Of a DNA stretch of 64,000 nucleotides, positions 1-64,000 are shown piece after piece. Where the stretch lies: contig CAVTDB010000016.1 in the NCBI GenBank assembly GCA_963733375.1, forward strand, positions 21,604-85,603, in the 5' to 3' direction. Both the position numbers and the translations under genes were made by a program. The stretch is from Nitrospirota bacterium. Its GTDB lineage: Bacteria > Nitrospirota > JACRHJ01. Each line of letters starts with the position of its first letter. Positions within the stretch are counted from its first letter, which is position 1. The notes under the pieces were generated by a model that saw only the letters and a program-made list of their open reading frames with translations, searched no databases and was not told the DNA's origin.

Positions 1-1
1 G

Positions 2-178
2 GAGGTAACCATACGCCGGGAAGGCGGGACATGGACAAGCTCCATGCCCCTGAAAATCCCTGAAAACGCAAGGCCCGGCAGGTACAGTGTGACGACGATA
101 GTGGAGACTGACAGCGCCGGGGATACCCGCGATTTCGCGTTCCAGGTGGAAGAGCCGCAGGGCCAGTGGAGGAGATGA
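2..178 (+). CDS. 3' end of hypothetical protein (beta-rich, Ig-like C-terminus), truncated by window edge
   Basis: Open frame EVTIRREGGTWTSSMPLKIPENARPGRYSVTTIVE...FQVEEPQGQWRR* with host-like codon use. Confidence 0.7.
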   Translation, partial: EVTIRREGGTWTSSMPLKIPENARPGRYSVTTIVETDSAGDTRDFAFQVEEPQGQWRR

Positions 179-630
179 ATACTTTACGAATAAATAATTC
201 TTTATTAATGCCTGCCCGGACGCGGAAACTCCGCGAGGAGGCGAAAAAGAACATATATTTTTCAATTACTTGCAAGTGTCGAAACTGGATTTTCATGCCG
301 CTGAAAAAAGGAAAATATGCGGTGTAACGATATGTTTAATAAAGATAAAACCTTAGTCCTCCCCTTTAAAAAACTATAGCTCGTAAACCCCTCTCTAACC
401 CCTCATAAACCGCCCTGAGTCGTAAAAACGGCTCAAATTGATACCCGGCGAGTAATCGTCGAATAAGTCATTTATATATGAAAAAGAGATTAATTAGCGG
501 CCAGTTCCGACGCGAAGCGGGAGGGGCTATTAAGAGCACGGGGGAAATTGGTCCCGCTGATTACGTTACAGGCCGCGGGCCAGAAAAATCGAGTCCGCAT
601 GGGCCGCGTATGGAAATTCCGGAAGCCTTC

Positions 631-802
631 CTAGGCAGGCAGAACTATCTTTGAGCAGTTGCAGCCGAAGTGCGCCGGCTCTTTGGGGAACCTGTCTGCC
701 GGGTAAACCCCCGGGCCGAGCCCGTAGAGGTCCCGTGCGCCCATCGGCCCGCACTTTGGGACAGCCTTTGCAACGTTCGCTGACCAGCCATTTCATGGAC
801 AT
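631..802 (-). CDS. Small Cys/His-rich protein resembling the C-terminal motif of phage MuF/minor capsid proteins (one indel at about 755-757)
   Basis: GGGAGG RBS before ATG at 802; removing one A gives MSMKWLVSERCKGCPKCGPMGARDLYGLGPGVYPADRFPKEPAHFGCNCSKIVLPA*. Confidence 0.65.
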
Positions 803-837
803 CGCGTCCTCCCATATAAAAGGTTCTTTATATTAAA

Positions 838-867
838 AGTATAACTGATAACATCCCGGCCTGGCAA
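838..867 (-). promoter_or_regulatory. Putative sigma70 promoter for the small Cys-rich gene
   Basis: Minus strand TTGCCA-N18-TATACT. Confidence 0.45.
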
Positions 868-961
868 GATGCCGATGGGAAAGATTACGAAGAAATCGTT
901 GTGATATAATTTTATAAGATACTAAAATTCAAGCAAAAAAGGTCTTAGCCGGAGGAAAGAC

Positions 962-2036
962 ATGCTGACTAAAATATTGATTGGAACACTGTTTCTTCTG
1001 CCTCTTATGGTTACGGGGGCCGATGCGGCAGGCGGCCCGCGCCTTGAGACGGCCATCTTCGCGGGCGGATGTTTCTGGTGCATGACGCCGCCTTTCGAGA
1101 AGACCCCCGGGGTCATCAAGGTTGTATCAGGATACACCGGCGGGCATACGAAGAACCCGACCTATGAGAATTACGCCGAAGGGGGTCACGTCGAGGTGGT
1201 CGAGATAACCTACGACCCGGCCAAAATAAGCTACTCAAAGCTTCTCGATGTCTTCTGGAGGCAGATAGACCCGACCGACGGCGGCGGCCAGTTCGTGGAC
1301 CGCGGGCCGCAGTACCGTTCGGCTATATTTTATCTGAACGACGAACAGAAGAAGCTTGCCGAGAAGTCCAAGGCGGAACTGGCGGCGTCGGGTAAGTTTA
1401 AAAAGCCCATCGTGACGGAGATAATAAAGGCCTCGGCATTTTATCCCGCGGAGGAGTACCACCAGGACTACTGGAAGAAAAACCCGGTACGGTACAAGTA
1501 TTACAGATGGAACTCAGGCCGCGACCAGTATCTGGAGAAGGTATGGGGAAAGGATGCGGCGATGCACACCAGTAACGCCGGGAGCGCGAAGGCTGAGGTC
1601 GCGTATGTTAAGCCGTCCAGGGAAGAGTTGAAAAAAAGGCTGACTCCCATGCAGTATGAGGTAACCCAGGAAAATGGCACTGAGCCAGCGTTTGGAAACG
1701 AATACTGGAACAATAAGAGGCCCGGCATTTACGTCGATATCGTATCCGGCGAGCCCCTGTTCAGTTCGCTGGACAAGTTCGATTCCGGCACCGGATGGCC
1801 GAGCTTCACGAAACCCCTTGAACCCGGCAACATCGTGGAGAAAAAGGAGGGCTTCTTAAGGACCAGCGACGGAGGTAAGGAGCAAACACGCGGACTCGCA
1901 TCTCGGCGATTTGTTCCATGACGGCCCCCCGCCAACGGGCCTGCGCTATTGCCTGGACTCGGCGGCGCTCAGGTTCATCCCGAAAGAGGACCTCGTAAAG
2001 GATGGGTACGGGAAGTATCTGAAGCTCTTCGAGTGA
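962..2036 (+). CDS. msrAB: Exported bifunctional methionine sulfoxide reductase MsrA/MsrB (frameshift about 1865)
   Basis: Signal peptide; Msr[15 protein letters not shown]; Msr[12 protein letters not shown]; shifted frame continues [13 protein letters not shown]...GLRYC...* at 2036. Confidence 0.92.
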
Positions 2037-2043
2037 AATAGGT

Positions 2044-2766
2044 ATGAGCGCACCTGAGAAAAAGGGGTTGATAATCAGGCTGGCCGCGGCGGCCATAGTC
2101 GTCGCCCTGCTTGTAGCGGGCTCGAAATACCTCCACTTCCGGGAACTGCTGACTGGCGCTCTTCAGTGGGTCTCCGGCCTGGGTATGTGGGGGCCGGTAA
2201 TATTCATAATCATTTATATCGCCGCCTGCATTCTGTTTTTCCCCGCCGCGATCCTGACACTTGGGGCGGGCGCCATCTTCGGCGTGGTCGAGGGCTCTGT
2301 CATAGTGTCCATATCGGCCACGCTTGGCGCGACTGCCGCGTTCCTTGTGGGGCGGTACCTGGCCCGGGACTGGGTTGCCAGGAAGATAGAGGGAAACCGG
2401 AAGTTTCAGTCGATAGACGAGGCGGTAGCCAGAGAGGGCTGGAAGATAGTCGGTCTGACGCGCCTGTCGCCCGTATTTCCGTTCGTCCTCCTTAACTATG
2501 CATACGGGCTTACGAAGGTATCTCTCCGGGACTATTTCTTCGCGTCATGGATAGGGATGATGCCCGCGACGGTCATGTATGTCTATATCGGCTCGCTCGC
2601 GGGAGACCTTGCAAAGCTCGGCGCCGGGGGACGCGCCAGGACGGCCGGTGAATGGATACTTTACGGCGTCGGGTTCCTCGCCACGGTTGCCGTGACCGTT
2701 TTCGTGACCCGTATCGCACGCAGGGCGCTTGCGGCATATTCGACGGGCGCCAAGCCTGCTCCGTGA
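2044..2766 (+). CDS. TVP38/TMEM64 (VTT/DedA-like) membrane protein
   Basis: Hydrophobic; GATAAFLVGRY, LTRLSPVFPF, NYAYGLT motifs. Confidence 0.9.
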   Translation: MSAPEKKGLIIRLAAAAIVVALLVAGSKYLHFRELLTGALQWVSGLGMWGPVIFIIIYIAACILFFPAAILTLGAGAIFGVVEGSVIVSISATLGATAAFLVGRYLARDWVARKIEGNRKFQSIDEAVAREGWKIVGLTRLSPVFPFVLLNYAYGLTKVSLRDYFFASWIGMMPATVMYVYIGSLAGDLAKLGAGGRARTAGEWILYGVGFLATVAVTVFVTRIARRALAAYSTGAKPAP

Positions 2767-2873
2767 GGCCGGCGGGGATTACAATTTCTCTCTTCCTGTT
2801 GCATTAATTTCCCTACAGTGCTATGATTTTGAACCGTCTTTTTTGAACTTGGCAACAGGAAAGAGAAATAAGA

Positions 2874-5219
2874 ATGACAATAAGAAAGATAAAGATAATA
2901 GTATTCGTAGTTATAGCCCTGATCGCCATTACCGGCGGGGCAAGCTATGCGGTGATAAATACCGTAAAACACGACCTGCCCCAGATAAGCTCGCTGAAGA
3001 ACTATAAATCCCCCATCGGCACGCAGGTGTTCTCCGAAGACGACCACCTGATTGGCCGGATAAAAGTTGACAGGGGGATATTCGTGCCGCTTTCGCAGAT
3101 GCCGGACAGCCTTAAGAGGGCCGTGGTGGCTATCGAGGACGCCCGGTTCTATGAGCACGGCGGTCTGGACTTCCAGGGCATCGCGCGCGCGATGGTGAAG
3201 GACGTCATCTCTTTAAGCTTCAAGGAGGGCGGGAGCACCATCACGCAGCAGCTCGCCAAGGTTTATTTCCTGACGCCGGAAAAGAGCGTCAGCCGAAAGC
3301 TCAAGGAGATGATGCTCGCCCGGAAAATCGAGAAGAGCCTGACGAAGGACGAGATACTGGAGCTGTATTTAAACAAGATATATTTCGGCCACGGCGCTTA
3401 CGGCGTCGAGATGGCGGCACGGACGTTTTTCGGAAAGCACGTAGGCGACCTGAGCCTTGCCGAATCCGCCATGATAGCGGGCCTTATCCGCTCCCCCCAG
3501 GGCTATTCGCCCTACAACGATATGGGAGTGGCGAAGAAACGCCAGGAGCTGGTGCTGACGAGGATGGCCGAGGAACGGCTTATCTCCCGCGGACAGGCGA
3601 GCGTGGCGATGGCCCAGCCGCTTGTCCTGAAGAACCTCCGGGCGAACGAGGAGGTCGCGCCGTACCTGGTCGAGCAGATAAGGATATATCTGGAGAAGAA
3701 ATACGGGGCCGACAAGGTTTATGTGGAAGGTCTGACCGTAAAGACAGCGATCGATTACCGCATGCAGGTCGCGGCAAACCGGGCCGTGGAGTCGGGAGTG
3801 CGGGACCTGGAAAAACGCGAGGGCTGGCGCGGGCCTGTCGCTAAGAAAGACCTGAACGAAGTCGAGAAGCTTCTGGAAACAAAGCAGGGGAAAGCAGCCT
3901 CCTTTCAGCCGGGCGAGGTCGTGGCGGCAACCGTGTTAAAGGTTGAGGACAAGGGCGCGGTGATATTTACGCGCAGCGGCAAAGGGTACCTTTCGTGGGC
4001 GGACATGAAATGGGCCGCCGGCAGAGACAAAAAAAAGAAGAAGCCTTCGGATATACTTCAGCCGGGTTACGTTATCGAGGTTAAACCCAAAGGGTTCGAT
4101 AAGACGAAGCGCCTCGCGTTTACGCTGGAACAGGAACCGGTCTGTCAGGCCGCGCTGGTCGCCATCGACCCCTGGGAGGGGAAGGTTAAGGCTTTGGTCG
4201 GCGGGGTGGATTTCCAGAGGAGCGAGTATAACCATGCCACGATGGCCCACAGGCAGCCGGGTTCGGCTTTCAAGCCGCTTGTCTATGCCGTCGCGATGGA
4301 AAACGGCTTTACCCCGGCGAGCATCATAAACGACGAGCCCCGCAGTTACGACAACGACACCTGGAAGCCCGCAAACTACGACAGGGAATATTACGGGCCT
4401 ACCCGTCTGCGCGACGCGCTGGTTTACTCCAGGAACGTCGTTACGATAGAGCTTCTCCATGAGGTCGGCGTACAGAAGGTCATCGACCTGGCGACAAAGC
4501 TCGGGATGACTGGGCCGTTCGCCCGGAACCTCACCCTCGCGTTGGGCTCCGGAAGCGTCACACCTCTTGAGCTGACCACGGCCTATTGCTCATTCGCCAA
4601 TGGCGGCTACGACATAAGCCCGGTTACTATCCTGCGTGTATCCGACAGAAACGGCCATGTGCTGGAGGAACACGAATCGACGCACGATCAGGTCCTGTCC
4701 TCCGAGACGACTTATCAGGTTACCAGCATGCTTCAAGATGCGGTGCAGCGCGGGACGGGCACGCTGGCTTCGTCGCTCGGCAGGCCGGTGGCCGGGAAGA
4801 CCGGGACGACCAACGATTACAAGGATGCATGGTTCGTCGGATACACCCCCAACCTCGTAGCCGGGGTATGGGTGGGCCATGACGACGACAAGGGCCTGGG
4901 GCACGGCGAATCGGGCGCAAGGGCCGCGCTTCCCATATGGGTCCGGTTCATGGCCCCGGCGGTGGCGGCATATCCGCCTGATAACTTCACCATCCCGGAC
5001 GGCATCGATTTCGTGGAGATAGACGCCGCCACGGGGCTTTTACCTACCGGCGCCAGCGAGAAGGTGATAAGCGAGGTATTCAAAAAAGGTACGGCTCCCA
5101 CGCAGTACGTTTCCGCAATGCCCGAGGCGCAGCCGGTATCCTCTTCGCCGCCCCCTACTCCCACGAAGGCGGTCATAGACCAGGAAAAGCAGATGAAGCT
5201 CCTGCAGGACGTGGATTAA
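2874..5219 (+). CDS. mrcA: Penicillin-binding protein 1A
   Basis: TM anchor, EDARFYEHGG, GGSTITQQL, RKLKE; transpeptidase SAFK, SRN, KTG motifs. Confidence 0.95.
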   Translation: MTIRKIKIIVFVVIALIAITGGASYAVINTVKHDLPQISSLKNYKSPIGTQVFSEDDHLIGRIKVDRGIFVPLSQMPDSLKRAVVAIEDARFYEHGGLDFQGIARAMVKDVISLSFKEGGSTITQQLAKVYFLTPEKSVSRKLKEMMLARKIEKSLTKDEILELYLNKIYFGHGAYGVEMAARTFFGKHVGDLSLAESAMIAGLIRSPQGYSPYNDMGVAKKRQELVLTRMAEERLISRGQASVAMAQPLVLKNLRANEEVAPYLVEQIRIYLEKKYGADKVYVEGLTVKTAIDYRMQVAANRAVESGVRDLEKREGWRGPVAKKDLNEVEKLLETKQGKAASFQPGEVVAATVLKVEDKGAVIFTRSGKGYLSWADMKWAAGRDKKKKKPSDILQPGYVIEVKPKGFDKTKRLAFTLEQEPVCQAALVAIDPWEGKVKALVGGVDFQRSEYNHATMAHRQPGSAFKPLVYAVAMENGFTPASIINDEPRSYDNDTWKPANYDREYYGPTRLRDALVYSRNVVTIELLHEVGVQKVIDLATKLGMTGPFARNLTLALGSGSVTPLELTTAYCSFANGGYDISPVTILRVSDRNGHVLEEHESTHDQVLSSETTYQVTSMLQDAVQRGTGTLASSLGRPVAGKTGTTNDYKDAWFVGYTPNLVAGVWVGHDDDKGLGHGESGARAALPIWVRFMAPAVAAYPPDNFTIPDGIDFVEIDAATGLLPTGASEKVISEVFKKGTAPTQYVSAMPEAQPVSSSPPPTPTKAVIDQEKQMKLLQDVD

Positions 5220-5248
5220 AAAGAGGGGCATTCTCGAAATCACAAAAG

Positions 5249-5278
5249 AAAGGCCGGCGATTCCTCGCCGGCCTTTTT
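5249..5278. terminator. Bidirectional intrinsic terminator
   Basis: AAAGGCCGGCGA-ttcc-TCGCCGGCCTTTTT between convergent genes. Confidence 0.85.
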
Positions 5279-5371
5279 AATTATGATTGTAGCGCCACTA
5301 TCCCTTATTGCGGCTCGCGATACCCCTGGCGTGCCGGGGGCGTCACGCCCTGCGAGGGATAGGGCGTTACT

Positions 5372-6732
5372 TTAGTTCTCCGTCGCGTTCCAAGTCCCCG
5401 TTTCGGGTTGCGTGCCGGTGGAAACGTATGCGCCGGACATGATGGCCCCGCTCGTGCCGAAGGGCCGGATGTTTCGGAGCCCGTTATGTTTGTTGTGGTT
5501 CCGCCGTCGTCGGTAAAGCTCAAGCTGAAGCTGCCGTGCTGCCGGTGCTGCTGATGGTGCCCGCAATCGCTCCTCCGGTATCTTCATTCACTCCCAAAAC
5601 GGTAGTGCCGAACTGCTCCAAAAGGAAGGTGTGCGTGCCTGCCTGGTCTCCGGATGATGAACCAGCCGAAGGCGTACTGGTAATGACCCAACTGCCTGTA
5701 ATCCCTGCGGCGCTTTTCGCCGCGCCCCAGGTTCCCGCTGAGCCTAATGAACTCTTGTACGTGCCGGACAGCGTCCCGTCCGCGTTCAACGTGCCTGTTA
5801 AGGTAGTTGTTTCACCGTTACTGCTATCGGTAAATTGCAGGGTAACGACATTGCCGACGACCGAGCCTGTCACGATTGGGGGCCTTTATCCCCTCCATCA
5901 ACTAATTCCCGTCAGGGAGGTTCCGTTTTGCACCAGATTCAGGGTCATGGGTCATTTTCTGAGTAAGTCGCTCTTTACGATGTATACCGTTCCAGGTGCC
6001 GTTGACGTTGGCCGTCCCAGCGGGGACGGGAACAGTGCCCCGGTCCGATTTTAAACGGAGTGGCCCCGAGCGTTACGTTCACAACCACCGGCTGCGGCGT
6101 AGTGCCATTCTGGAGACCGGTATTCGGGTCGAAAACTCGGACCGTTGACGCCGGCAATGATAATGGTAAAGGTGGCGGTCCCCGACGTGGGATTAGGCCG
6201 CCATCGGTAACAAACCCGCCAAGGGCGACATTCATTTTGTAGGAGCCGGTGAAGCTCAGGTTCTGAACGGGGTCGGGGTTGCCATTGCTGTCTGTGCCGT
6301 TGTCCATAAGGGTTAACGTGCCGTTGACGGTTCCGCTGCCCATCGCGGCCGATGGCTTATTATCGGCGCTAAGCACCAGGCCGCTTAAGTTCATGGAACA
6401 CATTGCTTATGGTGGTGGTTTTGCCTGAGTTGCCGTCAGAGAAGACGCGCCGCCCGCGAAGGAAACCTGGGCTTTAAAGTGCTGCATTTTGCGGGCTGCC
6501 GCCGTCGGAATTATCCACGGAGGACACGTTAAAAAATAAAGCGCCTTTCGTAAAGGCAAAGTTTTGCACCGTCATGACGGAGGACGGGTTATTACCGGAT
6601 GACGTAATCGATGGAGTTGGCCTGAAGCGTAAGCGTCGGTACGACTCCCGCGCCTGTTGTTACGCGAGCCAAGGATATGGCGGGTATTGCCAAAAACGCG
6701 GTAAGAATAAATAAAATCAAAAATCTCTTCAT
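5372..6732 (-). CDS. Exported Thr/Gly/Ser-rich beta-structured protein (multiple frameshifts)
   Basis: AAAGGAG RBS, ATG at 6732 with signal peptide MKRFLILFILTAFLAIPAISLA; ORF pieces 5975-6403, 5520-5873 and the ...GTWNATEN* end share composition. Confidence 0.6.
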
Positions 6733-6810
6733 TTAGAACTCTCCTTTCAACATAATGCTATGAATGCAGTCAATGAGACATAAAATTCCGATAAATATTC
6801 CCTGCACCTC

Positions 6811-6846
6811 CTTTCTGTCTTCGCTATCGCTCTGGACAGGTAAATC
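6811..6846 (+). repeat. Repeat family A, 36-bp single copy
   Basis: CTTTCTGTCTTCGCTATCGCTCTGGACAGGTAAATC; exact reverse complement at 47712-47747. Confidence 0.9.
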
Positions 6847-6904
6847 GATTTCTCTGCCGCCTTGAAATATCTCAATTGTCCTGGCGCCTGGTCGAATAGA
6901 TGAA

Positions 6905-7369
6905 TCAGGTCCGAGTCCGAGTATCGAAATAATCGGAGAATACCTTGTCCATCTGCTTGTCCATCTCCGCCTGCGCCTTCTCGTCGGCCTGCCAGTATTT
7001 GTCAAAGAAGTCGTTGAATTTATGGTCTTTTTCTACCTGGGCCGGGGAGTTTTCCTCGGGCGGCTGCGCGTTCATAGAGGCTGATCGGGCGGTCCGGAGG
7101 GGCTGGTCTTTCCCCTTGTCCTGTAGAAAATTGGAGCTGCCGTCTCCGCCGGTTATGGATTTAACCTTCGACAGGTCGAAAGATACTTCGCCCAGGTGGT
7201 ATTTCAAATAAATCCGGCCGCCTTTGACGCGGCACGAATCGGCGTTTATAGTGTTCCCGTTTTTCAGGGTTACGACGCAGGATTTTTCCTGTCCGAATGC
7301 GGAGGGCACTAAAAAAAACAGGGAAAAAAGTACCGGCAATACAAATTTCAACATGACAAATTTAACCAC
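6905..7369 (-). CDS. Exported hypothetical protein (paralog 1)
   Basis: Signal peptide; N-terminal beta domain VTLKNGNTINADSC...GEVSFDLSKVKSI. Confidence 0.75.
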   Translation of the reverse strand: MVKFVMLKFVLPVLFSLFFLVPSAFGQEKSCVVTLKNGNTINADSCRVKGGRIYLKYHLGEVSFDLSKVKSITGGDGSSNFLQDKGKDQPLRTARSASMNAQPPEENSPAQVEKDHKFNDFFDKYWQADEKAQAEMDKQMDKVFSDYFDTRTRT

Positions 7370-7420
7370 GGATTAAGAATGATTCGTGTTTGGAGTAATA
7401 TAACCGCTCCTGTGAAATAG

Positions 7421-7883
7421 TCAAGAACAAATATCAACGCATCTCATTTTACTTTCATCACCTGTCTGCCTCTTTCCGTTTGCCTCCGCCTCCGCCAGCT
7501 TCTCAATCAGCCTGGCATTTTCCTTCTCTTTCTCATCCGCATTCCATATCTCCACCGGCTCGCCGTAAGCCGCCATCGCCCCGGCTGATTTATCCGGCCC
7601 TTTTACGGCCATAAGATGCCCAAATTCTGCCTGCCCCTTAGTCTGGAAAAGCCCCTCCATTGGCGAAGGCCCCGATATTAGAATCCTTTTTACCGAACCG
7701 AGCTCTATCTCCGCCTTGCCCAGCGGATAGCGCAGGACCAGCTTTTCCCCTTCGACAATGCAGGAGTTCGCCTCGATGCAGTTCCCGTTTTTCAGCTCTA
7801 TTATAAAGGCGTTCCCGGCGTAAGCTTCGCCCGCGAAAAAAAGCAGCAGACCCCAGGGCCAATAAAACCGTTTTGCCGGACAT
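7421..7883 (-). CDS. Exported hypothetical protein (paralog 2; frameshift about 7850)
   Basis: GGAGG RBS, ATG at 7883; IELKNGNCIEANSC...GKAEIELGSVKRI aligns by eye with paralog 1. Confidence 0.7.
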
Positions 7884-7898
7884 AACTCCTCCAGCGGT

Positions 7899-8005
7899 AA
7901 ACCGTTACCTTTTTGGGAAAAAGGTAACACCAAAAACTTTTGGGCTTTAAACAGTCCAGCTTTCTTTTGTGTTACTTTTCTTTCACGAAAGAAAAGTAAC
8001 GGTTT
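7899..8005. repeat. Repeat family B, double-hairpin REPIN/MITE-like element
   Basis: 10-bp terminal inverted repeat AAACCGTTAC/GTAACGGTTT; two GTTAC..TTT/AAA..GTAAC hairpins. Confidence 0.8.
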
Positions 8006-8183
8006 GGCGAGGCTTATTGCTTAAAAAAGGGGGGTTAATTTATATTTATACTTATTTAATTATTATAACAGCCCCAGTCCCCGAGTCAAATTAGTCTTGA
8101 CCAGGAAAACCGATTATGTTAAAAAACCAAAACCGTTAGAGTCAAAACGTACAAGTAGTGAATTTTCCTTATGGAGGGTAAAG

Positions 8184-8810
8184 ATGTACGTCGATATGCC
8201 GATGCGGCATTTTCTGGACAAGCTGTCGTCCAAATCACCTGAACCCGGAGGCGGAAGCGCGGCGGCCCTTGTAGGCTCGGAGGCGGCGGCGCTGGTGGGG
8301 ATGGTATGCTACCTCACGCTGGGGAAGGAGAAGTACGCGGACGTCCAGGCTGAGATCGAGAGGATAAAGGACGAGGCGGAGAGGCTCCGGGCGGAACTTC
8401 AACGGCTCCTGCAGGAGGATACGGAGGCGTTCGCGGCGGCGGGTGCGGCATACAAGCTGCCGAAGGATACCGACGAGCAGAAGGCCGTCCGTGACGTAAA
8501 GATCCAGGAGGGGCTGAAGGCCGCGACGGAGACTCCTTTTTCGATAGGACAGCGCTCTCTGGAAGTGGCCAGGCTATGTGTCGCGGCGGGGGAAAAGGGA
8601 AATAAAGGCGCGGTATCGGACGCCGGGGTCGCGGCAGTTTTCGCGGACGCCGCCGTGCAGGCCGCCGCCATGAACGTGCGCATAAACCTGGTGTCGATAA
8701 AGGATGCGGCATACGTGAAAGAGAAATGGGACTCCACGCTTTCGATGATGAAGGAGTCCGGGGAATTAAGAGAGAAGGTAGTAAAAATAACGTACGATAA
8801 AATTGGATAG
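8184..8810 (+). CDS. fchA: Methenyl-THF cyclohydrolase / formiminotransferase-cyclodeaminase C-terminal family
   Basis: FLDKLSSKSPEPGGGSAAAL, AVSDAG, NVRINL; GGAGG RBS before ATG 8184. Confidence 0.88.
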   Translation: MYVDMPMRHFLDKLSSKSPEPGGGSAAALVGSEAAALVGMVCYLTLGKEKYADVQAEIERIKDEAERLRAELQRLLQEDTEAFAAAGAAYKLPKDTDEQKAVRDVKIQEGLKAATETPFSIGQRSLEVARLCVAAGEKGNKGAVSDAGVAAVFADAAVQAAAMNVRINLVSIKDAAYVKEKWDSTLSMMKESGELREKVVKITYDKIG

Positions 8811-8820
8811 GGGGGTTTGA

Positions 8821-9736
8821 ATGTCTGCGACAATTATTGACGGGAACAAGATCGGCGAGGAGATAAAGCTTGAGATAATCAAGGAAGTCGAAGCCCTGAA
8901 GGCAAAGGGTATCGTGCCGGGTATCGCGACGCTTTTAGTGGGAGACAACTACGGCGCGAAGATGTACCGGGGCCAGGTCGAGAAGAACTGCGCCGAGGTG
9001 GGCTTCAATTACATAAACGCGAACCCCGCCGAGACAGCCTCGGAGGCGGAGGTCGTCGAAGCGGTAAAAAAGCTCAACGCGGATAAATCCGTGTCCGGCA
9101 TCCTTCCGCTCCGGCCTTTCCCGGCGCAGATAAGCGACTCATCCATCATCAACTCCATCGACGTAAATAAAGACATCGACTGCTTCCATCCGTCCAACAT
9201 GGGCAAGCTGGTCCTGGGCGAGCCTACCTTCCCGCCCGCGACTCCGTCTGCCTGCATCGAGATGCTGGACAGGCTTGGCGTCGATTTTACCGGCGCGGAG
9301 ATAGTCGTGGTGGGGCATTGCAAACATCGTCGGCAAGCCCGTGATGCTCATCGCGCTGAACCGTAACGCCACCACGTCCAACGTCCATATCTTCACCTCC
9401 CAGAAAGGCAACACGAAAAAGCACACGCTGGGCGCGGACATACTTATCGTCGCCGCGGGCAAGGCGGGCCTTGTAACGAAAGACATGGTGAAGCCCGGCG
9501 CGATAGTGATAGACGTGGGCATAAACCGAGTTAACGTGCTGGACGCCGAGGGCAAGCCGGTATTAAACGACAAGGGCAAGCCGAAGACGAAGACGGTCGG
9601 CGACGTGGACTTCGAGAACGTGAAAGAGGTGGCATCCGCCATCTCCCCCGTCCCCGGCGGCGTCGGCTCTGTCACGAACATGATGCTTATGAAGAACGCG
9701 CTCCGCGCCTGCAAGATACAGCACGGGATAGCGTAA
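8821..9736 (+). CDS. folD: Methylene-THF dehydrogenase FolD (frameshift about 9320)
   Basis: IIDG, KDID, PATP, IVGKP, DVGINR, GDVDF, PVPGGVG. Confidence 0.92.
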
Positions 9737-9777
9737 CCCTCACCCCCTGCCCCTCTCCCAGAGGCGGGCGAGGGGTT
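9735..9777. repeat. REP-like element of the CCCTCACCCC..CCCTCTCCC..GGG.GAGGG type
   Basis: AACCCTCACCCCCTGCCCCTCTCCCAGAGGCGGGCGAGGGGTT; only one full copy in window. Confidence 0.5.
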
Positions 9778-9785
9778 AAGGAATG

Positions 9786-11036
9786 TCATCCGAGCGAAGT
9801 TGTAGGGGCCGACCATCTGGTCGGCCCTTTTTTTATTTCCTCTAAACAGCCGCTTTTCCTGTTCCCTCTCCCATAAACAGCGATATATATAATAAACAGC
9901 CCGGCCGAGACCAGCGCCATTACCGCGCCGTAATAGAACGTCGCGGCGGGGGAGACGTGGTCCCAGAGCCAGCCGCCGATGAGGCTCGCCGGGAGAAGGG
10001 CCAGGCCCACCGCCATGTTGTATATCCCGAAGGCGGTCGCCTTGAACTCCTTCGGTATCACCTCCGCTAAATAGGCTTTCTGTATGCCGTCCGTCATGCC
10101 CATGAAGAGGCCGTATGCGCCGAAAAGCAGCCATACGCTCCGGATATCCGCGATCCTTGCGAACCCGTAATAGATTGCCGCGAACATAAAAAACGCGATG
10201 AGGATTATGCGCTTCCTGCCGAACTTGTCCGCCGCGATCCCGGCGGGCATCGAAGTCAGCGAATAAATCGTGTTGTACACCATATATACGATGGGGATTG
10301 TCAGCGGCCTGATGCCCACACCCTGCGCGCGCAGGATAAGGAAGGCGTCGCTTGAGTTGCCGATGGAGAATATGGTTACGATTATGACGTAGAACCTGAA
10401 CCTGCCGCTTAAGACGCTCCAGGAAAACTTCGGCGGAGCGGCGTTTCCCTTGGGCTTAAGTTTTTTCTCCTTTATGAAAAGGATAATGACGACGACCGCG
10501 ATAACAGCCGGTATCATCGATACCCAGAAGACCTTGCGGAAGTCGCCTGAGAAAGCCTCCAGCAGGAAGAACGCCGTCGCGGGGCCGATAACCGCTCCGA
10601 ACGTATCCATCGCGCGGTGGAAGCCGAAGGCCGCGCCGTAACGGGAAGCTTCGGTGGACTCGGCAATAATGGCGTCCCTGGGCGCGGTGCGCACTCCCTT
10701 GCCGACCCGGTCCAGGAACCTCCCCACCAGCACTACATGCCAGCCGGTAGCGAGCGCGATTATGGGGCGGCTCAAGGTGGATAAGCCGTAACCGCCCGCC
10801 ATCAGGCCCTTTCGCTTGCCTAACCTGTCCGACAACCAGCCGGAAAAAATTTTGAGGATGCTGGCGGTGGACTCCGCAATGCCCTCGATAAGGCCGATTA
10901 ATTCCTTGCTCGCACCCAGGACGTTGGCGAGGAACAGCGGCATCAGCGGATAGATCATCTCGCTGCTTATGTCCATAAGCAGGCTGACAACCCCCGCGAC
11001 GTATATGTTGCGGCTGAGGCCGAAGGGTTTCTTCAA
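9786..11036 (-). CDS. MFS transporter
   Basis: About 12 TM segments; GWLSDRLGKRK and ADKFGRKR motif A; 3' end uncertain. Confidence 0.92.
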   Translation of the reverse strand: MKKPFGLSRNIYVAGVVSLLMDISSEMIYPLMPLFLANVLGASKELIGLIEGIAESTASILKIFSGWLSDRLGKRKGLMAGGYGLSTLSRPIIALATGWHVVLVGRFLDRVGKGVRTAPRDAIIAESTEASRYGAAFGFHRAMDTFGAVIGPATAFFLLEAFSGDFRKVFWVSMIPAVIAVVVIILFIKEKKLKPKGNAAPPKFSWSVLSGRFRFYVIIVTIFSIGNSSDAFLILRAQGVGIRPLTIPIVYMVYNTIYSLTSMPAGIAADKFGRKRIILIAFFMFAAIYYGFARIADIRSVWLLFGAYGLFMGMTDGIQKAYLAEVIPKEFKATAFGIYNMAVGLALLPASLIGGWLWDHVSPAATFYYGAVMALVSAGLFIIYIAVYGRGNRKSGCLEEIKKGPTRWSAPTTSLG

Positions 11037-11044
11037 CGGTTATT

Positions 11045-11476
11045 TTACTTGACGATGGTGACGGTACAGGGCGAATACGACGCAACCCTCTTTGACACGG
11101 ACCCCAGGAGCCAGTCGGCAATCGCAGACCTGCCGCGGTGCCCCATTATTATCACGTCGCAACCCTTTTCCCCGGCATACTTTACGATCATATCGGCGGG
11201 ATGCCCCATGACCACTTCCGTACTGATTTTGACTCCCTTTTTTTCCGCCCGCTCTTTAAGAGCCTTGAACTGCTCTTCGTAGTACTCGGTAATGCCTTTA
11301 ATTATCGAGCCCGAGTTGATTAAAGTGGACTCCACCGGTTCGGGCAACTGCGCCACCGAAACGACCAATACAGTCGCGGACTTGTTGGAACACTTGACGT
11401 CCATCTCCAAGGCAGTGTCGAAAGCCTTGTTGGACTGCTCCGAACCGTCGAAAGCTACAAGCATCTTTCTGAACAT
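11045..11476 (-). CDS. Universal stress protein
   Basis: LVAFDGS, IIMGHRGRS...LLGSVS. Confidence 0.93.
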   Translation of the reverse strand: MFRKMLVAFDGSEQSNKAFDTALEMDVKCSNKSATVLVVSVAQLPEPVESTLINSGSIIKGITEYYEEQFKALKERAEKKGVKISTEVVMGHPADMIVKYAGEKGCDVIIMGHRGRSAIADWLLGSVSKRVASYSPCTVTIVK

Positions 11477-11615
11477 GGCGTCCTCCTTTTAAATAAACGT
11501 GGTTATAATTCCCGGCTTAAGGCTTAAGATGTTCTACATATTGATTTAAAGATATACGGGAACCGATTGGGCAGTCAAGGTGAATTCGATAAAATCCGGT
11601 AAAGCCACGGTATTC

Positions 11616-11645
11616 TTGACATTGGCTATACGGTGGTGATATGAT
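11616..11645 (+). promoter_or_regulatory. sigma70 promoter of ileS operon
   Basis: TTGACA-N18-TATGAT with extended -10 TG. Confidence 0.6.
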
Positions 11646-11683
11646 TTCCTATTCTATGCATTTAACCTACCCAGGACATTCAA

Positions 11684-14617
11684 ATGGACTATAAAGACAC
11701 GCTGAACCTCCCGCGCACGGAGTTCCCCATGCGGGCGAACCTGGCCGTGAAGGAGTTGGATTTCCTTAAAAGCTGGAAAGAGATGGACCTCTACGGCAAG
11801 CTCCGGGAACGGGACGCCGGACGGGAAAAATTCATACTCCACGACGGCCCGCCCTACGCCAACGGCCATATCCATATCGGACACGCGCTGAACAAGATAC
11901 TGAAGGACATAATCGTGAAGGCCCGGACGATGGAGGGATACGGCGCGCCGTATGTACCCGGCTGGGACTGCCACGGCCTGCCGATAGAGCTGCAGGTGGA
12001 CAAGGACTTAAAGGGCAAAAAAGAGACGATGGCCCCCGGCGAATTCCGCGGGCACTGCCGGGAATATGCCAAGAAATTCGTGGAGATACAGCGGGACGAG
12101 TTTATCCGCTTAGGCGTGATAGGCGACTGGTACAACCCCTACCTCACGATGAACTACGGCTTTGAAGCGTCAATCGTCCGGGAGTTCGGCAAGTTCGTGG
12201 GCAACGGCGGGGTATACAAGGGCAAAAAGCCGATCCACTGGTGCGCGTCCTGCGTGACGGCGCTGGCGGAGGCGGAAGTCGAATACGCCGACCATTCATC
12301 GAAGTCGGTCTATGTGAAGTTCAAATTGGACGGCACACTCGCGGATTGGGCGGAAAAAAATAACCCGGCGGCTAAAGAGACCTTAAAGAAAATTCAGGAC
12401 ATGGCGGGGGGGCTGCCTGTTTCCGCCGTAATCTGGACGACTACTCCCTGGACGTTGCCCGCGAACCTCGCGCTTTCCGTGAACCCGGGCTTTGAATATA
12501 TAGCTAATGCACAGGGAAGGTCATGGAGCGTCTTTTAGTGGCATAGCGCTGGCCGGATGAATATGCAAAGAAATCTTGGGCATTAAGCACTCGGCACGGA
12601 GGAGTTTTGGACCGTTCGGGTGGAGTCACGAAGGTATAAATACATGCTCTCTCACGTTAAATGGTTCGGACCTTGAGGGCCTTAACTTCCGGCACCCGTT
12701 CCTGGACCGCCTCTCTCCCGTGCTGACGGGCGAGCACGTAACGCTTGAGGCGGGTACGGGAATTGTCCATACCGCGCCGGGGCATGGGCAGGAGGACTAC
12801 GAGATAGGCCAGAAGTACGGCCTCGATATTTATACGCCTGTTGACGACCACGGGAAGTTTACGGACGACGTGAAATTCTTCGCCGGGATGCACGTCTTCA
12901 AGGCGGACAAGGCTATTATAGAGAAGCTGACGGAAGTCGATGCGCTTCTTGCGATGGAGCCGATAACCCACTCCTATCCGCACTGCTGGCGGTGCAAGAA
13001 CCCCGTGCTATTCCGCGCGACGGAGCAGTGGTTCATCTCGATGGAGAAGAACGGGCTCCGGGAGAAGGCGCTGGAATATATAAATAAGGTGGAGTGGGTG
13101 CCGGGCTGGGGAATCGACCGCATCCGGGGGATGATAGAGAGCAGGCCGGACTGGTGCATTTCGCGCCAGAGGGCGTGGGGAGTGCCGATCACGATATTCC
13201 AGTGCGCCGGGTGCGGCGAGCGGCTCATGGATGAGAACATAGTCGAGCATGTGGCGAACCTCATGGAGAAAGCGGGCGCGGATATATGGTTCACCCTCCC
13301 GCCGGAAGAGCTTCTGCCAGAAGGCACAACCTGCCCGAAATGCGGCGGCAAAGAATTTAAAAAGGAAACCGACATCCTGGACGTCTGGTTCGACTCCGGA
13401 GTAAGCCAGGCGGCGGTCCTGAAGAGGCGTCCGGAACTTGCATGGCCCGCGGACTTATACCTGGAAGGCAGCGACCAGCACAGGGGCTGGTTCCAAAGCT
13501 CACTTTTGACTGCCGTCGGCACGGTAGGCGTGGCCCCCTTCAAGAGCGTCCTCACCCACGGGTTCACGGTGGACGGCGAGGGCAAGAAGATGTCCAAGTC
13601 CAAGGGCAACGTTATCGCGCCGCAGAAGGTAATCGACCAGTACGGGGCGGAAATCTTAAGGCTCTGGGTTTCGGCTTCGGACTATACCGAAGACGTGAGG
13701 ATATCGGACGAGATACTTAAGCGGCTCTCCGAGGCGTACAGGCGCATAAGGAACACCGCGAGATATATACTGGGGAACTTATCCGACTTCGACCCGGCTC
13801 AAAGACGCCGTGCCGTATAAAGAGATGGCGGAGCTGGACCGCTGGGCGCTCCACAGATTACAGGGGCTGAACCTCAAAATCCGGAAGGCGTACAAAGACA
13901 GCGAGTTCCATCTCATCTACCACACCCTGCACAACTTCTGCGCCGTGGACATGAGCGCGTTTTATCTGGACGTCCTGAAGGACAGGCTGTACACGGAGAA
14001 GCCCGACGGCGTCCTCAGGCGCTCCGCGCAGACGGCGATGTACGAGATCCTCTCCGGGATGATAAGGCTGATGGCCCCGGTGCTGTCGTTCACGGCGGAA
14101 GAGGTCTGGGCGTTCATCCCGGGAGCGGGCAAGGAGCAGAGCGTGCACCTTGCGGATTTCCCGGAACTTCGAGACGACTGGCTGGACCCGGCTCTTGAGG
14201 AGCGGTGGGATAAAATACTCGCCGTCCGGGGCGAGGCGTCGAAGGTGCTGGAAAAGCTGCGCGCGGACAGGGTAATAGGACATTCCCTGGACGCGAAGGT
14301 GGAAATATACGCGGAGACGAAGCTAGCCGATTTGCTTAATGAATTATGAAGATGAACTTGCGTCGATATTTATCGTATCCGAGGCGCTGATATACCCGCT
14401 TAACTCGGACCGGAAGTCTGCCTACAGGCGTAGGTTGCCGCGGATTTCATTGACTACCGGCCGAGGCGTTAAGGGTGCTACGCAAGCGGAGTTTACGGTC
14501 TCCGCCTCCCCTGCCGAAGGGGTGAAGTGCGAGCGGTGCTGGCAGATCAAAAAAGACGTGGGAATCTCCGAGTCGCACCCTACCCTGTGCGGCAGGTGCG
14601 CGAGTGTTTTAGAATAG
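11684..14617 (+). CDS. ileS: Isoleucine-tRNA ligase (at least three frameshifts)
   Basis: [32 protein letters not shown]-terminal CERCW/CGRC zinc motif. Confidence 0.96.
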
Positions 14618-14620
14618 GTA

Positions 14621-15120
14621 TTGCCATTGTCCCGCAAAAGTAAGATAATATTAATAACCGGAGGCGTTATATTCTGCCTCGACCGGCTGACGAAGCTCCT
14701 GGCGGCGCGCATCTGCAGCTTTGGGACTCGGTCCCGGTTATAAAAGGTTATTTCGACATCACGCTTGTCCATAACACCGGGGCCGCGTTCGGGTTTATGG
14801 CGGTGGCAAGGCAGTCCTTAAGGCTCCCGTTCCTGCTGATAACCGCGGGGTTTGCGGTGGCGCTCCTTTTATATTTCATTAAAAGGACCGAGGGCCATGA
14901 GACGCTGACGCTTATCGCGCTCGCGCTGGTCGTGGGCGGGGCGGCGGGTAACATGGCGGACCGGATAGCCTTCGGATACGTGATAGATTTCATAGACTGG
15001 CACGCTGGCGAGTTTTACCACTGGCCGGCGTTTAATATCGCCGATTCCGGCATTACCGTAGGAGTTTTTATTTTGGCCTACGAGTTCCTGATAAAGAAAA
15101 AATCCGGCTGTACGGCCTGA
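14621..15120 (+). CDS. lspA: Lipoprotein signal peptidase II (frameshifts near 14710-14750)
   Basis: DRLTK, NTGAAFG, GNMADR, VIDF, FNIAD. Confidence 0.92.
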
Positions 15121-15141
15121 AGCGAAGCCGCGGAGGAATGA

Positions 15142-15864
15142 TTGGAAAAACAGATTAGCCAGGTCGAAAAGTACTACAACAAGGGTCTTGACGCCCTCGA
15201 TGCGGGCAACTGGCTGCTTGCGGTCCAGTGGTTCAAGAAGTGCATCGAGTTTGACCCCAAATACGCCCCCGCGTACCACGAGCTTGCGGACATCTTCTAC
15301 CATAACGAGCAATACGACGCCGCGCTTTCCGTGCTGATAGACGCCATAACGCTGGACCCGAAGGACGCGGAATCCACCTTTGCCCTGGGCAGCGTGTACC
15401 TGGCCCAGAATAAGTTCCTGGAAGCGCTCCGGGTATTCAAGAGGCTGGAGCAGGAGGCGCCGGAGTTCGCGCCGGAGCTTTATTACAACCTGGGCGTCTG
15501 CTACAAGCACCTGGGCTATACGGAATACGCGATGGATTACCTTAAGCTGGCGCTGGAGGAGGACCCGTCTTATTTCGAGTGCCTTGAGGTAATGGGGAAG
15601 CTCCATTTCGAGGCGGGGAAATTTGACGAGGCCAAGAAAGCTTTTAAAGAGGTCCTGGACGTGGACCCCGGCAACATCGAAGCGCACCATATGCTTGGAG
15701 TCATATATTCCAAGGAGATGGACCTGGACGCCGCTATAAAGGAATGGGAGACCGTGAATATGTCGCCCAATTCCGACGAAGCGCTCCGTACGCTCGCTTT
15801 AACGTCCATATCCGACGCCAAGGCATTAAAAACAAAAGATAAGAAAGAGAGTAAGGAGAAATAA
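15142..15864 (+). CDS. TPR repeat protein
   Basis: Repeated 34-aa A..LG..Y...G...EA...F...L..DP pattern. Confidence 0.88.
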   Translation: MEKQISQVEKYYNKGLDALDAGNWLLAVQWFKKCIEFDPKYAPAYHELADIFYHNEQYDAALSVLIDAITLDPKDAESTFALGSVYLAQNKFLEALRVFKRLEQEAPEFAPELYYNLGVCYKHLGYTEYAMDYLKLALEEDPSYFECLEVMGKLHFEAGKFDEAKKAFKEVLDVDPGNIEAHHMLGVIYSKEMDLDAAIKEWETVNMSPNSDEALRTLALTSISDAKALKTKDKKESKEK

Positions 15865-16661
15865 TGCATCCAGTGCTTTTCAATGTCGGTCCGTTCACCG
15901 TACACACCTACGGCGCCTTGATCGCGCTCGCGTTCCTCGTGGGGCTTATCCTCGCGGCTAAAGAGGCGAAGCGAAAGGGCATAGACCCGGAGCGCATGAT
16001 GGACCTGGGCCTTTACATACTTATCGCGGCGATACTCGGCTCGCGTATTTTCCAGGTCGCCGTGGAACATAAATACTTCTCTCAGAACCCGCTGGAAATC
16101 TTCAAGATATGGAAGGGCGGACTCGCATTTTACGGCGGGTTTATCGGCGCGGTTTTCATGGGGATATGGTACTTGAGGAAGCATGACATGCCGGTCTGGA
16201 AGGTAGGCGACGCCCTTGCGCCGTCCATCGCGCTCGGACAGGCGATAGGACGCCTTGGATGCCTTTCGGCGGGCTGCTGTTACGGCCTTCCGACCGACCT
16301 CCCCTGGGGCATCACGTTCAACGCGCCCGGGACGCTCGCGCTGCCCGGCATCCCCCTGCAACCCACCCAGTTATACGAGTCTTTCAGCATGTTCATTCTG
16401 TTCGGCGTGCTGTGGGCGTTGCGCAAGAGGATAAAGGTCGAAGGCCAGCTTTTCTGGACTTACGTGATGTCGTACAGCGTAATCCGGTTTATAATCGAGT
16501 TTTTCCGGGGCGACACGCAGCGCGGCTTCATTCAGATGGGGAGCTTCGACCTCTCCAGCTCCCAGGCGGTCGCCATCTTCGCGTTCATGACCTCGGTGGT
16601 CGCCCTGACGGCGCTCAGGGCGCAGGCGAGGAAGGCAAAAGCGCTTAATCAGGAAGGGTGA
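15864..16661 (+). CDS. lgt: Prolipoprotein diacylglyceryl transferase
   Basis: MHPVL, IWKGGLAFYGG, GRLGC, PTQLYE, RFIIEFFRGD. Confidence 0.95.
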   Translation: MHPVLFNVGPFTVHTYGALIALAFLVGLILAAKEAKRKGIDPERMMDLGLYILIAAILGSRIFQVAVEHKYFSQNPLEIFKIWKGGLAFYGGFIGAVFMGIWYLRKHDMPVWKVGDALAPSIALGQAIGRLGCLSAGCCYGLPTDLPWGITFNAPGTLALPGIPLQPTQLYESFSMFILFGVLWALRKRIKVEGQLFWTYVMSYSVIRFIIEFFRGDTQRGFIQMGSFDLSSSQAVAIFAFMTSVVALTALRAQARKAKALNQEG

Positions 16662-16667
16662 ACCAGA

Positions 16668-16949
16668 TTGCCCCGCGCCTGCGACATAGGAAAGAGAAAC
16701 AAGCTGGACCCGCGGCTTCGGCGCTGGCTTCTGACTTCCGCGGCGATTTTCGCGTTCATCGGCCTTGCCGGCGGGTCCTACGTGGGATTCGGGATCGTCA
16801 CCGGAGAGGCGGCCCTTAAATCCCCCTTCATGGACAAGCTCTTCCTTAATTCGTTTATCGCCGTCTCCGGCGCCGCCGCCGGGATGATATTCGGGGCGTT
16901 CGTGGGCAGCACGCTTTACAGGTTCATCGGGAACCCGCCGAAAAAGTAA
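16668..16949 (+). CDS. Small two-TM hypothetical protein
   Basis: Two hydrophobic segments directly after lgt. Confidence 0.6.
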   Translation: MPRACDIGKRNKLDPRLRRWLLTSAAIFAFIGLAGGSYVGFGIVTGEAALKSPFMDKLFLNSFIAVSGAAAGMIFGAFVGSTLYRFIGNPPKK

Positions 16950-17049
16950 TTTTATACCGATAAAAGTTACCCCCTTCCCTTGACAATACCGCCTTGTTGA
17001 GTTATCTCTTTAAAAACAATGTTTAATTTCATCCCTTCCGGAGGACGTC

Positions 17050-17469
17050 ATGGCGAGTAAAGAGCTTATGCAGATGCTGAACGACGCGATAGCGATGGAA
17101 CTCCAGGTGAGCATCCAGTACATGTGGCAGCACGTTTCTGTCCGCGGCATCAACTCGGAAACGGTGGGCGGAGTGGTAAAGGGCGTCTCCATCACCGAGA
17201 TGAAGCACGCGGAGAAGATTGCGGAGCGGCTGGATTACCTGGGCGGAGTCCCCACCACGAAGCCGAACCCCATCGAGGTGGGCTCGACCACGAAGGACAT
17301 CCTGACTTTAGACAAGAAGGCGGAAGAGGGCACGATAAAGTTTTACAAGGAAGTAATCGCCCAGGCCGCGAAAGAAGGAGACGTGGTGACGAGGAAACTT
17401 TTTGAAGACATCCTCGCGGACGAGGAAGGCCACCACAACACGTTTTCCACGCTGCTCGAAAAAGATTGA
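17050..17469 (+). CDS. Ferritin-like/bacterioferritin family protein
   Basis: Di-iron pattern E..Y, EMKH, EE, EEGH; GGAGG RBS. Confidence 0.9.
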   Translation: MASKELMQMLNDAIAMELQVSIQYMWQHVSVRGINSETVGGVVKGVSITEMKHAEKIAERLDYLGGVPTTKPNPIEVGSTTKDILTLDKKAEEGTIKFYKEVIAQAAKEGDVVTRKLFEDILADEEGHHNTFSTLLEKD

Positions 17470-17486
17470 AACACCGCTCTTAAAAC

Positions 17487-17517
17487 AAAAAGCCTGCCGG
17501 AACCGGCAGGCTTTTTT
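17487..17517. terminator. Bidirectional terminator
   Basis: AAAAAGCCTGCCGG-aa-CCGGCAGGCTTTTTT. Confidence 0.85.
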
Positions 17518-17519
17518 AT

Positions 17520-17882
17520 TTAATCCGCATTTATTTCCCCGTCCGCCCAGCGGCCTATCCGGTCCGCAAAGACGGGGTCCAGGTCTAAAAATTCGAGGCC
17601 TCCCCTGCTGACATTCGTCTTGCCCCCCGAAAACTCGCCGGCCCATCTTACCTTTGCCCGGCACCTGATTATCGATTCCGTACCCGGCAGCGTGAATTCC
17701 AGCTCCAGTTCATCCCCCTCGCGTATCGGCATATGGGTATGGATGAGCATACCGGAGCGGCTGATGTTCTGCGCGTGGCCGAAGAAACTTTTCGACTCGT
17801 CCAGGACCGGCGCCACGGTAATGACGCTTCCCGGCGAACTCCTTCTGAACCCGGACCTTCTTTCCAATCCTTCGGCATCCAT
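17520..17882 (-). CDS. PilZ domain protein (c-di-GMP receptor)
   Basis: RxxxR (ERRSGFR) and NISRSG motifs, GLEF. Confidence 0.85.
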   Translation of the reverse strand: MDAEGLERRSGFRRSSPGSVITVAPVLDESKSFFGHAQNISRSGMLIHTHMPIREGDELELEFTLPGTESIIRCRAKVRWAGEFSGGKTNVSRGGLEFLDLDPVFADRIGRWADGEINAD

Positions 17883-17993
17883 CCTTTCCCCCCGTTTTCC
17901 TCAAGTCTTATTATTTGCTAAAAATCTCCACAAGTCAAGGGTTCGCGCTAAATATGCTATAATAGGAATAAGTTCTGATAATAGGAGGGTGAC

Positions 17994-18392
17994 ATGAAAA
18001 AAGGGGATGTTTACAAGGATATAGAGGAAACTTTCGGCTTTGTTCCGACCTTCATGAAGTCAATCCCGGATTCCACCATCGAGCACGAGTGGGCGCTTTT
18101 CAAGAAGATCCAGCTTGAAGACAGCTTATCCCGCACAAATACAGGGAACTGATAGGGCTCGGGATAAGCGCGGTTTCCAAATGCCGTTACTGTACGCTTT
18201 TCCATACCGAGATGGCGAAGCTTTACGGGGCGACGGACGAGGAGATCGAAGAGGCGGTGCATTACGCCAAGGCCAGCGCGGGCTGGAGCGCCTATTTAAA
18301 CGGGATGCAGGTCGGACTACGACCTTTTCAAGGAGGAACTCGGCAAAGCGACGAAATACGCAAAAAAACACGCCATGAAGAAGGCGGCATAA
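17994..18392 (+). CDS. Carboxymuconolactone decarboxylase/AhpD family protein (two frameshifts)
   Basis: GGAGG RBS; joined frames FGFVPTF...KYRELIGL...KCRYCTLFH...GATDEEIEEA. Confidence 0.8.
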
Positions 18393-18493
18393 GGCCCGGT
18401 CGTCAGGGGGTAGAAGGCCGGAAATTGCCATGCCATAGAAGTTTCTATTGACAAATCAGGGCGATTCAGGCTAAATTATGACGCTTTTTCATT

Positions 18494-18570
18494 GGCGGTG
18501 TAGCTCAGGTGGTCAGAGCATGCGGCTCATATCCGCAGTGTCCGGGGTTCAAATCCCTGCACCGCCACCA
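18494..18570 (+). tRNA. tRNA-Met (CAT), elongator type
   Basis: Cloverleaf GGCGGTG...CACCGCC-ACCA, anticodon arm TGCGG-CTCATAT-CCGCA; upstream TTGACA-N18-TAAATT. Confidence 0.95.
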
Positions 18571-18619
18571 AAATCAAAACCCTCCCATGCTTAATATGAT
18601 GCCTGGGAGGGTTTTTCAT

Positions 18620-20212
18620 ATGCCGGAAAATATCCTGATTTCAAAAATTAGAAAGGCCATAGCCTCTCACAAAATGTTTGAGGCGGGCGATACCGTGGCC
18701 TGCGCGGTCTCCGGCGGCCCGGACTCCGTTGCCATGCTTCACGGACTCCTGGAGCTTAAGGATGCCTTAGGCATCTCGCTTGCCGTCGCCCATCTGGACC
18801 ACGGCTTCAGGGATGAATCAGCCGCGGAGGCGGAGTTTGTCAGGCGGATGGCCGAATCTCTCGGCCTGCCTTTTTATACCGAAAAGGCGGGTCTTAAGGA
18901 ACTGCTGGCCGGGCTGTCGGTGAACAGGCAGGCGGCGGCCAGGCAGGCGCGTTACGATTTTCTGGAGCGGGCGGCGGACGTGCTTTTTGCTGATAAAATC
19001 GCCGTGGCCCATACCGCCGACGACCAGGCGGAGACGGTCCTGATGCGGCTTATCCGCGGCTCCGGCATGTCGGGCCTGGCGGGTATTCCGCCCGTGCGGA
19101 CGATTCGATCGTCCGGGAGGGCCGGCTGAGCCGGGCGGGGGCCGGGCGGGCGGGCGCGGGGGGTGGTCAGGCCGCTTATATATGTTTCGCGGTCCGAGGT
19201 GGAGCGCTACCTTTCGGAAAGTAATATAGCCAGCGTCACCGACCCGTCCAACCTGAAAAACGTGTACCTGCGTAACCGCATCCGGCTGGAGCTTCTGCCC
19301 GTCCTCGGCACGTATAACCCGCGCGTCCTGGAAGCGCTGGCCCGCTCGGCGGAGCTCCTGCAGGCGGACGAAGAGTTCCTGGAGGGCCGCGCGCGTGAGA
19401 TGATGGAATCAATTGTCGCGCGGCGGGAAAAGGACCACTCGACCGGCTTAAGACGTATCGAGCTCAATCTGGACGAATTCGACAAGCTCCCCGAGGCGAT
19501 GAGGCGGCGCGTCGTCAGGCTCGCGGTGGAAGACGTCAAAGGGGACGTGCTGGGACTTTCATACGGGCATGTGACAGACGCCGTGCGCGATATTTACGAA
19601 GGCCCCACCGGCCGGGGGGTAGACCTGCCCGGCGGCGTGAGATTGGAGAGAAGCTATAAAAAACTTTTGATATACTTCCCGGAAGAGGGGATTTCTTTCA
19701 GCGTCCCCCTGCCCTTGCCGGGAGAGGGCACAGGCCACATCACGCGCGGAAGTGCCGGAAGCCGGGCTTACAGTGGAGGCGGAAATAGTGTCCGGGGCCT
19801 CTGCAGTTGTAGGGCGCGACGCCGGGGCACCCGCTCGCGGGTCGAACGCGCCGGATAATTTGCGCTTTTTGACTTGGATAAGATGGACGGGCCGCTTGTC
19901 GTCAGGAGCCGCAGGCCGGGCGACTTTTTCTACCCCGCCGGGATGGAAGGGAGAAAAAAGCTCAAAGAGTTTTTCATCGATTTAAAGCTGCCGAGGGTGG
20001 AGAGGGCGCGCGTGCCGCTTCTGGAATGCGCGGGAGAGATAGCCTGGGTGATGGGCTACAGGCAGGACAGGAGATTTATCATAGGGCCGGAACCAAAAAG
20101 ATTAATTAAAATAAGTTTTACTTACAACCGTCATTCCCGCGACGGCGGGAATCGGAATTTAACCCTGTCCCGACTAAGGCGTTCGGGGATGACGGAATGT
20201 CGGATACAGTAA
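18620..20212 (+). CDS. tilS: tRNA(Ile) lysidine synthetase (several frameshifts)
   Basis: [27 protein letters not shown]...RNRIR, C-terminal KKLKEFFID...R.RVP. Confidence 0.93.
20128..20195. repeat. GTCATTCCCGC-type REP element inside the 3' end of tilS
   Basis: CCGTCATTCCCGCGACGGCGGGAAT...GGGGATGACGG, terminal inverted repeat plus inner hairpins. Confidence 0.7.
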
Positions 20213-20245
20213 TAATTTATTCAACATTAGTTTTTGGAGGCACAG

Positions 20246-20788
20246 ATGCCAAATTACGGCAAGCCGGTATTTTCAAAGTCGGAAATCCAGAAGAGGGTCC
20301 AGGACCTGGGCGAGAAGATTTCAAAAGACTATAAAGGAGAAGACCTCCTGCTGGTCGGGGTTATGAAAGGCGCGTTCATCTTCATGGCCGATTTAGCCCG
20401 CGCGATCCACATCCCCGTTTCCATAGACTACATCGGTCTTTCAGCATTCCACTCGCGCTCCAAGGGCAGGGGCGCGGTCCGGATATCGTCCGACTTGAAC
20501 GAGAACATATCGGGGAAGAACGTCCTCATTGTCGAGGACATCATAAACAGCGGCCTGACCATGGCATATGTCGTCAATAACCTGAAGGCGCGCGAACCGA
20601 AGAGCATCAGGGTGTGCACCCTGTTCGACAAGACCGACAAGCGCAGAAACGATTTCCGCCCGGATTACGTCGGCTTCCCAATCCCCAATATCTATATTAT
20701 CGGCTATGGAATGGACTACAAGGACCAGTACAGGAACCTGCCATACATCGCGACGCTCGGAGACGACGGGGAGACGCAGGTTAAATAA
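20246..20788 (+). CDS. hpt: Hypoxanthine phosphoribosyltransferase (variant active site)
   Basis: GVMKG, VLIVEDII, GYGMDY...YRNLPYI; position after tilS. Confidence 0.9.
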   Translation: MPNYGKPVFSKSEIQKRVQDLGEKISKDYKGEDLLLVGVMKGAFIFMADLARAIHIPVSIDYIGLSAFHSRSKGRGAVRISSDLNENISGKNVLIVEDIINSGLTMAYVVNNLKAREPKSIRVCTLFDKTDKRRNDFRPDYVGFPIPNIYIIGYGMDYKDQYRNLPYIATLGDDGETQVK

Positions 20789-20800
20789 ATCAGTCGGGTA

Positions 20801-20870
20801 TTCTGTCTTCGCTATCGCTCTGGACAGGTAAGTCTTTTCTGTCTTCGCTATCGCTCTGGACAGGTAAGTC
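20801..20870 (+). repeat. Repeat family A, two tandem copies with 36-bp period
   Basis: TTCTGTCTTCGCTATCGCTCTGGACAGGTAAGTC at 20801-20834 and 20837-20870. Confidence 0.92.
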
Positions 20871-20872
20871 TC

Positions 20873-22299
20873 TTAATCCTCGACTTCCTGCTCCATGCAA
20901 ACCTCGCTCATTTCGAGCGAAACTTCGGGTAAATAACCCGTGGCCGGCATTACTTCATTTTTCTTGCGACCAGGAATCCCCTTCGTCTGGCAAACCTCAA
21001 GGAATATCTCAACCAGTTCCGGGTCGAACTGGCTCCCCGCACAATATTTCAGCTCCTGAATGGCGTTGTCAATGCCTATGGACGGTCTGTACGGCCTGTC
21101 TTCCGTCATGGTGTCGAAGGAGTCCGCGATGCAGAGCGCCCTCGCCATCAGAGGGATTTCCGTTCCCTTAAGGCCCGCCGGATAACCCCCGCCGTCCCAG
21201 CGCTCGTGGTGGTGGCGCACCGCCGGGAGGATGTCGTCCATATCGTTAATCGGCGCCAGTATCTCGCAGCCACGGTCGGGATGTTTCTTTATAAGCTCGT
21301 GTTCCTCCGGCGTCAGTTTCTCCGTCTTGTCCAGGAGCGCGTCGTAGGTGCCTATCTTGCCTATATCATGCAGTAGCCCGGCAAGGCGTATCCGCTCTAT
21401 AGTCGCGGCTCCAGGCCCAGTTTCTCCCCAATCGACGCCGCGTACTCCGCCACCCGCTCGGAATGTCCTTTCGTCCAGGGGCTTTTCGCGTCGATGGCGG
21501 AGGACAGCGCGTGGGTAATGTTCATCGAGAGGCTCTCCAGTTCGCTTATAAGCTTGGTGTTTTTAAGGGCCACCGCAAGCTGGCGGGCCACCCCTTTTAA
21601 AAGGCGCAGGTCGGACGGGGAAGGCAGCACGTCGGGCGGCGTGTAAAAAGTCATAATACCAAGGACCATGCCTTCCGATTTTATAGGTATTATGATATGC
21701 CCGTGAGGTTTCATCCCCGGATAATGCACCGTGTGCGCCATGTCTTTCATGCAGTTAAGCGATATTAGGGATTTGCCCTCCGCCGCGGCCTTGCCGCAGA
21801 GGCAGTGCCCGAACCGGATGACGGTCTCTTCTTTTGCCAGCGCGTCGTGCAGGTTTACGGACGCGGCCATCCTGAGGGTGCGGCTTCCTTCTTTTTCCAC
21901 TACGAAGATCGCCCCTCTCCTCACCACGCTCAGGAAATGAAGGTTCAGCACCTCCCGTAGCGCGTCCCCCAGCATCTTTTCCCGGTCTTTGTTTTTCGAG
22001 ATTATCATGGATATCGAATTAATCGCGGAAAGCTCGCGGTTCCTCCGGATTATCTCTTTTTTCTTCCTTTCGTCGTCATCGCGCACCTTGCCTATCGCCG
22101 CCCCGGTGAACGAAAGGACGGCGATAGCCCCAATGAGAAAAAATTTTATGGCAGCCGAACTGTCGTTGGCTAAGACGGATGGGAAGAAGGTATTGAGCAG
22201 GGAATAGAAAACAGAACCGGTAGCGCCGATAGCGGCGCCGCCAAGGGCAAACCTCACGGGGAGGCCCAATCTTAATTCCAGGGTTTTACTTAGTTTCAT
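20873..22299 (-). CDS. Membrane-anchored GAF + HD-GYP c-di-GMP phosphodiesterase (frameshift about 21400)
   Basis: 2 TM, GAF (CLCG), HSERV, LLHDIGK, HHERWDGGGYP, DSFD; promoter TTGACA-N17-TAAATT at 22359-22331. Confidence 0.9.
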
Positions 22300-22447
22300 G
22301 TATTACTTTTGTTTTTTCTTTGACCAGTTCAATTTACTATAACAAAAAGATGCTGTCAACCTAAAAGCTTGTCTTATTTTGTATTGTTTATGAACCCGCG
22401 ATATGTTATATTTTATTGTTAAATCGTGTGAATTTGACGGAGGTTTA

Positions 22448-24350
22448 ATGAACTCGAACTATAAAGAACATTTCCTTAATACTTGTCCTCATCCTCTCGA
22501 TGGTCCTGGTATACCACCTTTTCTCCTCTCCACAGAAGCAGGAAAAGGAATTGATATACTCGGATTTCCTCGCCAAGGTGCAGACTTCCGACGTGACCGA
22601 CGTCGTCCTGAAAGAGGACGAACAGGGTATCGAGATCGCCGGGAAACTCAAAACCGGCGAGAATTTCAAGTCTTTCGCCCCCAAGGACCCGCAGCTCATC
22701 CCGATGCTCCAGTCCAAGGGGGTGCGGATAACGGCGAAGAAGGTGGAAGCGAATCCATGGTACTCGCAGATCCTGTTCTTCTGGGCCCCCATAGTCCTGA
22801 TGATATTCTTCTGGATATTCATCATGCGGCAGATGCAGATGGGCGGCAACAAGGCCATGGCCTTCGGCAAGAGCCGGGCCAAGCTCCTGACCGAGAGCAC
22901 GAAGAAGGTGACCTTTGCCGACGTCGCCGGGATAGAGGAGCCCAAGGAAGAGCTGCACGAGATAATCGAGTACCTGAAGGACCCGCAGAAGTTCCAGAGG
23001 CTGGGCGGCCGGATCCCTAAAGGCGTGCTTCTGGTCGGACCTCCCGGAACGGGCAAAACCCTTCTCGCGAAGGCCATTGCCGGAGAGGCGGACGTCCCCT
23101 TCTTCTCCATATCCGGCTCGGACTTCGTCGAGATGTTCGTCGGCGTCGGGGCTTCCCGCGTGCGTGACCTCTTCGAGCAGGGCAAGAAGAACGCCCCATG
23201 CATCATATTCATCGACGAGCTTGACGCGGTCGGACGGCACAGGGGCGCGGGGCTCGGCGGCGGGCATGACGAGCGCGAGCAGACCTTGAACCAGCTCCTT
23301 GTCGAGATGGACGGCTTCGAGTCTAACGAAGGCGTCATACTTATCTCCGCCACGAACAGGCCGGACGTGCTGGACCCGGCGCTCTTAAGGCCGGGCCGCT
23401 TCGACCGCCAGGTGGTGGTGCCCCGCCCGGACATCAAGGGACGCGTGGGCATACTCGAGGTGCATACCCGCAAGGTGCCGCTGGACGCGGACGTGGACCT
23501 GGAGATTATCGCCCGCGGTACGCCGGGTTTTGCTGGCGCGGACCTTGCGAACCTCGTGAACGAGGCGGCGCTTCTGGCGGCCAGGGAGAATAAAGACAAA
23601 GTCTACATGGTCGATTTCGAACACGCCAAGGACAAGGTCATGATGGGCATCGAGAGGAAGAGCATGGTGCTCTCCGACCAGGAAAAGAAAAATACGGCCT
23701 ACCACGAGGCGGGGCATACGCTTTCCGCGCTGCTGACTCCCCGCACGGACCCGATACACAAAGTTACCATTATCCCGCGCGGGCGCGCCCTGGGCCTTAC
23801 CATGCAGCTCCCGATAGACGAGCGATATACCTACGACCGCGAATATCTTCTCTCGCAGCTCGTCGTGCTCCTTGGCGGCCGCGTGGCGGAGGAGCTGTCC
23901 CTCGGGCATATGACCACCGGGGCCGGCAACGATCTCGAACGCGCCACGGAGCTTGCCCGGAAGATGGTCTGCGAATGGGGCATGAGCGAGAAGCTCGGGC
24001 CGCTGACATTCGGCAAGAAGGAAGAGCAGATATTCCTGGGCCGGGAGATCGCCCAGCACCGCGACTACAGCGAGCATACGGCCGTCGAGATAGACGCGGA
24101 GGTAAGGAAACTCGTAATAGAGGCATACGGACGCTCCAAGGGCATCCTGCGTGATAACGTCAAGGGCTTGAACGCCATCGCGGAGGCGCTGCTCGAAAAA
24201 GAGACTCTGGAAGGCAAAGAGGTAATCGAGATCCTTGCTTCAGTCGGGATCAGCCTGCCCGACGCGGACGCAAAAATCAAGGTCGCCGAAAAGGAAGGCT
24301 CGATATTAGCCCCGGACAACGAAGGGGGCATCAGGGAGACGGAAGGTTAA
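22448..24350 (+). CDS. ftsH: ATP-dependent zinc metalloprotease FtsH (indel near start)
   Basis: [26 protein letters not shown]; GGAGG RBS before ATG 22448. Confidence 0.97.
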
Positions 24351-24351
24351 G

Positions 24352-25332
24352 GTGGAGGCTCGTTCCGGGACGGTTGCCGGAAATAAATCTTATCGCCTGA
24401 AGTTGGGAGGCCGCGTCCTCGAACTTTCCTCCAAGACGCATATCATGGGCGTCATCAACATTACGCCCGATTCCTTCTCCGACGGGGGCCGGTTTGACAG
24501 CGGGGGCCAGTTTGACAGCGGCCAGTTTGAAATCGGGGGCCGGTTCGACAAAAAACAACCTTTCCAGCCCGATTATTCGAAAGCGATAGAGGCCGCACTC
24601 CGGATGGCGGAAGAGGGCGCGGACATAATAGACGTCGGCGGGGAATCCACCAGGCCGGGGGCAAACGCCATTTCGCATGAAGAGGAAACGGCGCGGGTCC
24701 TGCCGGTTATCGAAGGCATCAGGAAGCACTCCGACATCCCCGTCTCCATAGACACCTTCAAATCCGCCACAGCCCTTGCGGCGCTCACAGCCGGGGCCTC
24801 CATAATAAACGACATAAGCGGCCTCACCTTCGACCCTGATATGGCCGGGGCCGCGGCAAAAACCGGCGCGGCCATAATAATAATGCACATAAAAGGCACG
24901 CCCGCGGATATGCAGGCCGACCCGCGCTATAGCGACCTCCTGGGAGAGGTGAAGTCATATCTCCTCTCCGGCATAGACAAGGCGAAGGCCGCGGGCGTCC
25001 CCGAAGACCGGATATTGATCGACCCGGGGATAGGTTTCGGAAAGAACGCCGAACACAACCTGGAGCTTGTCGCAAGGCTTAAGGAACTGGCCGCGCTCGG
25101 CTACCCGGTGGTGCTGGGGGTATCGAGGAAGGCGTTTATTGGCAGGCTTACCGGCGGGGCGCCGGCCTCCGACAGGCTGGAGGGGACCATTGCCGCCACG
25201 GTGCTGGGCATAGCAAACGGCGCGAATATCATCAGGGTCCACGATGTAAAGGCGGCCCGCCGCGCGGCGGACGTCGCGGACGCGATATTAAAAAAAATGA
25301 GCAACCCGAAGGAGACGGAGCATTATGCTTGA
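24352..25332 (+). CDS. folP: Dihydropteroate synthase
   Basis: MGVINITPDSFSDGG, GGESTRPG, IDPGIGFGK, SRK, RVHDV. Confidence 0.96.
   Translation: MEARSGTVAGNKSYRLKLGGRVLELSSKTHIMGVINITPDSFSDGGRFDSGGQFDSGQFEIGGRFDKKQPFQPDYSKAIEAALRMAEEGADIIDVGGESTRPGANAISHEEETARVLPVIEGIRKHSDIPVSIDTFKSATALAALTAGASIINDISGLTFDPDMAGAAAKTGAAIIIMHIKGTPADMQADPRYSDLLGEVKSYLLSGIDKAKAAGVPEDRILIDPGIGFGKNAEHNLELVARLKELAALGYPVVLGVSRKAFIGRLTGGAPASDRLEGTIAATVLGIANGANIIRVHDVKAARRAADVADAILKKMSNPKETEHYA
24483..24551 (+). repeat. In-frame tandem repeat (18,18,15,18 bp) in folP
   Basis: CGGGGGCC(G/A)GTTTGACAG units encoding GGRFDS-GGQFDS-GQFEI-GGRFDK. Confidence 0.85.
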
Positions 25333-26089
25333 GGCGATAAGGGACATCCGCATGTGGGACGTGCTCGATATCCTCATCGTCTCATTTATACTTTACCGCG
25401 TGTTCCTGCTCATCAAGGGGACGCGGGCGGTGCAGATGGTGCTCGGGCTTGGAGTCCTGCTCCTCGCGCTTATATTCTCGCGCTGGGCCGGGCTATTCAC
25501 GCTGAACTGGCTGGTCCAGAGCTTCATGTCGCAGGTGGTCCTGGTAATCCTCGTGCTCTTTCAGCCGGAGCTTCGGCGCGCGCTGGCCCACATGGGGCAG
25601 AACACTCTCTTCTCGTCGCTCTCGCCTATCGAGTCTTCCAAGTTCCTGGACGAGATAGTGAAGGCGGCGGTATCCCTGGCCAACAGGCGCATCGGAGCGC
25701 TGGTCGTCCTGGAGCGGGAGACGGACCTGAGAAATATAATAGACATGGGTACGCCGCTTGAGGCGCGGGTGAGCAAGGAGCTTCTTTTAAGCATATTCCA
25801 CCCCACCTCCCCTCTGCATGACGGCGCGGTGGTGGTCCAGGAGGGCCGGATAGCCGCGGCGGGCTGCTTTCTGCCGCTCAGCATGAGCCCTACGGTAGCG
25901 AAGGAACTGGGCACGCGCCATCGGGCGGCGATCGGCTTGACCGAGGAGACGGACGCGGTCGTCATAGTCGTCTCCGAGGAGACCGGGACGATATCGATGG
26001 TGCAGGCGGGAAAGTTAGAGCGCGACCTTGACGCGGTGACGCTGAGGCGCGCCCTTACCGGGATATTCAAAACGCAGAAAAAGAATTAA
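25325..26089 (+). CDS. cdaA: Diadenylate cyclase CdaA
   Basis: 3 TM, FQPELRRAL, LHDGA, GTRHRAA. Confidence 0.95.
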   Translation: MLEAIRDIRMWDVLDILIVSFILYRVFLLIKGTRAVQMVLGLGVLLLALIFSRWAGLFTLNWLVQSFMSQVVLVILVLFQPELRRALAHMGQNTLFSSLSPIESSKFLDEIVKAAVSLANRRIGALVVLERETDLRNIIDMGTPLEARVSKELLLSIFHPTSPLHDGAVVVQEGRIAAAGCFLPLSMSPTVAKELGTRHRAAIGLTEETDAVVIVVSEETGTISMVQAGKLERDLDAVTLRRALTGIFKTQKKN

Positions 26090-26096
26090 GGCGGAA

Positions 26097-26778
26097 ATGG
26101 TCCAGCGGCTGAGACACATGGTCTTCGACAACTTCGAGATAAAGATATTCTCGCTCGTCTTCGCGCTGGTTTTGTGGCTCCATGTCTCCACGCGCGGCAC
26201 ATCCGAGGTGAATTTCATGGTGCCGCTTGAGCTTCGGGACATACCGGACCAGATGGCGGTAGTCGGGAACGTGCCGGGGCTTGTCGACATACGGGTGCAG
26301 ACGCGCGAGACGTTCCTGCAGCGGCTGACCTCCAAGGATTTCTCCGTCTTCATAAGCCTTGCCGGCGCGAAACCGGGCGAGGCGACATATACCCTTACCC
26401 CGTCCAACGTGCGCGCCCCCGGAAGCGTCAATATAGAAAGCGTCAGCCCCTCCGAGGTGCACCTGCGGCTGGAGACGCTGGCGCGGAAGACCCTTCCGGT
26501 GAGGGCGGAGCTTCACAGGGCGGCCCTTCAAGGGTTACAGCGTCCGGAAGGTCGAGACGAACCCGGCCACGGTCATGGTGGAAGGACCCGAGAACCTGGT
26601 CAGGAGGCTGGAATACGTCCAGACGGCGAAAATCGATATTAACGGCATATCCGGCAACATCGAAAAGATGGCCCCGCTCATCTCTCCGGGCGAGGGAGCC
26701 GTCAAGCTGTACGATGACAGCGTGCAGGTGGTTATAACCGTTTCCGGGAACCAGGAAATTCGGAAAGAGGAACAATGA
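26097..26778 (+). CDS. cdaR: CdaR/YbbR-like regulator (frameshift about 26520)
   Basis: [12 protein letters not shown] anchor, YbbR-like beta domains, cdaA-cdaR-glmM synteny. Confidence 0.85.
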
Positions 26779-28126
26779 GAAAACTCTTCGGCACCGACGG
26801 GATAAGGGGTACGGCGAACGTACATCCGATGACGACCGAGATGGCCATGAAGCTCGGCCGGGCGGCGGCTTACGTCTTCAGGAACGGCCGCGCCAGACAC
26901 AGGATTGTAATCGGCAAGGATACCCGCCTCTCCGGCTATATGCTGGAGTCCGCGCTTACTTCCGGCATCTGCTCGATGGGGATGGACGTCCTCCTGGTGG
27001 GGCCGCTCCCCACCCCGGGTATAGCCTTCATCACCAGGAGCCTGAGGGCGGACGCGGGCGTGGTAATATCCGCATCCCATAACCCTTACGAGGATAACGG
27101 GATCAAGTTTTTTTCCCGCGACGGCTTAAAGCTTCCGGACGAGGTCGAGGACAGGCTTGAGGAACTGATAACCTCCGGCGAGATAGACCACATCCGGCCC
27201 ACCGCCTCTGAAGTCGGCAAGGCGTTCCGGGTGGACGACGCGGTAGGGCGTTATATAGAGTTCGTAAAGAGCACGTTCCCCAAGGGGATGACCCTGGAGG
27301 GGATGAAGGTGGTGGTGGACTGCGCCAACGGCGCGGCTTACAAGGTTACCCCCTGGGTGCTGAAAGAACTGGGCGCCGAAGTATTCGTATTGCACGACAA
27401 GCCGGACGGCTCCAACATAAACGCCGGATGCGGTTCGCTGCATTCGGAGGTCATCCAGAACGCGGTCGTGGAGCAGGGTGCGGACGTGGGCATCGCCCAT
27501 GACGGCGACGCCGACCGCGTCATCTTCTGCGACGAAAAGGGCAGGGATTTCGACGGCGACAAGGTCATGGCGCTCTGCGCCATAGACATGAAGAAGCGAA
27601 AAACGCTTGCCAAAAATACCGTCGTCGCCACGGTAATGAGCAATTTGGGCCTTGAACTCGCGATGAAAAAGGCGGGGATTACCCTTATCAGGACGGCCGT
27701 CGGAGACCGGTACGTGGTGGAAGAAATGCTTAAAGACAGGGCTACAACCTGGGCGGCGAGCAGTCCGGGCATGTCGTTTTCATGGACTACAACACCACCG
27801 GCGACGGCATAATAACGGCGCTTCAGGTCCTCTCCATAATGAAGCGCACCGGGAAAAAACTCTCCGCCTTAGGAAAGGTAATGACTACCTACCCGCAGGT
27901 GCTCGTTAATGTAAAAGTGCGGGAAAAGAAGGAAATCATGGACGTCCCCGCCCTGGCGGAAATCGTGCGGGCCGCGCAGGCTTCGCTTGACGGGACGGGG
28001 AGACTCCTGATAAGATACTCCGGTACCGAGCCTAAGCTTCGGATAATGGCCGAGGGGAGCGACAAGCTTCATATAGAAAACCTGGTGCGTGATATAGCCG
28101 ACGCGGTTTTCAAAGAGTTGGGCTGA
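26775..28126 (+). CDS. glmM: Phosphoglucosamine mutase (frameshift about 27740)
   Basis: [28 protein letters not shown]. Confidence 0.95.
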
Positions 28127-28157
28127 ACTTTTATTTCCCAAGAGTTTTAAGAGCATT

Positions 28158-30670
28158 ATGCTTGAAAATGACTTACATCTGAACGAGCTGAAAGATTTTT
28201 TTTTCGCTATAATGGAGCTCGTAAAGAACACGTTTATAATCAGGCTCGGTGCCTATCCCGGCCTTAAAGAGCTGATCATCGCCATCCCCGCCTGGGCTTA
28301 TCTGTTTATCATACTATTCGCCATCTGGCTTATCTACATTACCCTGAAGTTCATAGGTGTCAGGGCCTACGGTTTTGCAATGAACACGCTCCACGGGTCC
28401 TCCCTCGGCACTACCATGGAGAATCGGAAGCTGTTATCGGAGGCCAGGAAACTGGCCAGGAAGAAGCAGCACGGGCGCGCGGCGGATTTATACTTGACCC
28501 TTCATGAAGACGGCAAGGCCGCGAAGGTGCTGGAGAAAGGCGGGCTTCTCGCGAAGGCGGGGCAGATGTACGAGAAGATGGGCCAGACGGATAAGGCGAT
28601 AGCCCTCTACGAGAAGGCCGGAGAGCATTCCTGGCATGCCGACGCCCTGCTGAAGCAGGGGAAATATGCCGAGGCCGCCGAGATACTGCGCAAGGCCGGT
28701 AAACCGATGCTGGCGGCGGAGGCCTATGAGAAGGCGGAGATGCATACGGAGGCGGCGCGGCTTTTTGAAGAGTCCGGCCATACGGTAGCCGCCGCAATGC
28801 ATTTCGAGAAGGCGGGAAATCTGGAAAAGGCCGCCGTCTATTACGACCGCGCGTTCGTCGAGACGACCTCTTCCAAGGAAATGAACATAGCGAATATCGA
28901 GAAGTACAACGAGTACTCGATAAAGGCCGGCAAATATTACCGCGAGACAGGCGATAATATGAAGGCCCTCGAATGTTACGCCCGCGTAAAGGCGTACCCG
29001 GAAGCCGCCGAGTGCGCGCTTCAGGCGGGCGACAAGATGAAGGCCGCCGAGCTTTTCGAGTCCGGGAAGCTGTACGAGCAGGCGGCGGAAATATTCGGGG
29101 AGCTTGGAAACGCGCGCCGCGCCGCCGAACTTATGGCCGATAAATATTTCGCTGACGGCAATTACGTGAAGGCCGCGGACATGCTGGCTGAGTCGAGCGA
29201 TTTCATAAAGGCGGCGGAACTCTATCACGGCGCCGGAGAGTACGGCAAAGCCGGAGAGTGCTACATGCAAAGCCGCGAGTATTACGACGCGGCGGGGATG
29301 TTCGAGAAGGCGGGAGACGATTTACGGGCCGCCGTCGCATACGATAAGAACGGGGATTTCAAAATCTCCGCTGAATTGTATCTGAAGCTTGGAAACGTCG
29401 ACAAGGCCGCTTCGCTGGTAGAGGCGGCGGGAGAGTATTTCTCCGCGGCGGAGATGTTCAGAAAGGCCGGATCTGCCTGCCAAGGAGTTCTCCGCGCTCC
29501 AGAAGGTGCGCCAGGGCGACCCCGGCTACCTGAACGCCTGCGGCAGGATGGCGGACATATTGCGTGAGCAGGGAAAGCTGGACGTCGCGGCGCAGAAATA
29601 TATAATAGCGATCGGCGATTCCGAGCCGGACGAGGAAAATATCGGTTATTTCTACGGCCTGGGCACCATATACGAATCAGACGGGAAATTTAAAGAAGCC
29701 GTCCAGATGTACAAGAAGATACAGCTGGTGGATATCGCATACAAAGACGTTGAAGAGCGCGTAACCAAGTGCGAAGGTCAAATCTCCGCACCCGGCTCCA
29801 GGGCCGGTATCCGGCGCCGGGAAATTCGGCGGGCCAGCCTGATTCAAGCGCCGCCGCCGTCAGCACGTCCGATCAGTCCAAGAGATATACGATACTTCAG
29901 GAGATAGGCCGGGGCGGGATGGGCGTGGTTTACAAGGCGATGGACAATAACTTAAACCGCATCATCGCCATAAAACTCCTGCCGAAAAGTATCAGCGACA
30001 ACCCTAAAGCGATAATGCGGTTTTCGCAGGAGGCGCGTTCCGCGGCACAGCTAAATAACAGCAACATCGTAACTCTCTACGACTTCCAGCAGGCGGGCGG
30101 CAGGAGCTTCATTACGATGGAGTACGTCGAGGGCGTCACTCTGAGGAAGCTCCAGTCGATGGTGGACCGTGTGGCCATGGCCAAGGCGCTGAAGATTATC
30201 TACCAGTGCTGCCAGGGGCTCGATTACGCCCACAGAAAAGGTATTATCCACCGGGACATCAAGCCCAGCAACATAATGATAACCAAGCAGAACGTGGTCA
30301 AGATAATGGATTTCGGGCTGGCCAAGAGTCGCCGGAGAAGAGACCTTGACGGACGCCGGGTCCATAAGCGGCACGATAATGTACATGTCGCCCGAACAGA
30401 TACAGGGCGGCAAACTCGGCCGCACGACGGACATATACTCGCTGGGGCTGGTCCTGTACGAGCTGATTGCAGGGAAGCGCCCGTTCCCGGAAGGCGACGC
30501 GGGGTACCACCACGTCCACACGGCGCCGGCGCCGCCGGCCCGAGCTCAGGCCGGAAATTCCCGCCAGCCTGAACCAGGTAATCATGAAATGCCTTGAGAA
30601 GGACCCGTCCAAAAGGTTCGAAAGCGCGTACGCCCTGGCGATGGCGCTCCGTGAAATACCGCTGAAATAA
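28158..30670 (+). CDS. Membrane-anchored helical-repeat protein with C-terminal Hanks Ser/Thr kinase (about four frameshifts)
   Basis: TM, many AAxxYEKAG-type repeats, IGRGGMGVVY, HRDIKPSN, DFGLAK, YMSPEQ; joining the fragments is inferred. Confidence 0.8.
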
Positions 30671-30710
30671 CGGCGGCCCGAGTTCTTTGCTCTGGTTTCG
30701 TGGAAATCTA

Positions 30711-33264
30711 ATGCGACGTCCTCTGGTTATCCCTGCCGTCTCCCTGGCCTGCGGCATTGCCGCGGCTAAGGGATTTCAGTTTTTGCCGTTAACGGTTTCC
30801 GCGCTCTCGGCGGTCTCATTCTTCATCTTTTTTCTCCTGTCCAAACCAGTCCTTCACGAAACGCGGACACGGTTTATCTCCATTTCCGCTTTATGCTTCC
30901 TGGCCGGGTTCGCCGCGTTCTATCTGTATGGGCCGGGCGCTCCTTCCGCCTCCGCCCTGCTTGCCGGGAAGGGGCCGGTCATGCTTACGGCCAGGGTAAC
31001 GCACCCGCCGGAGGAGAGCGGCGGCAATACGCGGTTAGTCCTCGAACCTGTCGGCTCCGTCTCTTTCCCGGGAAGAAAAGGTCTGATACTCCTGTCGGTC
31101 AAGGGCGTCGGTCTGGGCATCCGTTATGGAGACGTCATCCGCGGGACTGCCGCGCTTCAGAAGCCGAGGGGTTTTCGCAACTTCGGCGAATTCGACCGGG
31201 CCCGGTATGCGGAAGACGAAGGCGTAGGACGCGCAAGGTTATGTGAAGCCGGACGATATTTCGATAATGGGCCGGGGGGGCGGGATATTTTCGTGGCTTT
31301 ACGGCTTCAGGCTCCGGCTCTCCAGGCTGGCCCTATCGAGTCTTCCCGGGGAGCAGGCGGCGCTTTTCAACGCGATGGTGCTGGGCGACCAGAACGCGGT
31401 GACGGATGAGATGCGGGACGCTTTTTCCGCATCCGGGACGACGCACATATTGTCGGTGTCCGGCTCGCATGTCGCGCTGTTCTCGTCCGTCGTTTTCGGG
31501 CTGGTCCTGGCCCTTTCATACATCTTCCCGTACCGCCTGGCCCTCCGGCTGAGCCTGTTCATGGACAGGCGCAAAGCCGCCGCCCTGGCCGCGATACCGG
31601 CGGCCGCCGCGTATTCACTCCTTGCCGGGGCGCAGGTGGCGACGGTGCGCTCTATCCTTATGATCGCGGTTTTCCTTATCGCCGTAATTATCGACCGCGA
31701 GACGGACAGCCTTCAACGTCCTGGCCGCGGCCGCCATATTCGTCCTGGTCCCGGACCCTTCCGCGCTCTTCGATATCTCCTTCCAGCTCTCTTACGGCTC
31801 GGTCCTTTTTATGGCCCTCGCGGTAATCAAGATGAAGGATTACGCCAAAGGGAAAAAGGCGGCTTCTTCTCAAAAATGAAGAACTGGCTCTTCCTTACAT
31901 GCATTACCTCCCTGGCCGTCCTCGCGGGTACCGCCCCTTTAGTCGCAAAAGATTTCAACTCCTTTTCCTGGGTATCCATCCCGGCAAACATAGCGGTAAT
32001 CCCGTTCGCGGGGTTTATACTGGTCCCGGCGGGGCTTTTGTCGGCCCTGATTTATGCCATCCACCCCGCCGCCCTGCCGTTTAAGACCCTCATCTCGTTT
32101 TTATTCGGCGCGTTTTATAAGATCGTGGCGTTTTTCGCCGCCGCGCCGCACGCAAACCTCCGGCCGCCCGCGCCCGCGCTTCCGCTCCTGTTGTTGATTT
32201 ACGCCGTGTTCTTTTTATTTTTCATCCGCAAAAAAACGGCCGGACCAGACGCCGGCATAACGCCCGGCGCATCCGGCAGCTACAAAATTACCGGACGAAA
32301 AAAGGAAGTCGCTATCGCGGCCAGCGCCGCCGCATTCCTGGCCTTTGGCATTATGCCCGTCCATGAAAAAAAGATGGAGGTCGCATTCCTCGACGTGGGG
32401 CATGGCGACGCCTGCCTTCTAAGCCTGCCGGACGGGAAACATATCCTGGTGGACGGCGGCGGCAAGGACTTCGACAGTGCGGGCATAGACCCGGGCCGTG
32501 CCGCGGTGGCGCCGTTCTTATGGAACCGGGGGATAAGGAAGCTGGACGCGGTCCTCCTGACGCATCCGCACCCCGACCATATGAACGGCCTGGTGTATAT
32601 CTTTCAGAATTTCGATGTGGGCGAGCTATGGGAATCCGGCCTCGCATCCCGCTCCGAAGGGTACAGGGAACTTCAGAGACTGGCCATAGAGAAGGGAGTG
32701 CGCCGGAAAATCTTCAGGGGCCGCGGAAGCTTTAACCTGGACGGCGTCCAGTTCCAGGTGCTGAACAATGCCGCGTGTCCGATAGCCGACGAAGGCAAGC
32801 CGGTCTATTGGCTGGAGAACGACCGCTCCGTGGCGCTCCGGGTGAAATACAAAGAGGTCTCATTTTTTCTGGGCGCCGATTTACAGTTGGAGGCGGAGGA
32901 AGCGTTGCTTAACGCCAAGCCGCCGCTGCCGCTCAGATCGACCGTTATGAAGGTCCCGCACCACGGCGGGAGGACGGCGATGTCGCCCGAGTTCGCCCTC
33001 GCGGTAAAGCCTGAATATGCGGTTATATCGGAAGGGAACATAAAGGCATATCCCGCCCCGTCTCCGGAAGCGCTGGCCGACCTTCGGGCGGCGGGGTCGA
33101 AGATATTCATTACCAACAGGGACGGGGCGGCAATTTTCCTGACTGACGGGAAGACCATCGAGTCGGCGTCATATGAAGACCTCTCGCTTAAGCCGGCGGG
33201 CGGCGGCGAAGAAGTGCAAAACCTGCTGCGGCTTAAAAGACTGCTATCTTATAATTTCCTCTAA
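30711..33264 (+). CDS. comEC: Competence protein ComEC/Rec2 (frameshifted)
   Basis: HILSVSGSHV, DVGHGD, THPHPDH, KVPHHG. Confidence 0.92.
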
Positions 33265-33882
33265 GTCCTCTACCGTATCGGCAAAAAAATCCGGCCCCGC
33301 TTCGATGAGCGTCTCTTTTTTGCCGTAGCCGTAACCCACCAGAGCGCATCTGACCGGGCGGCGCGCGCGGCGAGCAGGTCGTTTATAGAGTCGCCCACCA
33401 TGACCGCCTCGTCCGGCTGTACGTCCATTTCCTTAAGCGCCAGCAGCAGTATCGCCGGGTCCGGCTTTACCGGTATGCCGGGCTTCCAGCCTTTAACGCT
33501 CGAAAACAGGCCGGAGAGCCCCAGGCCCTGCAATATCAACTCCGCGTGCGTGAGCGGCTTGTTTGTCGCAACCGCGAGCTTCAGACCGGACATTGACTTC
33601 AAGAGACTGCGGTATCCCCGCGTAGGGAACGGTGGTGTCCAGGACGTGGTCTTTGTAAATCAGCCAGAACCTCTCCACCCCCTCGTCCACTCTATTCGCC
33701 TGCCCCGGAGGAAGAGAGGCGAGGACGAGCTTGTAGACCCCGCCCCCGATGAAACCGTATATATCTTCTTCTATCCGGGGGGCAAAACCCATATCCTCAA
33801 GCATCCTGTTCACGGAGCTTGCGATGTCGCGCCGGGAATCGATCAGCGTCCCGTCCAGATCGAAAAGTACTGCCTTCGGCAT
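33244..33882 (-). CDS. gph: HAD phosphoglycolate phosphatase-like (frameshifted)
   Basis: FDLDGTLIDS, ATNK, KPDP, MVGDS..D. Confidence 0.85.
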
Positions 33883-33931
33883 ATCCCGTTCCTGTCTTTC
33901 AAAATCAGGTAAAAACTGCGCAAAACGCATA

Positions 33932-33959
33932 AAAAAAGCCCCGGCCCGAAGGCCGGGGC
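33932..33959 (-). terminator. Intrinsic terminator after S8 protease
   Basis: GCCCCGGCC-ttcg-GGCCGGGGC-TTTTTTT on minus strand. Confidence 0.8.
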
Positions 33960-33968
33960 ATTGATCTG

Positions 33969-36712
33969 CTACTGACCAACTACCGTAAGCGTGGCTGTGG
34001 CGGGCGAGGGGGTCGCGGTATATAGAACATTCGGTGTGACCGATTCAAGGTTACCCGGCGTGGGTTCGCCCAGATATGCATTGAGGTAATATTTTGCACT
34101 CTGGACGTCATCGATCACGAAATTGCCGGTTGTTGGATCGTATGTCGCGCGTCTGATGGTGGGCCCTGACGCCGTGACCGTGTATGCGGTATAATCTGGA
34201 ATGGTGGTCCCGGTTTTAGGGACTATTTTTACTACTATCTTACTGGGGCTGAAAGGAGCGTACGAAGTCTGCGCTGTATCAGGCTGGGCCACCTGTGAGT
34301 CCAGAGGCCCGGTAATAACCAGAGCGTATGGCTGGGGGCCCATAGGGACGTTCAAGGCATGGACCTGAACGATAAAATCTCCGCCTCCATAGCTGGTAAA
34401 CTCTATGCTCCGGACATTGTCATTGGTGTCGTACACCGAGGTATCTGGCGAATAAATCGGCGCATTAGGGTCAAAATACGGCGGTTTTTCACTGACTGGT
34501 ATAGAGTTCGTCTCCGACGAAACATGCGCAAAGTGATCCGGGTTTATTACCGTCAGCTCCAGGTGGTTCACCAACTCGGTCGCAGCCGCCGGAGTCCCCG
34601 GGTAATCCGTCCAGACCAGCGTCACCCGGACAGTCCCAAAGACATTTTTTAAGCTAAAGCAGTAATCCGCTCCGGCATAAGGCCCCCCTGTCTTAAAGCC
34701 GGGGGTTACATCCTTAAAAACGAGAATGCTGTCCGAAGGGTTCGTCAGTGCGGCGCCGTCCGTCTCGCCCGGATATAACGCGTTCATAATGTCCAGCCTG
34801 CCCCAGCCCTGGTGGAAGTCCGGGCGCATCATGGGCAGGAGCGAGGGCTGGAGATCGATAATTCCCCGACCTCGGGGTGCCGATATTAACAGCTCCATTT
34901 ATAAGGGTGGCCTTCACGAGGGCGGCCGAAGGGTTTATCCCGTAGAAATCGTGATAGTATTGTTCCACGAGCCCCGCCGCGCCGCTTGCCAATGGGGCAG
35001 CATAACTAGTGCCCCCATCAATGTCATCGGGATATGTGAAATCACCTATGTAATCAGGCAAATGAGTCAACGTTGAAGATACCATTGTGCCCGGTGCGAC
35101 CAGGTCCGGCTTTACCCTGCCGTCGGCGGTCGGCCCCCTGCCGCTGAAAGCCGCGACGTTCGCTGTTCCCCCGGAATAGATTCCCCCGGAATAGTCACGA
35201 CCAAGAATGGGAGACACATTACCGGCAGTGCTGCTGGGGTCATTATGGAAACGTCTATAATCAAGGATAGAGTTATACTTCACCGATGATTGTCCTCGAA
35301 CTTTCACTTGCCCCCACGGTCAGGCAATTTTTCGCGGTCGCCGGCGGGGAAATCGAGTCCAGGTCCACAATTCCGTCCGGTTGGGATACATGGATGCCAG
35401 AATATATCCCGTAGCCGGGATAGTTCGCCTTATGATCGCTGGCCCAATTCCCGGCGGAAAATACCGGGAGAAAATCCTTGTTCGCCCATACGAAGGTATC
35501 CACAGTCCAGGCAGTGAGGTTATATGCGCCTAACTCGCCGCCAGCGCCGTTATCTTCCCAGCTGTCGTTATGTATCCTTACCCCCTTGCTATACGCGTCC
35601 TTGAACACGGTGCTCATAGGCGGCGTAAGCATGTAATCCGCATAGCACTGGCCGCTCTGCACGAACAAAGATGCCTGTGGCGCGACACCGCCAAAGCTGG
35701 ACCAGTTCCCAAACGAAGGCGTAGCATAGCCGGTCATTATCCCCGCCACGAAGGTGCCGTGGCCATACTCATCGGACCAGTTGTTGTCGCCCCGGTAGGC
35801 CAAGCCGCCTGTCACTTTATAATGCCCGTTCTTAAGCATTTCAAAAGCGGGCTGATTCATCCCGATGCCTGCCATACCGTTATCGAGGCCGCTGTCCAGA
35901 ATGCCCAGCGTCTGGCCATTGCCGTCGAGGGGCCTTCCCTGAATGGACTGCGCGGCAAGCGCCCCGACGATGGGTTTAGTCATATTATTGCAGAAAGCAA
36001 CCCCATTGTATTCCTCTACCCACTCCACCTGCGGGATGTTCGCCACCTGCCCCACATTAGACGACGGCAAAACCACCTGGAGGAGTTTTTGGTTAAGCCC
36101 GTTTCCGTTCTGTAGAACTTTTACCTTATAATGTACTTTCTTCCCCCTGATTATTTCCTGCTGCTCGATCGCGCCCAATCTCTTAAGCTTGTTTATCACC
36201 GGCCTGATGGGTTCCCTGTCGAAAAGTTTCAAGCGCAGGGTTATGGACGGCACGGCCGCGAGCATAGCCTGGGAGCTGGTAACCGTCGATACCTTGGCAT
36301 CCAGCGACTTCGGCGTCTTGTATTCCGGCCTGTACGGTCCGATGTACTGGACGTGCGGCCTGAAGAGCATCGAGTTTACCATCTTCGGGTCTATCTTGAC
36401 TATGAAGGCGTTTTCCGGGATATAGGAGAAAAATTCCACCCCCGCGTCATGAAGGCCCTGTTTCCACTCCGGCATTACCGGACCGTCGAACTGCAGAATG
36501 TAAAAATTATTCTGGTCATTCTGGTTATTTTGGGCCCCCAGAGAGGCCGGTGCCGTCAGAACAGAATCGACTCTCGTATCGACGGTGGCCTTGAGCAGCC
36601 TCAACTTGAATTTTTCATCGGCTTTGAGAGGGTTTTCAGAAGCTCCCGCGGAAGGAACGTAACTTAAAATGGCCAGCAACGCAAATAAAACGGCAAAAAA
36701 ATTCTTTTGCAT
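33969..36712 (-). CDS. Secreted S8 subtilisin-like protease with prodomain and C-terminal beta domains (two frameshifts)
   Basis: Signal peptide; ILDSG, YGHGT, SAGN, KPDLVAPG, GGTSYAAP, LVWTDYP. Confidence 0.88.
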
Positions 36713-36864
36713 CTCGCCTCCTTTAAAACGTACAACTATTATTAAATGAGAATGAATCAAATCTTAGTTTATTTTGAAAACAATTGCAATTAGTTTCTAA
36801 GATATTAAAAAACCTTAACGTTTTTTGTACAAATAGTTTTATAGGCGAAATATTACTCCGTTTT

Positions 36865-36893
36865 TTGACACCTCCACCCGTTTCTGTTATAGT
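36865..36893 (+). promoter_or_regulatory. sigma70 promoter
   Basis: TTGACA-N17-TATAGT with extended -10 TG. Confidence 0.7.
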
Positions 36894-36960
36894 TTTCTAA
36901 CTGAGTTCTCCTCTTTGAAAGAATATTTCTCACATAAAGAAGCAGGACGGAGCCGTATCA

Positions 36961-38049
36961 ATGAACAGGTCAGAACTGCAAAAGCTTGAAGACAATGAAC
37001 TCTCCGCAATTGCGAAAAAGCTCGGAGTAAAGATTAAGAAGGGCGCAAAACGGTCGGAAATAATCAAGCTGTTGCTGCTATCCAGCGCCAAAGAGCCTGC
37101 AAAGAAAAAAGCAGTGGCGGCGCCTGCCGCCCCGTCTCATCCTCAGGAAGAGCCTCACGTATCCCGTGAGGAGCATATCATCCAGAGCGGACAGCAGGAA
37201 GTGGAGGAGAGCAAGTTCTATACCGGAGTGCCGCCTGAAGAGTTCCGCCTGCCTTCCGAACTCCCGTATCATTACGGGGACGACAGCATAACTTTGATGG
37301 TCCGGGACCCGCACTGGACTTATTCATACTGGGAAGTCTCACATAAGAAACTGGAATCCGAACGCGGGCGCCTGGGCAAGGCCGGAGACGACGCCTATCT
37401 CGCCCTTCGGGTGTATGACGTGACGGATATAGATTTCGACGGCTCAAACGACCACGGCCATTACGATATCGGCATTTACGAAAGGGTCGGGAACTGGTAT
37501 ATAAATACCGGGATACCGGGCAGGTCCTTTATCGTGGACCTGGGGCTCAAGACTCAGGACGGAAGGTTCATAACGCTCGCCCGATCAAACTCCGTCAGGA
37601 CGCCAAGGGATGAGGTATCCGAGGTAATGGACGAGGAATGGATGGTCCCGGACAAGGATTTCGAGAGGATATTCGCCCTCTCCGGCGGGATGAGCACCTT
37701 GACCGGCGCCTCGTCCGCCGACGTGCGCATTGCCGGCGGCCAGAGGATACCTTTCGGCATATCGTCGCCTGGCATGGGCTCGCTTGCCCTCATGTCGCCT
37801 GTCAAGAAGAGGCAGAGGGCGTTCTGGTTCGTGCTTAACGCGGAACTGATAGTCTATGGCGCGACCGAACCCGACGCGAAGGTAAGCGTGCAGGGACGGC
37901 CCGTCACCCTCCGCCCAGACGGCACCTTTACCCTTCGCTTCGCCCTGCCGGACGGCACGCAGGTCATACCCTGCTCCGCTACTTCGGCGGACGAAGTCGA
38001 AACGAGATGGATAATACCTGAAGTTACCAGGTCCACCAAAGCAATCTAA
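36961..38049 (+). CDS. DUF4912 domain protein with Rho-N-like N-terminus
   Basis: LMVRDPHW.YSYWE, LARSNSV.TP, AELIVYGATEPDA; paired with GH57. Confidence 0.85.
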   Translation: MNRSELQKLEDNELSAIAKKLGVKIKKGAKRSEIIKLLLLSSAKEPAKKKAVAAPAAPSHPQEEPHVSREEHIIQSGQQEVEESKFYTGVPPEEFRLPSELPYHYGDDSITLMVRDPHWTYSYWEVSHKKLESERGRLGKAGDDAYLALRVYDVTDIDFDGSNDHGHYDIGIYERVGNWYINTGIPGRSFIVDLGLKTQDGRFITLARSNSVRTPRDEVSEVMDEEWMVPDKDFERIFALSGGMSTLTGASSADVRIAGGQRIPFGISSPGMGSLALMSPVKKRQRAFWFVLNAELIVYGATEPDAKVSVQGRPVTLRPDGTFTLRFALPDGTQVIPCSATSADEVETRWIIPEVTRSTKAI

Positions 38050-38052
38050 GAG

Positions 38053-39652
38053 GTGTCGGTTTTGGAAAAAGGCTATCTTTCTATAGTCCTGCACGCCCAT
38101 CTTCCGTTCGTCAGGCACCCCGAGTACGAAGAGTTCCTGGAAGAGGATTGGCTCTACGAAGCCATCAGCGAGACCTATATCCCTCTCATAAACGTCTTCG
38201 ACTCCCTCGTACAGGACGGCGTGGACTTCCGCATCACGATGAGCCTCACACCGACGCTTATCGCCATGCTGACGGACCCTTTGCTGCAGGAACGCTACCT
38301 CCGCCACATTGGGAAGCTTATCGAGCTTTCCGAAAAAGAGGTGGAGCGCACCCGCTGGCAGCCGCAGTTCTTTGAGCTGGCCAGGATGTACCGCGAGCGG
38401 TTCAATAACTGCAAGTACGTCTTTGACACGAAGTACGGCAGGAACCTTGTAGCCGCATTTAAAAAATTCCAGGACATGGGCAAGCTGGAGATAATCACCT
38501 GCGCCGCCACTCACGGTTTCCTGCCGCTGATGGAACTGAACCCGAACGCGGTCCGCGCCCAGATAGAGATAGCGGCGCGGAACTACGAGAAGCACCTGGG
38601 CCGTCCGCCCAGGGGCATCTGGCTCCCGGAGTGCGGCTATTATCCGGGTCTCGAAGAGGTGTTGAAGCAGTACGGGATAAAGTTCTTCTTTACGGACAGC
38701 CACGGCATGCTTTACGCGAAGCCCAGGCCGAAATACGGCGTTTTCGCGCCCATATACTGTCCCAACGGGGTCGCCGCGTTCGGACGGGACCTTGAGTCCT
38801 CCAAACAGGTCTGGAGCGCGCAGGAAGGCTACCCCGGAGACTATTCCTACAGGGACTTCTACAGGGACGTGGGCTTTGATCTGGACTACGACTATATCCG
38901 CCCGTACCTGCACAGCGACGGCATCCGCACGAACATCGGCATCAAGTATCATCAGATAACCGGGCCGACGGACAACAAGGAGCCGTACGTCCGGGCGCGC
39001 GCGCTCGGCAAAGCCGCGGACCATGCCAGCAATTTCATGTTCAACCGTGAAAAGCAGGCCGAATACCTGGAGTCCATCATGGACAGGAAACCCATAATCG
39101 TCTCCCCATACGATGCGGAACTCTTCGGACACTGGTGGTTCGAGGGGCCGGAGTGGCTGGACTTCCTTTTCAGGAAGCTGCACTCACGACCAGGACACAA
39201 TCCGGCCCATCACGCCGATGGAGTACCTGGAGGAGAACCCGAGCAACCAGAAGGCGACTCCGTCTCTTTCGTCCTGGGGATACAAGGGTTATGCCGAGGT
39301 ATGGCTGGAAGGGTCGAACGACTGGGTATACCGTCACCTGCACAAGGCCGCGCAGAGGATGGTGGAACTGGCCCGGAATAATAATGCCAGCCGCGAATCC
39401 GACGGCTTGACGTTGCGCGCGCTGAACCAGGCGGCGCGGGAGCTGCTGCTCGCGCAGAGCTCGGACTGGGCCTTCATAATGAAGACCGGCACGATGGTCC
39501 AGTACGCCGTGAAACGCACGAAGGACCACATAAACAGCTTTAACGCGCTCTACGAGATGATTTCGGAGAAGAAGATAGACACGAAGTTCCTGGAAGACCT
39601 GGAGAGCAGGGACAATATATTTCCGGAACTGGACTATAAGGTTTACGCGTAG
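38053..39652 (+). CDS. GH57 1,4-alpha-glucan branching enzyme (DUF1957; frameshift about 39185)
   Basis: LHAHLPFVRH, WLPEC, YDAELFGHWWFEG, QSSDWAF. Confidence 0.93.
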
Positions 39653-39700
39653 AGGGCAGGGGTCAGAGGGGCAGGTGTCAGAGGCCTGGGAACAGGAAAA

Positions 39701-40816
39701 TTATTTGCCTCTGCCGCCCCCCGACGGCTGACCCCTGAAATCAATCAATACGCCGCTATCGTCGCGACCGCCGGAGTAAAGGTTCACGCCCGAAACCGCC
39801 GTCCCCAGGTCTTTCCCCTGGTCGGCCAGCCTCCCCAGGATAACCGAATACTCCGGCTCTTTTGCCTTAAGTATCCTGGGGTAGCCGCCCTTTTCGATTA
39901 GTACCGGTATCACGCTGACTTCCGCCGGGTCGTTGCTCCCGTCCTTATAGGTTATCTTCGCTATGACGCTCTCGTCGCCGGGCGGGTTTGCAGTCGAACT
40001 GGAAGTTCCCCAGGCTGTAGAATATCGGCTTGCCTTTGTAGAACTCCACCCCCTGCACCCTGTGCGGATGCGCCCCGATTATGAGGTCGGCGCCGGCGTC
40101 AATCAGATTCCGGGCGATATCCTTCTGCCGCTCGTGTCGGCGAATAAGCGGCCTCCACTCCCCAGTGCAGCATAAGGACCAGCACGTCGTCCGGGTAGTC
40201 CTTTCGCGCCGCCGTGACCTGGGAGAAAAGCTCCCCCTCGTCCTTCATGGAGAATATGCCGGGCTTCACGGGGGTCGCCTCGTAATTAAGCGGCACTACG
40301 TCCGAGGCGGATATGACGATAAATTTCCTCGTCCCCGACTCTATCACCGCCGGCTTCTCCGCGGCTTCCAGGTTTTCTCCCGCGCCCGCGGTCAGTATGC
40401 CCGCCGATTTCAGCCGCGTCAGAGTATCTTCGTACTCCTTGCTCCTGGTAGTCCAGCATGTGGTTGTTGGCAAGTGTCAGCGCCGTAAACCCGGCGTCCT
40501 TCAGGCCCAGGGCAACGTCTTCCCGGCACGAGCGGAACACGAATTCCCTCTTCGCCTTCAGGGCGTCCTCCGCCTTCGAGGGCGTCGGCTGGGAACATGA
40601 AGTGAGCGGGGTTTCGAGGTTGCCGATTAAAACGTCCGCCTTGAAGAGCGTTCGGGCCACGCCTTTGAATAGCGCCGGGACCGGGATTTCCCTCTTCACC
40701 CACGAAGGGTGCGGGCAGATGTCTCCGACAACCATGAGGACGGTTTCGTTAGCCGACGATATTTCGGGAGTAACGAGGGCGGAGATTAAAAGAGCGGCGA
40801 GAAGAAATTTCTTCAT
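39701..40816 (-). CDS. CapA family metallophosphoesterase (frameshifted)
   Basis: Signal peptide, [34 protein letters not shown]. Confidence 0.85.
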
Positions 40817-40840
40817 AACTACCTTCCGTGACTTCTAAAA

Positions 40841-42612
40841 CTACGTTACCACATCCAGCTTTATATGCAGTTCCCGGAGCTGCGCCTTGTCCACATCGGA
40901 CGGCGCGTCGGTCATGAGGTCGGTCGCCTTCTGGGTCTTCGGGAACGCGATGACGTCTCTTATGGAGTCCGCGCCGGTGAGTATCATAGAGAGCCTGTCC
41001 AGGCCGAACGCGATGCCGCCGTGCGGCGGCGCGCCGAACTCCAGCGCCTCCAGCAGGAACCCGAACCGCTCCTTCGCTCGTTCCTCGTCAATCCCCAGCG
41101 CCTTGAACATCAGGGACTGCACCTCCGAGCGGTGGATACGGATGCTCCCGCCGCCGACTTCACTGCCGTTTAACACGATGTCGTACGCGAGCGCCCGGAC
41201 CTTCTCCGGCTCCGTGAGCAGAAACGGCACGTCCTCTTCCATCGGCGCCGTGAACGGGTGGTGCATCGCCTCCCAGCGGCTTTCGTCGGAGTTCCACTCG
41301 AACTGCGGGAAGTCCGTCACCCAGAGGAAATTGAACTTCGTGTCGTCTATCAGGCCAAGCCTTCTTGCTATTTCCAGCCGGAGCCTGCCCAGCACGTCGT
41401 CGGCGACTTTCTTTTTGTCGGCGACGAACACCAGCAGGTCCCCTTCTTCCGCATCAAGGGCTTTTCGATATTTCCGCAAGCGTCGCCTCGTCGAAGAACT
41501 TCTTTATCGGAGACTCTATCCCCTGCGCCGTAACCTTCATCCAGGCCATCCCCTTCGCGCCGAAGGATATCGCGGTATTCGTCAGGTCCTCGATCTCTTT
41601 CCGAGACATCCCCGCGAGACCCTTGGCATTCAGGCCCTTTACCACGCCGCCTGACGCCAGGGCGCCTTTCATTACCTGGAACTCCGTAGCATTCACGATT
41701 TCGGAGAGGTCCTTAAGCTCCAGCCCGAACCGCGTATCCGGCTTGTCCGAGCCGTATCTCTCCATCGCGTCCGCATAACTCATCCTGGGGAACGGGACCG
41801 GCAGTTCGACGCCTTTTATCTCGCGGAATATCTCCCCCATCATCCGCTTCGATGAGCGAATATATATCCTCTTCATTGATGAAAGACATCTCCATGTCTA
41901 TCTGGGTGAACTCCGGCTGGCGGTCGGCCCGCAGGTCCTCGTCGCGGAAGCATTTCACTATCTGGTAATATTTCTCGAAGCCGGACACCATAAGTATCTG
42001 CTTGAAGAGCTGGGGCGACTGGGGCAGGGCGTAGAACTTCCCGACGTTCACCCGCGACGGGACCAGATAGTCCCGCGCGCCTTCCGGGGTGCTCTTGGTG
42101 AGCATCGGGGTCTCGACATCTATAAATGCCTCGTTATCCAGAAAACGCCGGACAGTCGCGCATATCCTGTGGCGCGTCATGAGCGCCTTCTGGAGCGGCC
42201 TGCGCCGGAGGTCCAGGTAGCGGTACTTGAGCTTGAGCGCCTCGGAGGCGTCGGTATCGTCGGTCAGAGGGAACGGGGGAGTCTTTGACGTATTTAATAT
42301 CTCAATTTGATTTATATATACTTCAATTTCGCCCGTCGGGCGGTCCGGGTTCGCGGTACCTTCCGGACGCATGAATACTTTACCTTTTACGGCAACGACA
42401 TATTCCGACCTGACTGCGTCAGCGATTGAAAGCGCGGCTTGATTGGTATCCATGCTGAAAACGATTTGAGTTATCCCCGCCCTGTCCCGGAGGTCTATGA
42501 ATATAAGCCCGCCGTGGTCGCGCCGGGTCTCCACCCAGCCCGCGAGGACCACCTCTTTTCCTTTGTCCTACGCCCTAAGGCTTCCGCAGTCGTGAGTCCG
42601 CTTGAGTTTCAA
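40841..42612 (-). CDS. aspS: Aspartate-tRNA ligase (two frameshifts and one in-frame TAG)
   Basis: [41 protein letters not shown]; GGAG RBS before TTG at 42612. Confidence 0.95.
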
Positions 42613-42646
42613 TTTTCGTATCTCCAGAGAGTTTCCGGCAGTTTTT

Positions 42647-43413
42647 TTAATGCGGTTGGTTTTTTCAACTTCTTTTCCCGAGGCGCGAAGCAGAGCTTTT
42701 ATCTCGCCCGGGGTCAGTTCCCTGTACGTCCCCACCGGCAGGCCCTTAGTGCCTACCGGGCCCACTTTCGTGCGTTTTAACTTCTGCACCGGGTGCCCGA
42801 GCGCCTCGCACATACGCCGCACCTGACGGTTCCGGCCTTCGTGGATGGTTATTTCAATCCAGGAGTTAGATTCCGCAAGCTTCATTTTACGCACCTTGGC
42901 TGGCGCGGTCAGACCGTCGTCCAACCTCACGCCGGTCGCCAAGTGCCGAAGCTCCGCATCGTCCATCACGCCTCGCACCTTGACTTCATAAGTCTTCGGC
43001 ACCTCTTTCGACGGGTGCATTATCGAGTTGGCGAAATCGCCGTCGTTCGTGAGTATCAGAAGCCCCTCGCTGTCGTAGTCCAGACGCCCCACGGGGTAAA
43101 CGCGAGCGCCCACATGGCCCAGAAGTTCCATCACGGTCTTGCGGCCCTGGGGGTCTTTGGTGGTGGTGACGCAGCCTCTGGGCTTATTTAAAAGCAGGTA
43201 GGTTTTCCTGGCGTTTTTCATTTCCGGCGACTGCCGCCCTACCACGCGGTTGCCGACCTTTATGACATCGTTTTCCGGGTCCGCCTTCTGACCGAGCTCC
43301 TCCACGATGTGCCCGTTTACCCGCACCTTCCCCTCCAGTATCAGCTCCTCGGCCTCACGGCGCGAGCATATACCGGCAGTGGATAAAATCTTTTGAATTC
43401 TTTCTAAGGGCAT
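42647..43413 (-). CDS. rluB: rRNA pseudouridine synthase RluB/RsuA family
   Basis: S4 domain SRR.AE, NKPRG, VGRLDYDSEG, EGRNRQVRRM; true stop uncertain because the assembled frame runs to 42568. Confidence 0.88.
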
Positions 43414-43415
43414 TT

Positions 43416-43521
43416 AAACCGTCCTGTTTCTTTCAGGTGAAAGAAAAGGACCAAAAGAAAGCCGGATTTTAAACCCAGCTTTTCTTTGGTTACTTTCTTT
43501 TCCCGAAAAGAAAGTGACAGA
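43416..43521. repeat. Repeat family B double hairpin
   Basis: TTTCTTTC..GAAAGAAAAGGACCAAAAGAAAGCCGG...CCAGCTTTTTCTTTGGTTACTTTCTTTTCCCGAAAAGAAAGTGAC. Confidence 0.8.
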
Positions 43522-43524
43522 GAT

Positions 43525-45021
<1,497 letters not shown>

Positions 45022-45083
45022 TTATGTAAGTTTATAAATTTAACACAAAAGCAGTTCAAAGGCAACAGCTATTCCATTTTATG

Positions 45084-45112
45084 TTGACTTCCCGGCCCGC
45101 GCGGGATATATT
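45084..45112 (+). promoter_or_regulatory. sigma70 promoter of icd
   Basis: TTGACT-N17-TATATT. Confidence 0.6.
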
Positions 45113-45131
45113 TTCCCATTCAATTCATTCA

Positions 45132-45189
45132 TAACTCCCCTGCTTCGTTTCCCCCTCTTGTCTTAAGCGGGGGACTTAAGGGGGCGTTA
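45132..45189. repeat. REP-like nested palindrome in icd 5' UTR
   Basis: TAACTCCCCT...TCCCCCTCTT..AAGCGGGGGA..AAGGGGGCGTTA. Confidence 0.5.
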
Positions 45190-45208
45190 CTAAAAAAGGA
45201 GAGAGGTC

Positions 45209-46291
45209 ATGGCATATAAGGTTACTTTCATACCCGGCGACGGCACGGGTCCGGAGATCGCTGAGGCGACCAGGCGGGTCCTTGAGGCGACGGGTGTGCA
45301 GTTCGAGTGGGATGTGCAGGAAGCAGGCGTGGACGTCTTCGAGAAGGAGGGTAATCCCCTGCCGGACAGGGTCATCGAGTCCCTGATACGGAACAAGGTC
45401 GGGATAAAGGGGCCGGTCACGACCCCGGTCGGCACCGGTTTCAGGAGCGTAAACGTGACGCTCCGGCAGAAGCTGGACCTGTACTGCTGCCTTCGGCCAT
45501 GCAAGACATTTGAGGGCGTGCGCTCGCGCTACGACAACATAGACCTGGTCATCGTCCGCGAGAATACCGAAGACCTCTATGCGGGGATTGAGTACGAAAA
45601 AGGCTCCGACGGCGCGAAGGCCATAATCGATACCGTGAAGACGCACGGCGGCCGCGAGATCCGCCCCGATTCCGGCATCAGCATAAAGCCCATCTCCGTA
45701 ATGGGGACGGAGCGCATCGTACGGTACGCATTCCAGTATGCCCGCGACAACGGCAGAAAAAAGGTAACTTCCGTGCATAAGGCGAACATCATGAAGTACT
45801 CCGACGGCCTCTGGCTGGACGTCTCGCGTCAGGTGGCGAAGGAGTTCACGGATATCGAGTTCGAGGACCGTATCGTGGACAACATGTGCATGCAGCTCGT
45901 CCAGAAACCGGAGCTATACGATGTCATAGTCCTGCCGAACCTCTACGGCGACATCCTGTCCGACCTCTGCGCCGGGTTAATCGGCGGCCTTGGCGTGGCC
46001 CCCGGCGCGAACATCGGCACCATCGGCGCCGTATTCGAACCCACTCACGGCTCCGCGCCGAAGTACAAGGGTCTGAACAAGGTAAATCCTGTTGCGATGA
46101 TGCTCTCCGGCGTGATGATGCTGGAATACCTTGGCGAGAAGGGCGCGGCAAAAAAGATGAAGACGGCCATCGCGGACGTAATGCGCGAAGGCAAGGACGT
46201 GACCTACGACCTAAAGCCCAAAGCCGACGACCCGACGGCGGTAGGGACATCCCAGATGGCGGACGCGATAATAAAGAAGATGAAGGGATAA
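45209..46291 (+). CDS. icd: Isocitrate/isopropylmalate dehydrogenase family, likely NAD-dependent isocitrate dehydrogenase
   Basis: [47 protein letters not shown]. Confidence 0.85.
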
Positions 46292-46320
46292 AGAAAAGCC
46301 AGAAAGAAGATGCTGGAAAT

Positions 46321-46352
46321 AAAAAAGGCCGGGCAGAAATGCCCGGCCTTTT
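46321..46352. terminator. Bidirectional terminator icd/tyrS
   Basis: AAAAAAGGCCGGGCA-gaaa-TGCCCGGCCTTTT. Confidence 0.85.
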
Positions 46353-46374
46353 CTTTCTTACATTACGGTCAATT

Positions 46375-47613
46375 TCATTGCACTTCGAAAAGGATGGTGC
46401 CGGTTCTCGCTTTTATTCTTACATACCGCCTTTTTCCGACCTTTAGCAGGTACTCCCCCGGCCCGACCCGGACCTCCGGGTCCGTCTGACGCGCCCCGTC
46501 CATCTCCACGCCGCCCTGCTTGATAAGGCGCTTACCGTCGCCGACGCTATCCGCCACGCCCGCCTTGTGCATCACTTTAGCAAGAGGCATCGCGTCCGTT
46601 TCCCACTCGACGATAACTTCCGGTATTTCTTCGGGAATTTCGCCTTTTGAGAACTGCTTCTCGAACTCCTCGCGCGCCTTTTTACCCGCGCCTTTGCCGT
46701 GGTAGCGGTCAACAAGTTCCTCAGCCAGGGCTTTTTTCACATCCATCGGGTGGCGCTGTCCGTGCGTCAGCTCACTCCTGATATTCTTTATTTCATCGAT
46801 GGATAAATCCGAGAGAAGCTCGTAGTACCTTATCATCATCTCGTCGGAGATGGACATCGTCTTGCCGAATATCTCCTTCGGCTCTTCGCTTATCCCTATG
46901 TAATTGTTCAGGGATTTCGACATCTTGTTGACGCCGTCCGTGCCTTCCAGAAGCGGCATCATAACGAGTGCCTGCGGCGGCTGGCCGTACTCCTTCTGAA
47001 GCTCCCGGCCCACCAGCAGGTTGAATTTCTGGTCCGTCCCGCCAAGCTCCACGTCAGCGGAAAGCGCGACGGAATCGTAGCCCTGTATCAGCGGGTAGAG
47101 GAACTCGTGGACGGAAATCGGCCTCTGCTCGCGGAACCGTTTCTGAAAGTCGTCGCGCTCCAGCATCCTGGCCACGGTATATTTCCCGGCGAGCTGGACC
47201 AGGTCAGCAGACGGCATCTTCGACATCCAGCGGGAGTTGAACTCCACGGTCGTCTTTGAGATATCCAGTATTTTACCTACCTGGTCCATGTACGTCTTCG
47301 CGTTGGCCTTGACCTGTTCCGGCGTAAGGGGGGGACGGGTCTCCGACTTTCCGGTCGGGTCGCCTATCATCCCCGTAAAATCGCCGATGAGGAATATCAC
47401 CTCGTGCCCCAGGTCCTGGAACTGCTTCATCTTCTGGAGCAGGACGGTATGGCCTATGTGCAGATCCGGCGCGGTGGGGTCGAAACCCGCCTTCACCCGC
47501 AGGGGCTTCCCCGTCTCGATGGAGCGCTGGAGTTTTTTCCTGAGCTCCTCCTCCGATATGACCTCCGCCGCCCCCCGGAGGATGATTTCCATCTGTAAAT
47601 CAATAGATTGCAT
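46375..47613 (-). CDS. tyrS: Tyrosine-tRNA ligase
   Basis: [27 protein letters not shown]-terminal S4. Confidence 0.98.
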
Positions 47614-47623
47614 GAAATCCTTT

Positions 47624-47761
47624 TTACTTTCTTTTCGAGAAAAGAAAGTAACAAAGAAAAGCTGGACTTAAATGCCCCGCTTTCTTTTGGTTCTTTTCTT
47701 TCCCGCGAGATGATTTACCTGTCCAGAGCGATAGCGAAGACAGAAAGAAAAGTAACGGTTT
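47624..47761. repeat. Repeat family B double hairpin with nested family A copy (47712-47747)
   Basis: TTACTTTCTTTTCGAGAAAAGAAAGTAAC...TTTTCTTTC-ccgcgagat-[GATTTACCTGTCCAGAGCGATAGCGAAGACA]-GAAAGAAAAGTAACGGTTT. Confidence 0.85.
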
Positions 47762-48120
47762 TAAGCCTGCTTTATGCGTTCCAGCACTATTTCCGCGAGT
47801 TTCGGGTGCGCCCCCAGGTGCTCCGTGAGCCTGAGCTCCACCCCCGGGTATTTTTCCTCAAGCGCCTTAATCTCATCCGGTATGTCCTTTATCACGTGGT
47901 TTCCCATGTGCAGGAAATAAGGGATTATAACCACTTCCGCCGCCCCGTCCTCGACTGCCTTCTTTACCGCATCCGGAAGGTTCGGGGCGCAGAACTGGAG
48001 GTAGGCGTACCGGACGTCCAGCCCCGCCATTTTCGCCACCATTGCCGCCATCTCCGGCAGGGAGTCGTTCCCGCAGACGGCCTGTGAGCCGTGTCCCAGC
48101 AAAATTATGTGTTTTTCCAT
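47761..48120 (-). CDS. cbiX: Short CbiX/SirB sirohydrochlorin chelatase
   Basis: LLGHGS, PYFL..G.HV..DIP, LGAHP. Confidence 0.85.
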   Translation of the reverse strand: MEKHIILLGHGSQAVCGNDSLPEMAAMVAKMAGLDVRYAYLQFCAPNLPDAVKKAVEDGAAEVVIIPYFLHMGNHVIKDIPDEIKALEEKYPGVELRLTEHLGAHPKLAEIVLERIKQA

Positions 48121-48167
48121 CCGCTTTTTATATTACAAATCCATTAAAAATGCAAGGCAAAGTCAAC

Positions 48168-48198
48168 TGTAACCTTTCTTCTGCTTAATCGGTCTTAT
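48168..48198 (+). promoter_or_regulatory. Putative ECF-sigma promoter
   Basis: TGTAACC-N16-GGTCTTAT, resembling the AAC/GTC ECF consensus. Confidence 0.4.
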
Positions 48199-48220
48199 AA
48201 TATATAGTAACAAGTGAGAG

Positions 48221-48520
48221 GTGCGAGAAGTGAAGAAATATCTGGTATCACTTCTTATCGTTGGCGCGGTACTTCTTGCCGGGGGCAAGGCGGCTGACGC
48301 CCATGTCCGTTTCTCCTTCGGGTTCGCGGTAGCTCCGCCGGCTTTCGGATATTACAGCCCTTACGCCTACTCCTACCCTTACCCCGCCCCCTACCCCTAC
48401 TATTACCCGCGCTACTCCTACCCTTACGGCTACTACCCCGGGCCTTATTACCGGAGGTACTATTATCCGAGGCACGAGCGGTATTGGCGCGACCGGGATG
48501 ACGACTATTACAGGCGTTGA
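48221..48520 (+). CDS. Small exported Tyr/Pro-rich protein
   Basis: Signal peptide ending ADA, then low-complexity YPY repeats; terminator at 48526-48552. Confidence 0.75.
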   Translation: MREVKKYLVSLLIVGAVLLAGGKAADAHVRFSFGFAVAPPAFGYYSPYAYSYPYPAPYPYYYPRYSYPYGYYPGPYYRRYYYPRHERYWRDRDDDYYRR

Positions 48521-48570
48521 CGGCTAAAGGCCCCTTTTGAGGGGCCTTTTTTGTTTCAGGGAGGACTCCT

Positions 48571-49083
48571 ATGAAAACTATAAAAAAAATCGCCACTATC
48601 GTCGTTTCCGTATTAGCCGTGGTACTGATCGGCGCGGGTACGGCCAACGCCCAGCTAAGGGTAGGATGGGGCTTCCTTTTCCCGATACCGATACCCTTGC
48701 CTATCTACCAGATACCCCATGAACCCTCGCCGGTTGCATTGGGGCTTCTGTTCCCCATTCCGGTGCCCCTGCCGTTCTACGACTACCCGTATTATGAGCG
48801 GGCAAGCGTGCGTGAAGCGCCTCCCTACCAGCACCAGGGAGAGGATTACGGGTTCATAGAGACAAGGGTCACGCCGCGCGATACCGCCATTTACGTCGAC
48901 GGCAGGTTCTACGGGAATACGGACAATTACTCTTCGCGCGATTACGCGCTCAACCTGCCTGCCGGCCGTCATACGGTAGAGTTCAGGCTGCAGGGTTTTC
49001 TCCCGTTTGTCACCGACGTGGAAATTACCCCTGGCGGGCTTGTGGAGATAACGCATTACATGAGGCCGGTCGGGCCGCGGTAA
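48571..49083 (+). CDS. Exported PEGA-like domain protein
   Basis: GGAGG RBS, signal peptide, VTP.DTAIYVDG.FYG...LPAGRHTVEFRLQG. Confidence 0.8.
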   Translation: MKTIKKIATIVVSVLAVVLIGAGTANAQLRVGWGFLFPIPIPLPIYQIPHEPSPVALGLLFPIPVPLPFYDYPYYERASVREAPPYQHQGEDYGFIETRVTPRDTAIYVDGRFYGNTDNYSSRDYALNLPAGRHTVEFRLQGFLPFVTDVEITPGGLVEITHYMRPVGPR

Positions 49084-49221
49084 AAGTCACTTGGGCTTAC
49101 GCTCCTGCCGGTAATGGCGGCTAAAAAATAAAGGGGCCGACACGACGTTCGGCCCCTGATGTTAGACATTTGTCAACCCCGCGCTCACGGACACCCGTCA
49201 CTTCTTTGACTGTCGCGCCGT

Positions 49222-50526
49222 TTATTTTTTGACGCCGCTGTCTATGTCTTCTTCAAAATACTTTGTCACTATTTTGGTGGCGCAAAACTCGCCGCACATC
49301 GTGCAGGAGCCTTCGTCGGAGGGCATCCTGGATGCGCGGACCTCTCTTGGCCTGTCCCCCGTAATGGCCAGGTCGAACTGTTTTTTCCAGTCCAGCCCAC
49401 GCCGGGCGAGGCTCATCTCGCGGTCGCTGTCGCGGTTCTTGTACTTTATCATGTCCCCGATATGCGCCGCGATCTTTGCCGCCATCACGCCTTCTTTCAC
49501 GTCCTGCACGTTGGGCAGGGCCAGGTGCTCGGACGGCGTCACGTAGCAGATAAAGTCCGCGCCGTAAGCGGAAGACAACGACGCGCCTATCGCGGCGGTG
49601 ATGTGGTCGTAGCCGGGCGCGACGTCCGTCGTTATCGGCCCCAGGACGTAGAAAGGAGCCTCGTTCGACATCCTCTTCTCCATTATGATATTGGCCTCTA
49701 TCTCGTCGATCGGGATATGTCCCGGCCCCTCGACCATCATCTGGCATCCGGCCTTCCTTCCAAGCTCCGCCAGCTCGCAGTTTATTACCAGTTCCTGTAT
49801 CTGGCAGCGGTCGGAGGAGTCGTGGATCGCCCCGGCCCGGAAGCCGTTCCCGAGCGAGAGCACGCAGTCGTATTTCTTTAAGATCTCCGCTACCCGGTCG
49901 AACTTCTCGAAGAGCGGGTTCTCCTTATTATTGTGCATCATCCAGGCCACCATGTACGCCCCGCCCTTGCTGACCAGCCCGCCGTAGCGATAGCCTTGTT
50001 TACGGAGCCTTTCGATGGTCAGCCGGTTTATCCCGCAGTGGATGGCCATGAACGATATGCCGTCCGCGCACTGCTCCTCTATCACGTCGAAAAGCATCTC
50101 CTCCGGCATCTCCACGGGGTTGCCGTATTTCTCTATCGCCTGGGCAAACGCCTGGTAAAGCGGCACGGTGCCTACGGGCAGGCTTATCGAGCTTAGCACC
50201 TCCCGCCTGATTTTCTTTATGTCTCCGCCGACGGAAAGGTCCATGAGCGTGTCCGCCCCGCATGCTTCGGCGGTCTTTGCTTTTTCTATCTCAAGAGCCA
50301 TGTCCGCTATGTCCGTGGACGTACCGATACTCGCGTTTATCTTTGTCCGAAGGCCCTTGCCTATTCCGACCGTGTTGCTTTCCCTCACGGTGTTGTTCGG
50401 TATGACTATTTTGCCCTGGGCGGTCATATCCCGGACATATTCTTCCGATACGCCTTCGGCCTTCGCAACCGCCTTCATCTTTTCCGTTATTATTTCCTGA
50501 ACTGCAAGCTCTACCTGGGATGCCAT
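49222..50526 (-). CDS. bzaF: ThiC-family radical SAM enzyme, most likely 5-hydroxybenzimidazole synthase
   Basis: CTMCGEFC cluster motif; GLVSKGG and SLGNGFRAG in place of ThiC VSRGG and SLGDGLRPG; last gene of B12-riboswitch operon. Confidence 0.8.
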   Translation of the reverse strand: MASQVELAVQEIITEKMKAVAKAEGVSEEYVRDMTAQGKIVIPNNTVRESNTVGIGKGLRTKINASIGTSTDIADMALEIEKAKTAEACGADTLMDLSVGGDIKKIRREVLSSISLPVGTVPLYQAFAQAIEKYGNPVEMPEEMLFDVIEEQCADGISFMAIHCGINRLTIERLRKQGYRYGGLVSKGGAYMVAWMMHNNKENPLFEKFDRVAEILKKYDCVLSLGNGFRAGAIHDSSDRCQIQELVINCELAELGRKAGCQMMVEGPGHIPIDEIEANIIMEKRMSNEAPFYVLGPITTDVAPGYDHITAAIGASLSSAYGADFICYVTPSEHLALPNVQDVKEGVMAAKIAAHIGDMIKYKNRDSDREMSLARRGLDWKKQFDLAITGDRPREVRASRMPSDEGSCTMCGEFCATKIVTKYFEEDIDSGVKK

Positions 50527-50541
50527 AAAACTTCTCCTCCT

Positions 50542-51951
50542 TTATCCCCTTTTAAAAGGGGTCTTCACGTTTCGGACCTTTTCTGCAAAATACTGCGGAA
50601 ACTTCACGTTGGACATAAAATGCAGGTGAACATAGCTTGCCAGTATATTCCCCGCGGTATAGTCCCTCCTTCGTCTCTTCCTTCATTGCATTACTCAGAC
50701 TGTAAACATATTTAACGCCCTTCCCCATCAGGCCCGAGCTCCGAATAATGGAACTCGTGGCCGCGCGCTTTTGACCCTTTGGGAAAGAGCGTGTCGCCCG
50801 TTACCGTTACCTCTCTGTACCCAAGCGCCTTACGCCTCCCAAGCATAGTCGTCTTCGCCGGTATGAGTCCCATCATAGGATGGAACACACCTTCAAGGTC
50901 GGTTATTCCTTCCGTCAGGTACATTAGCCCGCCGCACTCGGCGTATATCGGCAAGCCGGCACGCGCCGCCTCCCGCACGTCGTTTTTTACGAAATCGTTC
51001 AGGGCAAGCCCGCGCGCGTACATCTCCGGATAACCGCCGCCGAAATATATGCCTTTTATCCCTTCCGGCAGGCCGCCGTCCTTCAGGGGCGAAAAAGGGA
51101 CTATCTCAAGGCCAAGCGACTCCAGCATCTCCAGGTTGTCCTGGTAATAAAAGCAGAAGGCCTCGTCCATTGCCACGGCGAGTCTCGCAGTGTTCCGGGC
51201 TTCAGGATGCCTGGCCTTAGGCCGGCCTTGCGGGCGGCATTGGAACCGGGGCCTTCGACGCAATCCTTAAAAGCGCGTCCATGTCGATATGTTTTTTTAT
51301 CGTCTCCTTAAGCTTCCTTACGAACTTCGGCGTCAGTATCCCGTCCAGGTCCGTCGTGAGCCCCAGGTGTCTGGAAGGTATATCCAGCCCTTCTTCGCGC
51401 GGGACGACTCCGACCACCTTCGCCTTGCAGTGTCTCTTGACCGCCGCCTCAAGCATCGCCGCGTGACGCGCGGAGCCCACCCGATTGAATATCACTCCCG
51501 CAATCTTTACTTCCGGGTCCATCTCCTCGAAACCCTTTATCACCGCCGCCGCGCTGCCCGCCATGTGACTCGCGTCCACGACCAGGATAACAGGGATGCC
51601 AAGCACCTTTGCTATCTCCGCGGTGCTCCCCTGGATGCCGCCTTTGCCGATGCCGTCGAAGAGCCCCATCACCCCTTCGGTCACGCAGATGTCCGCGTCC
51701 GCAGAGGCTTTTGCATAGGTCGCGCGCGTCCCGGCCGCTCCCATCATCCAGCAGTCGAGGTTGCGGGAAGTGCGGCCCGTGATTTTTTTATGGTACTGCG
51801 GGTCTATGAAGTCCGGGCCGACCTTGAACGGCTGGACGCGATAACCCAAGTCTCCAAGCGCCGCCATTATCCCGATGGAGATGGTCGTCTTGCCGGAGCC
51901 GCTCCACGGAGCCGCGATTATTATCGAACCTTTATTCATGAAATCATCCAT
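50542..51951 (-). CDS. cbiA: Cobyrinate a,c-diamide synthase (frameshifted)
   Basis: SGSGKTT, FKVGPDFIDP, EGVMGLFDG, AECGGLMYL, GHEFHYS, SYVHLHF. Confidence 0.92.
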
Positions 51952-52543
51952 TAAGAAGTTTCACCACCGGCATCCCGTCCTCGTAAAAATCTATTATGTT
52001 AAGCGAGCCGTAATGCTGTTCGATGCGGAAGACGTTCCTCAGATCCAGGCCCAGGGCAAACGACAATATCACGCGGTTTACGCCGCCGTGGCCGACCAGG
52101 ACGATCTCCTTGCCCTTATGCTCGTCCAGCGTTTCATTAAGCGCCGGAAGCACCCTGCCGGAAAGCTCCTGAAGCGACTCTCCGCCCGGAGGGGTAAAAT
52201 GCACTATGTCCGAAAGCCACGCCTTCCAGTCCGCCGGGTATGCCGCCTCTATTTCATCGAAGCTGAGTCCCTCCCACAGCCCGACGTTCCGTTCCCGGAA
52301 TTCCGGCCTGCTTACGCCGGCCGTCCCATGCGGCTCGCCGATTATCCTGGCCCCTTTTACCGCGCGTATCAGGTCGGAGCAGACCACCGCGCCCACCGGC
52401 TTGTCCAGCAGGGTATCGCGCAGGCGCTCCATCTGCCTCACGCCTTCATCCGTTATGTCCACGTCTCGGTGGCCGTTGTAGCGTCTCCTGCCGTCGCCGC
52501 AGACTTCGCCGTGCCTGCACAGATATAGCCGAGTGTATTTCAT
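51944..52543 (-). CDS. cobC: Alpha-ribazole phosphatase (histidine phosphatase)
   Basis: RHGE, SDL.RA, GESL, HGG; cob context. Confidence 0.85.
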   Translation of the reverse strand: MKYTRLYLCRHGEVCGDGRRRYNGHRDVDITDEGVRQMERLRDTLLDKPVGAVVCSDLIRAVKGARIIGEPHGTAGVSRPEFRERNVGLWEGLSFDEIEAAYPADWKAWLSDIVHFTPPGGESLQELSGRVLPALNETLDEHKGKEIVLVGHGGVNRVILSFALGLDLRNVFRIEQHYGSLNIIDFYEDGMPVVKLLNG

Positions 52544-52583
52544 TACCTCTCTCCCGACCCCTCGCAGTGAAGGGTCTCGTCCT

Positions 52584-53333
52584 CTATACAGTCGCCGAAA
52601 ATATCACGAATACCAGCGCCTCGGTAATCTCGGACGACGCGCCTATCGTGTCGCCGGTCTCGCCGCCTATGGAATAATTAAATAACAGCTTCAAAAGGAG
52701 GCACGCTATCGCTACAGCCGCAACGGAGGCAAGGCCGGTCGTGCCTGCCGATATACGACCCCGAAGCCCACAGCCAGGATAGACGCGACTATAAAATGCG
52801 ACCGGCTTTATATATGTAATGAACGAACCCGCGAGGCTGTTCTCGCTTCTCGCCGGACGCGAGCCGTATGACACGAGCACCTGTCCCCACCGGGACAGGG
52901 CAGGCGCAAGCAAAAGCGCACCGGGCCTTAACACGGAAGGGATGGAATCGAGCGCCATGAACTTGACGAGCAGGAGCAGGGCTATCGCAATTACGCCCAT
53001 CGCGCCGGTGCGGCTGTCCTTCATTATCGCAAGCGTCTTATCCCTGTCCCCCTTCCGCCGATCAAGCCGTCCGCCGTGTCCGCGATGCCGTCCAAGTGCA
53101 GGCCTCCGGTGATAACGGCCAGAAAAGCAATAATAAGGGCGTCCGTCACCTGCCGGGGAAGGAGGCCCTTCACCAGGAAATCGAACCCGACGAGGACTCC
53201 CCCGATGAGTAGGCCGGCCAGCGGGAAAAGGGCCGTGACTGCCGCCATCCTCTCCGGCCGTCAGCTTTTTTTGCCCGACCGGTATGACGGTCAAAAAACC
53301 GATTGCGGACAGAATATCAGACAGGATTAACAA
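52584..53333 (-). CDS. cobS: Cobalamin synthase (internal frameshifts)
   Basis: [37 protein letters not shown]. Confidence 0.92.
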
Positions 53334-54388
53334 ATCTTCTCTCCGTCCACCCCGGCTTCTCCGAAAGTCGCCATCTCCTTAAGTATCTTCAGCCCCGCCT
53401 CGATAACGCTTATACCAAGCGCCGCGCCCGTGCCCTCGCCCAGCCTCATGCCCAGATCAAGGAGCGGCCTCTGCCCCAGGCGTTCGAGCATAGCCGTATG
53501 TCCGCGCTCCACCGACTTATGGGCGGCGATGATATATCCCTTCGCCTCCGGCTTTATCTCGCACGCCGCGAGCGCCCCGGCGGTCGAGATAAACCCGTCC
53601 ACCACCACCGGCAGTCTCCTTGCCGCGGCGCCCAATACCACCCCGGCGATACCTGCAATCTCATAGCCGCCCAGGTTAGCCAGCGTGCCGAGCGGGTCTT
53701 TTTTATCGGGCGGGTTTACCGCAAGCGCCCTCTTTATGACCTCCACTTTCACCGCGAAACTACTCTCGCCGATTCCCGTCCCGTAGCCTGTAACGTCCGC
53801 CGCGGGCAGGCCGGTATATGCCGCCGCGAGGGCCGAAGACGGAGTGGTGTTCGCAATGCCCATGTCGCCGGTGCCGATGATGCCGTATCCCCGGTCCGCG
53901 AACTCGTTTACAAGACCAATGCCCACCTCTATCGCCCTGACGCAGTCCTCCCGGCTCATGGCGGGCCCCGTCGCGATATTGCCCGTGCCGCGCCCGACCT
54001 TGGCGTTCCGGAGGCCCTCCACCAAGCCGAATTCATGGTCCACTCCGATATCGGTCACTATGATGTCCGCGCCCACGTGCCTTCCCAGGACGTTAACGCC
54101 CGCGCCGCCGTTAATGAAGTTCAGGACCATCTGGGCGGTAACCGCCCTGGGGTATGCGCTCACTCCCTCGTCCGCGACCCCGTGGTCGCCGGCGAAAACG
54201 AATATTACCTTCTTTGCCGAGTCCGGGTTGTCGTTGCCGGTAATGAGGCAGACGCGTTTTGCAAGTTCCTCCAGCCGCCCAAGGCTCCCCGGCGGCTTCG
54301 TCTTGCAGTCGAGCCTTTTCTGTATATCGCCCGCCCTCGTCTCGTCAACCGGCGCTATATCGCGCAGAGTTTCCTCAAACAGTCCCAT
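53327..54388 (-). CDS. cobT: Nicotinate-nucleotide-dimethylbenzimidazole phosphoribosyltransferase
   Basis: TKPPGSLGRLE, GDHGV, GDMGIANTT, MRLGEGTGA. Confidence 0.96.
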   Translation of the reverse strand: MGLFEETLRDIAPVDETRAGDIQKRLDCKTKPPGSLGRLEELAKRVCLITGNDNPDSAKKVIFVFAGDHGVADEGVSAYPRAVTAQMVLNFINGGAGVNVLGRHVGADIIVTDIGVDHEFGLVEGLRNAKVGRGTGNIATGPAMSREDCVRAIEVGIGLVNEFADRGYGIIGTGDMGIANTTPSSALAAAYTGLPAADVTGYGTGIGESSFAVKVEVIKRALAVNPPDKKDPLGTLANLGGYEIAGIAGVVLGAAARRLPVVVDGFISTAGALAACEIKPEAKGYIIAAHKSVERGHTAMLERLGQRPLLDLGMRLGEGTGAALGISVIEAGLKILKEMATFGEAGVDGEKIC

Positions 54389-54403
54389 AATACTCCCAGT
54401 TCC

Positions 54404-54450
54404 TACTTTCTTTTCGGGTGAAAAGAAAGGTAGCAAAGAAAAGCCGGACC
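54404..54450. repeat. Repeat family B half element
   Basis: TACTTTCTTTTCGGGTGAAAAGAAAGGTAGCAAAGAAAAGCCGGAC. Confidence 0.7.
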
Positions 54451-54468
54451 AAAGTCCTGCTTTTAAGT

Positions 54469-54991
54469 TTATTTCAACCTTACCGGCAGGCCCGCCGCGA
54501 CGAGATAAGCCTCGTCCGAAGCCTGGGCGATTATCTGGTTCACCCGTCCGGCGGCATCCCGGAATGCCCGCGCCGCAGGCGTAAGCGGCACTATGCCGGA
54601 ACCGAGTTCGTTCGATACCACGATGGCTACTCCCCTGAAATTCTTAAGCGCGTCTGCCAGCGTCGCGGGCCTCGGTCGAGGACCTGTCTTCAAAACCTTC
54701 GACCCCGGATTTCTCCATCAGGTTCGACAGCCAAAGGGTCAGGCAATCTATGACGACGGTCCCGCCGTCTACGGCAAGCAGGGCTTTGGCTATCTCCAGC
54801 GGCTCCTCCACGCTTTCCCATAGCGGCCCGCGCGCCTCTTTGTGCCTGCTTATCCGCTCCTCCATCTCCGGGTCGAGCGCCTTCGCCGTGGCTATGTATA
54901 CCATCCGCCCGCCCTGCTTTTCGGCCAGAGAGAGGCCGAACCCGCTCTTGCCGGAGCGCGCGCCGCCGGTTATGAAGATAACCTTCCCCAT
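54469..54991 (-). CDS. cobU: Adenosylcobinamide kinase/guanylyltransferase (frameshift about 54680)
   Basis: GGARSGKS, RI.RH..R, IDCLTLW, VSNE.G.G.VP, FRD..G.VNQ. Confidence 0.93.
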
Positions 54992-55530
54992 CAGAACTCT
55001 ATCCCTTTTCGCGCTTTTACTCCGCCCTTGGCCGGATGCTTTATCACGGTCATCTCAGTCGCGTAATCGGCCAGTTCGATTATTCTTTTCGGGCATCCCC
55101 TGCCCGTCAGCACCAGCTCCACGTTTTCAGGCTTCTCGTTTATCAGCGAAACGACTTCTTCGATATCCAGCCAGCCGTCCTTCACGCAGTTATTGACCTC
55201 GTCCAGCACGGCCAAGTCATATTCACCTGAAAGGACTTTTTCCCTGGCAAGCGCAAACCCGCTGGAGATGGATTTCTTTAATTCGTCAAGGTCGTAGCCT
55301 TCCTTGCAGAAGAGCGGGTGACGCTGGTCGGCGAACCGGATTATTTCGGCGCCCGGGATTTTCGACAGCATCTTTATCTCGCCGGATTCGTTTGCCCCTT
55401 TTAAAAACTGGACGACTAAGACTCTTAAGCCCTGGCCGAGCGCCCGGAATGCAAGGCCCATCGCGGCGGTGGTCTTTCCCTTGGAGGACCCGGTATAGAC
55501 GTGCACTAAGCCTTTTTTCAGCATGATCAT
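54991..55530 (-). CDS. cobO: Cob(I)yrinate adenosyltransferase CobA/CobO/BtuR
   Basis: VYTG..KGKTTAAMG, QFLKG, LDE, LTGR, KHP...ARKGIEF. Confidence 0.93.
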   Translation of the reverse strand: MIMLKKGLVHVYTGSSKGKTTAAMGLAFRALGQGLRVLVVQFLKGANESGEIKMLSKIPGAEIIRFADQRHPLFCKEGYDLDELKKSISSGFALAREKVLSGEYDLAVLDEVNNCVKDGWLDIEEVVSLINEKPENVELVLTGRGCPKRIIELADYATEMTVIKHPAKGGVKARKGIEF

Positions 55531-55549
55531 CCGCGTCCGTGTCGAAATT

Positions 55550-55584
55550 AAAAAACCCCCGCCTTTTTTAAAAGGGACGGGGGT
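55550..55584 (-). terminator. Terminator (expression platform) downstream of B12 riboswitch
   Basis: Minus strand ACCCCCGTCCCTTTT..AAAAGGCGGGGG-TTTTTT ahead of cobO start. Confidence 0.7.
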
Positions 55585-55599
55585 GATTATTGACCTCTC

Positions 55600-55762
55600 A
55601 CCCTCCCCCTCGGAAGGCATTCGAGCATTGACCAGGTATCCTGACTCGCGGGTCGTGGCCACTCCCCGCCTTCCCATCCCGGCTTGGGGACAGTGGCATT
55701 TGGGGCAGGCTCGCCGCTTACAGTTGCGGGGCAGTGACGGTTTTTCACCGTCTTCCCTGGAA
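55600..55762 (-). ncRNA. Cobalamin riboswitch
   Basis: AGGGAA-GACGGTG-AAAA-ACCGTC-ACTGCCCCGCAACTGTA, GCCACTG, GGGAAGGC, B12 box AGTCAGGATACCTG. Confidence 0.92.
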
Positions 55763-55773
55763 TTTTTATAAAT

Positions 55774-55849
55774 TGGAGCGGGCGACGGGGTTCGAACCCG
55801 CGACACCAAGCTTGGGAAGCTTGTACTCTACCAACTGAGCTACGCCCGC
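55774..55849 (-). tRNA. tRNA-Gly (CCC)
   Basis: GCGGGCG...CGCCCGC-TCCA, anticodon arm CAAGC-TTCCCAA-GCTTG. Confidence 0.97.
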
Positions 55850-55859
55850 GTCTATAAAA

Positions 55860-55888
55860 CTTATAACATTACGGCTTTAATTTTTCAA
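55860..55888 (-). promoter_or_regulatory. sigma70 promoter of tRNA-Gly (and probably the cob operon)
   Basis: TTGAAA-N17-TATAAG with extended -10 TG. Confidence 0.6.
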
Positions 55889-55900
55889 GATGATTTTGAA

Positions 55901-56527
55901 TCAGTAAAGCGGAGCGGCTTTCTTAGGCCAGTGCCGCCAGACGAACCATGTTATCCCCGCTACGATTACCACGCCGATTAACGCGTCCAGCTGGTGGAAA
56001 TATTTCCCGAGGGTGATCCAGTTCTCGCCAAGCGTCTTCCCAAGCCAGGCAAGGCCCAGGCACCACGGGAAGGAGCCGATGAAGGTATATATCACGAACT
56101 TCGGGAAGTTCATCCTGGCGATGCCGGCGGGCAGGGATATGAAAGTGCGGATGACCGGCAGCAGCCGCGAGATGAATATCGCGGCGTCTCCGTATCTCTC
56201 AAACCAGCGGTCGGCGGTATCCAGCTCTTTGGGGGTTATGAGGACATATTTGCCGTATTTAAGCAGAAAGGGCCTGCCGCCGTACACGCCGACCCAATAT
56301 GCTATGACGGAGCCCAGGACGCAGCCCGCGGCCCCGGCAATGGCCACCTGGAAAAGCCCAAAGCGGCCAGTAAACACCAGATAACCGGAGAACGGCATTA
56401 TGATCTCGGACGGCAGCGGTATGCAGGCGGACTCTATGGCCATGCTCAGCACTATCCCCCAGTAACCCATGGCGGATATGGCGCCGATCACAAAACCGGC
56501 CAGGTATTTTATGAGGCTCTCAGCCAC
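55901..56527 (-). CDS. DedA family protein
   Basis: IESACIPLPSEII, WFERYG, RLLPVIRTFISLPAG. Confidence 0.92.
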   Translation of the reverse strand: MAESLIKYLAGFVIGAISAMGYWGIVLSMAIESACIPLPSEIIMPFSGYLVFTGRFGLFQVAIAGAAGCVLGSVIAYWVGVYGGRPFLLKYGKYVLITPKELDTADRWFERYGDAAIFISRLLPVIRTFISLPAGIARMNFPKFVIYTFIGSFPWCLGLAWLGKTLGENWITLGKYFHQLDALIGVVIVAGITWFVWRHWPKKAAPLY

Positions 56528-57188
56528 TGTCCTTCCCGTCCGCCTTGAAGCCGTACGCGCCGATGAGGGGCACGAAAACGCATTTTATGGATTCCTTTAC
56601 GTCCGTGGCCCCGCCGGGCTTCTTATCCACCGTCGTAAGGGTCTGAAGGTATTTGTCGCCGATCGGTATCACCATCCGCCCGCCCTCTTTAAGCTGGTCT
56701 AAAAGCGGCTTCGGGATTTCCGGAGAGGCCGCGGTAACGATTATCTTGTCGAAAGGGGCCTCGTCGCGCCAGCCGTAAGTGCCGTCGAAGGTGCGTACCG
56801 CGATATTGGAGTAACCCAGGAAATCAAGGATCTTCCTGGCCCGCATCCCAAGGGCGCCGATACGCTCCACGGTGCAGACTTTCCCCGCCAGTTCAGCGAG
56901 CACCGCCGCCTGATAGCCGGAGCCGGTGCCGATTTCAAGGACTTTGTCGTCCTTTGTCAGGGAAAGCAGTTCCGTCATAACCGCAACCATGTACGGCTGG
57001 GATATGGTCTGCCCCTCGCCGATAGGCAGGGCGTAATCTCCATACGCGCTGTCCCAGAGCGCCTCGTCCACGAAGAGGTGGCGCGGGACCTTCAGCATGG
57101 CCTGGAGCACCCGCTGGTCCGTTATATTCCGGGCCATCAGCTGGGTCTCAACCATCCTTTTACGAAGCGCGTCGAAGTTCCGGACCAT
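56520..57188 (-). CDS. pcm: Protein-L-isoaspartate O-methyltransferase
   Basis: VPRHLFV, GQTISQP, LEIGTGSGYQAA, FVPL. Confidence 0.96.
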   Translation of the reverse strand: MVRNFDALRKRMVETQLMARNITDQRVLQAMLKVPRHLFVDEALWDSAYGDYALPIGEGQTISQPYMVAVMTELLSLTKDDKVLEIGTGSGYQAAVLAELAGKVCTVERIGALGMRARKILDFLGYSNIAVRTFDGTYGWRDEAPFDKIIVTAASPEIPKPLLDQLKEGGRMVIPIGDKYLQTLTTVDKKPGGATDVKESIKCVFVPLIGAYGFKADGKDSG

Positions 57189-57268
57189 GTATCCTTAATT
57201 CAATAAGTTGATTATCATGCCCTGAAGGAGGCGGGCATCAAGCGGCTTAAAAAAGCTGATTCCCGTTT

Positions 57269-58036
57269 TTACGGGAACGGGTTCAGTATAATGGACAGTT
57301 GTTCCCAGCCTTTTATTTTATCAAGGTATCCGTAGTCTGTCAGGTCGAGCATGAGCGGAGTCACGGATATATAACCCTTATTCACCGCCTCGTGGTCGGC
57401 GACAGGGTCCTTGATCCAGTTCTCCGTCTCGCCGCCTATCCAGTAATATTTCTTCCCCCTGGGGTCGATGCGCGCAAGGACGGAGCCGGTGTATACGCGC
57501 CTTCCCTGCCGGGTGATGCGCACGCCTTTTATCTCCTCCGGCATGAGGTTCGGGACGTTGACGTTTAAGAGCGTGTCCTTCTTCAGGCCGTCCCTTATCA
57601 CCTGCGCCGCGAGCGTCGCCGCGTAGTCCGCCGCCGTTTGAAAAAGGAAATCCTCCCTGGCCACCATCGATACGGCGAATGACGGAATCCCCATTATCGC
57701 GGCCTCCAGCGCGGCTGATACCGTGCCGGAATACGTCACGTCGTCGCCTAAGTTGGCCCCTTTGTTAATCCCCGATACAACGAGGTCCGGCCTTCCCGGC
57801 AGTATCCCGTGTACGGCGACATTCACGCAGTCCGTCGGCGTGCCGTTGACGGCATAGACCTTATCCATCACCTCTTCGACCAACAGCGGCCTGTGCAGGG
57901 TCAACGAGTGCGATACGGCGCTCTGCTCCCTGTCCGGCGCAACCGTCCACACGTCGCCAAGATGCTTCAGGGCATTTGCGAGTATCTTTAATCCGGGCGA
58001 GTAAACGCCGTCGTCGTTAGTTGCTAATATGAGCAT
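57269..58036 (-). CDS. surE: 5'/3'-nucleotidase SurE
   Basis: TNDDG, GTPTDCV, SGIN.G.N, YSGTV. Confidence 0.96.
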   Translation of the reverse strand: MLILATNDDGVYSPGLKILANALKHLGDVWTVAPDREQSAVSHSLTLHRPLLVEEVMDKVYAVNGTPTDCVNVAVHGILPGRPDLVVSGINKGANLGDDVTYSGTVSAALEAAIMGIPSFAVSMVAREDFLFQTAADYAATLAAQVIRDGLKKDTLLNVNVPNLMPEEIKGVRITRQGRRVYTGSVLARIDPRGKKYYWIGGETENWIKDPVADHEAVNKGYISVTPLMLDLTDYGYLDKIKGWEQLSIILNPFP

Positions 58037-58512
58037 TATTTAAGTTTCTTGAACACGTAATAAATTTTAGTCTCGCCTATGCCCAGGTATTTATACGCTA
58101 TCTCCGCCCCCAGGCGCTTTGCGGTTTCCTCGAACCAGTCGGGATAAAATCGCAGGCAGTCTACAGGGTAGCGGTGATACTGGAAGCCGGGTATGACGGT
58201 ATAAAGGTGCAACATGCCGCCCTTTTTTAAGAAGCTTCCAGAGGTCTTTTACATGCTTGTAAGGGTCGAGCAGGTGCTCTAAGTATCGCCTGGGAAATAA
58301 TGCATTCCATAGGTGGGATTGCCGGCGGGTCTTCCTCTGAAATTCCATTGGTAATCGACGTTATCGGAAAGCCCGACAGTGAAGATATTATCCCTTTTCA
58401 GACCGCATACTTCTTCATACTGGGGTTTTACTGCGTTATTATCTCCAGCGAGCAGCATCGATTCCGGCCGGGGCAGGAATTTGATGGTCTTGACGATCAC
58501 TCCGCTGATCAT
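58036..58512 (-). CDS. Class I SAM methyltransferase-like protein (frameshifted, start uncertain)
   Basis: Joined frames give LEHLLDPY...LLKKGG.L....PGFQYHRYPVDCLRFYPDW; stop overlaps surE start (TAATG). Confidence 0.55.
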
Positions 58513-58625
58513 GCTCTGTCTTGTAGAATCAATATTTTTCTTCCTAATTAAACATATGTTCATGTTGTAAAAAAACAGCCGCCTTATAGGCGGCCATTCC
58601 TTTGGGAGTTTTATGGGTAAAAAAT

Positions 58626-58702
58626 TGGTCGGGGCGATCCGATTTGAACGGACGACCCCTTGCCCCCCAGACAAGTGCGCTACCAGGCTGCGCCACGCCC
58701 CG
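58626..58702 (-). tRNA. tRNA-Pro (GGG)
   Basis: CGGGGCG...CGCCCCG-ACCA, anticodon loop CTGGGGG. Confidence 0.95.
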
Positions 58703-58717
58703 ACTTAAACCATTATA

Positions 58718-59225
58718 CTACTTTACCAGATTGATAAGCTCCTTTATTTCCGCCTTGAACTTCACCAGGGCGTCCTGAATGCCGTCTTCCGCCTCGAAAA
58801 ACGGAAGGGACATTTGCGGCATATTCCTTTTTACTTTCTTAGGCGCGGGCTTTTGCGGCTTAGCTCTGACTTCGGCGGCAATGCCTAATTCCAATGGCTC
58901 CGGTTTTGCCGCCATTTGAACCGTGCCGCCGGCGTGTCTTTGCCTCCCCCTCTTCAGCCTCCCGTGCCCCCTTGCCCCCTTTGCCTCTTTCGGCTATCTT
59001 TTTCCGTGCCCCGGCTATCGTGTAGCCTTCTTCGTGGAGCATTCTCTTTATCGAGAGGACCAGGTCCAGGTCTTTCTGCTGGTAAACCCTTTGTCCGCCG
59101 CTTGACTTCCTGGGGGAGAGCACGCGGAACTCGTTCTCCCAGTACCGGAGTATATACGGCTCGACCTGGGCCAGCCGGCTGACCTCCCCGATCTTATAGA
59201 AAAGTTTTCCTGTCTGAGCGGGCAT
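58718..59225 (-). CDS. MerR family regulator (frameshift about 58920)
   Basis: YKIGEVS...ILRYWE.EF..L.P.K..GGQR.Y; ihfA-merR-tRNA-Pro synteny. Confidence 0.88.
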
Positions 59226-59234
59226 AAGCGCCCC

Positions 59235-59540
59235 TTAGGCTTCGGCTATTTCTTCCTTGCCCTTATCTACGAAATCCTTGAATATCATGCTCGGCTTGAA
59301 GGTGACGACCTTGCGCGGGGTAATCTCGATATTCTCGCCGGTCTTGGGGTTGCGCCCCTTGCGGGAGCCTTTTTCGCGGATGACGAAGTTGCCAAAACCC
59401 GCAATCTTCACGGTCTCGCCACCCTTCAAGGTATCCTTTATGGTGTCAAGGACCGTCTCCACGATGTCAGTTGCTTCCTTTTTGGAAAGACCGACCTTTT
59501 CATAAACTTCCGAGACTATGTCCGCCTTGGTCATCTTCAA
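59235..59540 (-). CDS. ihfA: Integration host factor alpha
   Basis: MTKADIV, GFGNF, R.GRNPKTG, VVTFKPS; promoter TTGACA-N17-TATATT at 59605-59577. Confidence 0.9.
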   Translation of the reverse strand: MKMTKADIVSEVYEKVGLSKKEATDIVETVLDTIKDTLKGGETVKIAGFGNFVIREKGSRKGRNPKTGENIEITPRKVVTFKPSMIFKDFVDKGKEEIAEA

Positions 59541-59625
59541 CCTCCGTCAATAGATTTGCCCCCTCCCGACATGCGCAATATACATTAGGGTTTGGCCTAT
59601 GTCAAGGATTTTTATCGGAAAAACG

Positions 59626-61722
59626 CTACTCCCCCTTCTCCTCATGCGCCTTTTTGCTTTCCTCTATGACCTTCTGCGCCAGATGGGCGGGCACCTCCTC
59701 GTAATGGGAGAACGACATCGTGTACATCCCGCGTCCCGAAGTGAGGGAATTCAATGTCGGCGCGTAGTTAAGCATCTCCGACATCGGCACCTGGGCAGTA
59801 ACTTTCTGGCTGGAGCCGCTTGCCGTCATGCCCTGCACCTTTCCGCGCCTGGAGTTCAGGTCGCCTATGACGTTGCCCATGGTGTCTTCCGGGACGACGA
59901 CCGTCACATCCATCAAAGGCTCAAGGAGAGTCGGCCTGCACTCCAGCACGCCTTTTTTAAAGCCCATCGAGCCGGCAATCTTAAACGCCATTTCGGAGGA
60001 GTCCACGTCATGGTACGAGCCGTCGTAAAGCGTCACCTTCACGTCGACGACCTGATAGCCGGCTATGACTCCCTCGTGCATCGCCTCGACGATACCCTTC
60101 TCGACTGCGGGTATGTACTGCCTGGGTATCGCGCCGCCGACGATCTTGTCCACAAACTCGAAACCCCCGCCATGGGGCAGCGGCTCTATCTCAATCCAGG
60201 TGTCGCCGTACTGCCCGCGCCCGCCGGACTGCTTCTTGTACTTGCCCTGAATCCTGGTCCTGCCCTTGATAGTCTCCTTGTACGGCACCTTCGGGGTCTT
60301 CATGATGACTTCCGTGCCGAACTTCCTCTTCAGCCTCTCCAGCGTGATTTCAAGGTGCAGCTGCCCCATGCCGGAGAGTATCATCTCCTTCGTCTGCTCG
60401 TCCCTTACGAACCGAAGCGTCGGGTCTTCTTCCAGCAGGCGGTGCAGGCCGTTCGATATCTTGTCCTCGTCGCCCTTGTTCTTCGCCTCGATGGCGAACG
60501 CCATTACCGGCTCCTGGTAATGTATGGGTTCGACTATATACGGGTGGGCCTTGTCGCATAAGGTATCGCCCGTGATGGTCTCTTTAAGTTTGGCGACGGC
60601 GGCTATTTCGCCGGCCTTTATCGCCTGCGCCGGGACCTGCTTTTTGCCCATCAGGTAGAACACCTGCCCTATGCGCTCTTCTTTTTCCTTGTTGGAGTTG
60701 AATACGGCGGAGTCGGAGCGGACCTGGCCGGAAATTACCCTGAAGAGGCTCAGTTTGCCCGCGAACGGGTCTGCTATGGTCTTGAAAACCACCGCCGCCA
60801 GGGGCCCGTCCTTGTCCGTCTTCAGGACCACGGCCTCTCCGGTCCGGGCATCCGTGACTTTAATGGGCGCTAACGCGGCTTTTTCCACCGGGTTCGGCAG
60901 GGCTGTCGTAATCATGTCCAGAAGCTGGGTCACCCCGATTCCTTTGGGCGAGGCGCCATACAACACCGGGGTTAGCTTTCCTGCGATGCAGCCATTCCTT
61001 AGGCCTGAGACGATTTCTTCATGGGAAAGCCCGCCGGTCTCCAGATATTTTTCTGTAAGCGAATCGTCGCTCTCCGCGATTCTCTCTATCATCCTGGCAC
61101 GGGCCTGTTCGGCCTCTGTCTTCATCTCAGCCGGGATATCGGTCTCTTTGGATTTGCCGTCGCCCTCCGTGATGTAAGCCTTCATCTTCAGGAGGTCGAT
61201 TATACCCTTGAAGCCGCCCTCGGAGCCGATGGGCATCTGCACCGGCGTGGCGTCCTTGCAGAAGCCCTTCCCGCAATCGTTCAGGACGTTCCTGAAATCG
61301 GCGCGTTCCTTGTCCATCTTGGCGATGAATATTATTCTGGGAAGGCCGAATTCATTGCAGTATTCCCATACCTTCTCCGTTTCGGCCTTTAGGCCCGATA
61401 TCGGAGACATTATGACGACGGCGCCGTCCGCCGCGCGTACGCAGGCTTTGGCGTCTTCAAGAAAATTTATGTATCCGGGGGTGTCGATTAAGGTGATCTT
61501 GTTGCCGTCCCACTCGCAGAACGCGACCGCGGAACTGATGGAGGACTGTCTGTTTATTTCTTCAGGCTCAAAATCCGTTACGGTGTTGCCTTCCTCCGCC
61601 CTGCCCATGCGGTCCGTGGCATGGGCGGCGAAGAGCATGGCTTCGGTGAGCATGGTCTTGCCCGCGCCGCCGTGGGAGACGATTACGACATTTCTCATGT
61701 TTTCTACAGCGTAATCTTTCAT
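59626..61722 (-). CDS. fusA: Elongation factor G paralog (EF-G2 type)
   Basis: HGGAGKT, DTPGY, KQSGGRGQYG, DSSEMAF; outside the str operon. Confidence 0.92.
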   Translation of the reverse strand: MKDYAVENMRNVVIVSHGGAGKTMLTEAMLFAAHATDRMGRAEEGNTVTDFEPEEINRQSSISSAVAFCEWDGNKITLIDTPGYINFLEDAKACVRAADGAVVIMSPISGLKAETEKVWEYCNEFGLPRIIFIAKMDKERADFRNVLNDCGKGFCKDATPVQMPIGSEGGFKGIIDLLKMKAYITEGDGKSKETDIPAEMKTEAEQARARMIERIAESDDSLTEKYLETGGLSHEEIVSGLRNGCIAGKLTPVLYGASPKGIGVTQLLDMITTALPNPVEKAALAPIKVTDARTGEAVVLKTDKDGPLAAVVFKTIADPFAGKLSLFRVISGQVRSDSAVFNSNKEKEERIGQVFYLMGKKQVPAQAIKAGEIAAVAKLKETITGDTLCDKAHPYIVEPIHYQEPVMAFAIEAKNKGDEDKISNGLHRLLEEDPTLRFVRDEQTKEMILSGMGQLHLEITLERLKRKFGTEVIMKTPKVPYKETIKGRTRIQGKYKKQSGGRGQYGDTWIEIEPLPHGGGFEFVDKIVGGAIPRQYIPAVEKGIVEAMHEGVIAGYQVVDVKVTLYDGSYHDVDSSEMAFKIAGSMGFKKGVLECRPTLLEPLMDVTVVVPEDTMGNVIGDLNSRRGKVQGMTASGSSQKVTAQVPMSEMLNYAPTLNSLTSGRGMYTMSFSHYEEVPAHLAQKVIEESKKAHEEKGE

Positions 61723-61775
61723 GTGGCCTCCTGGGTTAAATTTGGCCTTGCTATTTTTCTATGGCAACCTCTTCT

Positions 61776-62207
61776 TTAGTCTTCGATTATTTTTACGATT
61801 ACGGGTTTTAATACCTTTGATTTCTTTACTTTCCTGTCGTAAAACCTTACCATCACCGCCGAAAGGATAAGGAAGGCCACTCCCCCCAGCGCCTGCCAGT
61901 TATCAAGTGAAATGGCCCCGGAGATTTCCTGCCCGTACTTCCCTCCAAGGTACGCCCCGAGGAAGAGGAATATAACCGGGAGCATGTAGGTCAAAAACGT
62001 CGCTTTAAGGAACAGGCCGGATTCTATTTTCAGCACGACGTGCTGGCCCGGCTCTGCGCCCAGCGGATTATCCGCCTCCATGACCCTGTCGTCCGATACC
62101 GCCTTGCAGGACCCGGCGGCATTGCACGACTCGCACGAACCGCTGCGGGTCATCATCACCTTCGCGGTCCCGCCGGAGGTCTCCATTACAACGCCGATTT
62201 CTTCCAT
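61776..62207 (-). CDS. rseC: RseC/MucC family protein
   Basis: MEE.G.V, C..C.....C, Y.LP, two TM, KP.I. Confidence 0.85.
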   Translation of the reverse strand: MEEIGVVMETSGGTAKVMMTRSGSCESCNAAGSCKAVSDDRVMEADNPLGAEPGQHVVLKIESGLFLKATFLTYMLPVIFLFLGAYLGGKYGQEISGAISLDNWQALGGVAFLILSAVMVRFYDRKVKKSKVLKPVIVKIIED

Positions 62208-62235
62208 TAAACCTTATTCACCCTCTCCCCTGCAT

Positions 62236-63816
62236 TTATGTCTTTTCTTTTAGCAGCCTGTACTCGATGCTGTCCACCAGGGCCTCCCAGGAGGCCTCGA
62301 TGACGTTCTCGGACACCCCGACCGTGCCCCATTTGCCGGTATCGTCCCCGGACTCGATTAAGACGCGCACTTTCGCGGTGGTGCCCTCGCCGGCATTTAA
62401 TACGCGTACTTTATAGTCTAACAGCCTTACGCCAGATAGTTCCGGAAAATGTTTCAGGACAGCCTTCCTGAGCGCATTGTCCAGGGCGTTCACGGGGCCG
62501 TTCCCCATCGCGGCGGTGTATTCGTAATGGCTATTGCCCAGGGTGTCGCCGGCGTGGACCTGAACCCTTATCGTGGCTTCGGAAAGGGTCTCCCGGCGGT
62601 TCTCGTACCATTCGACGATTACCCGGTAGCCCTCAAGGTCGAATATCGGCGTATACTTGCCGGTGGCCTTCTTGATGAGCAGTTCGAAAGACGCTTCCGC
62701 GCCCTCGTACTGGTAGCCCTTGCTCTCCATATCCTTGAGCGTCCGCAGGATGTGCTTCACTTCGGGCGTATTATGGCTTAAATCTATCCCGTACTCGGAC
62801 GCCTTACGGACGATATTGCTCTGGCCGGCCAGGTCCGAGACGAGTATCCGCTGCACGTTGCCCACCGCCTCCGGCCTTATGTGCTCATATGTCGCGCCTT
62901 TCAGAACCGCGTTCACGTGCATCCCCGCCTTATGGGCGAAGGCGGAGTCGCCGACGTAGGGCTGGTGTTTGTAATGCCTTAAGTTCGCTATCTCGGCCAC
63001 AAAGCGGGAAACCTCCCTTATCTTCGGGAGCCTGTCCGGCGGAAGCGTGTCGATGCCCATCTTCAGCTTCAGCGCGGGGATAATCGAGCAGAGGTTGGCG
63101 TTGCCGCAACGCTCGCCGTAGCCGTTTATAGTGCCCTGCACCTGCTCCGCGCCCAGGTTCACCGCCGCGAGCGAATTGGCGACGGCCAGGTCGGAGTCGT
63201 TATGGCAATGGATGCCAAGGGGGACGGATACCTGCGCCTTGACTTCCGTGATTATCTTTTCGAGTTCCCAGGTAAGGGTGCCGCCGTTCGTATCGCACAG
63301 GATCAGACAGTCCGCCCCGGCCTCCTGGGCCGCTTTCAGCGTCTTGATTGCATAGGCGGGGTTGGCTTTGTAGCCGTCGAAAAAATGTTCCGCGTCGTAA
63401 AATACCTCGGGCACGTTAGCCTTCAAAAAGGAGACCGAACTGCTTATCATATCGAGGTTTTCTTCGAGGGAGACCTTGAGGGCCTCCTTGACGTGCAGGC
63501 CCCAGCTCTTCCCGAAGATGGTGACGGCGGGCGTGCCGGTTTCAACTAGCGCAAGGAGGTTCGGGTCGGCATCCGCTCTGGTCTTCGCGCGCCTCGTGCT
63601 GCCGAAAGCGGCGGTCTTCGAAATGGCTAGCTTATGCCGTTTAATTTCCTTGAAATATGCCGCGTCGCGGGGGTTGGAGCCGGGCCAGCCGCCTTCGATA
63701 TAATGGACTCCCAGCTCATCGAGTTTCAAGGTCACCCGGACCATGTCTTCGAGCGAAAAAGCGACGTCTTCGGACTGCGCCCCATCCCTTAAAGTAGTAT
63801 CGTATATCTTGACCAT
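62236..63816 (-). CDS. cimA: Citramalate synthase
   Basis: [40 protein letters not shown]. Confidence 0.93.
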
Positions 63817-63910
63817 TAAGCCCCTCGAAAATTAGACAACTAGATTAAAGAATATATCATTAACCCATTAGAAATTCAAATTTTTTTTGGGGGTATAGGA
63901 GAAATGACAG

Positions 63911-64000
63911 TTAAAGCAGCCGCCGGTAGAGCCGCTCAATCTGCTCTGACATGCGCTTTGCCGTGAACATGTTTGCCCGTGTCCAGGCCGCGGCGCCCAT
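63911..64000 (-). CDS. 3' end of probable GT4 glycosyltransferase (truncated)
   Basis: MGAAA..RA..FT..RM..QIERLYRRLL* typical GT-B C-terminal helix. Confidence 0.55.
   Translation of the reverse strand: MGAAAWTRANMFTAKRMSEQIERLYRRLL

Follow-up and report, generated by a model that had tools for sequence, protein, structure and literature searches.

A conserved small gene in a Nitrospirota lineage whose 56-residue product probably derives from the C-terminal end of phage MuF proteins

Does a broken reading frame on a Nitrospirota contig conceal a small gene of phage ancestry that the cell has kept, and what might its product do? We addressed this question for a locus near the start of a 64,000-nt stretch of DNA (the whole of which is called the window below). 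There the original prediction had proposed that taking one A from the run at positions 755-757 restores a 56-aa protein resembling the C-terminal part of phage head morphogenesis proteins of the MuF/SPP1 gp7 type, preceded by its own promoter and ribosome-binding site (RBS). The features concerned are as follows.

631..802, minus strand: mini-protein gene (mini-gene), 56 codons plus stop after discounting one extra base; assembled as a 78-aa and a 37-aa frame
755..757, minus strand: A-run with the extra base; AAA in the window, AA in the allele of the related genome G001 and of the orthologous loci L027 and L028
808..813, minus strand: Shine-Dalgarno-like GGGAGG, five bases 5′ of the ATG at 802-800
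838..867, minus strand: sigma-70-like promoter candidate, with TTGCCA at 867-862, an 18-nt spacer and TATACT at 843-838
962..2036, plus strand: msrAB (PMSR + SelR), the divergent neighbour, outside the mini-gene unit; one extra base near 1866

With translation table 11, the minus strand contains a 78-aa ORF (566..802) and a 37-aa ORF (631..744) in different frames. The two frames of the mini-gene join at CCCAAAG, the plus-strand TTT at 755-757 being AAA on the coding strand. Reading through one base on, with the four-letter step TGTC read as one C, produced a 56-aa product (MSMKW...CNCSKIVLPA) that was exactly the sequence predicted, and an identical product is encoded intact in a second related genome, G002 (locus L001, 1501..1671). 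At the break the window reads TGTCCCAAAG, whereas the same site reads TGTCCCAAG in G001, L027 and L028 and TGCCCAAAG in G002; since the first three share one reading, removal of one A returns the window to the commonest allele. A Logan contig of sequencing run X1 was also one base short at 755, this contig coming from a relative and not from the source sample. The sequencing runs compared were Logan contigs of relatives (4 runs), with at most 21% of the sampled words found in the best run, and the runs sharing parts of the locus were peat, soil and wetland metagenomes, with small shares. Programmed frameshifting was ruled out because each orthologue is encoded in a single frame. The predicted 56-aa product is a basic protein of 6.1 kDa with a pI of 9.0 and a net charge of +3.5.

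We then compared the window with G002 to place the extra base within the state of the assembly. The genome containing the window (G000) amounts to 2.39 Mb in 26 contigs and is 81% complete, and the window differs by 240 indels from the syntenic 58 kb of G002. The frameshift census took in 59 isolated indels, namely those with lengths not divisible by three. A long ORF was broken in the window at 12 of these and in G002 at 8, while both ORFs stayed long at 27 and both were short at the remaining 12. With G002 as the reference, the window has at least 12 isolated frameshifting indels that disrupt long ORFs within 58 kb. The neighbouring msrAB is broken near 1866, where the window has ACCAGCGACGG and G002 has ACCACGACGG; MsrAB is intact in G002 (357 aa, with a signal-peptide-like start), and G001 has only the MsrB half at the same place. 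In addition, folD is cut short in the window (8821-9366, near 9324), ORFs of 759 and 590 aa in G002 are split at window positions 28417-30539 and 41460-41847, and the essential valS of the window's genome (contig C6, 62288-64764) is spread over three frames. Because indels also break msrAB, folD and valS, the frameshift in the mini-gene most likely arose, judging from the state of the assembly, when a short A-run was misread or misassembled, as one of many such errors. The gene had been called hidden in the original prediction, a word that describes the assembly and not the biology. The breaks in the window, together with the at least 8 in G002, mean that both metagenome-assembled genomes need polishing before their gene calls are trusted.

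Intact orthologues that stand alone were searched for and found. In the public protein collection, the exact 56-aa sequence represents a 90% cluster with 16 members; among the 15 cluster members listed, 14 are 54-56 aa long. A 378-aa low-complexity member of this cluster (P0009) was regarded as a clustering artefact and excluded from all alignments. The collection also contains a 57-aa relative with 86% identity, and the further intact orthologues number at least 14 (54-57 aa); the window's own copy is represented in the public protein set only by the broken 78-aa product. G001 encodes an intact product that is 98% identical. The gene was present in all three genomes of the genus (broken in the window's copy), with no other convincing match among the 401 Nitrospirota genomes searched. 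One more Nitrospirota match (E 5.7e-4, with an internal stop) was discounted as weak.

The pN/pS ratio was 0.03-0.27 over 15 pairwise comparisons, with pS up to 0.53, indicating that the mini-gene is under strong purifying selection. Between G001 and G002, pS and pN were 0.234 and 0.008 for the mini-gene and 0.217 and 0.008 for the first 330 codons of valS. Protein identity between the same two genomes was 98% for the mini-protein versus 89.5% for DedA, 86% for MsrB and 86% for the lipoprotein. By these sequence comparisons, the mini-gene is a genuine, conserved, stand-alone and lineage-specific small gene.

The RBS and promoter boxes named in the original prediction were located at 813-808 and 867..838, respectively, and they are conserved in orthologous loci. 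The promoter candidate TTGCCA-18-TATACT matches 10 of 12 consensus positions, and a scan of window positions 300-1100 returned 3 promoter-like sites against 0.9 expected from shuffles. Across the six aligned orthologous loci, GGGAGG is identical in all, TTGC of the −35 box is kept in all, and the −10 box, as TATA(C/A)T at the same spacing, is kept in five, including L027/L028. The DNA farther upstream in L027/L028 is unrelated, yet the promoter-like boxes and the RBS are retained; more generally, the non-coding flanks diverge fast, whereas the RBS and both promoter-like boxes are conserved. This pattern suggests that the mini-gene has its own predicted expression signals, which are retained when the genomic context changes. 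No terminator-like site was detected at window positions 300-1100, and Rfam gave no match at E≤1 on window positions 1-3000. Separately, a segment of ~130 nt downstream of the gene (window about 430-560) is well conserved in G001 and G002 and appears non-coding by eye, with neither an Rfam match nor a terminator-like site.

The proposed likeness to the MuF C-terminal part was borne out by a PHROGs profile and by profile-profile alignment, and not by the Pfam definition of the family. Pfam, PF04233 included, gave no match at E≤10 for the 78-aa ORF, a 41-aa piece or the 56-aa read-through, and NCBIfam gave none for the pieces or the read-through. The gathering score of PF04233 is 29.6 bits, and the controls that passed it were SPP1 gp7 (114 bits), Mu gp30 (111 bits) and LfeSau gp05 (32.2 bits). 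The profile phrog_1657, annotated as head morphogenesis, matched the 56-aa read-through at E 1.2e-6 (29.1 bits), with residues 3-51 aligned to positions 247-295 of 337, so that the mini-protein covers just ~15% of the profile. The 41-aa piece alone reached E 2.9e-4, and the read-through therefore adds signal. Other stand-alone forms matched over the same stretch, at E 6.3e-7 (P0019), 1.1e-8 (P0021) and 6.2e-5 (the ORF of locus L030).

A profile built from 15 orthologues was searched against 1.84 billion protein representatives and returned 172 matches at E≤1e-3. The top matches were three short stand-alone forms (57, 64 and 54 aa), and nearly all the others were proteins of 250-700 aa aligned near residues 250-310. 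Aligning the mini family with 43 phage-type relatives by hhalign gave a probability of 99.4% and E 2.4e-21 over 49 ungapped columns (template 247-295), in which identity to the phage consensus is 49%, including DLYGLGPGVYP.D.FP..PAH. A 304-aa relative at locus L031 (phrog_1657 E 1.4e-44) is encoded between a portal gene and genes for a scaffold and a major capsid protein. Marinitoga phage MPV1 and Lactobacillus phage LfeSau carry annotated terminase, portal, head morphogenesis, scaffold and major head genes, and their head morphogenesis proteins are 39-42% identical to the mini-protein. By tblastn, the mini-protein is 42% identical to LfeSau gp05, at a place inside the PF04233 match of that protein. 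Among ESM Atlas clusters, the nearest ones are viral, and 15-20% of their members carry PF04233. On these alignments, we regard homology of the mini-protein to the C-terminal Cys/His part of MuF/SPP1-gp7-type head morphogenesis proteins as established, and the portion that aligns is only the last ~50 residues of the MuF domain.

Other proteins that surfaced in these searches differ in architecture. P0022, P0029 and P0031 are other short architectures of the MuF end module: one (185 aa) has N-terminal CxxC zinc-ribbon-like repeats, and two (137 and 205 aa) have a C-terminal hydrophobic, membrane-anchor-like tail. P0020, a 727-aa sequence of ten ~70-residue repeats, matched the profile through GxGxGIYPxxKVP and was set aside as a likely translated DNA repeat with no bearing on the mini-gene. 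An 847-aa frame from a different genus of the family (genome G011, contig C194, 16309-16623, locus L023) showed a weak match to phrog_1657 (E 3.7e-4, positions 159-296) and may be a full-length MuF-type or polyvalent protein.

An AlphaFold2 model of the 56 residues, made with a 27-row alignment, had a pLDDT of 93.5 and a pTM of 0.75, with a strand at 2-6, a helix at 17-22, a short strand at 32-34 and a strand at 50-54. In a model of the full-length L031 protein, residues 240-300 form the same beta-alpha-beta-beta unit (pLDDT 90-98) behind a helix of 40 residues; the N-terminal part, which is helical, is modelled with less confidence. The MuF end module is accordingly predicted by modelling to fold on its own as 56 residues. 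Fold matches in BFVD were almost all MuF-like minor capsid proteins; the top 7 had TMq 0.74-0.87 and probability 0.96-1.0, and the best had TMq 0.87 at an rmsd of 1.3 Å. The Foldseek E-values were weak (0.07-0.3), as the model has only 56 residues, and these matches are not independent of the sequence evidence because the AlphaFold2 alignment held MuF fragments. Foldseek against the PDB gave no match at E≤0.001 for either the mini-protein model or the full-length phage relative. In VIA-align, the highest Z among 48,161 chains was 2.6, a value shared with unrelated folds. When the PDB was searched by sequence with the family profile, the best E was 3.9, a noise-level match to the ferredoxin-like chain of a 2-oxoglutarate oxidoreductase. 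No solved structure resembling either model emerged, which is no proof that the fold is new.

All 27 aligned sequences, drawn from the mini family and from phage fragments, carry C17, G29, G31, P34, P39, H44, C47 and C49 without exception. At position 11 the mini family has Cys where most phage relatives have His, and C14 is particular to the mini family. Judging by conservation alone, C17, H44, C47 and C49 together with C11 are predicted to hold one structural metal, probably zinc. As for an iron-sulfur site, only CxxCxxC of the 4Fe-4S ferredoxin motif CxxCxxCxxxCP is present, with no Cys-Pro at +3/+4, and VIA-align of the model with the M. tuberculosis ferredoxin 8amp_A gave a Z of 2.4, tied with unrelated folds.

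We next examined the surroundings of the gene, for which the original prediction had noted an absence of phage context. Its neighbours encode a Gly-zipper lipoprotein, MsrAB, a VTT/DedA protein, PBP1A, an ABC transporter and HlyD, and ~20 kb on each side contained transporter, lipoprotein, MsrAB, DedA, PBP1A and folate genes but no phage-like gene. A profile of 371 positions, built from full-length relatives and run against G000, G001 and G002 at E≤1, matched solely at the mini-gene, at profile positions ~256-312. In these three genomes it thus revealed neither another MuF-like segment nor a decayed full-length MuF gene upstream, the finding that would have marked the locus as a prophage scar; only about 10 codons are open upstream of the start. 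The profile phrog_1657 found the mini-gene in G001 and G002 and had no match in G000, where the gene is broken. Among 80 viral-contig loci from 303 relatives, none had a match in an open frame under 150 aa, and every stand-alone form retrieved came from a contig that was either non-viral or too short for classification.

The gene occupies more than one chromosomal site. In the window, G001, G002 and locus L029, its immediate, divergently oriented neighbour is msrAB or msrB. At L027 and L028, where the protein is 93% identical, it lies between tRNA-Ala(cgc) and valS, and the stand-alone form at L030 (58% identical) is flanked by an FtsZ/tubulin-like gene and valS. The gap between tRNA-Ala and valS in G001 and G002, ~100 nt long, is empty. 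The coordinates of the unit or site are 3152-3630 in L028, 821-1191 in L027, 4998-5454 in L030 and 1845-2023 in L144. ValS of L030 is 73-77% identical to that of the window's family, and ValS of L028 is 83% identical to that of G001/G002 over the first 330 residues. The two site types are alike from ~10 nt before the −35 box to ~20 nt past the stop, and on this alignment the ~0.3 kb promoter-RBS-gene unit has changed its chromosomal place. Only short, weak pairs of repeats were found flanking the cassette. Since the unit is found at two sites, its function cannot hinge on the msrAB neighbourhood, and the functional tie to msrAB put forward in the original prediction is not supported. Between L028 and G002, the mini-gene had a pS of 0.40 and a pN of 0.03, against 0.675 and 0.118 for valS; this lower divergence may reflect either transfer of the cassette or tight constraint on few sites. 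At L030, a 465-aa protein (3446-4843, minus strand) is encoded beside mraZ-rsmH and has a HEAT-like tail; its N-terminus, with GQCGGN, we take to be tubulin/FtsZ-like.

Several other accounts of the gene have to be weighed against this evidence. Cys/His patterns recur by chance in short proteins and PF04233 gives no match, which would suit a convergent origin in which an unrelated small zinc-ribbon-like protein happens to carry a C...HxxCxC pattern. The likeness, however, extends beyond the ligands through the 49 ungapped columns, the profile search yielded phage-type proteins almost exclusively and the fold search yielded MuF-like minor capsid proteins, so that we consider convergence extremely improbable. 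We also think it very improbable that the gene is a functionless 3′ remnant of a decayed full-length MuF gene. For such a scar speak the adjacency of the L027/L028 gene to a tRNA gene, a common integration site, and a statement in the text of Jamet et al. 2017 (PMC5576092) that 96% of chromosomal muf genes are in prophages or prophage remnants. Yet the full-length profile finds only the end portion and only at the mini-gene, hardly any open sequence precedes the start, and the neighbours within ~20 kb are housekeeping genes. The low pN/pS, the conserved start codon, RBS and promoter-like boxes, and the persistence of the gene at two chromosomal sites likewise contradict a remnant.

A redox or metal sensor, or a partner of the divergent MsrAB that uses CxxCxxC as a thiol switch or iron-sulfur ligand, has in its favour the msr neighbourhood in four loci, the CxxCxxC run created by C11 and C14, which most phage relatives lack, and the ferredoxin-like echoes (E 3.9 and Z 2.4). 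These echoes are at noise level, however; the L027/L028 and L030 genes lie by valS with no msr gene in the DNA examined, and MsrAB has a signal-peptide-like N-terminus whereas the mini-protein by eye has none. We accordingly rate this role as improbable. The remaining account concerns the frameshift itself, which would be genuine if the mini-gene had recently become a pseudogene in the source strain while staying intact in relatives. The extra base is indeed present in the assembled sequence, but it sits within a short homopolymer, the two gene halves together show 4 synonymous and 0 non-synonymous differences from G002, and the breaks in msrAB, folD, valS and at least 12 long ORFs within 58 kb point to a general indel problem. 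A real frameshift is therefore unlikely in our estimation.

The explanation that we prefer begins with the 3′ end of a phage MuF-type gene, which would have been captured by an ancestor within one Nitrospirota family. The captured piece would then have acquired a promoter and an RBS of its own, and selection would have maintained it as a unit of ~0.3 kb; a structural metal held by C17, H44, C47 and C49 with C11 may allow the 56 residues to fold alone. Leaving the metal and the mechanism aside, we judge it quite probable that a real, selected mini-gene, its capture from a phage MuF 3′ end and the frameshift as an error hold jointly.

The function can be narrowed only tentatively. The mini-protein has no equivalent of R221, T222 and E223 in the phage alignment, nor of the helix at 197-238; lacking the N-terminal half and its R-T-E helix, it would be restricted to binding something. 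The title of a 2003 paper by Stiege and co-workers reportedly names gp7 a DNA-binding protein. A passage in PMC6316719 describes SPP1 gp7 as binding the portal strongly, entering the procapsid in few copies and supporting the start of infection, and the function of the MuF domain is otherwise called unknown in the text of PMC5576092. The mini-protein may thus bind the ligand of the MuF end module, either the portal and procapsid interior or DNA, and so interfere with MuF-bearing phages. Interference of this kind is our preferred guess, a possible one that we hold loosely, and a cellular nucleic-acid- or protein-binding role is about as likely. A more specific proposal seems rather doubtful to us, namely that the portal- or DNA-binding knuckle of phage MuF is kept as a constitutive 6 kDa protein that competes with the MuF of incoming phages for its binding site, for instance by blocking MuF loading into procapsids or ejection, which would make it a minimal structural-mimic defence on a mobile unit of ~0.3 kb. 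Typical defence genes evolve fast, and against the anti-phage decoy suggested in the original prediction stands the vertical stability of the gene in the genus, where it is conserved like valS. GLGPGVYP, moreover, is near-invariant across phages with widely differing portals. A portal would account for such valS-like evolution and the near-invariant motif no better than a cellular partner or an invariant ligand made up of metal plus nucleic acid. A complex prediction that paired the L031 portal with residues 236-304 of the L031 MuF protein scored 0.01 against a mark of 0.32; made with a portal monomer and a 6-row alignment, it speaks neither for nor against binding.

The MuF family is already known, and a chromosomal, selected end piece of 56 residues with its own promoter-like signals would be a new form of it. 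Our literature search, which included the main text of PMC5576092, found no paper that describes a stand-alone MuF end piece on a chromosome or a metal site in MuF, and the words cysteine, zinc and histidine have 0 occurrences in the text of PMC5576092. The same text states that a third or more of tailed phages carry the MuF domain. The finding isolates the most conserved stretch of MuF as a self-standing, confidently modelled unit kept by a cell, and it provides a small, tractable protein for asking whether this stretch binds metal, DNA or the portal. It is also a clean example of a fragment of a phage structural protein turned host gene, and it illustrates how frameshift-laden assemblies hide conserved small genes. 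If phage interference is true, the gene represents a very small new kind of defence; if a cellular role is true, it shows new small proteins arising from phage parts.

Compared with known systems, the mini-protein differs from phage MuF proteins in size (56 aa versus 250-700 aa) and in lacking both their helical N-terminal part and their conserved R-T-E helix. Phage MuF genes adjoin a portal gene, whereas the mini-gene lies outside any phage or prophage and has no portal neighbour. Several larger relatives bear toxin-type domains (Ntox50, DUF6883 or an M90-like peptidase) after the MuF part, and they therefore belong to the MuF polymorphic toxin family described in the text of PMC5576092. Unlike these toxins, the mini-protein ends 7 residues after CxC with no extension or toxin domain, and its gene is not followed by a conserved small immunity-like gene. 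Where the mini-protein has CxxCxxC, most phage relatives have H....C. With canonical SPP1 gp7 and Mu gp30, it clearly has in common only the terminal P.H...CxC part. Its closest counterpart within PF04233 (MuF / SPP1 gp7 / Mu gp30) is the subfamily PHROG 1657, with which it shares the beta-alpha-beta-beta unit of the last ~50 residues and the motif W.[LV]S....C....DLYGLGPGVYP.D.FP..P.H..C.C.
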